Of a stretch of 64,000 bases of DNA, positions 1 through 64,000 are shown piece after piece. Where the stretch lies: the NCBI RefSeq assembly GCF_902713615.1, contig NC_052160.1, forward strand, positions 137,930,737 to 137,994,736, read 5' to 3'. This DNA comes from Scyliorhinus canicula (lineage: Eukaryota). Position 1 is the stretch's first letter, and each line of letters begins with the position of its first letter. The notes beneath the pieces are model-generated. The model saw only the letters and a list, made by a program, of their open reading frames with translations. It did not search any database and was not told the origin of the DNA. The position numbers were made by a program, and so were the translations under genes.

Positions 1-92
1 AGAACAACAGTATGTACAAACCAGTGAGTTAATCAAACAGGGCAAAGAAACAATCAGTTCATGAGTTCAGAGAGTCCATGAATTCAGGCAGT

Positions 93-1244
93 TCATAAAT
101 TTAGTCTCTGAGGTGGGCGACGAATTCTGGTTGACCGCCTCAAGGGTGGGTCAGGGGCCGCCTGTTCTGGAATGGGTTGGACTGTAGCAGACTCAGAAGG
201 TGGCAGAGCGAAAGAGAGATCTGCAAAGTCCGTAACGGGTTTGTCGTGATGGCGAGGCAGTACATGATGATCTGGTGGCGAGTGAGGAAGGAGTCGTAGT
301 GCCCGCCTATTTCGGCGCAGAAGAGAGCTGTCTGGTAGACGAACCAAAAATGACCTGGGGGCCACTTGTCTGAGCACCACAGCAGTGGCGGACCAGCCAC
401 CATCTGGAAGTTGGACACAGACGTCATCATCAGGAGCCAGAGCAGGGAGATCCGTGACACGGGTGTCGTAGGCTGATTTCTGTTGGGCCAGAGACAGCTG
501 CATTCGGCGAAGGACTGGAACGTTGTCCAAGTCCGGGTCATGAATGGCCAGCGCCATTGCCCGCAGCGTGCGATTCATCAATAATTGAGCCGGTGACAGG
601 CCGGTGGACAATGGAGCGGATCTGTAAGCAAGCAGGGCGAGGTAAAAATCAGATCCTGCATCAGCCGCCTTGCACAGGAGTTGTTTTACGATGTGCACCC
701 CCTTTTCAGCTTTGCCTTTGGACTGGTGGTAATGGGGACTGGACGTGACATGTGTGCAGTTGTATCGTTTGGCAAAGTTGGACCACTCCTGACTGGCAAA
801 ACATGGGCCATTGTCGGACATGACCGTGAGCGGGATGCCATGGCGAGCGAAGGTTTCCTTGCACGCACGGGTAACCGCTGTCGACGTGAGGTCGTGTAGC
901 CTAACTACCTCCGGGTAGTTCGAGAAATAGTCCACTATGAGGACGTAGTCCCGGCCAAGCGGATGGAACAGGTCGATGCCCACTTTGGTCCAGAGGGACG
1001 TGACAAACTAATGGGGTTGCAAGGTCTCCCTTGGCTGAGCAGGCTGGAATCGCTGGCATGTTGGGCAGTTGAGAATGGCGTTGGCTATGTCCTCGTTGAT
1101 TCCAGGCCAGTACACTGCTTCACGGGCCCGTCGGCGGCATTTCTCCACTCCCAGGTGGCCCTCATGGAGCTGCTCAAGGACGAGGTTGCGCATGCTGTGC
1201 GGTATGACGATCCTGTCCAATTTGAGTAGAATTCCATCTACCAC
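93..1244 (-). pseudogene. Gypsy integrase (Zn-binding plus rve core), split by a stop
   Basis: LEQLHEGHLGVEKCRRRAREAVYWPG..CPTCQ, then GIDLF..VDYFSNYPEV..MSDNGPCF..SSPHYHQSKGKAEKGV. Confidence 0.9.
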
Positions 1245-2474
1245 CGCCAGGTCCTCTTTAACGTTATAGAATTGAGGGCATTGGCCCTTGAGCTAACCGT
1301 CTGTCAGGTGGCGCATGACACGTTGGAGCAGGGGATCGTCGGCCATCTCACGACAATTCTGGATGAGTTGTTCATCCGTGGCGGGCAGATTGGATGCGGC
1401 GAATGCCACATGAGCATCAATCTGGCACACGAAGCCCGCTGGGTCGCAGGATGTGGTGACAGATCGGGAGAGTGCATCGGCAACGGTGAGCCCCTTACCC
1501 GGGGTGTAGACGAGCTCGAAGTCGTACCGCCTGAGTTTAAGGAGAATGTGCTGCAGGCGCGGCGTCGTGTCGTTAAAGTCTTCTTGAATGATATTGACCA
1601 GTGGCCTGTGGTCTGTCTCGACTGTGAACTTTGGAAGTCCATTGACATAGTCATGGAATTTGACGACTCCGGCAAGAAGGCCCAGGCACTCTTTTTCAAT
1701 TTGCGCATAGCACTGTTCGGTGGGCGTCATTGGATTGGATTGGATTGGATTGGATTTGTTTATTGTCACGTGTACCGAGGTACAGTGAAAAGTATTTTTA
1801 TGCAAGCAGCTCAACAGATCATTCAGTACATGGAAGAAAAGGGAATTAAACAAAATTCAAGAAAAGACAAGAAAATACATAATAGGGCAACACAAGATAT
1901 ACAATGTAACTACATAAGCATTGGCATCGGATGAAGCATACAGGGTGTAGTGTTAATGAGGTCAGTCAATAAGAGGGTCATTTAGGAGTCTGGTGACAGT
2001 GGGGAAGAAGCTGTTTTTGAGTCTGTTCGTGCGTGTTCTCAGACTCCTGTATCTCCTGCCCGATGGAAGAAGTTGGAAGAGTGAGTAAGCCGGGTGGGAG
2101 GGATCCTTGATTATGCTGCCCGCTTTCCCCCGGCAGCGGGAGGTGTAGATGGAGTCAATGGGTGGGAGGCAGGTTCGTGTGATGGACTGGGCGGTATTCA
2201 CGACTCTCTGAAATTCCTTGCGGTCCTGGGCCGAGCAGTTGCCATACCAGGCTGTGATGCAGCCCGATAGGATGCTTTCTATAGTGCATCTGTAAAAGTT
2301 GGTAAGGATTAATGTGGACATGCCAAATTTCCTTAGTTTCCTGAGGAAGTATAGGCGCTGTTGTGCTTTCTTGGTGATAGCGTCGACGTGGGCGGACCAG
2401 GACAGATTTTTGGTGATGTGCACCCCTAGGAATTTGAAACTGCTAACCATCTCCACCTCGGCCCCGTTGATGCT

Positions 2475-5400
2475 TGGGGTGAATGTGATTCACACTATAT
2501 ATAGTTGCCAATATCACTCCATGTATATATGTTCATTATCTACCCGTTGTAAGAGCAATGCTGTATATAGTTGCCAAAATAACTCCGTGTATATATGTTC
2601 ACTATCCACCATTGTAAGTGCATTTGCACTATCCGACCGTCAGGGGGAGTCGCTCTGGGAGTACGCGAGAGTTTGTACTGGGCTCCTCCCTTGGCTCCGC
2701 CCAGGACTCCTCCCCCTGGGGCCGACGTATAAAGGCAAGTGCCTTAGAGCCAGCCTGCCAGTTCATCTGAAGTTCAGCGACGAATAGGCTGGCTCTGTTG
2801 TAAATGTATTAAAGCCTCTGTTCAGATCCAACTACACATGTTCGCTGAATTGATGGTTCCATCAATTTAAGAAACGCTGCGGCCTATGCTCAGGCTCCGC
2901 CCCCTCCCACCACGTGTGATCCATGGGGGCCGCCATCTTGGCAAACCTCCACCATGCGGCCGGCCATGTGCGATTCATGGGGGCCACCATCTTGGACGCC
3001 ATCTTCATCACCACTCTCCACGTGCGATCCACGGGCCCTAGCTGCATCCCCAGACTCAAACAGCTCATCAGAGGAGTACGACCTCCCCGAGCAGTCACCA
3101 CATGGCCCGCAACTCAGCGCAGTGTTCCTGCATCAAGCTCGCCAGAACGCAGCGGCATCTACTCGACAGGACACCCGATCGGAAGAATTCGACTCCCCCT
3201 GGCACCCAACACGCGGCCCGCAACTCAACGCGGTCACCCTCGACCAATCTCGCCCCTAGCATCTGAGAAATTCGATGACGGAGGCCCAGATCAACGGGTA
3301 CAACACATCGTGCCTCTTCGACTCCGGGAGCACAGAGAGCTTCATACACCCAGAGCTGGTAAGACGCTGTTCACTCCCTATTTATCCCGTCAACCAAACT
3401 ATCGCCCTCGCTTCGGGCTCCCATTCCATCCAAATCCAAGGCCGCACTACAGCAACGCTAACGATTCGAGGCGCTAGCTATTCTAAATTTAAACTGTATG
3501 TCTTGCCCGACCTCTGCGCGCCACTCCTCTTAGGCTTGGATTTCCCATGTAATCTCAAGAGTCTCACCCTCAGCTTCGGCGGGCCCCTGCCCCCACTCAC
3601 TATCTGCAGCCTCGCCACGCTGCGCATCGCCCCCCCTCCTCTCTTCGCCAACCTCACCCTGGATTGCAAACCGGTAGCCACCCACAGCAGCCGGTACATC
3701 CTGCAGGATAGGGTATTTATCAGAACGGAGGTCCGAAGGCTGCTCAGTGAGGGGATCATAGAGGCCAGAAACAGTCCCTGTAGTGGTGGTCGTCAAGACC
3801 GGGGAAAAATTCCGCATGGTCGTCGACTATAGCCAGGCCATCAATCGCTTTACGCTCCTAGATGCGTATCCCCTCCCCAGAATTGCAGACATGGTTAATC
3901 AGATCGCCCAATATCGGGTATTTTCCACGGTGGATCTGAAGTCTGCATACCACCAGCTCCCAATCCGCCCGGAGGACCGCCACTACACGGCGTTCGAGGC
4001 CGTTGGCCGCCTCTTCCATTTCCTCCGGGTTCCCTTTGGCGTCACTATCGGGGTTTCGGGGTTTCGGTGTTCCAACGAGCAATGGACCGAATGGTAGACC
4101 AGTACGGGCTGCGGGCCACATTTCCGTATCTGGATAATGTTACCATCTGCGGCCATGACCAGCAGGACCACGACGCCAACCTCCATTGTTTTCTCCAGAC
4201 GGCCCAAAAAGTAAACCTTGCATATAACAAGGAGAAATGCGTGTTCTGCACAAACAGACTAGCCACCCTCGGCTACGTCGTGGAGAACGGAGTCCTGGGT
4301 CCAGACCCGGACCGAATACCCCTCCCCCATGACCCCAAGGCCCTCAAACGGTGCTTGGGGCTCTTTTCGTACTACACCCAGTGGGTCCCCCAATATGCGG
4401 ACAAAGCCCACCCATTCTTCAAGGCCACACTATTTCCCCTGTCTGCTGAGGCGCGCCAGGCCTTCAGCTGCATCAGGGACGACACCGCCAAAGCAGCCAT
4501 GCGGGCGGTGGATGAATCCACTCCCTTTCAGGTTGTGAGTGACGCCTCAGAGATAGCGCCAGCAGCCACTTTAAACCAAGCAGGGCGGCCCGTTGCATTT
4601 TTCTCCCATACCCTATCCGCTTCAGAACTCCGACACTCCTCAGTCGAGAAGGAAGCACAAGCCATCGTGGAGGCTATCCGACACTGGGGGCACTACATCG
4701 CAGGGAGGAGGTTCACCCTCATTACCGACCAACGGTCGGTCGCCTTCATGTTCGACAACTCGCAAAGGGGCAAAATTAAAAATGACAAAATTCTTCGGTG
4801 GAGGATTGAACTCTCCACCTACAATTACGATATCAAATATCGACCGGGGAAGCTCAATGAGCCCTCGGATGCCCTATCCCGCGGGACATGCGCCAGCGCG
4901 CAAATCAGCCACCTAAAAGCCATCCACAATGACCTCTGCCACCCAGGGGTCACCCGGCTCGCCCACTACATCAGAGCCCGAAACCTGCCTTTCTCCAACG
5001 AGGAGGTAAAAGCGGTCACCAGGGACTGCCCGATCTGTGCGGAGTGCAAACTGCACTTCTATAGACCAGACAGGGCCCACCTGGTCAATGCTTCTAGGCC
5101 CTTTGAACGCCTTGCGATCGATTTCAAAGGGCCACTCCCCTCCACTAACAAAACATTTACTTCCTCAACATTATTGACGAGTTCTCCCGATTCCCCTTCA
5201 CCATCCCATGCCCCGACATGACCTCCCACACAGTCATTAGGGCCCTGCATAGCGTCTTCACCCTGTTCGGTTTCCCCAGCTACGTGCACAGCGACCGGGG
5301 TTCGTCCTTTATGAGTGACGAGCTGCGTCAGTACCTGCTCGACAAGGGCATCGCCTCGAGCAGGACTACCAGCTACAACCCCAGGGGGAACGGACAGGTG

Positions 5401-6482
5401 GAGAGGGAGAACGCGACGCTCTGGAAGACCGTCCTACTGACCCTCAGGTCCAGGAAACTCCAAGTTTCCCAATGGCAGGAAGTCCTTCCTGACGCGCTCC
5501 ACGCAATTAGATCCCTCCTGTGTACAGCTATCAACCAAACCCCCCACTAGCGGCTCTTCATTTTTTCCAGGGGCACTACCACAGAGGTCTCACTTCCGGC
5601 ATGGCTGTGGACGCCAGGCCCGGTTCTCCTAAGGAAGCACGTCAGGGCGCACAAGACCGACCTCATTGTTGAAAAGGTGCGCCTGCTTCATTCCAACCCA
5701 CAGTACGCATTTGTTGAGTTCCCGGACGGTCGCCAGGACACAGTATCCCTCTGGGACCTGGCACCCGCTGGATCTAGCCCCCCATCTACCCCCACCGAGG
5801 AACTCCTTTCCCCGTTCCCTATGCGTCCGCCCTCTTGCGCCCCCGAATCTGCGAGCTCACCCCACCAGTCCCGAGCGCCAGCACCAGCCCGCCCCCCGCG
5901 CTCCCACCTCCATTCGACCAGGAGGTGTATGAGGCTCGGACAAGACTCGCACCGGAGCCAGCAACCGTACCCCAGACCTCGACGCCCGCCCAGCCACCGC
6001 AAGAGGCTGCAACCCCGGTGCTCCGCAGATCAAAACGGACAATTTTTCCACCGGACAGACTGACTCTTTGAGCCATCACCCCCGCCGGACTTGATTTTTT
6101 TTAACAGGGGGTGAATGTGGTGAATGTGATTCACACTATATATAGTTGCCAATATCACTCCATGTATATATGTTCGTTATCTACCCGTTGTAAGATCAAT
6201 GCTGTATATAGTTGCCAATATAACCCCGTGTATATATGTTCACTATCCACCATTGTAAGTGCAGTTGCACTATCCGACCACCAGGGGGAGTCGCTCTGGG
6301 AGTACGCGAGAGTTTGTACTGGGCTTCTCCCTTGGCTCCGCCCAGGATTCCTCCCCCTGGGGCCCATGTATAAAGGTCAGTGCCTTAGAGCCAGCCTGCC
6401 AGTTCATCGGAAGTTCAACGACGAATAGGCTGCCTCTGTTCAGATCCAACTACACATGTTCGCTGAATTGATGGTTCCATCA
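2475..6482 (+). mobile_element. Inner Ty3/Gypsy LTR retrotransposon, gag-deleted, two LTRs, TSD ATGCT
   Basis: LTRs 2475-2864 and 6116-6482 (TG..CA, about 16 substitutions plus one 23-bp indel). ATGCT at 2470-2474 and 6483-6487. PPT AACAGGGGGTGAA at 6103-6115. PR-RT-RH-INT fragments at 3275-5550. Confidence 0.95.
3275..5550 (+). pseudogene. Inner Gypsy pol (PR, RT, RNase H, integrase), frameshifted
   Basis: CLFDSGSTESF; RMVVDYSQAIN..DLKSAYHQ; YLDNVTI; SDASE..EKEAQAI..TDQRS; HNDLCHPG..CPICAEC; HSDRGSSF..GNGQVEREN. Confidence 0.9.
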
Positions 6483-6932
6483 ATGCTGACAGGGGTGTGT
6501 ACAGTACTTTGCTTCCTGAAGTCGATGACCAGCTCTTTAGTTTTGCTGGCATTAAGGGAGAGATTGTTGTCATTACACCACTCCACTAGGTTCTCTATCT
6601 CCCTCCTGTATTCGGACTCGTCGTTATTCGAGATCCGGCCCACTATGGTCGTATCGTTAGCAAACTTGTAGATGGAGTTGGAACCAAGTTTTGCCATGCA
6701 GTCGTGTGTGTACAGGGAGTAGAGTAGGGGGCTAAGTACGCAGCCTTGCGGGGCACCGGTATTGAGGACTATTGTGGAGGAGGTGTTGTTGCTCATTCTT
6801 ACTGACTGTGGTCTGTTGGTCAGAAAGTCAAGGATCCAGTTGCAGAGTGGAGAGCCAAGTCCTAGGTTTTGGAGCTTTGATATGAGCTTGGCTGGGATTA
6901 TAGTGTTGAAGGCGGAGCTGTAGTCAATATCG

Positions 6933-7166
6933 GGGCAGCAGGGTAGCATGGTGGTTAGCATCAATGCTTCACAGCTCCAGGGTCCCAGGTTCGATTCCCG
7001 GCTGGGTCACTGTCTGTGTGGAGTCTGCACGTCCTCCCCCTGTGTGCGTGGGTTTCCTCCGGGTGCTCCGGTTTCCTCCCACAGTCCAAAGATGTGCGGG
7101 TTAGGTGGATTGGCCATGCTAAAATTGCCCGTAGTGTCCTAAAAAGTGCTGTACTGTTCTATGTTC
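6933..7166 (+). mobile_element. HE1/V-SINE-like tRNA-derived SINE, internally deleted, inserted in the Rex1 RT
   Basis: A/B-box head (GGTGGTTAGC..GGTTCGATTCCC) and tail TGTACTGTTCTATGTTCTA. The LINE reads through as GTAGTCAATA|AATAGGAGC. Confidence 0.85.
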
Positions 7167-7891
7167 TAAATAGGAGCTTGATGTAGGAGTCCTTGTTTTT
7201 GAGATGCTCTAGGGATGAGTGTAGGGCCAGGGAAATGGTGACTGATGTGGACCGGTTGCGACGGTATGCGAATTGAAGTGGGTCAAGACGTTCCGGGAGT
7301 ATGGAGGTGATGCGCTTCATGATCAGCCTCTCAAAGCACTTCATTACAACTGACGTCAGGGCCACCGGGCGGTAATCATTGAGGAACGTTGCCTGGTTCT
7401 TCTTTGGTACCGGTATGATGGTGGTCTTCTTGAAGCAGGTGGGAACCTCGGAGTGGAGTAGGGACAGGTTAAAGATGTCTGTGAATACCTCTGCCAGCTG
7501 GTATGCGCAGGCTCTGAGTGCACGACCAGGGATCCCGTCCGGGCCCATCGCCTTCCGTGGGTTCACTTTCAGGAAGGCCGATCTGACTTTGGAAACTGTG
7601 ATGTTGGGTATGGGTGAATTATGGGCTGCTGGGGCACTCGACAGCGGATTGTTGGTTACCTGCTCAAACCGAGCATAGAATGCATTAAGTTCATCGTGGA
7701 GGGGTGCGCTGCTGCCTGAGATACTGCTCGGCTTCGCTTTGTAGCCCGTTATGTTGTTTAGTCCTTGCCACAACCGCCGAGAGTCTGTCTGTGACTCTAG
7801 CTTAGTTTGATATTCTCTCTTGGCATCTCGGATGGCTTTGCGGAGGTCGTACCTGGATTTCTTGTATAGGACAGGGTCGCCTGCCTTGAAC

Positions 7892-8093
7892 GGGGGTCTG
7901 ACCTCTCCCCCCGCCCCCAGTAGACTCTCAATGGGAAGCGCTAGCATAGATTTTTAAATAAATTTCCGTCCCTCCGCCGAAAAACTCCTCCGCCGAATCG
8001 GCCACGCCGAAACGTCCCATTCCAATCGGCTACGCCGAACTGGCCCCGCCGAATCGGCCACGCCGAACTGGCCACGCCGAAACGTCCCATCCC
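7892..8093. repeat. Foreign cassette with 14-bp-periodic CGCCGAA repeats, possibly a DNA-transposon end
   Basis: CGCCGAA at 7975, 7991, 8005, 8033, 8047, 8061 and 8075. It sits between LINE ..CAIQP and FKAGDP.. residues. Confidence 0.55.
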
Positions 8094-8732
8094 CCAGGTT
8101 GTATGGCACAGTCCGGTGAGGCGGGGGTGAGCCATGTCTCTGTGAAACAGAGCACACAGCAGTCTCTTACTTCCCTCTGAGAGGTAAGTCTGGAGTTAAG
8201 TTCATCCAGCTTGTTTTCGATCGCTTGGACGTTTGAAGGAGTATGCTGGGGAGAGGGGTCTTGAAACCGCGTTGCTTCAGTTTCACCTGCAGTCCGCTGC
8301 GTTTCCCTCGCTTCCTCGGTCGGCGGCTGCTGCTGGATGATCCTGGGATCCAATGGGAGACGTCTGCCCTTGTGGAAGGTAGGTGGTTGCGTCTGGTGGT
8401 GTCCAGGGCGCTAGAGACGTCCAGGGCGCTGTTTACATTTCCGGGGTCGCGTCTGGCAGGGCCCCGGGCGCTGGTTGAGGTAGAGGGGTTGCTGGGGGGG
8501 TGAGTTTGCGATCCGGATGGGTCCCGGCGTTCTGCGGGCGCGGGAATACCTTCCAGCGCGTTCGGGTCCTTGCGCGCGGTCTCCGTTGTTTTTGGAGTCG
8601 TGGGCAGGGGCTTCCTGGGGCAGATTGGGCTAGGTCCCATGGTCTGTTCCCTCCCTGGGTGCTCCCGGGGTCGGATCTTGAAGTCGGCACGGTGGGGCCT
8701 CCATGTGGATTTTTCTTTCTTCCATCACCAGG

Positions 8733-9262
8733 TAGGTCGGGTTCCTGGGCGGGGCCTCTCCGGGTCGGGTCGCTGGGCGGGGTCTCTCCGGGTCGGGTTG
8801 CTGGGCGGGGCCTCTCCGGGTCGGGTCGCTGGGCGGGGTCTCTCCGGGTCGGGTTGCTGGGCGGGGTCTCTCCGGGTCGGGTTGCTGGGCGGGGCCTCTC
8901 CGGGTCGGGTCGCTGGGCGGGGCCTCTCCGGGTCGGGTCGCTGGGCGGGGCCTCTCCGGGTCGGGTCGCTGGGCGGGGTCTCTCCGGGTCGGGTCGCTGG
9001 GCGGGGTCTCTCCGGGTCGGGTTGCTGGGCGGGGCCTCTCCGGGTCGGGTCGCTGGGCGGGGTCTCTCCGGGTCGGGTCGCTGGGCGGGGTCTCTCCGGG
9101 TCGGGTTACTGGCGGGGCCTCTCTGGGTCGGGTCGCTGGGCGGGTCTCTCCGGGTCGGGTTGCTGGGCGGGGCCTCTCCGGGTCGGGTCGCTGGGCGGGG
9201 TCTCTCCGGGTCGGGTCGCTGGGCGGGGCCTCTCCGGGTCGGGTCGCTGGGCGGGGCCTCTC
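8733..9262. repeat. 28-bp tandem minisatellite (18 full units plus 1 degenerate) in the LINE 5' UTR
   Basis: Unit CGGGTCGGGTYGCTGGGCGGGGYCTCTC starting at 8761, 8789, 8817 ... 9235; two units are 27 bp. Confidence 0.97.
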
Positions 9263-9642
9263 GGGGTCGCGTTGGGCCGGGTCTTGCCGTCGGCGGTCGG
9301 GTCGGGAGCTCCGGGGACTAGACCGGGCGATCCGGGGGCTGGCGTCGGTAGTTAGGCCGGGTTTGGAGCTCCGAGGCCTGGGTCAGCTCCAAATCGAAGT
9401 CTTTACTTGCGGTTTGGGCCCGATCTTCTTTCAGGTCACGGAGGTCAGGTCGGGTCGGGTCAAAAGGTCTCCAAGGGCCTCGGAGGATCTTCAAGACTGC
9501 AAGAGAAGATAAAAGAGAGAGGTTAGTAATAATATTAGCTTTAGAATTAATTTTTAAAAGGTTAGAACAAGTATAAGTTAAGTTAAAAGTGGATCTGTTG
9601 GGGAGAGCTGGCAGAGAGTCACCTCGCTCCGGCGCCATCTTG

Positions 9643-11142
9643 CACGTGACGCGTATGCGACAGGAGCCCATGAGGAGACGTCATCACGTTGAAGGAGCAC
9701 TGCTCCAAAGCCGGACTGACTGGCATCCGTGGAAATCTTTGTTTCCTTGGCCGGATTGAAAAATGCCAACACCGGGGCCTTGGTCAGCTTCGCCCTGAGT
9801 TCTCGCCATTCTTGTTCGTGGGCGGGGAGCCATTGGAACTCTGTCGTCTTCTTGACCAGGTTCCTGAGAGCCGTGGTGTGGGAAGCGAGGTAGGGATGAA
9901 TTTCCCGAGGAAATTGACCATGCCCAGGAAGCGGAGGACCGCCTTCTTGTCCTCATGGCCTTAATGGCAGATACCTTGTCAGCATCCGGCTGCACGCCAA
10001 ACTGTGAGATGTGGTCTTCGAGGAATTTAATTTCTGTTTGACCAAAGGAGCATTTGGCCCTGTTGAGGTGGAGGCCATGCTTATGGATTCGTCGGAAGAC
10101 GCGTTGGAGGCGATCAATGTGCTCCTGTGGGGTGGTAGACCAGACGATGATGTTGTCCACATACGCGAACCCCTTCAATACCTTCCATCATCTGTTCCAT
10201 AATTCTGTGGAATACTTCCGATGCAGAGATGATGCCAAACGGCAGCCGGTTGTAACAATACCGGCCAAATAGGGTGTTAAAGGTGCAGAGCTTCCGACTG
10301 GATGCGTTGAGTTGGATCTGCCAGAACCCGTTGGATGCATCTGGCTTGGTGAAAGATTTGGCGCGAGCCATCTCACAGGTGAGTTCTTCGCGCTTTGGAA
10401 TGGGATAGTGTTCTCTCATAACATTGCGGTTGAGGTCCTTAGGATCAATACATATACGTAATTCGCCGGATGGTTTTTTCACGCACACCATTGAGCTGAC
10501 CCAGTCAGTCGGTTCCATAACTTTTGAAATTACTCCCTGGTCCTGGAGGTCCTGCAGCTGCTGCTTGAGGTGGTCCTTGAGGGGTGCTAGGACCCTGTGA
10601 GGTGCGTGCACCACAGGCGTGGCATTTGGTTTTAACAAGATTTCATAAGTGTATGGGAGTGTGCCCATGCCCTCGAATACACGGTGGTATTGGTTGATGA
10701 TGGCGTCCAACTGTGTGCGAAAGACACCGTCCTGAGATGCGGAGGCGTCAGCGGGTGACAGGGAGTGAACCCTTTGGACAAGGTTTCGGAGTTTGCATGC
10801 TTGCGCACCAAGTAGGGAGGCTTTAGAGGATCCCACTATTTCGAATGGCAGGTTAGCCTTTAATGACCGGTGCGACATTTCAAGCTGGCAAGAGCCACTG
10901 GCAGCAATGGCATTGCCATTATTGTCCAAAAGCTGGCAGGCGGATGCCAAGATGGTAGGCTTAACATGGAGGCTTTCGAGGTCAATGAGGTTGGCTGAAG
11001 CGCCGGTGTCCAGGCGGAATCGGATGCGAGATCGGTTGACCGTGAGGGTGGCACACCACTCGTCGTCCGGATCAATGCTGAATATTGGGAGAGACTTGGC
11101 TTTTGTCTTCGGGAGCATCTTGTGTTTGGTGATGGTGCCCAC
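9643..11142 (-). pseudogene. Gypsy protease, reverse transcriptase and start of RNase H (frameshifted)
   Basis: FRLDTGASANL; WVSSMVCVKKPSGELRICIDPKDLN; AYVDNII; STDASQSGFGAVLLQ. Confidence 0.9.
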
Positions 11143-11310
11143 TCAAAATGGTGCTTTAGGGTTCTCGGTGTCAAGGTCCGGAATCAAGTCGGAGTCGGAA
11201 TCGGTGACCGGTAGCTGGATGGCTCGGACATCCCTGCGTGGCTGGTTGGAACGACGAGAGGTAGTAGGTTGAGCAGACGTGCATAAGGCAGCATAGTGGC
11301 CAAGCTAGCC

Positions 11311-12150
11311 TCATTGGAGACAGCGTCGGGATTTGGCAGGACATTGCCGTTTTAAATGGACGGAGCCACAGTTGCCGCACGTCGTAACGTCAGAACATTC
11401 GGTGCGCCACCGCGCATGCGTGGTGCGGTCGTACGTGGTGCGCGCCTGCGCAGTGCAATCTTTGGCATCGCCGTCCCCTCGGTCAGTGCGCACATGCACG
11501 AGAGCCCGCGAAAAGCGCGCAAAATGGCCGCACTCATTCAGGCTCAGGCCCTGGAGCTGTTTAATGGTTTGCACCCGCTCTGCCTCGTGGGGGCCTTGCC
11601 GCGCCGTTTCAGCCGCTTGAATGTGCGAGTATCGGTTAGTGGCGTGTTCATGCAGAACCCAGTTCTCGATGGCTATAGCAAGGGTGAGCTGTTTAAACTT
11701 GAGGAGCTGCTGGCGTAGGGGGTCAGATTGCACACCGAAAACGATCTGGTCACGGATCATCGAATCGGAGGTGGAGCCGTAATTGCAGGACTGCGCAAGG
11801 GTGCAAAGGTGGGTGAGGAAAGATTGAAAAGGTTCATCCTTACCCAGCAAACGCTGTTGAAAAGCACAGCGCTCAAAACTTTCATTTACCTCGATGTCGC
11901 AGTGACTGTCGAATTTGAGCAGGACTGTCTTGAACTTGGACTTGTCTTCACCGTCAGCGAAAGTGAGAGAGTTGAAGATATGAATGGCGTGGTCCCCGGC
12001 CATGGAAAGGAAGAGAGCGATCCTCCTGGCATCTCAAGCAGCTTCCAGGTCTGTAGCTCCAAGGTAAAGCTGGAATCGTTGTTTAAAGATTTTCCAGTTG
12101 GCACCGAGGTTGCCGGTGATGCGGAGCGGCGGTGGGGGGCGGACGCTGTC
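11311..12150 (-). pseudogene. Gypsy gag with C-terminal Zn knuckle
   Basis: FQSFLTHLCTLAQSCNYG..MIRDQIVFGV..LTLAIAIE; CGNCGSVHLKRQCPAKSRRC. Confidence 0.8.
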
Positions 12151-12235
12151 CATTAAACCGGATGGCTGATTGCTGGTCGAAGGCAGATCACTTGAAGGTT
12201 GGTCTATTAAACTGTAACATCACGTACTGGTACCA

Positions 12236-12639
12236 TGATGTGTTGGGTACTCTGGATCTGTGGAGACTGCGTTTACCTTAGCAGTAACATAGACAGGCTA
12301 CCAACACTTGTAATCGTACAACTCTATTTTATTTAACTGAGAGCTGTTAAACATACTCGCACTGTGGGTCGACACTATGTTAGATTGACTGACGACCTAT
12401 GCCTAACCTGACCAGCCTATACTGCTAGCACATGGTGAAGGTTTGTGCTACTGACTGCGGGCTCTGTCTGTCTCAGAGGCTGCATCCCGAATGAGCGGGA
12501 AAACTAGTGCCCTCTGGCTTTATAGTGAGCGTGCCCTAACTGGTGATTGGCTGCTGTGTTGTGTGTGTTGATTGGTCTTGCAGTGTGTCAGTTAGTGTGT
12601 GTCTCTGCACCATTATATACAGATGTGTATATTATGGCA
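12236..12639 (-). repeat. 5' LTR of the outer Gypsy, with adjacent PBS at 12227-12235
   Basis: Minus strand starts TGCCATAA and ends ACATCA. It is followed by TGGTACCAG, which matches the 3' end of vertebrate tRNA-Leu(UAA). A TATAAA box lies within the LTR. Confidence 0.75.
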
Positions 12640-14272
12640 TGCATGGGTTTAGATCCTTTATTTTCATTCTTTTGTTTTCTTTCTGCCCTTATCTATTTCT
12701 AAGTCCCCCCTCCCGTCCCCTTTCCCCACCCTTCCTGTAGCCCGCTCCCCTCTATCCCCCTTCCCCCTGCTTCTCTCCCCCTTACCTCCGTCACCGTTTT
12801 TTGTGCCTCCCCCTCCGCCACTTGCAGGTGCTGTTCCCCTTGCTAGGGGTGCGCCGTTGCTTCTGTCTGCTCCATCAGTCATGGTGCTAATTATGCCGCT
12901 AGTGTGGTGACTCCCCTCCCGGAGTTACTGTCCTTCTGTTCCTCGCCCACTCTCTGGAATTCCTACCTGCCATATCCCCGGATTACCCTGTATTTTTCCT
13001 GGGTGCCACTCTGCCTTCCCTCTGTCGCTACCCTCATTGTCCCGAACGAGGCCACGTTCTCACACGTAAAGCGGTCTCTTTGGTGGGGTTTGCTGTGGTC
13101 GTACAGGTTGTGGTGGGGGAGGGGGGGGGGCGGAGAGGGGGGAACAGGTTCTTATTTCCTCCGCCCTCTTCCCTCCCCATTGTAGCCATCTCAGATGGCC
13201 ACCTGCAAAGGACCATGGGAATTATGGCCAACCCAGGACTCAGACACACTCAGAGCTTGTGTGTGTATTTGCAACCCAGATAGCTAGACGCTATCGAAAC
13301 CTCCGCTCGTTTGCATTCTAATGGCCCATTTCCCCAGAACAAAAGGACTGTACTCAGGTAACCGTTACAGATGCAGACTAACCGACACCACTCCCTTTGC
13401 TAAGAAAGCCCAAACAGCAAAGGTCAATGAATGCTCAGGACACGCCCGGCCTTCAAGGCACCCACCCCTTTATTGGCCAAAATCGAAGGGAGTGATCGAA
13501 GCCTGTCGAATTATTGGGTCCAAAGCTAAGGACAGCCCCAAAGAGGGCGAAATCCCAGAGGGATAAAAAGAGACACAGTCATGTGTTCAGTCTCTCTTGG
13601 CCCTGGCGCTCGGTCTCTCTTGGCCCCGACCTACACCTAAAGCCAAGTGCAGCATTACGACCAGAAGACAAGTTCAAGACAAACAGTCGCTACCAGACGG
13701 ATGAGCCCAGCAGAAACGAAGCCGCTTCTTCTACCCAGCCACGCAAGATCCGAACAACGGCCTTGTTCATCTGCAAAGAGCCGGTTGCACTGAAGTTAAG
13801 TACAGGTTATTGTAGCTGTTAGGTGTAGTTTAACTTGTAGTGTTTTGTGTTGCATTTCGAAGTAATCCTTGTGTGTAAATAAACTATCCTTGAACTTGAA
13901 CTAACTAACTGGTTGTTTGGTCTTTGATCGATATCCGGTAAAGCCTTGTGGTGGTACCATTTGATACCTGCCGACTCTGAAAAGCAATATCATCATTAAT
14001 AACTATCATATCTAGTTAATTTGGCAACATTATTGGCATCTCTGGTACCGATTGGCAACACCATGTCAGCCCATTGCTCGGCCCCTGGATTGACTTTTGC
14101 CAGGCATTTTTCCCCGTCTCTCTTTTTCCCTCTATTCCACTAAGGTCGGGGGGTTGAGTTGTTAAGTTCTTCGGCGAATGTTTGGCGAAAAGTAGCTATT
14201 TTGCAGGTCCACGGGGAGGAGAGCCACCTGATGTGGGACAGCTCAGCACATCGTCGTCACCGGAAGTCTCCT
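12640..14272 (-). mobile_element. L1-like 5' end/non-coding remnant hosting the outer Gypsy and a solo LTR
   Basis: Minus strand begins GACTTCCGGTGACGACGATG, resembling fish/shark L1 5' ends; long purine-rich tracts; no recognisable ORF. Family assignment is tentative. Confidence 0.35.
13181..14060 (+). mobile_element. Solo LTR (880 bp), 4-bp TSD CCAT
   Basis: TGTAGCC..GGCAACA; CCAT at 13177-13180 and 14061-14064; GATAAAAA and AAATAAA signals; homologous to the LTR at 38029-39251. Confidence 0.85.
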
Positions 14273-14757
14273 GACTATTTTCTTTAGCACAAAAGCAGTT
14301 CAGCAGTTAATCTCAGACCCAATGGTTCTGGCGATGAAAACTGAAACTCCATTTGAACTACAAGTAACAAACTCACATTGTTTGTATATTTTTAGTGTTT
14401 ATCCAAAGCGATGCTCAGTTTGTGTCCAATCGGCTTGGAGTTGGGTTCCCTTCATCCACTTTGAAAATTCACCCGAACGTTCTGAGCAATTTCACTGCAG
14501 CTACAGAAATAGAAATGGTTCACTAAACGTAGACCCACACACCTCTGAAATATTAAATTAAAGGTTTAGAACGAGCAGGAATTGAACGCAGGAGCCTTCA
14601 ATGATTGCAGTGCATGTTACACTATAATCCAGTCCGTACATTAAAAACAGAAAATAATTTTGACATTTTTAACATTTGGTTGGTTCATTATGTTTTGAGC
14701 AATATAAAGATGCTGAATTTTGAACTTTTATTGATTGTGTTTCTCATCTATCAACAG

Positions 14758-15084
14758 GTACATGGGAGCCAATTGTATCAGAGATCAGTGGTGTTGTGGG
14801 AAATGTCGCCACTGTACCATGTATGTACACGGAGGAGGAGAAATACTATCAGAAATTCCTGTGTAAAGTCACCTCTATAAATAAATGCACCATTATTGCC
14901 AGCTCTAATGGGGCTGTAACCAATCTGCAAAATGGGAGTGTTTCAATCACTATTAACAATTTTCATAATTTTACTGTTACCCTGGGCAACATTAATAAAG
15001 CTGATGAAGGAGAGTACTGGTGTGGAGCAACAAGAATAACGAACATAAAGATCGTCCAGGTAAAAAATCTGACAACTGCTGAAG
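14758..15084 (+). CDS. CD300/CMRF35/pIgR-like receptor, Ig V-domain exon
   Basis: AG/GT-flanked phase 1-1 exon of 327 bp: TWEPIVSEISGVVGNVATVPCMY..KYYQKFLCK..KC..DEGEYWCG. It has the extra Cys pair typical of the CD300/pIgR family. Confidence 0.88.
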
Positions 15085-15274
15085 GTAAGGGTCAATATAA
15101 AATTATTATAATTCAATCAGTGTTGTATCGAACTCCGAACAGAAACAATTGGTCAATGCCGGTGCGTGAGCTTCACACGAGGCACCTCCTACTCACCCTT
15201 TATCTCACACTTTCAGCATATCCATCGGTCCATTTCCATCTCAATGTCTTTATCTAGCTTCCCATTAAAAACAG

Positions 15275-15349
15275 CTGTGACTGTTGCCACATCCACTCCT
15301 CTGGCAGCAAGTTCCACATTGAGCAAGTTCCATATTCTAACAACTACGA
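15275..15349 (+). CDS. Receptor stalk exon (Ser/Thr-rich)
   Basis: CAG acceptor, 75 bp, phase 1-1, VTVATSTPLAASSTLSKFHILTTT. The donor GTGAAG is weak. Confidence 0.6.
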
Positions 15350-15445
15350 GTGAAGAATTTTATTCCTGAAACCCTAATTGGATATTTTAAAAATATCTTA
15401 GATTTTTAGACCCTTAGGTTCTGTCATAAGTGGAAAGATCTCTAT

Positions 15446-15787
15446 TAGAATCATAGAATTTACAGTGCAGAAAGAGGCCATTCAGCCTATCGAGTTTGCA
15501 CTGGCCCTTGGAAAGAGCACCCTATTTAAGCCCACGCCTCTACCATATTCCCGTAACCCAGTAACCCCACCTAACCTTTTGGATACTAAGAGCAATTTAT
15601 CATGGCCAATCCACCTAACCTGCACAACTTTGGACTGTGGGAGGAAACCGGAGCACCCAGAGGAAACCCACGCAGACACAGGAAGAAAGTGCAAACTCCG
15701 CACAGACAGTAACCCGAGGTCGGAATTGAACCCAGGTCCCTGGAGCTGTAAGGCAGCAATGCTAACCACTGTGCCACCATGCCTCCC
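15446..15787 (-). mobile_element. HE1/V-SINE-like SINE (long CR1-type tail)
   Basis: tRNA-like head, conserved body, tail GTAAATTCTATGATTCTA. Confidence 0.85.
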
Positions 15788-15799
15788 CTTGTCTTAATT

Positions 15800-15980
15800 T
15801 TTTGTTCTTCATTCTTAAGATGTTGGCGCCATTGGCAAGGCCAGCCATAACTAAACTTGAAAGTTTGGTGACGAGTCGCTGTTTTTAGCTGCTGCATCCA
15901 TGTGGTGTCGGAACACCCATGGTGTTGTTTGAGAGGGAATTCCTGGATCCGGACCCAGTGACAGGGAGATCACGATAATG
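15800..15980 (-). mobile_element. CR1-clade 3' fragment (family B)
   Basis: Similar to the copies at 21545-21870, 23655-23870, 24880-25140, 27570-28130 and 60300-60940. Confidence 0.5.
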
Positions 15981-15985
15981 TATCC

Positions 15986-18710
15986 CTAAGCTTGGATGGA
16001 AAATTCCCTGAGGAACGCAGTTTCTTCCAGACTTGCTGTGTTGAGCGCAGATAGGCCTCCACTGAGTCTGTGGATTGGACGTTCTTCTATGATGTGTTGC
16101 ATAGTTTTCTCTCTCCCACAGGCACATAGGGGGCTGGCACTAATGCCCCAACTGTGGAGGTTGGCCAAGCAGGGGCCCTGGCCGGTCCTGAACCTGTTAC
16201 GGGTGGACCACTCTTTCATTGGAAGGTTGGAACCAGGCAGCCGTTGGGTTGGGTTTGAGACCAACTCCTTGCTTTGTCGTGTCCAATCATTCCCATTCAT
16301 TTGTCCAGTGGAATGTGTACTGAATTCCTGCGGGAGAGGGTTTTTTCCAGATTGGCCTTTGATGGGAGTCATACATTGGGTGGGCTGAACAGGTCAGCAT
16401 GAAGTGGCAGGTTTGGGGGGCGCATTGTGAACTTTATCCATCATTTTGTGGGGTTTCTGCAAGTCAGTGGATATGTGGAAGGGTGAGGTTTACCAGGACA
16501 GGGAGCCAAGGGAGTGATGTTGAGTGTAGTGTTTCAGTAAAGATACGCATTGTAGCGTTCAGCTATGTGTCAACTGCGTGTGCGTGTGTGTTGATATTGA
16601 CCAAACAGGGCCACAGTATTCTGCTACGATGAGAGTGGCAAGTGCTGAGGTTAGGAGGGTGGTGGTAGCAGCACCCCCCCCCCCCCCCCCCACCACCACC
16701 ACCACCACCACCTCCCAAACCACCCCACCCCCCACCCCTTTGAGCCGACTAGTTTGGCAATCAAGTTGTTTCTGGACTTGACCTTGGCTGTAGTTGTTTT
16801 TAGATGTTCCCGGAGGGTCAGTGTCCTATCTAAGGTCACTCCGAGGTATGGTCGAGCTGGGTGGTGCTGTAACTCGCAGCCATTCATTTGGATGTTGAGC
16901 TCCTTATCGGCTTTTGCATTGTAAAGATGGCATAAGCTGGATGCAGTTTCTGCAGGGCTTAGCTTGAGTCACCATGTGTTGCAGTATTGTTCAAAATTTT
17001 GGCATGTCTTCATTTAGTTTCAGGTCCAGGGTGTTAAGTCAGGGATTTGAATTCATAACAGGTGCCATCGGCCTATGTGAATTTTCAGGATCTAGTTTTT
17101 GGAAGATCGTTTGTGCACAAGTTGAACAGAATTGAAGCCAGTACTGAGCCTAGGGGGGAGTCCATTGCTTTGCCTTTTCAATGTACTCTTTTCCTGTCCA
17201 AGAGAACTCTAAACCTTCGATTGTTCAACAGTGTCCCCTTGCTTTAGTCGCCTGGGTTGGGGAAGCGCCGGGACAGCTTCAGGAGAAGGTGGTCAGTGTG
17301 CCAAATGGTGTTGTAGGCAGCTGTGAGATCGAGGAGCATACTGCCCGTCTTCAAGCTTTCCTGAAAGTTGTTTTCAAAGTCAGTGATAAGGGCTGGAAGC
17401 CCCCAGTATTATGGTCCTTGCGGAAACCAACCTGGTCGCACTAAGGACTTCTCCTATGTTTGGGGATATGAGCTGAAGGATGAGGTGCTCAAGTATTTTC
17501 TGGAACCAACAAGAGGGAGATTGGATGATAGCTAGCTGCACATGTGGGGTCTTTTCCAGGTTTCGATAGTGCAATGACTTTTGCTGTCCGCCATTTCTTT
17601 GGAGCAGTGTTGGAATTTATGACCATCGTGTAAAACCGGGTCAGCCAAGCAAGAGCTTGGGTGTTTCATAAATTCTAGCATGATGTGGTCATATCCCGCT
17701 GCCTTGCCACACTTAAAGCCTTGTTATTGGATAGAAAAACATATTGAAACAACTCTGTGGTAAATCCTCTCTGTTTTTGAGTTTGGCCACATTGGACAAT
17801 GAGGCATTGATTAGTCTTTGCCTGAACCGGGGAAGAAGGGACATGAGGGTTTAGTCATAGCTGGGCACTTGGGGCGAACTTTTACCAGCTACATTGTCAT
17901 TGCCAACTGTGATTAAATATGGGGTTCGCCATATGACTTTTTATGGGCCAGGGTTTAGAAAACTCTGAAGTATATTATGGAGTTCACCTGACCTACAACT
18001 GTTTATAGATTTTGGTTACGATGAGCATAAGGGTCTGCCTGTCAGGTGTTATTCAACAGAGACCTTCAGCACTTTTAATCAAAAACAAAGTTTATTCTAC
18101 GAATTTAGTTAACATTTTAATAAACACACACAGTAAGCATCTTTATCAACAGCAACATAAATACCCCACACAGCTACAGTACTCTATATATAGCCCTTAA
18201 TAAATTCCCCCTTTACCTGTTCCAATTTAATAACAAGATCCCATAAACCAGTAACCCCTTTTCAAAGGGGTGGCCCAGCCCACAGCACTGAAGACCTGGT
18301 ACGGATGCTCCTCTTTCCGTTCCAAAACAGCAGGTTTGAATTTCTTCCAGAAAATAGTTATTTCTTTTCAAGTATTCAAGCAGTCTGGAAACAGCTTTTA
18401 AACTGAGGATAGAGAAAAAAAAACCTTCTTTCAACCTGTGCCGAACAAAACCAGTTCAAACTCAAAGCGAAAGTAAAACCAACTCCCAGAGCCACAGCCC
18501 AGCTCCACCCACACAATGGCATCACTGAAGCCATCTGGTAAGACAAAAACATTTCTTGAAGGGACACTCACATGACAGACTGCACCCACATTCCAACCAT
18601 CATTTGGCCAACACATCCATCCTCGTGACATACAGCCTTCCTACGCCAATTGGAAGACAAAAAGACTCATTATCCATGTGGCTGGTGCCAGTTTGTCAGT
18701 CAAATAACCT
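15986..18710 (-). mobile_element. Vingi/Ingi-type LINE, degenerate, interrupted by a solo LTR
   Basis: YLGVTLDRTLTLREHLKTTTAKVKSRNNLIAKL; C-terminus NRFRTGQGPCLANLHSWG..CACG..TMQHIIEE; RT AGFRKD/RPISLL-like remnants at 17100-17700. Confidence 0.6.
17939..18577. mobile_element. Solo LTR (639 bp), 4-bp TSD GACT
   Basis: T(T)TTATGGGCC..CATGACA; GACT at 17935-17938 and 18578-18581; a truncated sister copy is at 25742-25955. Confidence 0.8.
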
Positions 18711-18781
18711 TTCCCCCCATTTTCAATATTTTTATACCCGGTAGAGAGAAATGGTCAATGAAAATGACAAAAAAAATCTTC

Positions 18782-20357
18782 TTTTTATTTTTAAAATAAT
18801 TTTTATTGAAAGAGTTTTTCCATACAAACATTTACCCCTACTATTTTTTAAATTATATACAACACAATCCCTCTAGGCAAATATCCCTCCCTCGCCCGCC
18901 CTCTCGCGCGCACCAGTCCTCCCCCCCCCAAGCAACAACTTAACAAACAAGGCAGCCTACAGTTTCAGACATGAGCGGCGAGCAGACTTGCCCGCGTTAC
19001 AGTCGTGCATGTCCCCCCACGACCATTGCTGCCCCCCCCTCCCCCTCCCCCCCTCCCCTCCCCCTCCCCCCTCCCCTCCCCCCCCCTCCCCTCCCCTCCC
19101 CCCCCCTCCCCTCCCCTCCCCCCCCCCCCCCCCGGGCTGCTGCTGCCACGACCCCGAACGCCTATCTCTGATCTAAAAAGTCAAGGAAAGGTTGCCACCG
19201 CCTGGAGAATCCCTGTACCGACCCTCTCAGGGCAAATTTGATCCTTTCTAGCTGAATATAGCTAGCCATATCGTTAATCCAAGTTTCAACGCTTGGAGGC
19301 CTCGCGTCCTTCCATTGAATTAATATCCTTCGTCGAGCCACTAGGGACGCAAAGGCCAGTATTCCGGCCTCCCTTGCCTCCTGTACCCCCATCCTGGTTT
19401 GACCCTGGACCCCACCACCTTCGACACCGTCCTTGCCACCCCCTTCCAGAACCCTTCCAGCACCGGACATGCCCAGAACATATGCACATGGTTCGCTGGG
19501 CTTCCCTGACATCTGACACACCTGTCCTCACCCCCAAAGAACCGGCTCATCCTTGTCCCCGTCATGTGAGCTCTGTGCAGCACCTTAAATTGAATGAGGC
19601 TCAGCCTCGCACACAAGGAGGAAGAATTGACCTTCTCCAGTGCATCCGCCCACGTCCCGTCTTCTATCTGCTCTCCCAGCTCCCCTTCCCACTTGGCTTT
19701 CAGCTCCTCCCCTGATGCTTCTTCCGCCTCCTGCATTATCTTGTAGATGTCTGATATCTTCCCCCCTCCGACCCAGACCCCCGAGAGCACCCTATCACTC
19801 GCCCCCTTACTGGGGAGCAGGGGGAACCCCTCCACCTGCCGCCTAGCAAATGCCTTCACTTGTAAATATCTGAACATGTTTCCCGGGGGGAGCTCAAACT
19901 TCTCCTCCAGCCCTCCCAGGCTCGCAAACCTCCCCTCTATAAACAGGTCCTTCAGCTGCCGTATGCCCACCCTGTACCAGCTCTGAAATCCCCCGTCAAT
20001 GTTCCCCGGGATGAATCTATGGTTCCCTCTTATTGGCGCCGCCAACAGACCTCCCATTTCCCCCCTGTGTCGCCTCCACTGCCCCCATATCTTGAGGGTG
20101 GCCGCCACCACCGGGCTCGTGGTGTACCTCGTGGGGGGGAGCGGCCATGGTGCCGTTACTAGGGCCCCCAGGCTTGTGTCGCCACAGGACGCCCTCTCCA
20201 TTCGTTTCCAAGCTGCCCCCTCCCCTTCCATCATCCACTTGCGCACCATTGACACATTTGCCGCCCAGTAATACCCCGAGAGATTGGGTAGTGCCAGCCC
20301 TCCACTGTCTCTACTCCGCTCCAAATAGACCCTCCTCACCCTTGGGGTGCCGTGCGC
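18782..20357 (-). mobile_element. 5'-truncated L1-clade LINE (ORF2 C-terminus plus 3' UTR), 16-bp TSD
   Basis: GGLALPN..YYWAA; KVLHRAH..CVRC..HVHMFWACP; A-rich tail; GACAAAAAAAATCTTC at 18766-18781 and 20358-20373. Confidence 0.92.
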
Positions 20358-21208
20358 GACAAAAAAAATCTTCAACGTCCCAAAGGTGTTTCTCTAGGGT
20401 TGCACACAGCATTGTCCAGCGTTGAATTCCTAGAGATTCTAGGCCAACCCTGGAGAGTTGGCAACCTGGGCTCCGTGCAAGTGACTTTGGACGTGGAAGA
20501 AAGGGGAATTTCACACAGTTAAGTGTCGGGTCAGCTCCCCGCCTCTCGGCTGGTTTCCCCATGGGCGGGCTACTATGGGAACCGTCAGCCCACTCCATGG
20601 AGGCGGGCAGTCAAGAAAGCCAATTAAGGTCCTGTTCAGCAGCCATTTTCAGGAGCGACTGAAATTTTCCTGGTGTTGAACCACAAACAACACCCCCACC
20701 CCCCACCCCCACCCCCGCCACTGGAACTGAAGCCCTGAAAGTGATCTCTCGGTAACAGATGGAAAGCCATTGGACCCTCTTCTCAATCCCACATTCATGG
20801 AGCCACACAAATAAAAGAGCCACCATCACAGCAACTCCAGCCAAGAAGATCCCTACTCAAACTGACTTCTTTAATTGCAAATTATTTACAGGCCTCCGAA
20901 AGCACTTCCATTTTAGAAAAGCCGTCTGGGTCCCCTCTCTGCCCATTCAACCACAAACCGAATCCACCTTTTCCTCCGCTTCCCTTTGCGCAAGGTTACG
21001 TGACAATTCAAGTCAAGGAACTCCAAGGAGACTGTAACAGCGGGTGTTCAGAATGATCAATATTTATCCCCTTCACCACATAACTGGCCCCTCCCACCCT
21101 CTAACACCTATGTTTGCTTTCTTTAACACTGTGTGATGAAAATAAATGTATGTTATTGGGAATGATTATCAGTTATTCATTGAGTTACTCAGTCATGTTT
21201 AATTGCAG

Positions 21209-21245
21209 AACCAGGAAGTCCACTAAGCACCAATGATCCCCAAAG
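21209..21245 (+). CDS. Receptor short stalk exon
   Basis: TTGCAG/GTAAGA, 37 bp, phase 1-2, PGSPLSTNDPQS. It supplies the phase needed by the TM exon. Confidence 0.75.
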
Positions 21246-22047
21246 GTAAGATTTTAATAACTGTCATAAAATAATTTTTAATCATTCGAATTAAAGTCAT
21301 ATCTAATAGTTAGTTCTGCTCTCTTCACAATACATGCCGAGCAATGCTCTGCCTTTAAAACTACCACAATCCACACACTTTTTGGTGCCGAACTTTGCCT
21401 CATATAATTCCTCTGTTGATTGCCTTCCCATTTAATACACACAACATCGAAGTCAGGGAGCAAAGTTTCCACAGGCCCTGCCAACAATCGTTCAATTGCC
21501 GATAATATGTGAGCCATGAATTACCACTTCTTTCTGATATCCCTCCCCACACCTCAGTATTCGGTCACGGATGTGGGTGTCACTCTCTAGGCCCATCCCT
21601 AATTGCTCTTGAGCAGGTGATGGTGGTGGTGGTGTGCTGACATCTTGTGCCACAGCAGCCCACATGATGAAGGGATTCCCGTGGTATTGTTAGAAAGGCA
21701 GTACCTGGATTCTGACTCAACGACGATGAGGGAACCTTGATATATTTCCGAGTCCAGTTAGTATGAGGCTTGGATGTTCCTACGAGCCTGCTACCATACT
21801 CCTTCCGGATGGCAGAAGTGCGGGTTTGGAAGGTGCTGCTGAGGAAGCTTCGGCAAGTTGTTGTAGTGCATCGTCAATAGCGAAAGGCAATCTCACCAGA
21901 ATGTGTCTCATCTTTCGATTTAGCAATAATTACAATTTTTAAAAGATTCCTCTATTTAGTTCACAATCCACTACACGTTAGAGATATTTTTCCTTGTTTT
22001 AATGTGTGTACAGTCTTAATTTCATCTATTCCACTTCAATCTTTTAG

Positions 22048-22157
22048 TCACACTGCCTTGTACATCATCATCGCAGTTGTTCTGGGATTGTTAATCTTAC
22101 CACTGCTCGTTCTGTTTATATTGAGAACGAAAAAGCTAAAAGCAGCACATGACCAGG
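22048..22157 (+). CDS. Receptor transmembrane exon
   Basis: TTTTAG/GTAAGT, 110 bp, HTALYIIIAVVLGLLILPLLVLFILRTKKLKAAHDQ: uncharged TM plus a basic stop-transfer segment. Confidence 0.88.
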
Positions 22158-23893
22158 GTAAGTAGCCAAGAAAACATTTTTCTGCAATAAATATGCAAAT
22201 AGAAACAGAAGTTGTCGAGTGGAAGAGTACAATAATTAACTGTTGAAATTAAATTGAAAAGAACTACTTTTGAATCAGAAACGGAAAGGGCTAAGTTTTC
22301 CCAGTTCTGGGAAGGTGAGATTGGGAACAAAGATGCAAAATGGCACTTTGGGCAGGCTACCAGAATCGTTCCCACTTCCAAAGGATCTTGACAGAGCTGA
22401 ATCAACATGGCAATGGCTATCCATACAGTAGCAACGGGTGGTCAATTAGTTGCATTAATGGGACAATTGGGGGAAGAGGTAATGACGTTACTGGGATCTT
22501 CATTATAGCGGATGGGACCCCTGCTGAGGGTCAAGCCTTACAGACAACTGGTGGTAGCATCCTGCGGATAGGGCTGGAAGCAATCAATGCCTCCACTATA
22601 TCAAGCCTGTTCAGTCACACAGGAATTCACCAGCATCGGCTGCAGCCACAGGCAGTCCTGTGGAGCGGATCCCTCGCCACAATGCTGGCCACACAGCTGC
22701 GGCCAGGTGCAGTTTTTAATTTCCCCCACTACTACAAAAAGCCTCTCCATTTTGAGGTGCCCTCGTGATCTCCTGTTAGCTTCAGAAGTGCCAATTTTCC
22801 TGGCGGAGTGGCCGTCCAAACATTGCTACGGGGCCTCCGAGTGAGATTCTTGCTTCCATAGTCTGCTCTCTGTCGATGATTAAACGGGGATTCCGGGGGT
22901 GGCTTCTTAATTGGTTGTTGCTCTGAAGCTTACAACACATCAAAGCCTCCTCAAGGTTCCGAACCGGAATTGAGACCATCATCGGGGTCGTGACCCAACC
23001 GAGCAAGTTCATCCCTCGGACATTCCAGCCCCTCAAACCAAACCAATTTAGGGCGGACAATTTTGTAATTGTTTTGTAATTACAATTTTGTAATTTGTAA
23101 TTGTAATTGTAAAAGATAATGAGAACCATAATGTATAAATCAGGGCTTCTATTCCAATGCATGGGACTTGGATAAGAGGCGCCATTTGCCATCCATTGAA
23201 ACATAATTTGCATTCCGAGTCATTTCACTTCACAGTGACAGAATTTCCAGTAATTCTAATGCGTGGACAAGGTTCCCGTGTCTCAATAGTTTCACTTCCT
23301 CCCTCTATCCCTTCCCTTCCCTTCTTGAGCCACTTCTCCTTTTGCACCCTCACACGAGCCGAGGCAGTGACTATGTGAGGCTACACAACGGCAGCAAATA
23401 TCACAGCGGACATTGGTCCTCCTCCCACGCCACGTCCAGCAGAAATTCCTGGACAACAACCAGGGGCAGGAATTCTGCCTGATCCCTCCCCAAGTCTGGG
23501 GCGCTGAAGCCATTTGTGGAGCCCGCAACACAGGGTGCTTCGAAGATTAATTAATTCATTTGCAGAAGTGTACGGTACAAAGCCAGGTTTACACAGCTCA
23601 AGGACTCGCTGTCCTAACCTGTTCAACCATTGAAATAGCAAATGAATCTTGGGTTTCATTTATTTATTGTTGAGATGTGGGTGGTGCTGACAAGGCCGAC
23701 ATTTACCACCCGTCCATAATTGTGTTGAGGTGAACCACCTTCTTGAACTCTGGCAGTCCATGTCCATGTGGTGTGTGTACACACACACACACTTGTTAGG
23801 GAGGGAGTTCTGGGCTTTAATCCAGCTACAGTGAAGGCTGTGGTCTGATCCTGTAGATTCTGATCAAACTTTTGAATCCCTCCCATAGTTTAT

Positions 23894-24231
23894 AGAATCA
23901 TAGAATTTACAGTGCAGAAGGAGGCCATTTGGCCCATCGAGACTACACCAGCTCTTGGAAAGAGCACCCCAATTAAGCCCACGCCTCCACCCTATCCCCG
24001 TAACCCAGTAACCCCACCTAAGCCTTTTGACATTAAGGGCAATTTATCATGGCCAATCCACCTAACCTGCACATCTTTGGACTGTGGGAGAAAACTGGAG
24101 CACCCGGAGGAAACTCACACAGAGACGGGAAGAATGTGCAGACTCTGCACAGTGACACAAGCTGGGAATTAAACCTGGGGCCCTGGAGCTGCGAAGCAAC
24201 TGCGCTAACCACTGTGCTACCTGTGCTGCCC
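23894..24231 (-). mobile_element. HE1/V-SINE-like SINE (long tail)
   Basis: Same head, body and tail as 15446-15787. Confidence 0.85.
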
Positions 24232-24671
24232 TAAGTTTATGATTATATATCATGAGCCCCCAATTGCATTGGAAGACAGTGAAAAGCTCTCCTGGTTCAG
24301 CGAGATATCCCCCAATCATTTCAGAAATATAACGTGGATGTTACTCATCACCATCAGGGGATGAAATTATTTGAAGCATTAGTCCTTTCGGCAGGTTGAA
24401 AGGCAGCGCTGCTGAAAGGTGCTGTTGTATTGTACAGCACTCTACTCAATTTTGCCCAACGTTTTGAGGAAGTGCTTTGTCAGGAGTGGTTAATGCAGCT
24501 TTCTGCAGCAGATTCAAAGGAGACTGTTGGATTGATGTGGGGGAGTATGTGTGGGTGTGGAATTGAAATTCTTGCAGTGATTTCAGAGTTTAATAAATCA
24601 AAATTACTGCTGATCAAAATGACAGATAGCATTCTGACTGTAAGTAAATCGCATGTTATCTTTTGTTATAG

Positions 24672-24718
24672 GTGAGAATGAAAATGTAAAACTGGAATCC
24701 CCAGCCACAATCACAAAG
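24672..24718 (+). CDS. Receptor cytoplasmic exon
   Basis: TTATAG/GTAAGA, 47 bp, phase 1-0, GENENVKLESPATITK. Confidence 0.75.
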
Positions 24719-25228
24719 GTAAGAATGGAAGGTATTTTAAATTCCACTTCTTATTTTGCAATCATCTAACACAATAATGAAAACTTTAACAGAAACTTAA
24801 ATTCCCTAAAGCTCCCTAAATTCCCCAAAGTACTCATTGTAACTACATTGACGTTATAAACTTTGGTTTTCAACAGCAGCAGCTGAAGGTCCTCCTCCAA
24901 GCCACTTACCATCCTGACTTGGAACTATATTGTTGTCCTTTCATTGTTGCTAGGTCAGAATGCTGGAATTTCCTTCCTAACAGCACTGTAGATGCACCTC
25001 CACCACATGGGCTGCAGCAGTTCAACAAGGTGGCTCACCACCACCTTTCTCAAGGGCAATTGGATATGGGTCACAAACACTGGCCTAACCAGCGACATCC
25101 ACATCTCATGAAAGAATTTAAGAAAAGGTTTTGACAGGGTGCTACATGATCGGGTAACTGGGTGACCCTGGGTTAGGTATAGACAGAAGGATATTATTAT
25201 AGGCAATGTTTCCAGTTGGAGACATGTT

Positions 25229-25515
25229 ATAATAATAATCTTTATTGTCACAAGTAGGCTTACATTAACACTGCAATGAAGTTACTGTGAAAATCCCCTA
25301 GTCGCCACATTCCGCCGCCTGTTCTGGTACAGAGGGAGAATTCAGAATGTCCAATTCGCCTAACAGCACGTCTTTTGGGACTTGTGAGAGGAAACCCACC
25401 TATTCACGGGGAGAAAGTGCAGACTCCGCTCAGACAGTGACCCATGCTGGGAATCAAACCTGGGACTCTGGCGCTGTGAAGCAACAGTGCTGACCACTGT
25501 GCGCCCATGCCTCCC
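25229..25515 (-). mobile_element. V-SINE-like SINE with alternative tail ending CTAATAAAGATTATT
   Basis: Same body as the HE1-like copies, different 3' half; sister copies at 27278-27570 (+) and 57439-57613 (-). Confidence 0.8.
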
Positions 25516-25741
25516 GGGTTATTCACGCAACCCTGTAAGGATTAGCAATAGAGATGGCAAAGAGAAGCCACTTTATTATTGCTGAAGGCATTTAGAGAAT
25601 GTACATTGCCAGATGATACAAAGCAGGTGTTGGAAAGTTGGGTGGGAAATATGTTATAAGCCAATCTAAATATGATAGGCCTATGTGGGACATAAATTAA
25701 TGGATTATTATGGGTAGGTTTCACATCAGGCAACGACATGC

Positions 25742-25955
25742 TGTTATGGGCCAGGATTTTGAAAACTCCAAAGTATATTATGGAGTTCAGCTGACCTCCA
25801 ACTGTTTATTCATTTTGGCTAGGGTGAGCAGAAGAGCTGCCTTTCAGGTGTCATTCAACGGACTTCTTAGGTGCTTTTAATAAAAAAAACAAGCTTTACG
25901 AATTTAATTAACATTTGTATAAACACACACAGTAAGACTTTTTATCGACTACAAA
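25742..25955. repeat. Truncated LTR fragment, same family as 17939-18577
   Basis: TGTTATGGGCCAGG..GGAGTTCA(G/C)CTGACC..AAACACACACAGTAAG shared. Confidence 0.7.
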
Positions 25956-27277
25956 GCTTTGCATTATCAAAAGTTAGGATAAATCAAGAAATAGGAGTGA
26001 AAGTTACATCAGGGTACTTCAGAATCATTGACCAATGAAACAAAGTTGTGAGCTCGTTCAGCGAGTTGGATTGGCTGCAAATGCATAAAAGAGAACTGAA
26101 TAATTTCTTAGCTGCAGGCTGACATTATAAACTCTATAAGAGGGAAGGTATGGTTTTCTAGTTGCTGTGATCTCTAGCATCTTGCTTGATTGTCTTGGGG
26201 GTTGGAGAGGAGTTTCCCAGGGGGGAGTTATTTTCCTAAATTGGCCTGGGGTTTTCACCCTGGTTTCTTATGCTTTTCACGGCACACGCTTAATGGACTA
26301 ATTGTTTTGACCCTACCAGTTCACAAATGTTTTTAGGCTTATAACTATCCTTCTGCCTCACCAACGTGTGCAGTATCAGCCTCCTCAAAACCACTCTCTC
26401 CAATTCTGGCTTCTGACTACTGTTGCTTCTTCCTTCTCTTCTACTCAAAAGGTTCAGAGCAGGTGCTTGCCATTACCATTTTAGTAGATTAATTTTGAGC
26501 TCATGGTTTGCTGTAATCAGCCTATGCCTAGCATCTTAAAGGTTTAGATAAATGAAATAAGCCATACCACTTTGCGCATCCAGTTTTTCAATAACTAGAA
26601 CTTTTATTGAGACACTGCACCCTGCACAAAAGCAGATGTTGATACATGCTTTATGTTATAGAGAAGAGATACGGATCCACAATGTCACTGCATCCGCACT
26701 AATTTGCTTTTATTACAAAGTCACTGACCTAGTTGCAGCACTGATCGGAGTTGCAAGCTAAACATGTTTGCCCAGCTCATCTTGCTACTTAATGCCAACT
26801 TCAGTTTTAACCGCACATTCAACAATTGCCATTTTTCATGAAGGCTCCTGAAGCAAGTGTTCAGGTACATCCTGTGAAAGGTCAATGATGCACGTATACA
26901 CTCACTTACCATGACCAGGTGATGGTACTTTGTTGCAGTTCTCAACCAACACAACTCCAGGCCAACTCCTTCACTTCAACAACGTTCTATTTATAAAAAA
27001 TAAAAGTGGTGTCGTTTCCAAACAAGACTTCTTCATAGTTAACTGTGAAAGCGCGAATCATTTAATGATCGTCAATCGTTTAAAATTAGCAAGTGGTCAA
27101 AATATTCAAGAGACCCAGGTCAATCCACTTGGGTGAAAAGGCACAGACCGAATTATGTGGGAAATGTTAAATATTGGAGTCAGCAAATTTATGCATGAAG
27201 CAGACTTAGGCATCAATTTATGATAACATTTTAATAAAAGGATCAATTATCATTCAATCTTGGTAATTGGCAATCAT

Positions 27278-27570
27278 GGGCAGCATAGTAGCACTGTTGC
27301 TTCACAGCTCCAGGGTCCCGGGACGATTCCCGGCTTGGGTCACTGTCTGCGCGGAGTCTGCACGTTCTCCCCGTGTCTGCGTGGGTTTCCTCCGGGGGCT
27401 CCTGTTTCCTCCCACAAGTCCCGAAGACGTGCTTGTTAGGTGGATTGGACATTCTGAATTCTCGATCAGTTTACCCAAACAGGCGCCGGCGTACGGTGAC
27501 TAGGGGATTTGCACAGTGGCTTCATTGCAATGTTAATGTGAGCCTACTTGTGACACTAATAAAGATTATT
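27278..27570 (+). mobile_element. V-SINE-like SINE, alternative tail
   Basis: GGGCAGC head; tail CTACTTGTGACACTAATAAAGATTATT. Confidence 0.8.
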
Positions 27571-28130
27571 GTTTGAATGTGCTGTCAAGGACAGCTTTTA
27601 TTCCCTTTCCTTTGAGTCAGTGAGATGCCTTCTTGGACCGCTGCAGTCCATCTGGTGCAGGTTAGGGAGTACCATTAGGGAGGGAGTTCCAGGATTCTGG
27701 CCCAGCGACAGTGAAGGAAAGGCCGATATTTTTCCAAATGGTGATGGTGTGTGCAGCTTGAAGAGGAACATTCAGCTGGTGGTGTTCCCGTGCGTTTGCA
27801 ACATTTGCGCTCCCAGCTGAAATGGAGCCGATTTCGAAGGAGCTGTCAAAAGTGCCTTGGTGAGTTGGTACACGTGTCCAGTGAATGACATGCACGACCG
27901 GTAATGAACCAAGAGTGCTGATCGAGTGGGCTGCTTTGTCCTGGATGGTGTTGAGTTTCCTGAGCTGCACTCATCCGGCCAGGTGAAGAGTTTTCCACCA
28001 TAGTCCTGACTTCCACCTGTAGACTGGCAGGAGGAGGTACTTGCCGCAGAATCCCCACCTTTAACTTACTGTTGTAGCTACAGTACAGATATGGTCAATA
28101 GTAACACCCAGGATATTAATGGTGGGATAG
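27570..28130 (-). mobile_element. CR1-clade 3' fragment (family B)
   Basis: Homologous to 60000-60940 (+). Confidence 0.6.
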
Positions 28131-28201
28131 TATCACAGGAATGTCTACTTTGTTTGATCACCTTTAGACCGCACCAAGCATGAATGATCTATTTATTTTA
28201 G

Positions 28202-28378
28202 TTCGACAGGGAAGCTGAAGACACGATCACTTATTCAACTGTGGAAATTCAAACTGCTGCTCAAAGAGAAGGACATTCTGCAACTTACGCCAATTTGAAG
28301 AACTTGAACACGCAAAGCAGTAGCATCGCGACCAATTCAGAATCAGTGGAATATTCCACACTGGTGTTCAAACCCTAG
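28202..28378 (+). CDS. Receptor last coding exon with ITIM motifs
   Basis: TTTTAG acceptor, phase 0, FDREAEDTITYSTVEIQ..SATYANL..SVEYSTLVFKP-stop. Confidence 0.85.
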   Translation, partial: FDREAEDTITYSTVEIQTAAQREGHSATYANLKNLNTQSSSIATNSESVEYSTLVFKP

Positions 28379-28396
28379 TTCAAAATAGCACTCTGT

Positions 28397-28622
28397 CGGG
28401 CAGCACGGTGGCGCAGTGAGTTAGCCCTGTTGCCTCACGGCGCCGAGGTCCCAGGTTCGATCCCGGCTCTGGGTCACTGTCTGTGTGGAGTTTACACATT
28501 CTCCCCGTGTTTGCGTGGGTTTCGCCCCCACAACCCGAAAGATGTGCAGGGTAGGTGGATTGGCTATGCTAAATTGCCCCTTAATTGGAAAAAATGAATT
28601 GGGTACTCTAAATTTATTTTTA
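28397..28622 (+). mobile_element. Short-tail SINE with 15-bp TSD, in the receptor 3' UTR
   Basis: AAAATAGCACTCTGT at 28382-28396 and 28623-28637. Confidence 0.9.
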
Positions 28623-29580
28623 AAAATAGCACTCTGTAAATATACTAAAGCAAAATATCGCACATCCCTTAAATCTGAAACATAAACAAAACACTGGAAA
28701 TATTCAGTAGTGCTGGCACCAACAGTGGAGGGTTAACAGCTCTAATTTTGCATACCCTGGGAAGAGGCTGGCGGCAGATGTAGTCTGGTACCATGGCAAT
28801 AGTGCCATGTCTGCTTCTGCTGGTGTTTTACCAGCGTCAGGGTGGGGAAATCGGGTGTCAAGTGGCCAGCCTGCCCTTGGTCCAACTGTGCTATTATTCT
28901 CCCAGTAGCTTGGTGTTCCTAGACCATCTGGTCAGGCTACCGGGTGATACCTACTGGCTTTGATCTGGATCGAGACGAACATCTCTTTGCTGCGAGCACC
29001 TTGTGCCTGATGGTGTACATCCCAACACCCCCCCACACCCCACGGTATCTCTCCCCCTCAGTGTTCTACCTCTGCACCCAACCCCCTCCCCCCAAACCTA
29101 GTCCTTCGCCTGCCTGGTCAAGGCCTGCCACCCTGGCCATGCAATATTCCACATTCACTTCCAAATCCATATCCTCAAATCCTCACCCTTGGGGACGGGC
29201 TGCAGTTGCCACTGCTCCGGTTGTCCAGCTTGGACTAAGGGCTGCTGGCCATTTGTTTGATCAGGAGCTCTCGGAAGGGGGACTTCCTCCCAGAGAGAGG
29301 TTCAAGTCTCACCCTGAGCCACTTGACAGCCGTAAAATGAGCTGAGGGCAACCTAACCCTTCGCGTTAAATTCCACCTAAAGTTTCAGGCCGATAACCCT
29401 TTCATCAGAATTTTCAAGAAAGGTCATGACCTGAAAAATTTACTGCTTTTCTCCCCAGCTACTGCCCTATAATCTTTTATCATTACCTTGTATTATATAT
29501 TTGTATTTCAGACATTCCAAAATTGGTAATTGAATTGCAGGAAATAAGATGTGTGGCAGAGGTCTATTAAAACAGTTTGG

Positions 29581-32115
29581 AGCCATCCAGCAGAGTTCTA
29601 TAAAAAAAATCCTCCAGGATATTGGGACCAGTGCTGGTGAAGGTGTTTAATGAGGCAAGGGAAAGGGGGGTCCTGCCCCAGATGATGTCACAGGCCACGA
29701 TTTCGCTTATCCTGAAGCGGGACCAGGACCCGGAGCTATGTGGGTCTTTCAGGCCGATTTCCCTGTTGAACGTAGATGCCAAACTGCTGGCCAAAGTTTT
29801 GTCCTCCAGGATTGAGGACTGTGTACTGGACGTTATTGTGGAGGATCAGGCGGGGTTTGTTAAGAGCAGGCAGCTGGTGGCCAATGTAAGAAGGCTGTTA
29901 AATGTGATCATGATGCCCCCGGAGAGTAGGAAGGTGGAGGTAGTGGTCGCGATGGATGCGGAGAAAGCTTTTGACCGGGTTGAGTGGGATTATTTATGGG
30001 AGGTTCTGGAGCGGTTCGGATTTGGGAGGCTTTATTAACTGGGTCAGATTGCTGTACCAGACTCCTGTGGCAAGTGTACGAACGAACAGGATGACTTTGG
30101 ATTATTTTAGACAGCACCGGGGGAAGAGACAGGGATGCCCCCTCTCCCCACTGCTGTTTGAGCTGGCAATAGAGCCGCTGGCAATTGCTCTAAGGGCTTC
30201 AAGGGGCTGGAGAGGACTGGTCCGGGGTGGGAGGGGGGGGGAGGGAGCGGGGCACAGAGTCTCGCTGTATACGGACGACCTGCTTTTGCATGTTTCAGAT
30301 GCAATGGAGGGGATGGAAGAAATTATGGGAATTTTAGGGGAATTCGGCCGGTTTTCAGGGTATAAGCTTAATATGGGAAGAACGAGATGTTTGTGGTCCA
30401 GGCGAGAGGTCAGAAGAGGTGAGTGGGGGAATTGCCTTTTGGAGTTGCAGGGGACAGTTTCAGGTACCTAGGTTTCAAAGTGGTGAGGGATTGGGACTGG
30501 CTACATAAATTGAACTTGGCCCAGTTGGTAGGACAGATCAAGGAGGATTTCCAGAGATGGGATGCGCTCCCGTCGTCTCTGGCGGGCAGAGTTCAAACAG
30601 TTAAAACGATGGTCCTCCCGAGATTTCTTTTTGTTTTCCAGTGTCTCCCCATCTTCATCCCGCGGTCCTTTTTTAAGCGGGTCAATAAAGTTATAGCGGG
30701 CTTTGTATGGGGGGGGGGGGGGGGGGGGGGCAAGTCCTGCGACTGAAGAGGGTAATGCTTGAGTGGAGTCGGAGGGAGGGTGGGTTGGCGCTGAACTTTA
30801 GCAATTAGTACTGGGCAGCTAATATAGCCATGGTTAGGAAGTGGCTGGTGGGGGGAGGGGGGCGGGGTCAGAATGGGAGCATATGGAGGTGGCTTCATGC
30901 AGGGGAACAAGTCTGGGGGCGTTGGTAACCGCGCCTCTGCCGTTCCCACCGGCGCGGTACTCCACCAGCCCCATGGTGGTGGCGGCCCTGAGAGTCGGGG
31001 GCAACGGAGGAGACATGTGGGAGCATCGATCTGGTTCCCAATCTGCGATAATCACCGGTTTGCCCCGGGGAGGATGGATGGGGGGGTTCCGAATTTGGCG
31101 GAGAGCGGGGATTGAGGATGGGGACTTGTTTATAGAGGGGAGCTTTCCGAGTATGAGGGTGCTGGAGGAGAAGTTTGCATTGGTGAGGGGAAACGAATTC
31201 CGATATTTACAGGTACGGGACTTTCTGCGGAAGCAGGTGCCAAACTTCCGCTCCTGCCGCTAAGAGGGATTCAGGATAGGGTGATTTCTAGAGGATGGAT
31301 AGGAGAGGGGAACGTTTCGGACATATATAAGGAGTTTATGGGATCGGAGACGACACAGACCGAGGAGCTGAAGCGAAAGTGGAAGGAGGAGCTGGGAGGA
31401 GAGATGGAAGAGGGCCTTTGGGCGGACGCGTTGAGTAGTCAACGCGACCACAACATGTGCCAGGCTCAGCCTGATTCAATTCAAGGTCGTGCACCGGGCT
31501 CACATGACAGTGGCCCGGATGAGCAGATTCTTTGGGGTGGAGGATAGGTGCACAAAATGTGCAGGACCAGCGAACCATGTCCACATGTTCTGGGCATGTC
31601 CAAAGCTTAGGTGATTTTGGCAGGGATTTTCTGACGTCTCATGTCCAAGGTATTAAATACAAGGGTGGCATCGAGTCCAGAGGTGGCGATTTTCAGGGTG
31701 TCACAGGATCCGGGAATCCAGGAGGAGAAAGAGGCAGATGTTCTGGCCTTTGCTTCCCTGGTAGCCCGGAGACAGAGCATAGAGGGACACGAAGTCCCCG
31801 AAGTCAGAGACCTGGCTATCGGACATGGCTGGCTTTCTCTGCCTGGAGAAAGTTAAGTTTGCCATGAGAAGGTCATTGTTAGGGTTCGCCCGGAGGTGGC
31901 AACCATTTATCGAGTTCTTCGCAGAGAATTAACCGTCAGGAGAAAGGCGGGGGGTGGGGGGGGTTAGGTTATCGTAGATTAGGGGGTTAGGTAATGGTGG
32001 GACCTGTGGGGGAGGGAGGCAGTATTGGCACTATGTTTACATTTTATGCAGTGTTTATATTGCTGCTGTTACAATGCCAAAAAAAGAAAATACCTCAATA
32101 AAAAGTTTATTAAAA
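29581..32115 (+). mobile_element. 5'-truncated L1-clade LINE (RT to 3' UTR), degenerate
   Basis: SFRPISLLNVDAKLLAKVL, DAEKAFDRVEW, RQGCPLSPLLF, SLYTDD, HRAH..HVHMFWACP-like; AATAAA plus A-tail at ~32098-32117. Confidence 0.92.
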
Positions 32116-32962
32116 AAGGTTTGGCCGAGTCTGAAGGCACTTTTACATCTTCACTTAAATCCTTTGTGCTCTGCAGGGCGGGTATATGGAAATACCATAG
32201 AGCAGTCCAAAGTTCCCTCTAATGTATCAAAGCAGCAGGTTGATGACTGCCCTTGACAGCACACTGGGACCAGTGTTTGGAGAGTCACAGCCTGAGCCAG
32301 TGACTTTGCTGCAGAAATTTAAAGATTCATCGTTTTTACCTTTCAATTATTGCTAATCAATTGCTTTTTCAGTTTCTGGCGCACTCCTTGGAAGCATGCG
32401 ATTCAATGCCTTGGGACCATGTATAATCAAAGTGCACAGCCATTAAAATATAGGCAATCTGGTTTTTACAATAACAAGATGGCTCAGCACAAATGGCATA
32501 CAAAAGTTACAATGGCTAGTTCTAATGGCCAAAATAATCAATGGATACTTTGTGAAGAGCAAACTGACCTGCTGAATGTTTCCAACTTTTTCTGCAGTAT
32601 TGTGCTTTTGTATCTATTTAAGGTTAAGTCCAGTTTCATTTATTAATCAGATAGAACCTGAGAGAAAATACTTTGGTCATGAACATTAACTTGGTGGGCA
32701 GTATTATTCTGATTATGCCTGGTGAAAATATTTTTGAATAAAACTTTTTTGCACCATCTTGTTCTCACTTATGCATGGGTAGCGTTTCACTGACCTAGAC
32801 AAGTTGGCAAGGTTGTCACAGTGGCTTCTCAGGTCAATAATTTTGGGACCGTTTCCAATTCCAGCTAAGCTTTCCTTCTGGAAGAGGAGCAGGCTGAAAA
32901 TAGTCAGGCGATAGTTGGTATGGAGATGCAGAGGAACAAACACTGGATGACTCAATAGATCA

Positions 32963-33634
32963 GGGGCGGGATTCTCCGACCCCCAGCCGAGTGGGAGAAT
33001 CGCCCGGGGCCGGCGTCAATCCTGACCCCGCCGTGTCCCGAATTCTCCGCCACCCGAGATTTGGCGGGGGCGGGAATCGCACCGGTCCCCCCCGCGGCGA
33101 TTCTCTGGCCCGCGATGGGCCGAAGTCCCGCCGCTGACAAACCTCTCCCGCCGGCGTGGATTAAACCACCTACCTTATCGACAGGCGGGCACCGGATTCC
33201 TGGGGGGGGGCAATCTGACCCCGGGGGGTGCCCCCATAGTGGCCTGGCCCACGATCAGGGCCCACCGATCAGCGGGCGGGCCTGTGCCGTGGTGGCACTC
33301 GTTTTCTTCCGCTTTCGGCATGGACCATGGCGGAGGCGGAAGAGACCCCCTCCCCTGCGCATGCGCCGGGATGACATCAGCAGCCGCTGACGCTCCGGCG
33401 CATGCGCGGACTTATGCCAGCCGGCTAAGTCCTTTCGGCTCCAGCTGGCGTGGCGCCAAAGGCCGTTCACGCCAGCCAGTGGAGTGGGAACCACTCCGGC
33501 GCGGGCCTAGCCCCTCAATGTGAGGGCTTGGCCCCTAAAGGTGCGGAAGTGGCGGCCCGACGCCCGAGTGGTTCACGCCACTCCAACACGCCGGGACCCC
33601 CCCCGCCCCACCGGGTAGGGGAGAATCCCGGCCC
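32963..33634. mobile_element. GC-rich MITE-like non-autonomous element with terminal inverted repeats
   Basis: GGCGGGATTCTCC at the left end, GGAGAATCCCGGCC at the right end, internal GGGAGAATCGC sub-repeats, no coding capacity; TSD not resolved. Confidence 0.65.
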
Positions 33635-34399
33635 AGAAGTGTACTCCAGCTGGAGTAAGATCTTTGAATTATGCAGCCTTTCTTGGAGCTAATTAGAAAG
33701 CCAAGGAGGTTGGGTCTTCCGATCCTGGTGATGAGGAAAATAGGGATGGACGGGTCTTCCGTTTACATCTTCCATCCCATGAAATAAAAGTCTCTCAGAA
33801 TCTATTTAACTATGGTGGTTTCTAGTTCATTTATTGCCCTCTTCAGAGCACTCTTTACAGTTTATAAGTATAGATTCCTGGTTTTAGATGATCTTACCAT
33901 GAAAGAGGAAGAAAAAAAATCTAAAATGAAGAAATGCTTTCTTATGACCACATCACTCTTTTTCCCCCGTTTGTGAAACAGCCTTGAAATATAAAAAGGA
34001 TATTGACTCAATGTCAGAATCACATGGCATTGTGTCACAGAGCAGCAGGTCATTACTTCACAGCGATGAGTTCCACAGCACCACAGGCAACGCCATGGGG
34101 AGGAAATGGAGAGTCTGCAAGTAACCAGCACGGCTACAGGTCCCAGCGACTGGGCCACATTCATTATTGGAAAAGGCTGGAGAATAACGTTTGCTTATTA
34201 TTTTGTTGGCACAGGAGGAAGCACAGCTTACAAAGTTCGAGAGAGACAGAGAGTGTGAGGGACTTTCAGGGTTATGGTGAAAAGATAGATGGGGAAGTAT
34301 GGTCATGGCATCGCACAAAAATAGATGCACCATGACCCATCATCACATGCCCACCAGTCAGAAAATATATAATGATTGACAGGTGCAACAAGAATTATA

Positions 34400-34704
34400 G
34401 AGAATAGAACTGTTCCAGTGCAGGAGACGGCCATTCGGCCCATTGAGTCTGCACCTCGCCTCTGAAAAAGCACCCTCCCTATTCCCGTAACCACACCTAA
34501 CCTGCACATCTTTGGACATTAAGGGGAAATTTAGCATGGCCAATCCACCTAACCTGCACATCTTTGGACTGTGGGAAGAAACCGGAGCACCCGGAGGAAT
34601 CCCACTCGGGGGAGAATGTGCAAACCCCGCAGTCACCCAAGGCCAGAATTGAACCCGGGTCCCTCGAGCTGTGAGGCAGCAGTGCTAACCACTGTGCCAC
34701 CCTC
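34400..34704 (-). mobile_element. HE1/V-SINE-like SINE
   Basis: Head, body and tail match the other copies. Confidence 0.8.
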
Positions 34705-36469
34705 AATTAAAATGTCTTTTAAAAAACATTGCACACAAGGCAAAGAATAGGTTCTGAGCTCTGTCATTTGAGGCTTTGAGTCGCTGATATATGCGCTTGC
34801 TAGATGCTTATAAATGGTATTATTGAACTCCAAATTTACTCTAAGGAAAGATAAATCTTTTGTATCCATATAAATAACGGAGGGAAGAATAAATACTGCA
34901 AACTCCCCCATGGGAGGAAAATGGCAAAAAACATTGTGTAAACAAGCTGACAAGATGGTTTGAGGAGGAATTAACAATGTTGTTTGCTTCTTGAACAAAT
35001 TCAGCAACATTTAAGTTAAAACAATAAACCTGCATTTATGTTTCATGAAATATCCCAAAGCAAATCATGAGCAGTGTGAAGTGAATCATTGCTTTATGTA
35101 GGAAAATAGAATTATAAATGTTAAACATGTACCTTCCAGAATCAATAGGCTATAACTTTTCTTTTTAACCTGATGTCAATTCCGTTTTATTACCTTCATA
35201 AAGTTGCTGCTTGATCGATGGGCGGAAGCACCAACACATTTATGCTGCCGTAGGTGGACATTTAACATGCGACAGTGCCCAGAGCAATGGGAAGTCTAGT
35301 ACTATCATAAAATACATTGGAACACAAACGCATCTGACCTTTGCAGCTGTTAGAACCGTTCTCAAAATTTGCCGTCACCTATTAAAGATTTGGGTTAGCA
35401 GGTTATCTTGAAACAGTGCTGTGACTAAAGTTTAACCGGATACTTCCAGCGTGATCGTGGGATGACTTTCAGACTCAAGAGCAAGGAAGCAAGACAGACA
35501 ATGTACAACAAACAGAAAAGCACAATTACACTTTTGGGTGGGTGAAAAAGACAACGGCGCATGAAACACTGATGGTTTAGGAGACCTTTATTAAGGTTAA
35601 TGACACTTTTTATCTACTACTCTTCATAGTACAGCAATGAAAAAGGTTGTATGCAATAGAAAATTATCAAATAATATGTAGAGCAATATGTATTCTCTAC
35701 TTTGAATATATCAAGTGTTTCTTTAATGAGCTGAAATTGAGTAAGACTCTACACTGCTGGTTCACCCAGTGGCCTTCAGATTTTTCAAGCAATTGCCTTA
35801 TCCTTTGAGAAATCAGGCTGAAAACAATGAGAAGTTAAGAAACTGCACTACCACTTTTAAACTCTTGAGTGTAATATCCAGTTCAGATGACAACAATGGC
35901 TCTGTACTTGGACAGAGGTTACATTATACTGAAGTGACAATATGTTCCTGTCTCAAAATCGTTGTGGTGACAGAAAACCACAATGATCAAATCCACCCGT
36001 AGCAGTGTTATTTCCCCCATCTGCACCTCTTTCTGTCTCCAAACTTCAGGGATGTTTTGGCCACCAAGTTCACAGGTAACTTCTAAAAACCGGCAGAATT
36101 GAACTTTGCACTAGTTCTGGTACTAATAGGTTTGTTGTGTAATTGACGTGCATTTCACATAGTAATGAATCACAAATCTTTCATCACATATGATATTCAC
36201 CCACGTAAATGGCCTGCTATCAGTAAGCTGGTGACCTGGCTACCCATTTATTGTAGATCCATAACAATTTAAATCAATATCATCAGGAAGAGTAATGAAT
36301 AATTCAATGAAGAGTAGGGATGTTGCATTGTGAAGGTTATTTGACTTATTTCTCAGAATGGCCTTAAACTGTTTCCATTTTTTCCTTCCTTAAATACACT
36401 GCTTAGAGCTCAGGGACAAAATCAAAACATTGAGCAGGAGAGCAGGAGCTTATAGAAAGAAAATGTATA

Positions 36470-37059
36470 AAAAGAACAAATTTATAAAGCACTAGTTAGG
36501 CCCCATTTAGAATACTGTGAGCAATTTTGGGCCCCACACCTCAGGAAAGACATACTGGCACTGGCGCGGGTCCAGCGGAGATTCACACGGATGATCCCAG
36601 GAAGGTAGGCCTAACATACGATGAACGTCTGAGGATCGTGGAATTATATTCATTGGAGTTTAGGAGGTTGAGGGGAGATCTAATAGAAACGTACAAGATA
36701 ATGAATGGCTTGGATAGGATGGACGTAGGGAAGTTGTTTCCATTAGCAGGGGAGACTAGGACGCGGGGGCACAGCCTTAGAATAAAAGGGAGTCACTTTA
36801 GAACAGAGATGAGGAGAAATTTCTTCAGCCAGAGAGTGGTAGGTCTGTGGAATTCATTGCCACAGAGGGCGGTGGAGGCCGGGACATTGAGTGTCTTTAA
36901 GACAGAAATTGATAAATTCTTGATTTCTCGAGGAATTAAGGGCTATGGGGAGAGAGCGGGTAAATGGAGTTGAAATCAACCATGATTGAATGGTGGAGTG
37001 GACTCGATGGGCCAAATGGCCTTACTTCCGCTCCTATGTCTTATGGTCTTATGGTCTTA
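36470..37059 (+). mobile_element. CR1 LINE 3' end (HER1-like)
   Basis: YSLEFRRLRGDLIETYKI..TRGHSL..FFSQRVVGLWNSLP; tail (CTTATGGT)n; 3' UTR resembles the long SINE tail. Confidence 0.9.
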
Positions 37060-37434
37060 AATTCTGAAAGTTAGTTAGTAAAAAGCTGCAGTAATCAATA
37101 TGCAACAAAGCAAATCTTAGTCCTTTTTAATGTTATCAAAAATGTTGCAGAATATGCAAGACCAATGGATTTCTTTATCCAATTTTCACATCTCTTTAAA
37201 GTATTTAATAGGCCTCCATTACGATATGTGCTAGAAACAACACAAACAACTAAACCAATTCAGTTCCCTCCGCCATATCCCCATCTCTACTGGTTTATGA
37301 GCATGTTGTCATTTGTAACACATGAATGATGTTAAATACGAAATGGTCATTCCAGAAAGCCCAGCAAATTCCAAAAAACAATTTCACCCAATTCTTAACA
37401 TTCTTGTCTATCTTCCGTAAATAAAGTGTTTCAG

Positions 37435-37757
37435 AGAATCATAGAATTGACAGTGCAGAAGGAGGCTATTCGGCCCATCGGGTCTGCACCAGCTCTTGGA
37501 AGGAGCACCCCACTTAAGACCACACCTCCACCCTATCCCCCTAATCCAGTAACCACACCTAACCTTTTGGACACTAAGAGGCAATTTAGCATGGCCAATC
37601 CACTTAACCTACACATCTTTGGACTGTGGGAGGAAACCCACGCAGACACAGGGTGAACGTGCAGACTCCGCACAGACAATCACCCAAGGCAGGAATTGAA
37701 CCCAGGACCCTGGAGCTGTGAGGCAGCAGTGCTAACCACTGTGAAACCGGGCCGCCT
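37435..37757 (-). mobile_element. HE1/V-SINE-like SINE
   Basis: Head, body and tail match. Confidence 0.85.
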
Positions 37758-38028
37758 AACCTGGATTTTCCCTGAGCTACAAACTGATGGGGAGTGTATT
37801 ATTTAGCTGCTTTGTGGCCAATGTTGATGATTTTCTCAAAAGCACAATCACAAGAAAATCAACTGCTCCAAATATCCCACTACAAATAATATACTCGTGT
37901 GGAAATCCTTCCTGTTCTTAATCTTGGCTGTAATTATTTCTAAAAATCCATAACTTTCAATGAGAGCTGGTTCACAAGAGTTCCATACACATTCATTCTT
38001 TGGAATTCTCTACTCCAGAGGGAGGTGG

Positions 38029-39251
38029 TTTAGCCATCTCGGATGGTCACCTCCAACTAGTTAACTACACCTATCAACTAAGACAACCTGTACTTAACTT
38101 TGGGCACCTGGCTTAGGTTAGAAAACAGTGGCCGCTGTTCATTTCTGGATCTCTCGGGTTCGAAGGAGTAACTGCTGCTCAGCTGGGCTCATCCGTCTCG
38201 TAGCGGGCGTTGAACTTGGACTTGCTTCTGGTGTTGCTGCACTTGGCGATGGCCGTGACTGGGGTACCAGGGCCAAGAGAGAGCGAACATATGGCAAACT
38301 CTTCCTATACTCGGGGGTTTTCGCGCTCTTTTGGGCGGTCCTTCGATTTGGGCCTTACGAATTGGGTGATCCTTGATCCCGATTCCTTAACCAATAAATG
38401 GGCGGGAAACTTGCAAAGCCTGGCGGGTAAAATGGACAAGCCAAGACTCAGAGCCTGAAATGCATATTCATAAGCAAGAAGTCCAGACGGTATCGAAACT
38501 CCGTCCAATTAGCATTTTAATGGGGCCGATTAGCATTTGATGGCCCATCTTCACCAAAACAAAGGACTGGTACTCGAGCAACCGGGACAGTCCCAGACAT
38601 TTCAGTGCCACTCCCTGTTCAAGGGAAACGAAAACAACTGGGTCAGTGACCACTTGGGGCACGCCCAGCCATCCAGATTCCCACCCACTTATTGGCTAAG
38701 GAATCGGGATCAAGGATCACCCAATTCGTAAGGCGCAAATCGAAGGACCGCCCAAAAGAGTGCGAAAACCCCCGAGTATAGGAAGAGTTTGCCATATGTT
38801 CGCTCTCTCTTGGCCCTGGTACCCCAGTCATGGCCATCGCCAAGTGCAGCAACACCAGAAGCAAGTCCAAGTTCAACGCCCGCTACGAGACGGATGAGCC
38901 CAGCTGAGCAGCAGTTACTCCTTCGAACCCGAGAGATCCAGAAATGAACAGCGGCCACTGTTTTCTGACCTAAGCCGGGTGCCCGAAGTTAAGTACAGGT
39001 TGTCTTAGTTGATAGGTGCAGTTAACAAGTAGTGTTTATGTTGCATGACTAATTGTGTGTAAATAAAGTACCCTTGACCTTCAACTAACTGGTGTTTGGC
39101 TCTTTGATCGATAGCCGGTTGAAACTTGTGGTGGTATACCTGGCGACTAAGCATTCGGACATAGATAACATAGAAAGAAGGGCAAATTCACTGATTGCCA
39201 TAATTGGAGCAGAGCCACAGAAAAGACCAAGTAGAAAGAAAAAGGACAACA
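38029..39251 (+). mobile_element. Solo LTR with an internal 353-bp inverted self-duplication, TSD GTGG, inserted in a CR1 3' fragment
   Basis: GTGG at 38025-38028 and 39252-39255; ends T(T)TAGCC..GACAACA; arms 38056-38408 and 38678-39030 are reverse complements. Confidence 0.88.
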
Positions 39252-40214
39252 GTGGGTGTTCAGTCATTGAGTTATATTCAAGACCAAAATCGAGAGACTC
39301 TTGGACACTAAGGGAATCCACGGCATGTCAGGAAAGAGTAAGAAAGTGGAGTCTATTTTGAAGTGCAGCCATGATCATGTTGGTGGAGGAACTCGTCGAG
39401 AGGTGGTTTGGTGGACTCTATTCTTACAGTGAATGAGTGGACAAAATCCAATGGAGTTGTGTAAAGGAAGGATACCCTGAGTGTCCATTGAGTTATCACC
39501 TCACTAACTTAGTAGAGTTTAGTATCGGAAGGCAAAAGGCGGACATCCTCGGGTGGGAACGGGTGAAAGGATTTCCCAAGTGTGCACCAAACAGTGCCTG
39601 CAAAGGCTGTAACACAAAAACCCACCCAAAATCTGTTGTCACTTAAAACATCATCGATGTGGATCCCCACGCTACAGATTGTGCATGCTGTAGAGGATTA
39701 TCCTGCCACGTCTCTTCCATGCCTTGTCTCCCTTGGTACTGCCAAGATACACCATTGCAGGGATCAATGGGAAAGGACTGAATTAGTCATGGGTAAATGC
39801 CTTTGGCTTCACCTTTCCCCGCAGTAAGGGCAGATGGAGACACTGAAGAACAAAATGTCCATCATCTTCCTGGTTCATGAGTTGTACACCCCAGAAAACA
39901 GGGAAAAATCACAAATATAAGAAAACAAATACCCTATTCCTTAAAGCATAAATAATTTTAAATGAAAACAATCCGCCATCACAGATTTATGGCGGAAAGT
40001 TCTCATTTTATCGAAGGAGGATTTTAGCATTACCGTAGAAGCCAGCTGGAAACCCTTTCTATTTGTCCTTCAAACTAAATTACAAAATAAAACGTTGCCC
40101 GTCTACTGGGCAAACAGATGGATATAATTGGAACATCTGTCAAGTTGCTTTTTCAGATGTATAGATTAAAGGAGGATGCACCGCCTTTGAAGAACACTGC
40201 AGCCACAAAGCATT

Positions 40215-40558
40215 GGGGGCGGCACAGTAGCATAGTGGCTAGCACTGTCGCTGCACAACTCCAGGGTCCCAGGTTCGATTCCCGACTTGGGTCACTGTCT
40301 GTGTGGAGGCTGCACGTTCTCCCCGTGTCTGCACTTGTTTTCTCCAAGTGCTCCGGTTTCCTCCCACAGTCCAAAGATGTGCAGGTTAGGTGGATTGGCT
40401 ATGCTAAATTGCCCCTTAGTGTCCAAAAGGGTTGGGTGGGGTTGCTGGGTTACAGGGATAGGATGGAGGTGTGGGCTTCGGCTGGGATGCTCTTTCCAAG
40501 GGCCGGTTCAGACTGGATGGGCAGAGTGGCCTCCTTCTGCACTGTACATTCTATGATA
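40215..40558 (+). mobile_element. HE1/V-SINE-like SINE (long tail)
   Basis: Full head, body and tail. Confidence 0.85.
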
Positions 40559-41135
40559 TCCTTTTATTAGCAGGGATTGACTTTTGGGCAAGGTTTGGTG
40601 GATGCCAAGATGCAGAAGGGACATTCAATGAGAAGACCTCCTTGCCCGTCTCTGTGCACAGCCAGGATTGGGGTGGTCAGAACCCCTGGAGTGTTCCTGC
40701 CTTTCCTCTGCTACACTCTAGGCTGGGGGAGCTTCCCTTTTCATGCCAGGTTTTCTATGCTGCCCTCCGGCTCTGCTGTAGCCATTTACATACCCTCTTG
40801 ATCAGTCTTTTGTCTGATTATCGCCTAGCTTTAACCCCCGGCATTTATTCACTCCTGCCGCTCTACGCCATCAGTGTTCTCTCCTGTGGTGTCGCTTTCC
40901 TTCTTCCGTCTTAAAACTAAGACTTGGGCCACCAATGTTCACCACCATGCTTTTATTTCCTACTTTAGTTCCCAGGGCAACGAGCATCAGACTTGGCAAC
41001 AACAGTTCTCCCATCACTGGCAGTAAGATGATGACTGCTCCACCCCAAAAACAAATTTACCAGCTAGCAACCTGAGCCAGGACAACAACCCCTCCCCCAA
41101 CAAGGGCAGATGCAGAGTCAATATCCTACTGTTAA

Positions 41136-41170
<35 letters not shown>

Positions 41171-41334
41171 AGAGAACTGATTCCATACACGGGATGCCTC
41201 ATTTATCCATAGAATCCTTATAGTGCAGAAGGAGGCAATTCCACCACCCATCGATTCTCACCGACGCTCCGAAAGAGCACCCTACCTAGGCTCACTCCCC
41301 TACCCTATCCCCATAACTCCGCCTAACCTGCACT

Positions 41335-41500
41335 ATATTCTGTATTCTTCACCCACTATGTATTTATGTTGTGTATTTGCCGTCTATCCTATGTTTTTCA
41401 CATATTGAACGATCTGCCTGGACTGTACGCAGAACAATACTTTTCACCGTGCCTCAGTACATGTGGCAATAAATCTAAATCTAATCTAAAATCAATTTAA
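41335..41500 (+). mobile_element. Rex1/Babar-type 3' end fragment
   Basis: ATACTTTTCAC..GTACA(T/C)GTG(G/A)CAATAAA plus an (AATCT)n tail; matches the reverse complement of 1755-1800. Confidence 0.65.
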
Positions 41501-42273
41501 CAATTAGCTTTGCTGGCATTTCAGAATAGCATGGAACACCCACCTATTTTTCTGGTGGTGTGAGTGTGTGTGTGTGTGCATGTGCGTGTGTATAACAAGG
41601 AGGGAAATCTAGGAAAATAAAGTACAGATTTATCAGCGGAAACAGGATGGTGTGAACATTTTTAGCAAAGATTGGGTCAGACCTTTCCAAAAAGACAATC
41701 AAATTTATTCAAATGCTTTAACAAAAGGGACCGGATCAATACCTGGGCTGGTGGGAAAAGTTAGAATTTTTTTAAAAATTAAATGCAGCACGTTTTTGAT
41801 CTAGAACATGCTGCCTAAAACAAAAACAGGTTTAGGAGTAACTTTCAAAAGCAAATTCATAAATACTTAAAAAGGCAAGATTTGAAGAGCGTCAGAGAAA
41901 GAGCGAGGGGTAGTGGGAGTAATCGGATAATACTTTCCCACGGCTGGCACAGGCATCTCTATACAGTACAATTGATGATTCAGCAAAATCTGCATCACAA
42001 ATCAAAACAAGTTCGTTTTGCACATGTCGTGCCAAATTGAGACAGGAACAATTTTGAAAATATTGCAAGGGAGATTTATTTTCTCCCTTAACAATCTAAC
42101 TCCAAACAAACAAACAAACACTTCATCATTCAGAGTTCTAATGTCTCCCCCTCTACATCAGGAGTTCCCAAATTAACACAGAGCCATTCTCACCCAGGTG
42201 AATCCCAGAAGACAACACAGAAGCAAGGTTTGATTGAAAAATCCTTCATGTTTCTACAATGATTTTTAAATTC

Positions 42274-42279
42274 TTTATT
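42274..42279 (-). terminator. Candidate AATAAA polyadenylation signal of AHCYL1 (3' UTR about 1.2 kb)
   Basis: TTTATT on the + strand at the end of a repeat-free AT-rich stretch downstream of the stop; not unique. Confidence 0.4.
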
Positions 42280-43462
42280 ATTTTTTTTAAAATATATCTT
42301 TTTCATGTAACTGGAGTCAAGGTATTTTCTGGTCCCACTGTTGGGTCTACAACCTTAAGAGGCTCAATGGCATAAAAACCCACAGCATTACAGAGGTCAC
42401 CAGCAGAATCCAGTGCTTGTTCATGGTCCAAAAAAAAAGCATTTGCAACACAAAAAGGCCCCATCACAAAAAAAGTACATAATAGCGGAAATGTTTTGTT
42501 TGTATACAGCAAGTATCTGTGGAATGTGAAGCCATCAAGACTCAACCCGAGATTGGTGCTCGTCACCACACACTCTATTTGGCACAATCTTATGACAAAC
42601 TTTCTCTAATATGATTCTGTCGAAAATGTAACCATCTAGTATTGGAATACTGACACCTTAAAATTACTTGGTCTGTTAAACTGACAGATGTAAGCTTCTA
42701 ATTTCCCTTGCCTGATCGATGATAATTTGCATCCTGAAGAGTAACATCTGGTGGTGCCAATACAGTAAAGCGCATATGTAAGGCGAGCATCGCATGAAAG
42801 AGGTGAACTCAAATTCTGCATGAACAAAACCATTCACATTTTTTTTTTGGCTGCACAGTGATATTTACAACTGGTTTCAGTACTGAATCGGGGTTTGATT
42901 AAAGGTTGATACTCATCATTTATTACAGTCAGCACTGGTTCCTGAAAAGAAACGAGTATCGTACAACTATATTGGCGACGACCAAATCGGTTTTCGATTG
43001 CCACCAACAAAGGGTTTTTTCTTTTTTTAAAAACATATCATTAAAACAAGAAAATCCTTTGGAACATTTGGAATTGAGCTGAAAGCTCAGGTCTTGGACC
43101 TGAACTAAACAGGAAAGACAAACAAAGATAATCGTTTTAAATTATTACAGTACTACTTGTTTGCACATCAATCATATACAGGCTCAAGTGATCTCATGGA
43201 GACTGTGCCGTCACAGACTGTGCGGTTACATCTCCCGGCAGTAATAATAAAATCATAACACTCATTTATAATTGGAGTATAGAAAAGAATATGCAAGCAA
43301 AAGACCAGGCTGTTAAAGGAATAAGATGCCTAGGAGTGCAGAAATGCTCTTCCAATACATTTAGCGAGCATTTAAACAGCTAGGCTGGCTCCTACTATAC
43401 ATTCTTCTACTGAGGTTTCAGACAACGTGCTCCTTCTTTCAATCATTTTGGTTCTGCTCCAG

Positions 43463-43469
43463 CTAATAC
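43463..43469 (-). CDS. ahcyl1: AHCYL1 last coding exon (R-Y-stop)
   Basis: CTGCAG|GTATTAG completes ..PNYYR-Y*. Confidence 0.8.
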
Positions 43470-43688
43470 CTGCAGGGGGGAGGGGGGCACAAAACATTGT
43501 TGTGTGTAAATGAGAGTCCTCTTGACAATTCTGTTAATGGTTAATACAGTTTGTGTTACCCCCTCCCTTTAAGCACAAATAATCGTACATCCTATCCTAT
43601 TCCTTACATTAAAAATTACTCAATTAGTCTAAGCAATGATATTTTTACCACATTCAACGGAATATTGACCAACAAACCATTAGCGATT

Positions 43689-43904
43689 ATTTTTATTTAA
43701 ACAAAATTTAGAGTCCCAATTATTTTTTTCCAATTAAGGGGCAATTTAGCGCGGCCTGCACCTACCCTGCACATCTTTGGGTTGTGGGAGTGAGACCCAC
43801 GTGGACACGGGGAGAATGTGCAAACTCCACACGGGACAGTGACCCGGGGCCGAACCCGGTCCTCAGCGCCGTACGGCAGCAGTGCTAACCACTGCGCCAC
43901 CACT
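43689..43904 (-). mobile_element. Short-tail SINE, 10-bp TSD
   Basis: ATTAGCGATT at 43679-43688 and 43905-43914. Confidence 0.85.
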
Positions 43905-44690
43905 ATTAGCGATTCTAAAGTTCACAGGCTGTGTGCACATGAATAATATATGTCGGAAGATAAGGCAATTGAGGCAAAACACAGAGGGATCATTATCAAC
44001 ACCAAAATAGTTGCTTCTGTTCAAATGTAATTACCCTTCAATGGGTAATTTCATAATAATTTATAAATTAAATAGAAAGGTCCTGCATTTGTGTTTACTT
44101 CTGCACAGTAAACTCCTAGTATGTTGTGATACGATGTTTACGTCAGTTTATTTATTGAATATTTGTGTTAACACTTCCCTCTCTCTGCAATTGCATTCCC
44201 ACATGATGGGGTATTCATTTAAGAGGAGATCTGGGCATCAGACCTCCCTGTAGACTTGGTATTAGTTACTGAATGAGATGGTTACAATTCTTCCTTTCAG
44301 GATTTGTTGGGGTGATACCAATGGATACGGATCCTAAATTGCGGAACGAGCCATTATTTTGTGAAGGTGTGAGCTTTTGAAGGGAAAAGTCATAGTAAGT
44401 TTACTTTGAGCTCCCTCTGATGGCTCAGTTGGTAACGGCAGTCAAGGGAAAGCTGACTATCTGGATTTCTGCCACTTACGTAGCACTTCACACCAGAAAT
44501 CTGAGCCACAACAGCAAATGAGATTCACGTATACAATTATATCAAATGTTCAGTGTTTTTGCAATGAAAGAATTCCGTGCAGAGGAAATTTAGTTTCTTC
44601 AAGTCAACACTATTAATAACTGCATGGTGAATCTTCACCAATTCCACTAAATGTATGCATTGATGTTAGGATCCATTATACAGAAGTTTA

Positions 44691-44960
<270 letters not shown>

Positions 44961-45058
44961 CTAGAATTTTAGTGCCACAGTAGCACTATATGATGCATGT
45001 TTGTAGTCCTCTCATTTTTGATCTAAGATGCAGCTCTGCAATGGAAAGCACAATACTA

Positions 45059-45163
<105 letters not shown>

Positions 45164-45631
45164 TTAGTAACTTGTATGTGCTAAACAGGATTGATATAAA
45201 GCCACATATTTTCCAACTCACCTGAGAATTCCATTTTGTAAAACATTGTTTAAATTTTGCTGCTTACATATCAACATTGTCCATTAAACAAATGCAGTGC
45301 CTCGGTAGCTGCATCGTGAGATCACTGGGTCTTGTGGCCAGGAGACCTGTGATCTGCTAGCTTTGACTGATGCTTGCTTTTGAACTCATTTAACAGGGCA
45401 GTTATTACAGAGTAGCTGTCCGTCTTTGTCATGCATAATGTTTTAGAGATAGAAGACATTTGTTCATTATTTCTAAGCAGTGCTGCCCAAGAGGCAAGAG
45501 AAGCTATCACTTGGCTATAATGTAATATACAGAATACACAAGATACAGAACCAAATACCAACATCAGACTGCAAGAGGGCTATCCTGCACTGCAGTTAAA
45601 TTATTAAATTATATACTGGAGTTCCTATCTA

Positions 45632-45766
<135 letters not shown>

Positions 45767-46619
45767 TTAATCCTTAGCTGCTATAGTTGACGAGTAAGCT
45801 ACTGGCAGGCAGCACAAGCATTCTGTAGAAACGAGCATAAAAGGCACAAAGGGTACGAGCTACTGTAACAAACCTCTGTTGGCAGCAGCAAGTCATCCCC
45901 TCTCTTGCAATAATTTACTGCAAGTTCCTGACAATCCCTGAAAATAATCCGATACAAGACCCGCAATTTCATCAGTTTAATTACAGTGCTTTCACTTCTC
46001 AAACCTGCACGTTTCCCAGTCTGATGCCCATGCACAGAATTCAGGCCAGAGGAAGTACCAGCATTCTCTTTTTCAGGCTTCATCTAATCCGACGCCACAA
46101 TCAGGTGCGAGGAGGCAAGATTTGTGATCCAAACTGATCCACTTATTGATCTTTCCACCTCTCCCCCTTCCAAGGCTCACTTGGCAATCCTACAAAACTG
46201 GAGCTTTAAGCTTGCTGCATATATTCTCTGAATCCTGCAATGGGTAGTTTCCCCTCCGCAAAGGCAGCCCGCCAGCTGTGATCATAAAAACCTACAAATG
46301 TTTTCAGAGTGCCTCCATCTTGAGGTACACTCCCAGTCTCTCACCTATAGTGGCAGCACCCACCTCTCCTGGTGGCACTGTCAGGGCTCATGGGGCACTC
46401 TCATTGACCTACCTGCCTGCACAGCACTCCGCTGTCCTCAACTGAAGGGGCTCCTTCAGGCAACCTATTAATTGGCCACCTCCTGGAAAATTGTGCAAGC
46501 AGGCGAACCGCAGAAACCATTGGTGTTGGGTTCCAGAAATGGTCCTCATCTGCCTTTAAAAACTAACAGATTCCTCTCGCAGTGGTTGCTATTCTCTCTT
46601 TTATTTTACCAAAAGGTTG

Positions 46620-47660
46620 TTTGAACAGGAGCACAAGAAATAGGAACAGGAGCAGGCCATTCAGCCCCTCGAGCCTGCTCTGCCATTCAATAGGATCATG
46701 GTTGTTCCAACATTCCTCACGTCCACTTTCCTGCCCTTTCCACGTAACCCTTGATTCTCTTCCTGATCAATAATCTATCTCAGCCTTAAATATACACAAG
46801 GACTCTCAACGCTGAGAAGAAATTCCTCCTCATCTCGGTCTTAAATTGGCTGCCCTTTATTCTGAGACTCTGCCCTCTGCTTCTAGACTCTCCCATCAGA
46901 GGAAACATTCTCTCAGCATTTACCCTGTCACACCCCTTAGAATCCCACATATTTCAATGTGATCACCTCTCATTCTTCTAAATTCCAATGAGTAGAGTCC
47001 CAACCTATTTAACCTTTGCATATAAGACACTCCCTCCATATCGGGGATCATCGAGTGAACCCTCTCTGAACCTCCTCCGATGAAATAATATCTTTCCTTA
47101 AAAAAGGGGATCAAAACTGCTCCCAGTCCTCCAGACGTGGTCTCACCAGTACCTTGGACAATCACAGCCAGACTTCCCGATTCTTAGACTCCAACCCTCT
47201 TGAAATAAGGGCCAACATTCCATTAACCTTCCTGATTACCTGCAGCAACCGTGTGCTAGCTTTCTGTGTTTCGTGCACAAATACCCCCAAGTCCCTTGGT
47301 GTTGCAGCTTTCTGTTGTCTTTCTCCATTTAAGTAATACCCTGCTCTTATGTTCTCTCTTCCAAAATGAACTTCACATTTTCCCACATTATACTCCATTT
47401 ACCAACCGTTTGCCACTTACTTAACCTATCAATATCTCTTTACAAACTGTTTGTATCCCTCTCACAACTTGTCTCTCCATCTATTTTTGCGCCGTCTGCA
47501 AATTTGGCTGCAGTACATTTGGTTCCTTCCTCCAGGTCATTAATATATATTGTGAACAGTTGGGGTCCCAGTATTGATCCCTGTGGAACTCCACTGGTTA
47601 CAGGTCACCAACCTGAAAAAGAACCCCTTTATCCCCACCCGCTGTTTCCTGCCCATTAGC
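46620..47660 (-). mobile_element. CR1 LINE 3' fragment
   Basis: YNVGKCEVHFG..DLGVFVH..KVNGMLA; YSLEFRRMRGD. Confidence 0.85.
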
Positions 47661-47839
47661 CAATTCTCTATCCATGCCAGTAAGAAGCTACCAGAGGGCT
47701 TTCTACACCAACCGAGCTACATCCAAATAAAACTCTTGTCTTCAGCAATGGACGAAAGCAATATCCACCTTGTAATTCGCAGCAGCATTGTACCACAATA
47801 TTATGATCCCCAAGACTGGCATAAGCTAGCTTGAACTTA

Positions 47840-48082
<243 letters not shown>

Positions 48083-48727
48083 TTACCGTCTAACTACTTG
48101 TATTGATATTTAGTTTAACCAATAATTACTCTTAACTTGGTAAAAGCTTTTGACATAGCAAATTGTGAAGCTAATTATTTTTGTAAAACAAAGATTGCAC
48201 ATGATCATAATGCCAAGTAGCATTACCACTGTAACACATACAGATTAAGAGCAGAGCTAGCATCCATTAGACTCCTGAGCAGCACCTCCCGGGTGCCTAT
48301 CCCCACCACCTGGAAAGGCAGAGGTAGCACGGCAGCCCTGTCGCCTCTGGGTTCCTCACTGGATACACACACCATCCAAATTGGACATACATCAGCGTTC
48401 CTTCATTTTTGCAGAGTTGGGAGTCCAGTGGCTCATTGACTCGCAGCACGTTGGGATTGCCTTTTTGAACGGGAGGGAAATAAGCTTGCAGGTTGGCACG
48501 GATTGAGGGGGGGGGGATGGGCCTGACTGAACTGCACTAGAAAGAGCAGACTTTGACTCACTGGGTCAAATGGTCATCTTCTATGCTGTTTTACTGCTGT
48601 GACTCTTTCTATAACCTCAAAATAGAAGGCCAATTGTGCCCGTCTGCGTCACAGCTCCACAAGCAGCCATCTATTTCACATCCCAATCCCCTGCAACTTT
48701 AATATCTTTCTCAGGAGTTCAACGTCA

Positions 48728-48982
<255 letters not shown>

Positions 48983-49483
48983 TTATGGAGGAGCATGATG
49001 CAGCAGCTCTACAATCATTATTATAATCATTAAAAAGTCAATTTGACAACATGACATATGTCATTAAATATCAACATCCACAGTGTGCGTGATACTTGCT
49101 TCTGGTAACAAAGCAGAAGAAATTGTAATTTAAAACAAAATGGAAAAAAAACCCCACAAAATGCAATAAATTTGAGGTTTATAAAAAAAATAATTGTTTA
49201 ATATCTCTTCTTTTCAATGAAATTAAATGCTCACACGAGACAGAGTACCAAAACCCTGAGTCTACTAGAGTCGGATATAGGGGTGCAGCCCAGTCACATC
49301 TAAACAGTACATGCAGTAAATTCATCGAACTTTTTAATTCACCTCTGTCACTATCAAATTTCTTCAAAATATATATTTTCAAGCGCATTTTTCAGCGTGT
49401 CACCATTTTTGCCTTCCCCTACCCGATACTCTTTTCCAAGCATAATTTGCAAGAACAAGTAATAATAGTAGACTGGGCTGCTA

Positions 49484-49624
<141 letters not shown>

Positions 49625-49859
49625 TCAATTAAAATAAAGCACTAAATGCCTTTATGTGGCAAAAAGCAAAAAAAAAAAATTGAGGCAAAGGTCAAGTTCC
49701 TTGCAATTTAATCATATCACAGTGAAGACTGGTGACTCTCAGTGCTAAATCGTATTTTTAATGTTAATGATGACCTATAGTCTAGTTGCTTTAAGTATCC
49801 ATCTCGGTTGAGGTCCAGACAGTTTGCCTCTTTAGTCAGTTCTGTCAGATGGACTGAAT

Positions 49860-50510
49860 ATATGTTTGAGCAGCATAGAAACATAAGAAACAGGAAGAAG
49901 GGTAGGCCAATCCATAAGGGTTGCCCTTCGACAATCAACTCTACTCTCCCACCCTAACCCCATATTCCCTTAGTGTGCAAAAATCTATCCATCTCAGTTC
50001 TGAATATATTTTGTTACCCGAACATCCATTGCCCTCCTGAGCAGAAAATTCTAAAGATTCACAACCTTCATTGAACAGATTTCTCCTCACCCCTGTCCTA
50101 AATGGCAACGCTCTAATGCCAATCCCTAGTTTAATCCTCTCCAGACAGGGGAAAATAGCCTCTCAGCATTTACCCTGTCAAACACTCTTTTAGAGTTTTG
50201 GATGTTCAACAATCTTGCAAACTCGAGGGAATATTGGCTAATTATACTCGATCTCGCCCATAAGAACATTTTCACTTCAGAAATCAATCCAGCAAACCTT
50301 TGTTGCACACTTTTTAAGGCAACTAAATCATTCCTTGGGTAAGGAGACAAAAAGGTACACAGATGGTCTCTCCAAAAGCTCCATATAATGGCTGAAAGAC
50401 TTCCTAATACTTGTACTTCAAACTCCTTGCAATAAAGGCCGACACGCCACATTTGACTTCCAAATTTGTTTGCTGTCCTTGCAGGTTAACTTTGCAATTT
50501 GCATGCATTA
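49860..50510 (-). mobile_element. CR1 LINE 3' fragment, decayed
   Basis: Homologous to 46620-47660; TTTCTTATGTTTCTATG tail. Confidence 0.7.
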
Positions 50511-50938
50511 CCAGGTACTAAAAGTTCTTGAACCAAAGTAAAATGATTGATTGGACAATAGATCAAGCGATTATTCATCAGTTAAGTGCACACAATTGTA
50601 AGCTCGTCGTAATAAATTTAGTCATCTATGAATGAATCGTTCAATATCACAATGGGATTAAGTCAATTTGTTGCACAATTTGGAGATCACTAAAAATATC
50701 CGCAAATCAGTCATTTTGTTATTTTTTAAAACTTATTTTCCTCCAGGTCAAGTTTCTCTCTTTTCCTCCGGAACCCGCTAATAACGAGAGGGATGCAACT
50801 CCACTGGTGACATTTGCCTCAAGCACATATCCCAAGTGACCATTCAACCTGTTACTCGTGAAATCTGAAGAACCACTGCTGGACGTAATTGCGTCCGCAG
50901 CAGGAGGTCATTGGATAGTGATCAAGAAGAAAGGTCGG

Positions 50939-51163
50939 GGGGCAGCACGGTGGCCTAGTGGTTAGCACAACCGCCTCACGGCGCTGAGGTCCCAGGTTCG
51001 ATCCCGGCTCTGGGTCACTGTCCGTGTGGAGTTTGCACATTCTCCCCGTGTCTGCGTGGGTTTCGCCCCCACAACCCAAAAATGTGCAGGGTAGGTGGAT
51101 TGGCCATGCTAAATTGCCCCTTAATTGGAAAAAATAATTGGATAATCTAAATTTATAAAAAAA
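50939..51163 (+). mobile_element. Short-tail SINE, 15-bp TSD
   Basis: AAGAAGAAAGGTCGG at 50924-50938 and 51164-51178. Confidence 0.9.
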
Positions 51164-51441
51164 AAGAAGAAAGGTCGGCGATGATTCTTTTCCTTCCCTG
51201 AGCCAGGTGAGGCAGAGTGACTGAATATCAGCTAACAACATGAAGGGGGGGGGGGGGGGGGAAGAGAACTCATGGCTAGTCAAAATTCACTGAATCGTGA
51301 GGAGAGTGCAACCTGTCCCTTTCGGGTGTGGAGCGGGGGAAAATGACTTTCAGTTTTCACCCCTCTACACGTGTCTATACACTTGCCCTTCGCGACTGCC
51401 TCTCATACCGCGTCCAAAAGATTAATACAGCAGCATTGATT

Positions 51442-51455
51442 GCGCCATCTTCTGG
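51442..51455 (-). promoter_or_regulatory. CTCF-like motif
   Basis: Minus strand CCAGAAGATGGCGC versus consensus CCASYAGRKGGCRS (1 mismatch), in non-repeat intronic DNA. Confidence 0.35.
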
Positions 51456-52103
51456 CTGGTGAGGGAGCCAAAGCTAATTATTCAATCAAAGGTAGAATCT
51501 CACGTTAGATCTACCTTATTTGCCTAGAAATGTATAAACGTGTCTTCTCAAAAGTAGATTGGCGGCCACGTAATTTATGGACGATTTGTTTACTCTGTTG
51601 TTGGTGCATCAAGGTTCTGGGTTTGATCACTGGTTTATGTCAAATTAGCTGCCGTCTCCTCTTTCGAACAATAAAACTGACCTACACTTGCTGGTATAGG
51701 AGGGGAAACAATCAACAAGATTGATATCCAGTGATATCTACTAGAACCAGTAGAATGCTGATTTTAGGCAAGGAAAAGGTCAGGCTTCATTTTTGATGGC
51801 CCAGCTGATCAAACGACCTGTTGACCCTCATATCTTCAGAATTCAAACGGTTGATGTTGCACCCAAAAAAGATGTCAAAAACTGCTAAGGAGCAAAATTT
51901 ATGTTTTTTTTAATATAAACTCCTTCATTACCAAAAAAAAAAACATGGCTTTTGAAACAGTCCTCCTTTTCTTTGTGTGATATCTACAAATGTACATGAC
52001 GTGGGATTCCCCCCCCCCCCCCCCCCCCCCCCCCGGCCCGGCAGCCTGTGCCGTATGTTCTGGCAGTGGAGGCGATCCATCATTGGCTGCCGATGATTTT
52101 CTT

Positions 52104-52333
52104 CTTTTATTTTAATTTAGAATACCCAATTAATTTTTTCCAATTAAGGGGCAATTTAGCGTGGTCAATGCACCTAACCTGCACATCTTTGGGTTGTGGG
52201 GGCGAAACCCACGCAAACACGGGGAAAATGTGCAAACTCCGCACGGACAGTGACCCAGAGCCGGGATCGAACCTGGGACCTCAGCGCCGTGAAGCAGCAG
52301 TGCTAACCTACTGAGCCACCGTGCTGCCCTTGT
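52104..52333 (-). mobile_element. Short-tail SINE, 13-bp TSD
   Basis: CGATGATTTTCTT at 52091-52103 and 52334-52346. Confidence 0.9.
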
Positions 52334-52833
52334 CGATGATTTTCTTGTCCCGCTGATGTCTACGGGGTTTTATGTGCCCCTGCACCCTTGCCGCGAGGAA
52401 TCGTCCATCAGTGGGTACAGCCGTAAAGATTTCAACCTTGTAGTTGCAGTTTAATGACAAATGCAGGTAAAGATGATTGTACCTAAACACAGGATCATTC
52501 TCAGCCCATAGGGTTCTTGGCAATTAAAAGAAACAGCACTTTCAATGTTGAAGCTATCCTGCGTTGTTCAATCCTGAACCAAACCAAGAAACATCAATCG
52601 GACGTAACATTTCTGAGGGAGGTATCGCAAAAAGGTAGTTGACTAAATGGGGCAGAAATTAATCCACAACTAAACAGTTACCATATCAGGTGCAAGGAAA
52701 TAAAATAACTTGTACATTGGATATATTTTGCTCAGTTTCACCTTAAGGGCTCTGCTAACCCCCTAGTTCCCTTAGCCAAGATAGCTGAAGTTTGAGCACG
52801 AAGCTACAATAAGCATTGAAAACAGTCGTCTTA

Positions 52834-52923
<90 letters not shown>

Positions 52924-53380
52924 CTAGAAAAATGTCAAAAGATTTGCATTATTAATGCGTTCCTCCCCCCAACTCGAGGAGCAGCAAATAAGATCTACGG
53001 AATTCTGTTATTGATGCTTGGTTTACTGCAAACTATTTCAAAAGCAAAGTTCAAATCACGAAGGATAGAAATTTGAAATGAATTTTGAAAATACGGGATA
53101 TAAGCTAATGTCAGCCAGTTAAAGAAAGCATGCAGCAGAGAACCAAGCCAGCTGGCCCATACCACCTCTCTTCACTAGCCCTTCTACTCCCTCCACCCTC
53201 ATCTGTTTACCCACCTTCCCCTCAAGAACATCGGAATGAGAAAGGCAGGCTGGCATTTCAGAATTTGGGACAAAGCTTTGCACCACTTCGTCCTTTGCGG
53301 CTGACTGACGGCATTTTTCAGCCATTTCTCTTGAATCGACATTTTTAACAAGGGAGTTCCTAATGCCGCTTTCTTTTCCC

Positions 53381-53545
53381 TGGGGGCCGCTTTAGCTCAG
53401 TTGGTTAGACGGACGGCTGGCTCGTGATGCAGAGCGAGGCCAGCAGCGTGGGTTCAATTCCCTTACCGGCTTGAGGTTATTCGTGAAGGCCCTGCCTCCT
53501 CAACCTTGCCCCTCACCCGAGGTGTGGTGATCCTCAGGTTAAACC
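53381..53545 (+). mobile_element. tRNA-derived SINE of a different family
   Basis: TAGCTCAGTTGG A box and GGTTCAATTCC B box followed by a non-tRNA body. Confidence 0.7.
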
Positions 53546-54144
53546 ACCACCAGTCAGCGCTGCCCCTTTTCCCTAAATTCAGAACCAGTAAAGCTATTTT
53601 GACAGCTCTCCACATCTTCCACAGCTTTACTCACAACTACATTATACCGGATATGGAAAATAAGCACGCATGTGGGACAAGCTGCATTTAATTTTTTTGT
53701 ATTCTTTCTCTAAACACATTCTCTAGATAGGTTACAGTACATTAAAGCAACAACCAATGATGCATTAGCGACAGCTTCCGCACCGCAGGCTGACATAGAA
53801 GGGGGGTGCGGCTGAGCGAATCCTTAGTAGAACTTTCAAGTGCATTCCTCACACCCGAAACATAACCTTGGTTACGTCAGTTTTGCAAGGAACACGAATC
53901 ATTCTGCTATCTTTCTGTGATGGCTGATCTCCTACTTGTAGAAGGAAACCAACTCTCAACACTTGTGCAGTAATAGCTTGTTGAGAAGTCGCAACACTTT
54001 TTCATTGATGTACAACAGCTGCCACAGCACCAACAACACAATCCAAATCAATGCAAATATGCTCTCAGGACAGCTTAAAAATCAAATAGCCAATGATCCA
54101 ATGTTTCCATAGTGACCATGCAAATATTACAAAAATCAAGATCA

Positions 54145-54576
<432 letters not shown>

Positions 54577-54722
54577 CTACGAAGAGCAACAAAACCAGCA
54601 AAGCAGCAGTTCCTGCTTCAGATCCAGTGAGGCACTTGGGATTAAACACAATGCCAACAACCTGTCTGCCAGCATAAACCCAAATTCCCATAAAAAAAAT
54701 AACTGAAACCAGACAGACATAT

Positions 54723-54792
54723 CCACCAGGAGACACTTCCACCAGGAGATACACCCACCAGGAGATACACCCACCAGGAGACACACCCACCA
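54723..54792. repeat. 16-17-bp tandem repeat x4
   Basis: CCACCAGGAGAYACAC. Confidence 0.85.
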
Positions 54793-55879
54793 TCAGAGCA
54801 TCTTCAGGTGAAGAGAAAAGCAAATAACTGAGCAAGGGGGGGGGGGGGGGGGGAGTGAACAATGTCACAGCGCACTTTCAATTCATACCCTGAATTAGAA
54901 AGAGTTTAGGGATTCTTAGTGATTTTTCAATATTTCGTTAAGTTTTAGCAGCTGCTTTTATTGGGACATTAATGTCACCAGCTCCTGACATGTGAATTTC
55001 ACACAGTCAATGGCAATATTAAAGTAAATACGCTGGAATTACCAGGTGACAATGTGTTTCGTTTTTGATACCTGATCATCCTGGCTACCAGTTTAATCAA
55101 ATAAAGCTTCCTTTACTGCCCCGATTCACAATGTGGGACTCCCACATTAGGAGATGTGATGGGGATGGGGGGGGATTGGTGCGGAGCTGCACACTAACCT
55201 ACATCAAGCAGCCAAGTAGGTTCACAAATCAAAACTGAGCTCCCTCATCCAAGGATTTCTAATAAAAATCAAAATTTTACCATTTACTGCTTTTAGTATT
55301 TATTAAAATAATTCTACATGTCTACAGTTGAATATAAACAAATATACAAATTAGGGGCAGGAATAGGCCGATTGGCTTTTGAAGCTGCTCCAGCATTTGA
55401 TAAGATCATGGCCAATCTGATTGTGCTCTCTACTTCCGTGTCTACCCCCTGTACCCTATGACTCCCTTGTTAGTCAACAATTCATCTAACTCAGCCTCGA
55501 AAATATTCAATGATCCAGCTTTCACAAACAAATAACCTCAAAAATAAATTCTACCTGCATCATAAATGGGGTTCTAGCCGCTCGAATAAGGGGAAACATC
55601 TCTTCAGCATTTACCCTGTTAAGTCCCCTCTTATATACTTCAATAAGATCATCTTTCATTCTTCTAAACTCCAATGTATACAGACCCAACTTTTCATCCT
55701 AAGAAAACCTCTTCATCCCAGGAATCAGTAGAGTGAAAATGCCCCACTAATCTTGACAATCTAAAACTGATCCGTTTATGCCTATTTGGTTTCCTGTTAC
55801 TAACCAATGCTCTATCAAAGTTAATATGTTACCCCCCCCTGCACCGTGAGCTCTTATTTTGTGCAGCAGTGTTTTTGTT

Positions 55880-56153
55880 TATGTAGAATCCCCACAGGCG
55901 GCCATTCAGCCCATCGAGCCTACAGCGACCCTCTGAAAGAGCACCACACCCAAGTCCACATCCCCCCAGCCTATCCCGGTAACCCCACCTAACGTGCACA
56001 TCTTTGGACTGTAGGACGAAACCGGAGCACCCGGTGGAAATCCACGCAGACACGGGAAGAAAGTGCAGACTCCGCACTGACAGTCACCGAGGCAGGGATT
56101 GAACCCGGGTCCCTAGCGCTGCGAGGCAGCAGTGCTAACCACTGTGCCACCGT
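55880..56153 (-). mobile_element. HE1/V-SINE-like SINE
   Basis: Head and body match. Confidence 0.8.
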
Positions 56154-56838
56154 CCCTCCGTTAATGTGGCACTTTGTCAAATATCGTTTGGAAATCCAAG
56201 TGTAGGACATCCACACGTTCCCTTTCATCCACTGTGCTTGTTACCTCCTCAAAAGAACTTTGATAAATAAGTCGAAGGCAATATTCCTTTCACAAAACCG
56301 TACTGGCTCTACGTGAATCGCATTAATATTTTCTAAGTGCCCTGCATAACTACTTTGATAGATTCTAGCATTTTCCCTATGACAGATGTTAACTAACTGA
56401 CCTGCAGTGTCCTGACTGTCTGCCTTGCTGCTTAAAAGAATCTGACAAAATTGCAATATTTCATCTGCCCTGTAGATAATAAACCTTCCCTTCAGTAGGT
56501 AAATAAAGCATGGTTTGAGGGACATGTGTAGCGATCCATTGACAGAATCAGCATGGGGTACGGGCAAGAAAATACATGCTTTTTCAGACATAACACAGAG
56601 TCCCCAAAATGAGCCATGACTGCATTGCAAAACCCGAATTGCCAAATTAACAGAGCAAAACCAGTCTCGTCCATTCAGCAAGGCTTTTCTTGTAGCTTTT
56701 GTAATAAATTCTGTTTCGGTTACAAACATGAGAATATGGTCCTGCTGAAATGGAAAGGTTGGCACACACAAATTATTCACGTTAATTATATTTTTTTTAA
56801 CTTTCCAAACAAAGAAAATTTTAAAACTGTATTGCTCA

Positions 56839-56985
<147 letters not shown>

Positions 56986-57438
56986 TTAACGCATAACCAT
57001 TTTGCCTAACCTTTGAAATACGTCACGGATACGGTTACAACCGAAGCTGGCGATATACGGCCGATATATCAGATTTATCCTGACTGTTTCAAAGTTGCTT
57101 TCTGGCTTTGTGTGTGCATGCAAGAGTACGTTCACAGAGTAGCATTCACACACTGATTATAATGTTAAAGTACTGATGGAATTTATCTCTTTGCTAACTG
57201 TGGCGAATTGGTCTTAAATTGCTTTTTTTTAAAAAAAACATATTTCTGTAGTGCTAGATTCCATTTTTTTTTTAATGTTTGCAAGCATGTTTAAACCTGG
57301 CTGCCTAAAATACTGATGTGAAGCATTAGTTATTCAAAAAGAGGGTTGTAAATGCACAATCTCAAACATATTCTCCAACTGCAAGAAGGTGGCTCCTCTT
57401 GACACCTGAAAGTCAATGGATCATTTCACGAAGGTGCT

Positions 57439-57842
57439 ATAATAATAATCTTTATTAGTGTCACAAGTGGGCTTACACTGACACTGTTAATGAAGTTACT
57501 GTGAAAATCCCTCAGTCGCCACATTCCGGCACCTGTTCGGATACACAGAGGGAGAATTCAGAATGTCCAATTCACCCAACAGCACATCTTTCGGGACGAG
57601 TGGGAGGAAACCTCCTCGCAATCCCAACTAACCTTTCTGAACATTCAGGGCAATTTTAGCCTGGCCAATCCACCTAACCTGCACATCCTTGGACTGTGGG
57701 AGGAAACCGGAGCACCCGGAGGAAACCCACACAGACACGGGGAGAACGTGCAGACTCCGCACAGACAGTAACCCAAGCCGGGAATCGAACCCGGGACCCT
57801 GGCGCTGTGAAACAACAGTGCTAACCACTGTGCTACCACACT
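57439..57842 (-). mobile_element. Two abutting SINE pieces (alternative-tail 3' half plus HE1-like copy)
   Basis: 57439-57613 matches the 25229 family; 57622-57842 matches the HE1-like body. Confidence 0.7.
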
Positions 57843-59076
57843 GCTCTTAACTAAGGTAATTGCATGAGTGTCCCCTAAACACAAATCGAAGAAGTATGCT
57901 CAACCTCTGGGTAGTGGCCCAACTGCTGGCATAGATGAACCATTTGTGTTAAATATTTAAGAGGACCTTTCTTGCTTGCTCTGTCTCTCATGGACAAAAA
58001 GAATAAATTTTTCACAGCACCAATAATCCATCTGAACTTTAAAAATTTGAAGTAGCCTCACTTCAAAATTTACTGATTGAAGGCCAGCTGTTTTTTTAAG
58101 AAAATAAGTAAATAAGCATTTTCCTTGCTTTCCATAATTGGGGAGTAACGGAAATTTGATTGTCTTATGAAAACTGCATACTGTTCATTCATGTAATCGT
58201 AAGACCACAAGATATTGGAGCAAAATTAGGCCATCCAACCCATCTAGTCTAGTCCACCATTCACTAATGGCTGATAGGTTTCTCATCCCCATTCTCCTGC
58301 CTTCTCACCGTAACCCCTGATCCACTTATCAAGAACCTATCTATGTCTGGCTTAAAGACACATTCCTCACCCTACCATCACCATCAAGCCAGGGATTCTA
58401 CTATGGTTCAATGAAGAATGCAGGAAAACACGCTAGGAACAGCACTAAGATAACCAAAAGATTAGGTGTCAACCTGGTGAATTTACAGCACAGGACTATT
58501 TAAGTGCCGAACAACATAAGTTGCATGCGGTAGACAGAGCTAAGCGATTCCATAAACAATGGACAGATCTAAGCTCTGCCATCAGAACACATCTAGTTGT
58601 GAATGGAGGTGGACAAATAACCAACTCACTGGAGGACGAGGTTCCAGAAATATCTCTATCCTCAATGCTGGGCGAGCCCAACACATCAGTGCAAAAGATA
58701 CGGTGAAGCATTTGCAACAATCTTCAGGCAGAAGTGCTGAACTGATGATTTATCTCAGCCTCCTGCAGAGGTCCCTGTACCATAGATGTGAGTCTTGGAT
58801 TTGTTTATTGTCTTGTCTTCAGCCACTTTGAACTGAAGGCACTAGATACTGGGATACTGAAAAGGCTATGGGCCCTGACAACAATTTTATAATAGCACTG
58901 AAGACTTGAGCTCCAGCACGTCTCGCTCCCCTAGACAAGCTGTGTCTGTATAGCTACAATACTGACATCTTACCGGCAACGTGGAAAATTGCCCACGTAT
59001 GTCTTGTACACAAAAAGGAAAAATCCAATCTGGCCACTTAGCACCCCATCAGTCTACTCAACCATCAGTAGTGATG

Positions 59077-59270
59077 ATGTGGAGATGCTGGCGTTTGACT
59101 GGGGGGCACAGTTAGGGTGTTGGACTGGGGTGAGCACAGTAAGAAGTCTTACAACACCAGGTTAAAGTCCAACAGGTTTGTTTTGAGTCACTAGCTTTCG
59201 GAGCACAAAGCTAGTGATTCGAAACAAACCTGCTGGACTTTAACCTGGTGTTTTAAGACTTCTTACTGTG
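59077..59270. mobile_element. Penelope-like terminal-repeat remnant forming a 64-bp hairpin, 13-bp TSD
   Basis: ATCAGTAGTGATG at 59064-59076 and 59271-59283; arms 59135-59198 and 59207-59270. The family call comes from recalled similarity and a hammerhead half-core. Confidence 0.65.
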
Positions 59271-60470
59271 ATCAGTAGTGATGGAAGGGGTCATCAACAA
59301 TGCTATCAAGTGGCATTGCAGCTTAACAATAACTTGTTCACTGACACTCAGTTTGGGTTCTGCCAGGGTCACTCAGCTCCTGACCTCATTACAGTCTTCG
59401 ATCAAACATGGACAAAAGAGCTGAACTCCAGAAGTGAGGGGAGAGTGACTGCCCTCGACATCAAGGAAGCGCTTGACCGAGTATGGCGTCAAGAAGCCCT
59501 AGCAAAACTGGAGTCAATGGTAATCAGGGGGAAAACTCTGCACTGGTTGAACTCATACCGAAGACAAAGAAAGGTGGTTGTGGTTGTTGGAGGTCAATTG
59601 TCTCAGTTCCAAGTTACCACTGCAGGAGCTCCTCAGGGTTGTGCCCTAGGTCCAATAACTCCAGCTGTTTTATCAATGGCCTTCCTTCCAGTCTAAAGTT
59701 AGGAAATGTGGTTGTTCGCTGATGATTGCACAATGTTCAGCATCATTTGTGACTCTTGTGTACAGAAGCGTCAATGTTTAAATGCAGCAAGACTGAACAA
59801 TATCCAGGCTTGGGCTGATAGGTGGCAAGTTACATTCACACCACACTATCAATGAATATCTTCAACAAGAGAGAATCTAACCATTGTCCCTTGACATTCA
59901 ATGGCATTACCATCACTGAATTCCCCACTATCAACATCCTGGTGGTTACAATTGACCAGAAACTGAACTAGACTAACCATATAAATACTGTGGCTACCAG
60001 GACAGGTCAGAGGCTGGGAATCCTGTGGAGAGTAACTCACTTCCTGACTCCCCAAAGCCTGTCTGCCAAGTCAGGCACATGATGGAATATTCTCCACTTG
60101 CCTGGATGAGTGCAATTCGAACAACATGAGAAACCCAAAACCATTCAGGATGAAGCAAACAGCTTGATTGATGCTCCATCCACAAATATTCAAACCCTCC
60201 ACCGCCGACAAAGATTAGCAGCAGTGCACTGCATCTACAAGGTGCACTGCATCTACAAGGTGCACTGCATCCACAAGGTGTACTGCAGGAACTCATTAAG
60301 GCTCCTTAGGCAGCACCTTCCAAACCCACAACCACTACCATCTAGGACAAGGGCAGCAGAAACCTGGGAACCCCACCACCTGGAAGTTCCCCTCCATGTC
60401 ACTCGCCATACTGACTTGGAAATATATCACCGTCCCTTCACTGTCATTGGGCCAACATCCTGGAAGTTTG

Positions 60471-60813
60471 GCAGCACGGTAGCATGGTGGTTAGCATAAA
60501 TGCTTCACAGCTCCAGGGTCCCAGGTTCGATTCCCGGCTGGGTCACTGTCTGTGCGGAGTCTGCACGTCCTCCCAGTGTGCGTGGGTTTCCTCCGGGTGC
60601 TCCGGTTTCCTCCCACAGTCCAAAGATGTGCGGGTTAGGTGGATTGGCCATGATAAATTGCCCTTAGTGTCCTAAAAAATAAGGTTAATGGGGGGTGGCG
60701 GTTGTTGGGTTACTAGTATAGGGTGGATACGTTGGCTTGAGTAGGGTGATCATTGCTCGGCACAACATCGAGGGCCGAAGGGCCTGTTCTGTGCTGTACT
60801 GTTCTATGTTCTA
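60471..60813 (+). mobile_element. HE1/V-SINE-like SINE (long tail)
   Basis: Same subfamily head as 6933; tail TGTACTGTTCTATGTTCTA; no TSD. Confidence 0.85.
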
Positions 60814-61164
60814 GTGGGTGTACCTACACCACATGGACTGCAGCAGTTCAAGAAGGCAACTCACCACATTCTCGGGGGATATTAGGGATGGGCAATAAAA
60901 GGGCCCAGCCAGCAATGCCCACAACCCATGAATTAATAAAATAAACTATCTCACCTATTTATCCACTTTTTGGCACTCTCTGGAAAATCTTCAGCGACGA
61001 CTGAGCGGGAAGTGGGGATCGTAGCTACTTTGTTCTTCCATTAACTACGGGTGGAACCACTATTTCCTACCACTCAACTGCCCCACTTTCCCTCTTACTG
61101 AAGATCTCAGATTACCAGTGGTCAAGGTGTTTCTTTTTAGCTGAAACCTTTTAGAATGTTCTCA

Positions 61165-61311
<147 letters not shown>

Positions 61312-63142
61312 CTAACTTTTGCACAGTCAACAAAAGTCGGTAAATCAGCCAGAAAATATTTAGGCTAGAAGGAAAGGTCAAGGAAATTAGGTACAGATTA
61401 GGTAAAAGGCAAGGAGACTGCAAGGTCAATTTGTGTTAAGTTTTCAGTTCGATCGAGTTTCTGTTTGCGTTACGATTATACGTCCAACATCAATCGGACT
61501 GTAACTTGGAAAATTTTCATTATTTATTTTGTGACCTAGAATCATCAGTCCACACAGGCCCATTAATTTTTTTAAGTTTGCCGAATCTGCTTGACATGGC
61601 TTAGACTTTGTTCAAACACCACTGGAGTCAGTGCAGCGGACACAATTATCTCAGTCAAGGTTATACAACAGAGCTGAAAAGGAAAGATAAATTTTCCACA
61701 CCTTACATTTTCATGGTGAACATTAACAGGGTTCCGGAGCCTATAAAATAATTCTATGATAAGATATCCTAAAAGAACATAATTTAATCTCAACTGCCGC
61801 AAGGTCACTCTTCTTTATACGACTTCCCTTTATCACACTCCCCACTCTAGATTTTAAAAGTCTTGATGGCTATAGGTACAATCTGTAATAAGTTACTATG
61901 CAGTGCTGTGAACATTTTGTTATGCAACAAATGCAATGCATTGGCACTCTATCTCCTCCTGGGGGCACTATTGACTAACAGCTACTTAAAATACTACCCT
62001 GTGCATTGGAGTAACCATTTGTAATGGCCTTACATTTTTATTAAATGAAATCGTATGGAAAACCTATTAATTTTAATAATTACAGTTCACTAAAGCAAAG
62101 AAACTTGCAATTAAAAGAAATGGATATCGCAGGTTGAAATGTCACGACATATCTTTCCACAGCGCTGTTTAAATTTCCCTGAATCAATAATTACTACATT
62201 GTGAAATCTTTTTCGAAAACGCTTATTATATTTTTTCAGGCTACCTAATCTCCTTGATCCAATTAAGAAAAGCTTAGTCATGTCTGAAGCACAATATGCT
62301 GAGGTTCTAAAGAATATGGATATTGTTTTTACCCCCACCATTACATATTATTATCTTGGACCAGGAACGCAAACGGTTTAAAGATTTGTAACTGGCCGTT
62401 TCCACATTTCCTGGCAGCTAGAGCTAGAGAAAGACAAAGTGCAGTCAGAGGACAGAATGAGAACAAAAGGGTATTTTGGAGATAATAGCAGGATTTGGTA
62501 CGCATTAAGGCTGAAAGTCATATGATTACACCAGTCTTACAATTTGCAAGAAAGTACATGAAACTTCAGGTGGAGCTGAAAAGCATTGTGCCTCTACTAT
62601 AGTTCTGGTTTAGATACATTGTCCTATAAACACTGGGGCCTGAATTTGAAAACTAGCCCCCAACTTGCATCGTGAAGATTCTAAATCACACAAAGAAGAA
62701 CCGTTTTCTCCCCTCCATTTAATTGCAGATACAGCAGGCACGTGACACCATTTGGTGCAAACTAGTCTGAGAAGCCACAAGCAGAAAACATCATTCTGCC
62801 ACATTCTCTGCCCAAGATTGGAGTTAATGGAAACACTGACAAAAGTTGAGAAACTCTTTGTTTCCCAGCAGTGACATTATTCACTTTTCTCCCCCTTAAA
62901 GAAAAGCATGCACCAGGAATTGGCCATTAACAAACCTCTGCAATGTGGGCACTAAACAGGAATAAAAGTAGTAATTATAAACTGTACAAAACATTGGCTT
63001 GGCCACAGTTGAGAATAGCGTGTGTAGTTCTGGGTGGCTTTTGATATAAAAGGATCTTTAATGCCATTGTATCATGGATCAGATCGGAAGTTACTGTTGC
63101 AGAGAGACACTGGATCTATTTGCACTGGAGCTCAGCAGGATA

Positions 63143-63519
63143 CTTATAGAATTTACAGTGCAGAAGGAGGCCATTTGGCCCATCGAGTCTGCACCGGCTC
63201 TTGGAAAGAGCACGCTACCCAAGGTCAACACCTCCACCCTATACCCATAACCCAGTAACCCCACCCAACACTAAGGGCAATTTTGGACAGTAAGGGCAAT
63301 TTAGCATGGCCAATCCAACTAACCTGCACATCTTTGGGCTGTGGGAGGAAACCGGAGCACCCGGAAGAAACCCACGCACACACGGGGAGGATGTGCAGAC
63401 TCCGCACACACGGGGAGGATGTGCAGACTCCACACAGACAGTGACCCAAGCCGGAATCGAACCTGGGACCCTGGCGCTGTGAAGCAATTGTGCTATTCAC
63501 AATGCTACCGTGCTGCCCT
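63143..63519 (-). mobile_element. HE1/V-SINE-like SINE with an internal 28-bp duplication
   Basis: CACACGGGGAGGATGTGCAGACTCC occurs twice. Confidence 0.85.
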
Positions 63520-63714
63520 TGACTTGACTGGGGCATTTAAAATTATACAGCCCGACAGAGTGAATAGGGAAAGATATTTCCTCTAACTGGGGAGTTAACG
63601 CATCAACTTACAGCTGTTCATGATAGAGTGAAGAGAAGCTAGGAGAAATTCACGGAGCTTTGGGAATGCTTTGGGAGGAAGGATAATCAGAGCCTTCAGT
63701 CCTCAACCTGGCTA

Positions 63715-63864
<150 letters not shown>

Positions 63865-64000
63865 TTATAGGGAAATGTTCAAATATTTAAAACTGAGCTG
63901 CTACAAGCTTAAAATAATTCACAAGTGGACGCAGAGTTCAACTGAGAGAGCTCCAATTACTTCAAGTAGATTTTCCATAATTAGCAGATGATTTGCAAAA

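Follow-up and report, generated by a model that had tools for sequence, protein, structure and literature searches.

Introduction

In CSB-PGBD3, a transposon open reading frame was captured as an alternative terminal exon by way of the transposon's own acceptor. Elements that are copied from RNA are expected to lose introns, and the 5' UTRs of LINEs usually turn over fast. Penelope-like elements are described as keeping a spliceosomal intron despite being copied from RNA (Arkhipova et al. 2003, as cited in PMC2377424 and PMC4209133). The human L1 5' UTR has functional donor and acceptor sites as well as a YY1 site near its 5' end (PMC5860796, which refers to Belancio et al. 2006 for the L1 splice sites). 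Splicing of L1 RNA removes parts of the promoter to give SpIREs, so that propagation at full length relies on unspliced RNA (Larson et al. 2018, PMC5860796). In zebrafish, the LINE ZfL2-1 is cited as carrying splice sites that are functional and influence the expression of host genes (Tamura, Kajikawa & Okada 2007, Gene 390:221; cited in PMC3091869). Here we analysed a defective LINE copy in a 64-kb stretch of DNA from the catshark Scyliorhinus canicula (the window), in which intron-like signals begin 20 nt from the first base of the element, together with related copies from other sharks.

Results

Intron-like signals at the start of a shark LINE

The original prediction, made from the letters of the window, was a 126-nt intron with textbook signals in the 5' UTR of a Rex1/Babar LINE. 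Every position held: the GT, TACTAAC, pyrimidine tract and CAG all lie on the minus strand where they had been claimed, and the segment they delimit is 126 nt long (Table 1). The branch point, tract and AG have the spacing of a U2-type GT-AG intron. The YY1-type motif reported for the element start was likewise found, in that CAAGATGGCGCC at 9642-9631 (element positions 1-12) contains a YY1-type initiator core (AAGATGGCG-type) by motif match. The intron-like segment is AT-rich, at 33% GC overall and 25% in its core, and lies between a GC-richer leader (20 nt, 70%) and downstream 5' UTR (64%).

A strict composite was defined as TACTAAC with at least 16 pyrimidines in 20 nt and YAG, without AG in between. 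It occurs once on both strands of the window (128 kb), compared with 0.025 occurrences expected from 200 block shuffles. The intron-like signals are real and, as set out below, belong to the genuine 5' end of a shark LINE, which has been conserved since ancient times.

Table 1. Features of the LINE copy and of its 5' module, in window coordinates
Feature	Position	Strand	Remarks
Whole LINE copy, CR1/L2/Rex1 group, defective	1729..9642	(-)	split by nested Gypsy, ~2470-6430
(CCAAT)n 3' tail of LINE	1729-1756	(-)	short tandem repeat
PF09004 in LINE copy	1962-2456	(-)	C-terminal piece
RVT_1 in LINE copy	7159-7947 and 6440-6964	(-)	two ORF pieces
14/28-bp tandem repeat replacing most of LINE endonuclease domain	7990-8081		
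LINE ORF start	8167..8640	(-)	ATG at 8640, MGPS..., frameshifted further on
28-bp tandem array in LINE 5' UTR	8735..9269	(-)	TRF, 19 units, GC-rich
GC-rich unique 5' UTR part ("exon 2")	9270..9496	(-)	first ~20 nt conserved, GATCCTCC core
Acceptor CAG	9497..9499	(-)	AG in 7/7 independent copies
Pyrimidine tract	9500..9521	(-)	18/20 nt preceding CAG are pyrimidines
Branch-point consensus TACTAAC	9522..9528	(-)	branch A at 9523, 26 nt from acceptor G
Intron-like AT-rich segment	9497..9622	(-)	126 nt, 33% GC
Donor-like GTGACT	9617..9622	(-)	GAG|GTGACT, GT at 9622-9621; context weak; candidate donor
20-nt leader ("exon 1")	9623..9642	(-)	70% GC; 70-90% identity across copies
Element 5' end, YY1-like box CAAGATGGCGCC	9631..9642	(-)	also contains ATG in Kozak-like context

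The ATG within the YY1-like box opens a frame of 106 codons (9642-9318, minus strand) that passes through the whole intron-like segment, and the 126-nt length would preserve this frame if the segment were spliced out. In the carpet-shark copy this frame is not open, so it is probably meaningless. An Rfam scan of 9200-9750 returned no family.

The LINE copy, its clade and its nesting

The window LINE is collinear with copies from Scyliorhinus torazame (85-94% identity), and its closest proteins are also from that species (84-85% identity). The start of its ORF is homologous to positions 9069-9791 of the S. torazame locus L001 and to the annotated proteins P0121 and P0124. The N-terminus of an EEP endonuclease is encoded, with a fuller EEP in relatives (PF03372 among the hits). 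The window copy lacks the greater part of the endonuclease domain (about 560 bp in relatives) at 7950-8130. The 28-bp array of the 5' UTR, with its 19 units, has only two or three in S. torazame copies L001a and L002; its expansion is therefore specific to the window copy or its lineage and is not a feature of the family. The RT region contains a SINE-like insertion (window 7012-7143; L001:8499-8629) of about 130-210 bp, with a GGAGGAAACCGGAGCACCCGGAGGAAACCCACGC core, that is present in every shark locus fetched. It appears to resemble Deu-type SINE cores.

A single ORF with EEP endonuclease and RT, followed by a short-tandem-repeat 3' tail, agrees with Rex1/Babar. However, EEP, RT and a (CCAAT)n tail are features common to CR1 and L2 and are not diagnostic. 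The published Rex1-specific RT primers RTX1-F1 and RTX1-R3 (PMC4635592) have at least six mismatches everywhere in the window at the DNA level, and the LINE protein motif YSSAFNT matches the primer-encoded FSSAFNT at six of seven residues. Judged by these features, the LINE is best placed in the CR1/L2/Rex1 group, an assignment less fine than the original one.

A Gypsy-type element surrounds the LINE on the minus strand, with gag at 12003-11311 and then protease and RT, which extend to about 9650. Near 9643 its RNase H frame is interrupted, to be picked up again at 1728, right after the (CCAAT)n tail. By this interrupted frame, the LINE boundary at 9642 is real. Another Gypsy-type LTR element (2470-6430, plus strand) is nested in the LINE, with 300-bp LTRs at 2475-2774 and 6116-6415 that are 95% identical. 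The nesting thus has three levels: Gypsy in LINE, and LINE in another Gypsy (12003-9643 and 1728-93). No target-site duplication was definable for the window copy or for L002. Elsewhere in the window, an ORF with an Ig V-type domain (14796-15257, plus strand) looks like an immune receptor exon of the CD300/pIgR type.

Independent copies share one 5' end

Related shark loci were fetched via proteins encoded by related LINE copies; within the window itself, no second copy of the LINE 5' region was found. Seven independent insertions were available for comparison: the window copy, S. torazame copies L001a, L001b and L002, copy L003, an old carpet-shark copy represented by the orthologues L005 (Hemiscyllium ocellatum) and L006 (Rhincodon typus), and a Mustelus asterias copy (L008/L009). 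Sequence homologous to 9497..9622 is present in L002, L001b, L005, L006 and L008/L009, and partially in L001a. L001a and L003 lack the outermost 5' sequence, their truncation points lying within the module.

The 5' ends themselves could be compared directly. L002 aligns to window positions 9641-9271 with 87% identity, and its 5' end reads AAGTTGGCGCC. L001b begins CAAGATGGCACC, L005 starts CAAGATGGCACT and L006 starts CAAGACAGCACT. The start nucleotide is common to three independent insertions (the window copy and two from S. torazame) and one ancient carpet-shark copy. As L002, L001b and L005/L006 each have a different upstream flank, position 9642 (+/-1 nt) is the true 5' end of the family. 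This shared start in independent insertions with differing flanks also answers the earlier concern that 9400-9642 might lie outside the LINE: it is LINE sequence.

Two further peculiarities of the copies were noted. In L001b, a MITE-like hairpin of about 170 bp, flanked by duplicated ACATCTTTTATA, has inserted into the intron-like segment (L001:6490-6661, minus strand). L008 and L009 are near-identical LINE copies on two contigs, each preceding histone H2A genes by about 8 kb. From this fixed distance, the copy has evidently multiplied within a histone-cluster repeat unit; five loci of this kind are annotated as genes by RefSeq. Four other loci were set aside. L012 (Mustelus) and L013 (Rhinoraja) are 5'-truncated and uninformative, and L010 and L011, from exon-2 motif scans of metagenome and genome contigs without useful shark DNA, are chance bacterial matches.

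The acceptor half is conserved and the donor is weak

The acceptor AG is kept in all seven independent copies, and the ACTAA core of the branch point in all but L003 (6/7). In copies from five other shark species, these two cores are invariant islands of the 3' half of the module. The pyrimidine tract is near-identical in S. torazame copies and degraded yet recognisable in those from Mustelus and carpet sharks. At the other end of the module, the YY1-like box is conserved in four of five full-length ends. Catshark and carpet-shark copies are 47-75% identical over element positions 1-166, compared with about 32%, not alignable, in the 5' UTR beyond position 166. That the former align and the latter does not indicates that the module as a whole is old and constrained. 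By these alignments, this LINE lineage appears to have carried the module (~165 nt) since before the split of the carpet-shark families. Within the module, the block from branch point to AG is not better conserved than its neighbours (47-59% versus 52-66%), such that promoter constraint on the whole module alone could explain its retention.

The donor presents a different picture. The window donor has C at +5 and G at -3, and it follows a first exon of only 20 nt. The pentamer is GTGAC in the window and L001b, GTGGC in L005/L006 and GCGAC in L002, which is the closest copy. GT is present in four of five full-length ends, in weak context and at a position that shifts by 2-3 nt. The expectation that the signals would be conserved among family copies was therefore borne out for the YY1-like box, branch point, tract and AG, including in distant shark lineages. 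The donor fits it less clearly: its GT is weak, is GC in L002 and is displaced in older copies.

These observations bear on whether the segment is a true 5'-UTR intron. If it were, transcripts from 9642 would be regularly spliced from the GT at 9622 to the AG at 9497, as an aid to export or translation or as a self-limiting switch, and the unspliced fraction would found promoter-competent progeny. The presence of all four signals within a compact 126 nt is consistent with this, as are an AT-rich interior between GC-rich flanks, which resembles intron/exon composition, and a GTGRC pentamer in four of five independent full-length 5' ends. Splicing within the L1 5' UTR and the resulting SpIREs (PMC5860796) provide a precedent. 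Opposing these points is the donor: it is weak in the window, GC in the closest copy, and in L001b, L005 and L006 displaced by 2-3 nt into a poorer context.

Regular splicing might also leave intron-less copies, and the original prediction had proposed looking for genomic copies lacking exactly 9497-9622. Neither the window nor about 250 kb of shark loci yielded a SpIRE-type copy, with the leader joined directly to 9496; none of the seven independent copies has this form. The sample is tiny, too small to count against a true intron: SpIREs are a small fraction of L1 copies (PMC5860796), so zero of seven says little. One apparent spliced copy proved false. An ENA metagenome contig with Mustelus-like DNA (L007) seemed to join CGCCGGAGTGTG directly to GTGTGGACATCC. 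Longer Mustelus sequences (L008/L009) place the real acceptor homologue about 130 nt further upstream, which rules out the spliced reading and identifies the junction as a chance resemblance.

Carpet-shark gene models splice ARPC1A-like exons onto the LINE acceptor

The old carpet-shark copy lies within an annotated gene. Its NCBI models, P0124 in R. typus and P0125 in H. ocellatum, are each 384 residues long, and their first 57 residues match residues 1-57 of ARPC1A (E 1e-23). The same fusion is found in five species: R. typus, H. ocellatum, Stegostoma tigrinum, Chiloscyllium punctatum and C. plagiosum (P0124, P0125, P0252-P0259). The locus spans L006:6001-22411 in R. typus and L005:6001-23512 in H. 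ocellatum. It consists of ARPC1A-like exons 1 and 2 fused to the N-terminal/endonuclease part of the LINE copy, with no RT part after it.

Each exon of the gene models was compared with L005 and L006. On L006, ARPC1A-like exon 1 ends before GTAAGT and exon 2 before GTACAT. The next exon starts at L006:21426, right after the CAG homologous to window 9499-9497, and enters the LINE ORF. Indeed, the homologous AG (L006:21424-21425, L005:22525-22526) is an exon boundary in P0124, P0125 and P0252. Isoform X1 (P0124) joins exon 2 to the LINE AG through the split codon g|gt, encoding Gly (ITG-LEIL). Isoform X2 (P0252) skips exon 2 and joins exon 1 to the same AG through c|gt, encoding Arg (DRT-R-LEIL). 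Both models are explained to the nucleotide by two host donors spliced to one LINE AG. In the NCBI pipeline, alternative isoforms such as those with exon skipping are normally built on transcript evidence. Judged from these computational models, the acceptor half of the LINE can be spliced.

The earlier suggestion that a strong acceptor lets the element capture upstream host transcripts thus gains gene-model support, since in all five carpet-shark species the models connect ARPC1A-like exons to this AG. Between R. typus and H. ocellatum, the LINE-derived exon has a dS of 0.42 and a dN of 0.07 (dN/dS 0.17), and the flanking non-coding DNA of the locus is 74-86% identical. With this dN/dS the fusion looks domesticated, and the ARPC1A-LINE exon is likely a domesticated transposon exon. 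Once domesticated, the carpet-shark acceptor could have been maintained by host selection. A search of annotated proteins for further chimeras of host exons and LINE (query P0124 residues 58-200) returned only this one orthologous carpet-shark gene. As a single orthologous locus, the exon capture indicates competence of the acceptor and not a selected strategy of the LINE.

Discussion

Our preferred reading is that the 5' end of this LINE is a promoter and leader module with a splice-competent acceptor. RNA starting at +1 would be mostly unspliced, and host donors would splice onto the acceptor where a copy lies in an intron. We give this reading about an even chance of being correct. The YY1-like box at the first nucleotides, the 20-nt GC-rich leader and the AT-rich stretch ending in branch point, tract and AG would primarily make up the internal promoter and leader of the element. 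With no donor other than a weak one just 20 nt behind the cap, RNA from +1 would mostly remain unspliced. Since unspliced RNA would be what is copied, the module would be inherited intact.

Different consequences would follow for a sense-oriented copy in a host intron. Strong upstream host donors would splice onto the LINE acceptor, and the resulting chimeric mRNA of host exon and LINE could allow expression of the element independently of its own promoter. One such event in carpet sharks may have given rise to the domesticated ARPC1A-LINE endonuclease-domain gene. If the element's own GT were used now and then, the resulting progeny would be missing parts of the promoter, like L1 SpIREs.

The strongest alternative is that the splice-like motifs are incidental. 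The module would then be conserved solely as an internal promoter (YY1-like box and AT-rich factor sites), the motifs would have no role in the life cycle, and the ARPC1A capture would be a one-off exaptation, as with many intronic transposons. This account fits the conservation of all 165 nt, among them stretches dispensable for splicing, as well as a pyrimidine tract that is not the best-conserved block and a single capture locus among annotated proteins. It fits less well with the rarity of the strict composite by chance, with the invariance of ACTAA and AG in the 3' half among five other shark species, or with the tract of the catshark subfamily, which is almost ideal and not decaying. On balance we consider it possible though rather unlikely that the signals are incidental.

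The preferred reading also has a broader form, in which the LINE lineage kept a 5'-terminal exon trap behind its promoter box across catsharks, a houndshark and carpet sharks. Intronic copies would be expressed from host promoters, unspliced RNA would propagate the module, and the trap would have seeded the ARPC1A-LINE gene. To us this extension seems doubtful, and unlikely to hold in full. Regular removal of the segment as a true intron is, in view of its donor, improbable.

As a promoter and leader module with an acceptor, the shark element can be set beside several known systems. It is a typical EEP-RT LINE and so differs from Penelope-like elements in retroelement class, endonuclease and mechanism. 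As cited, ZfL2-1 is alike in being a fish LINE of the L2/CR1 group with splice sites. CSB-PGBD3 offers a parallel for the carpet-shark fusion: in both, host exons splice onto an acceptor that precedes a transposon ORF, with purifying selection (dN/dS of 0.17 for ARPC1A-LINE). Unlike CSB-PGBD3, the captured unit is the N-terminal/endonuclease part of a LINE and not a DNA transposase. The fusion of ARPC1A with a LINE endonuclease-domain exon in five carpet-shark species appears to be a new example of a transposon domesticated through exon capture.

Similarity to human L1 is closest in layout. Both have a YY1-like site near the 5' end and donor and acceptor signals within the 5' UTR, those of the shark element being predicted. 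In contrast to L1, the intron-like segment of the shark element is set back by just 20 nt from the element's start and spans a short 126 nt, and its branch point is yeast-perfect. L1 5' UTRs are replaced rapidly, but the shark module has been conserved between distinct LINE lineages. Spliced copies, known for L1 as SpIREs, number zero among the seven shark copies. With a near-ideal acceptor module common to LINE copies in Scyliorhinidae, Triakidae and Orectolobiformes, sharks provide a concrete system for the balance between LINE splicing and propagation, as debated for L1 SpIREs. The module also allows testing of whether acceptors at LINE 5' ends hijack host promoters. LINEs with functional splice sites are already known; the shark element stands apart in that its intron-like segment lies at the extreme 5' end, has a near-ideal acceptor and has been retained in LINE copies from three shark families or orders.
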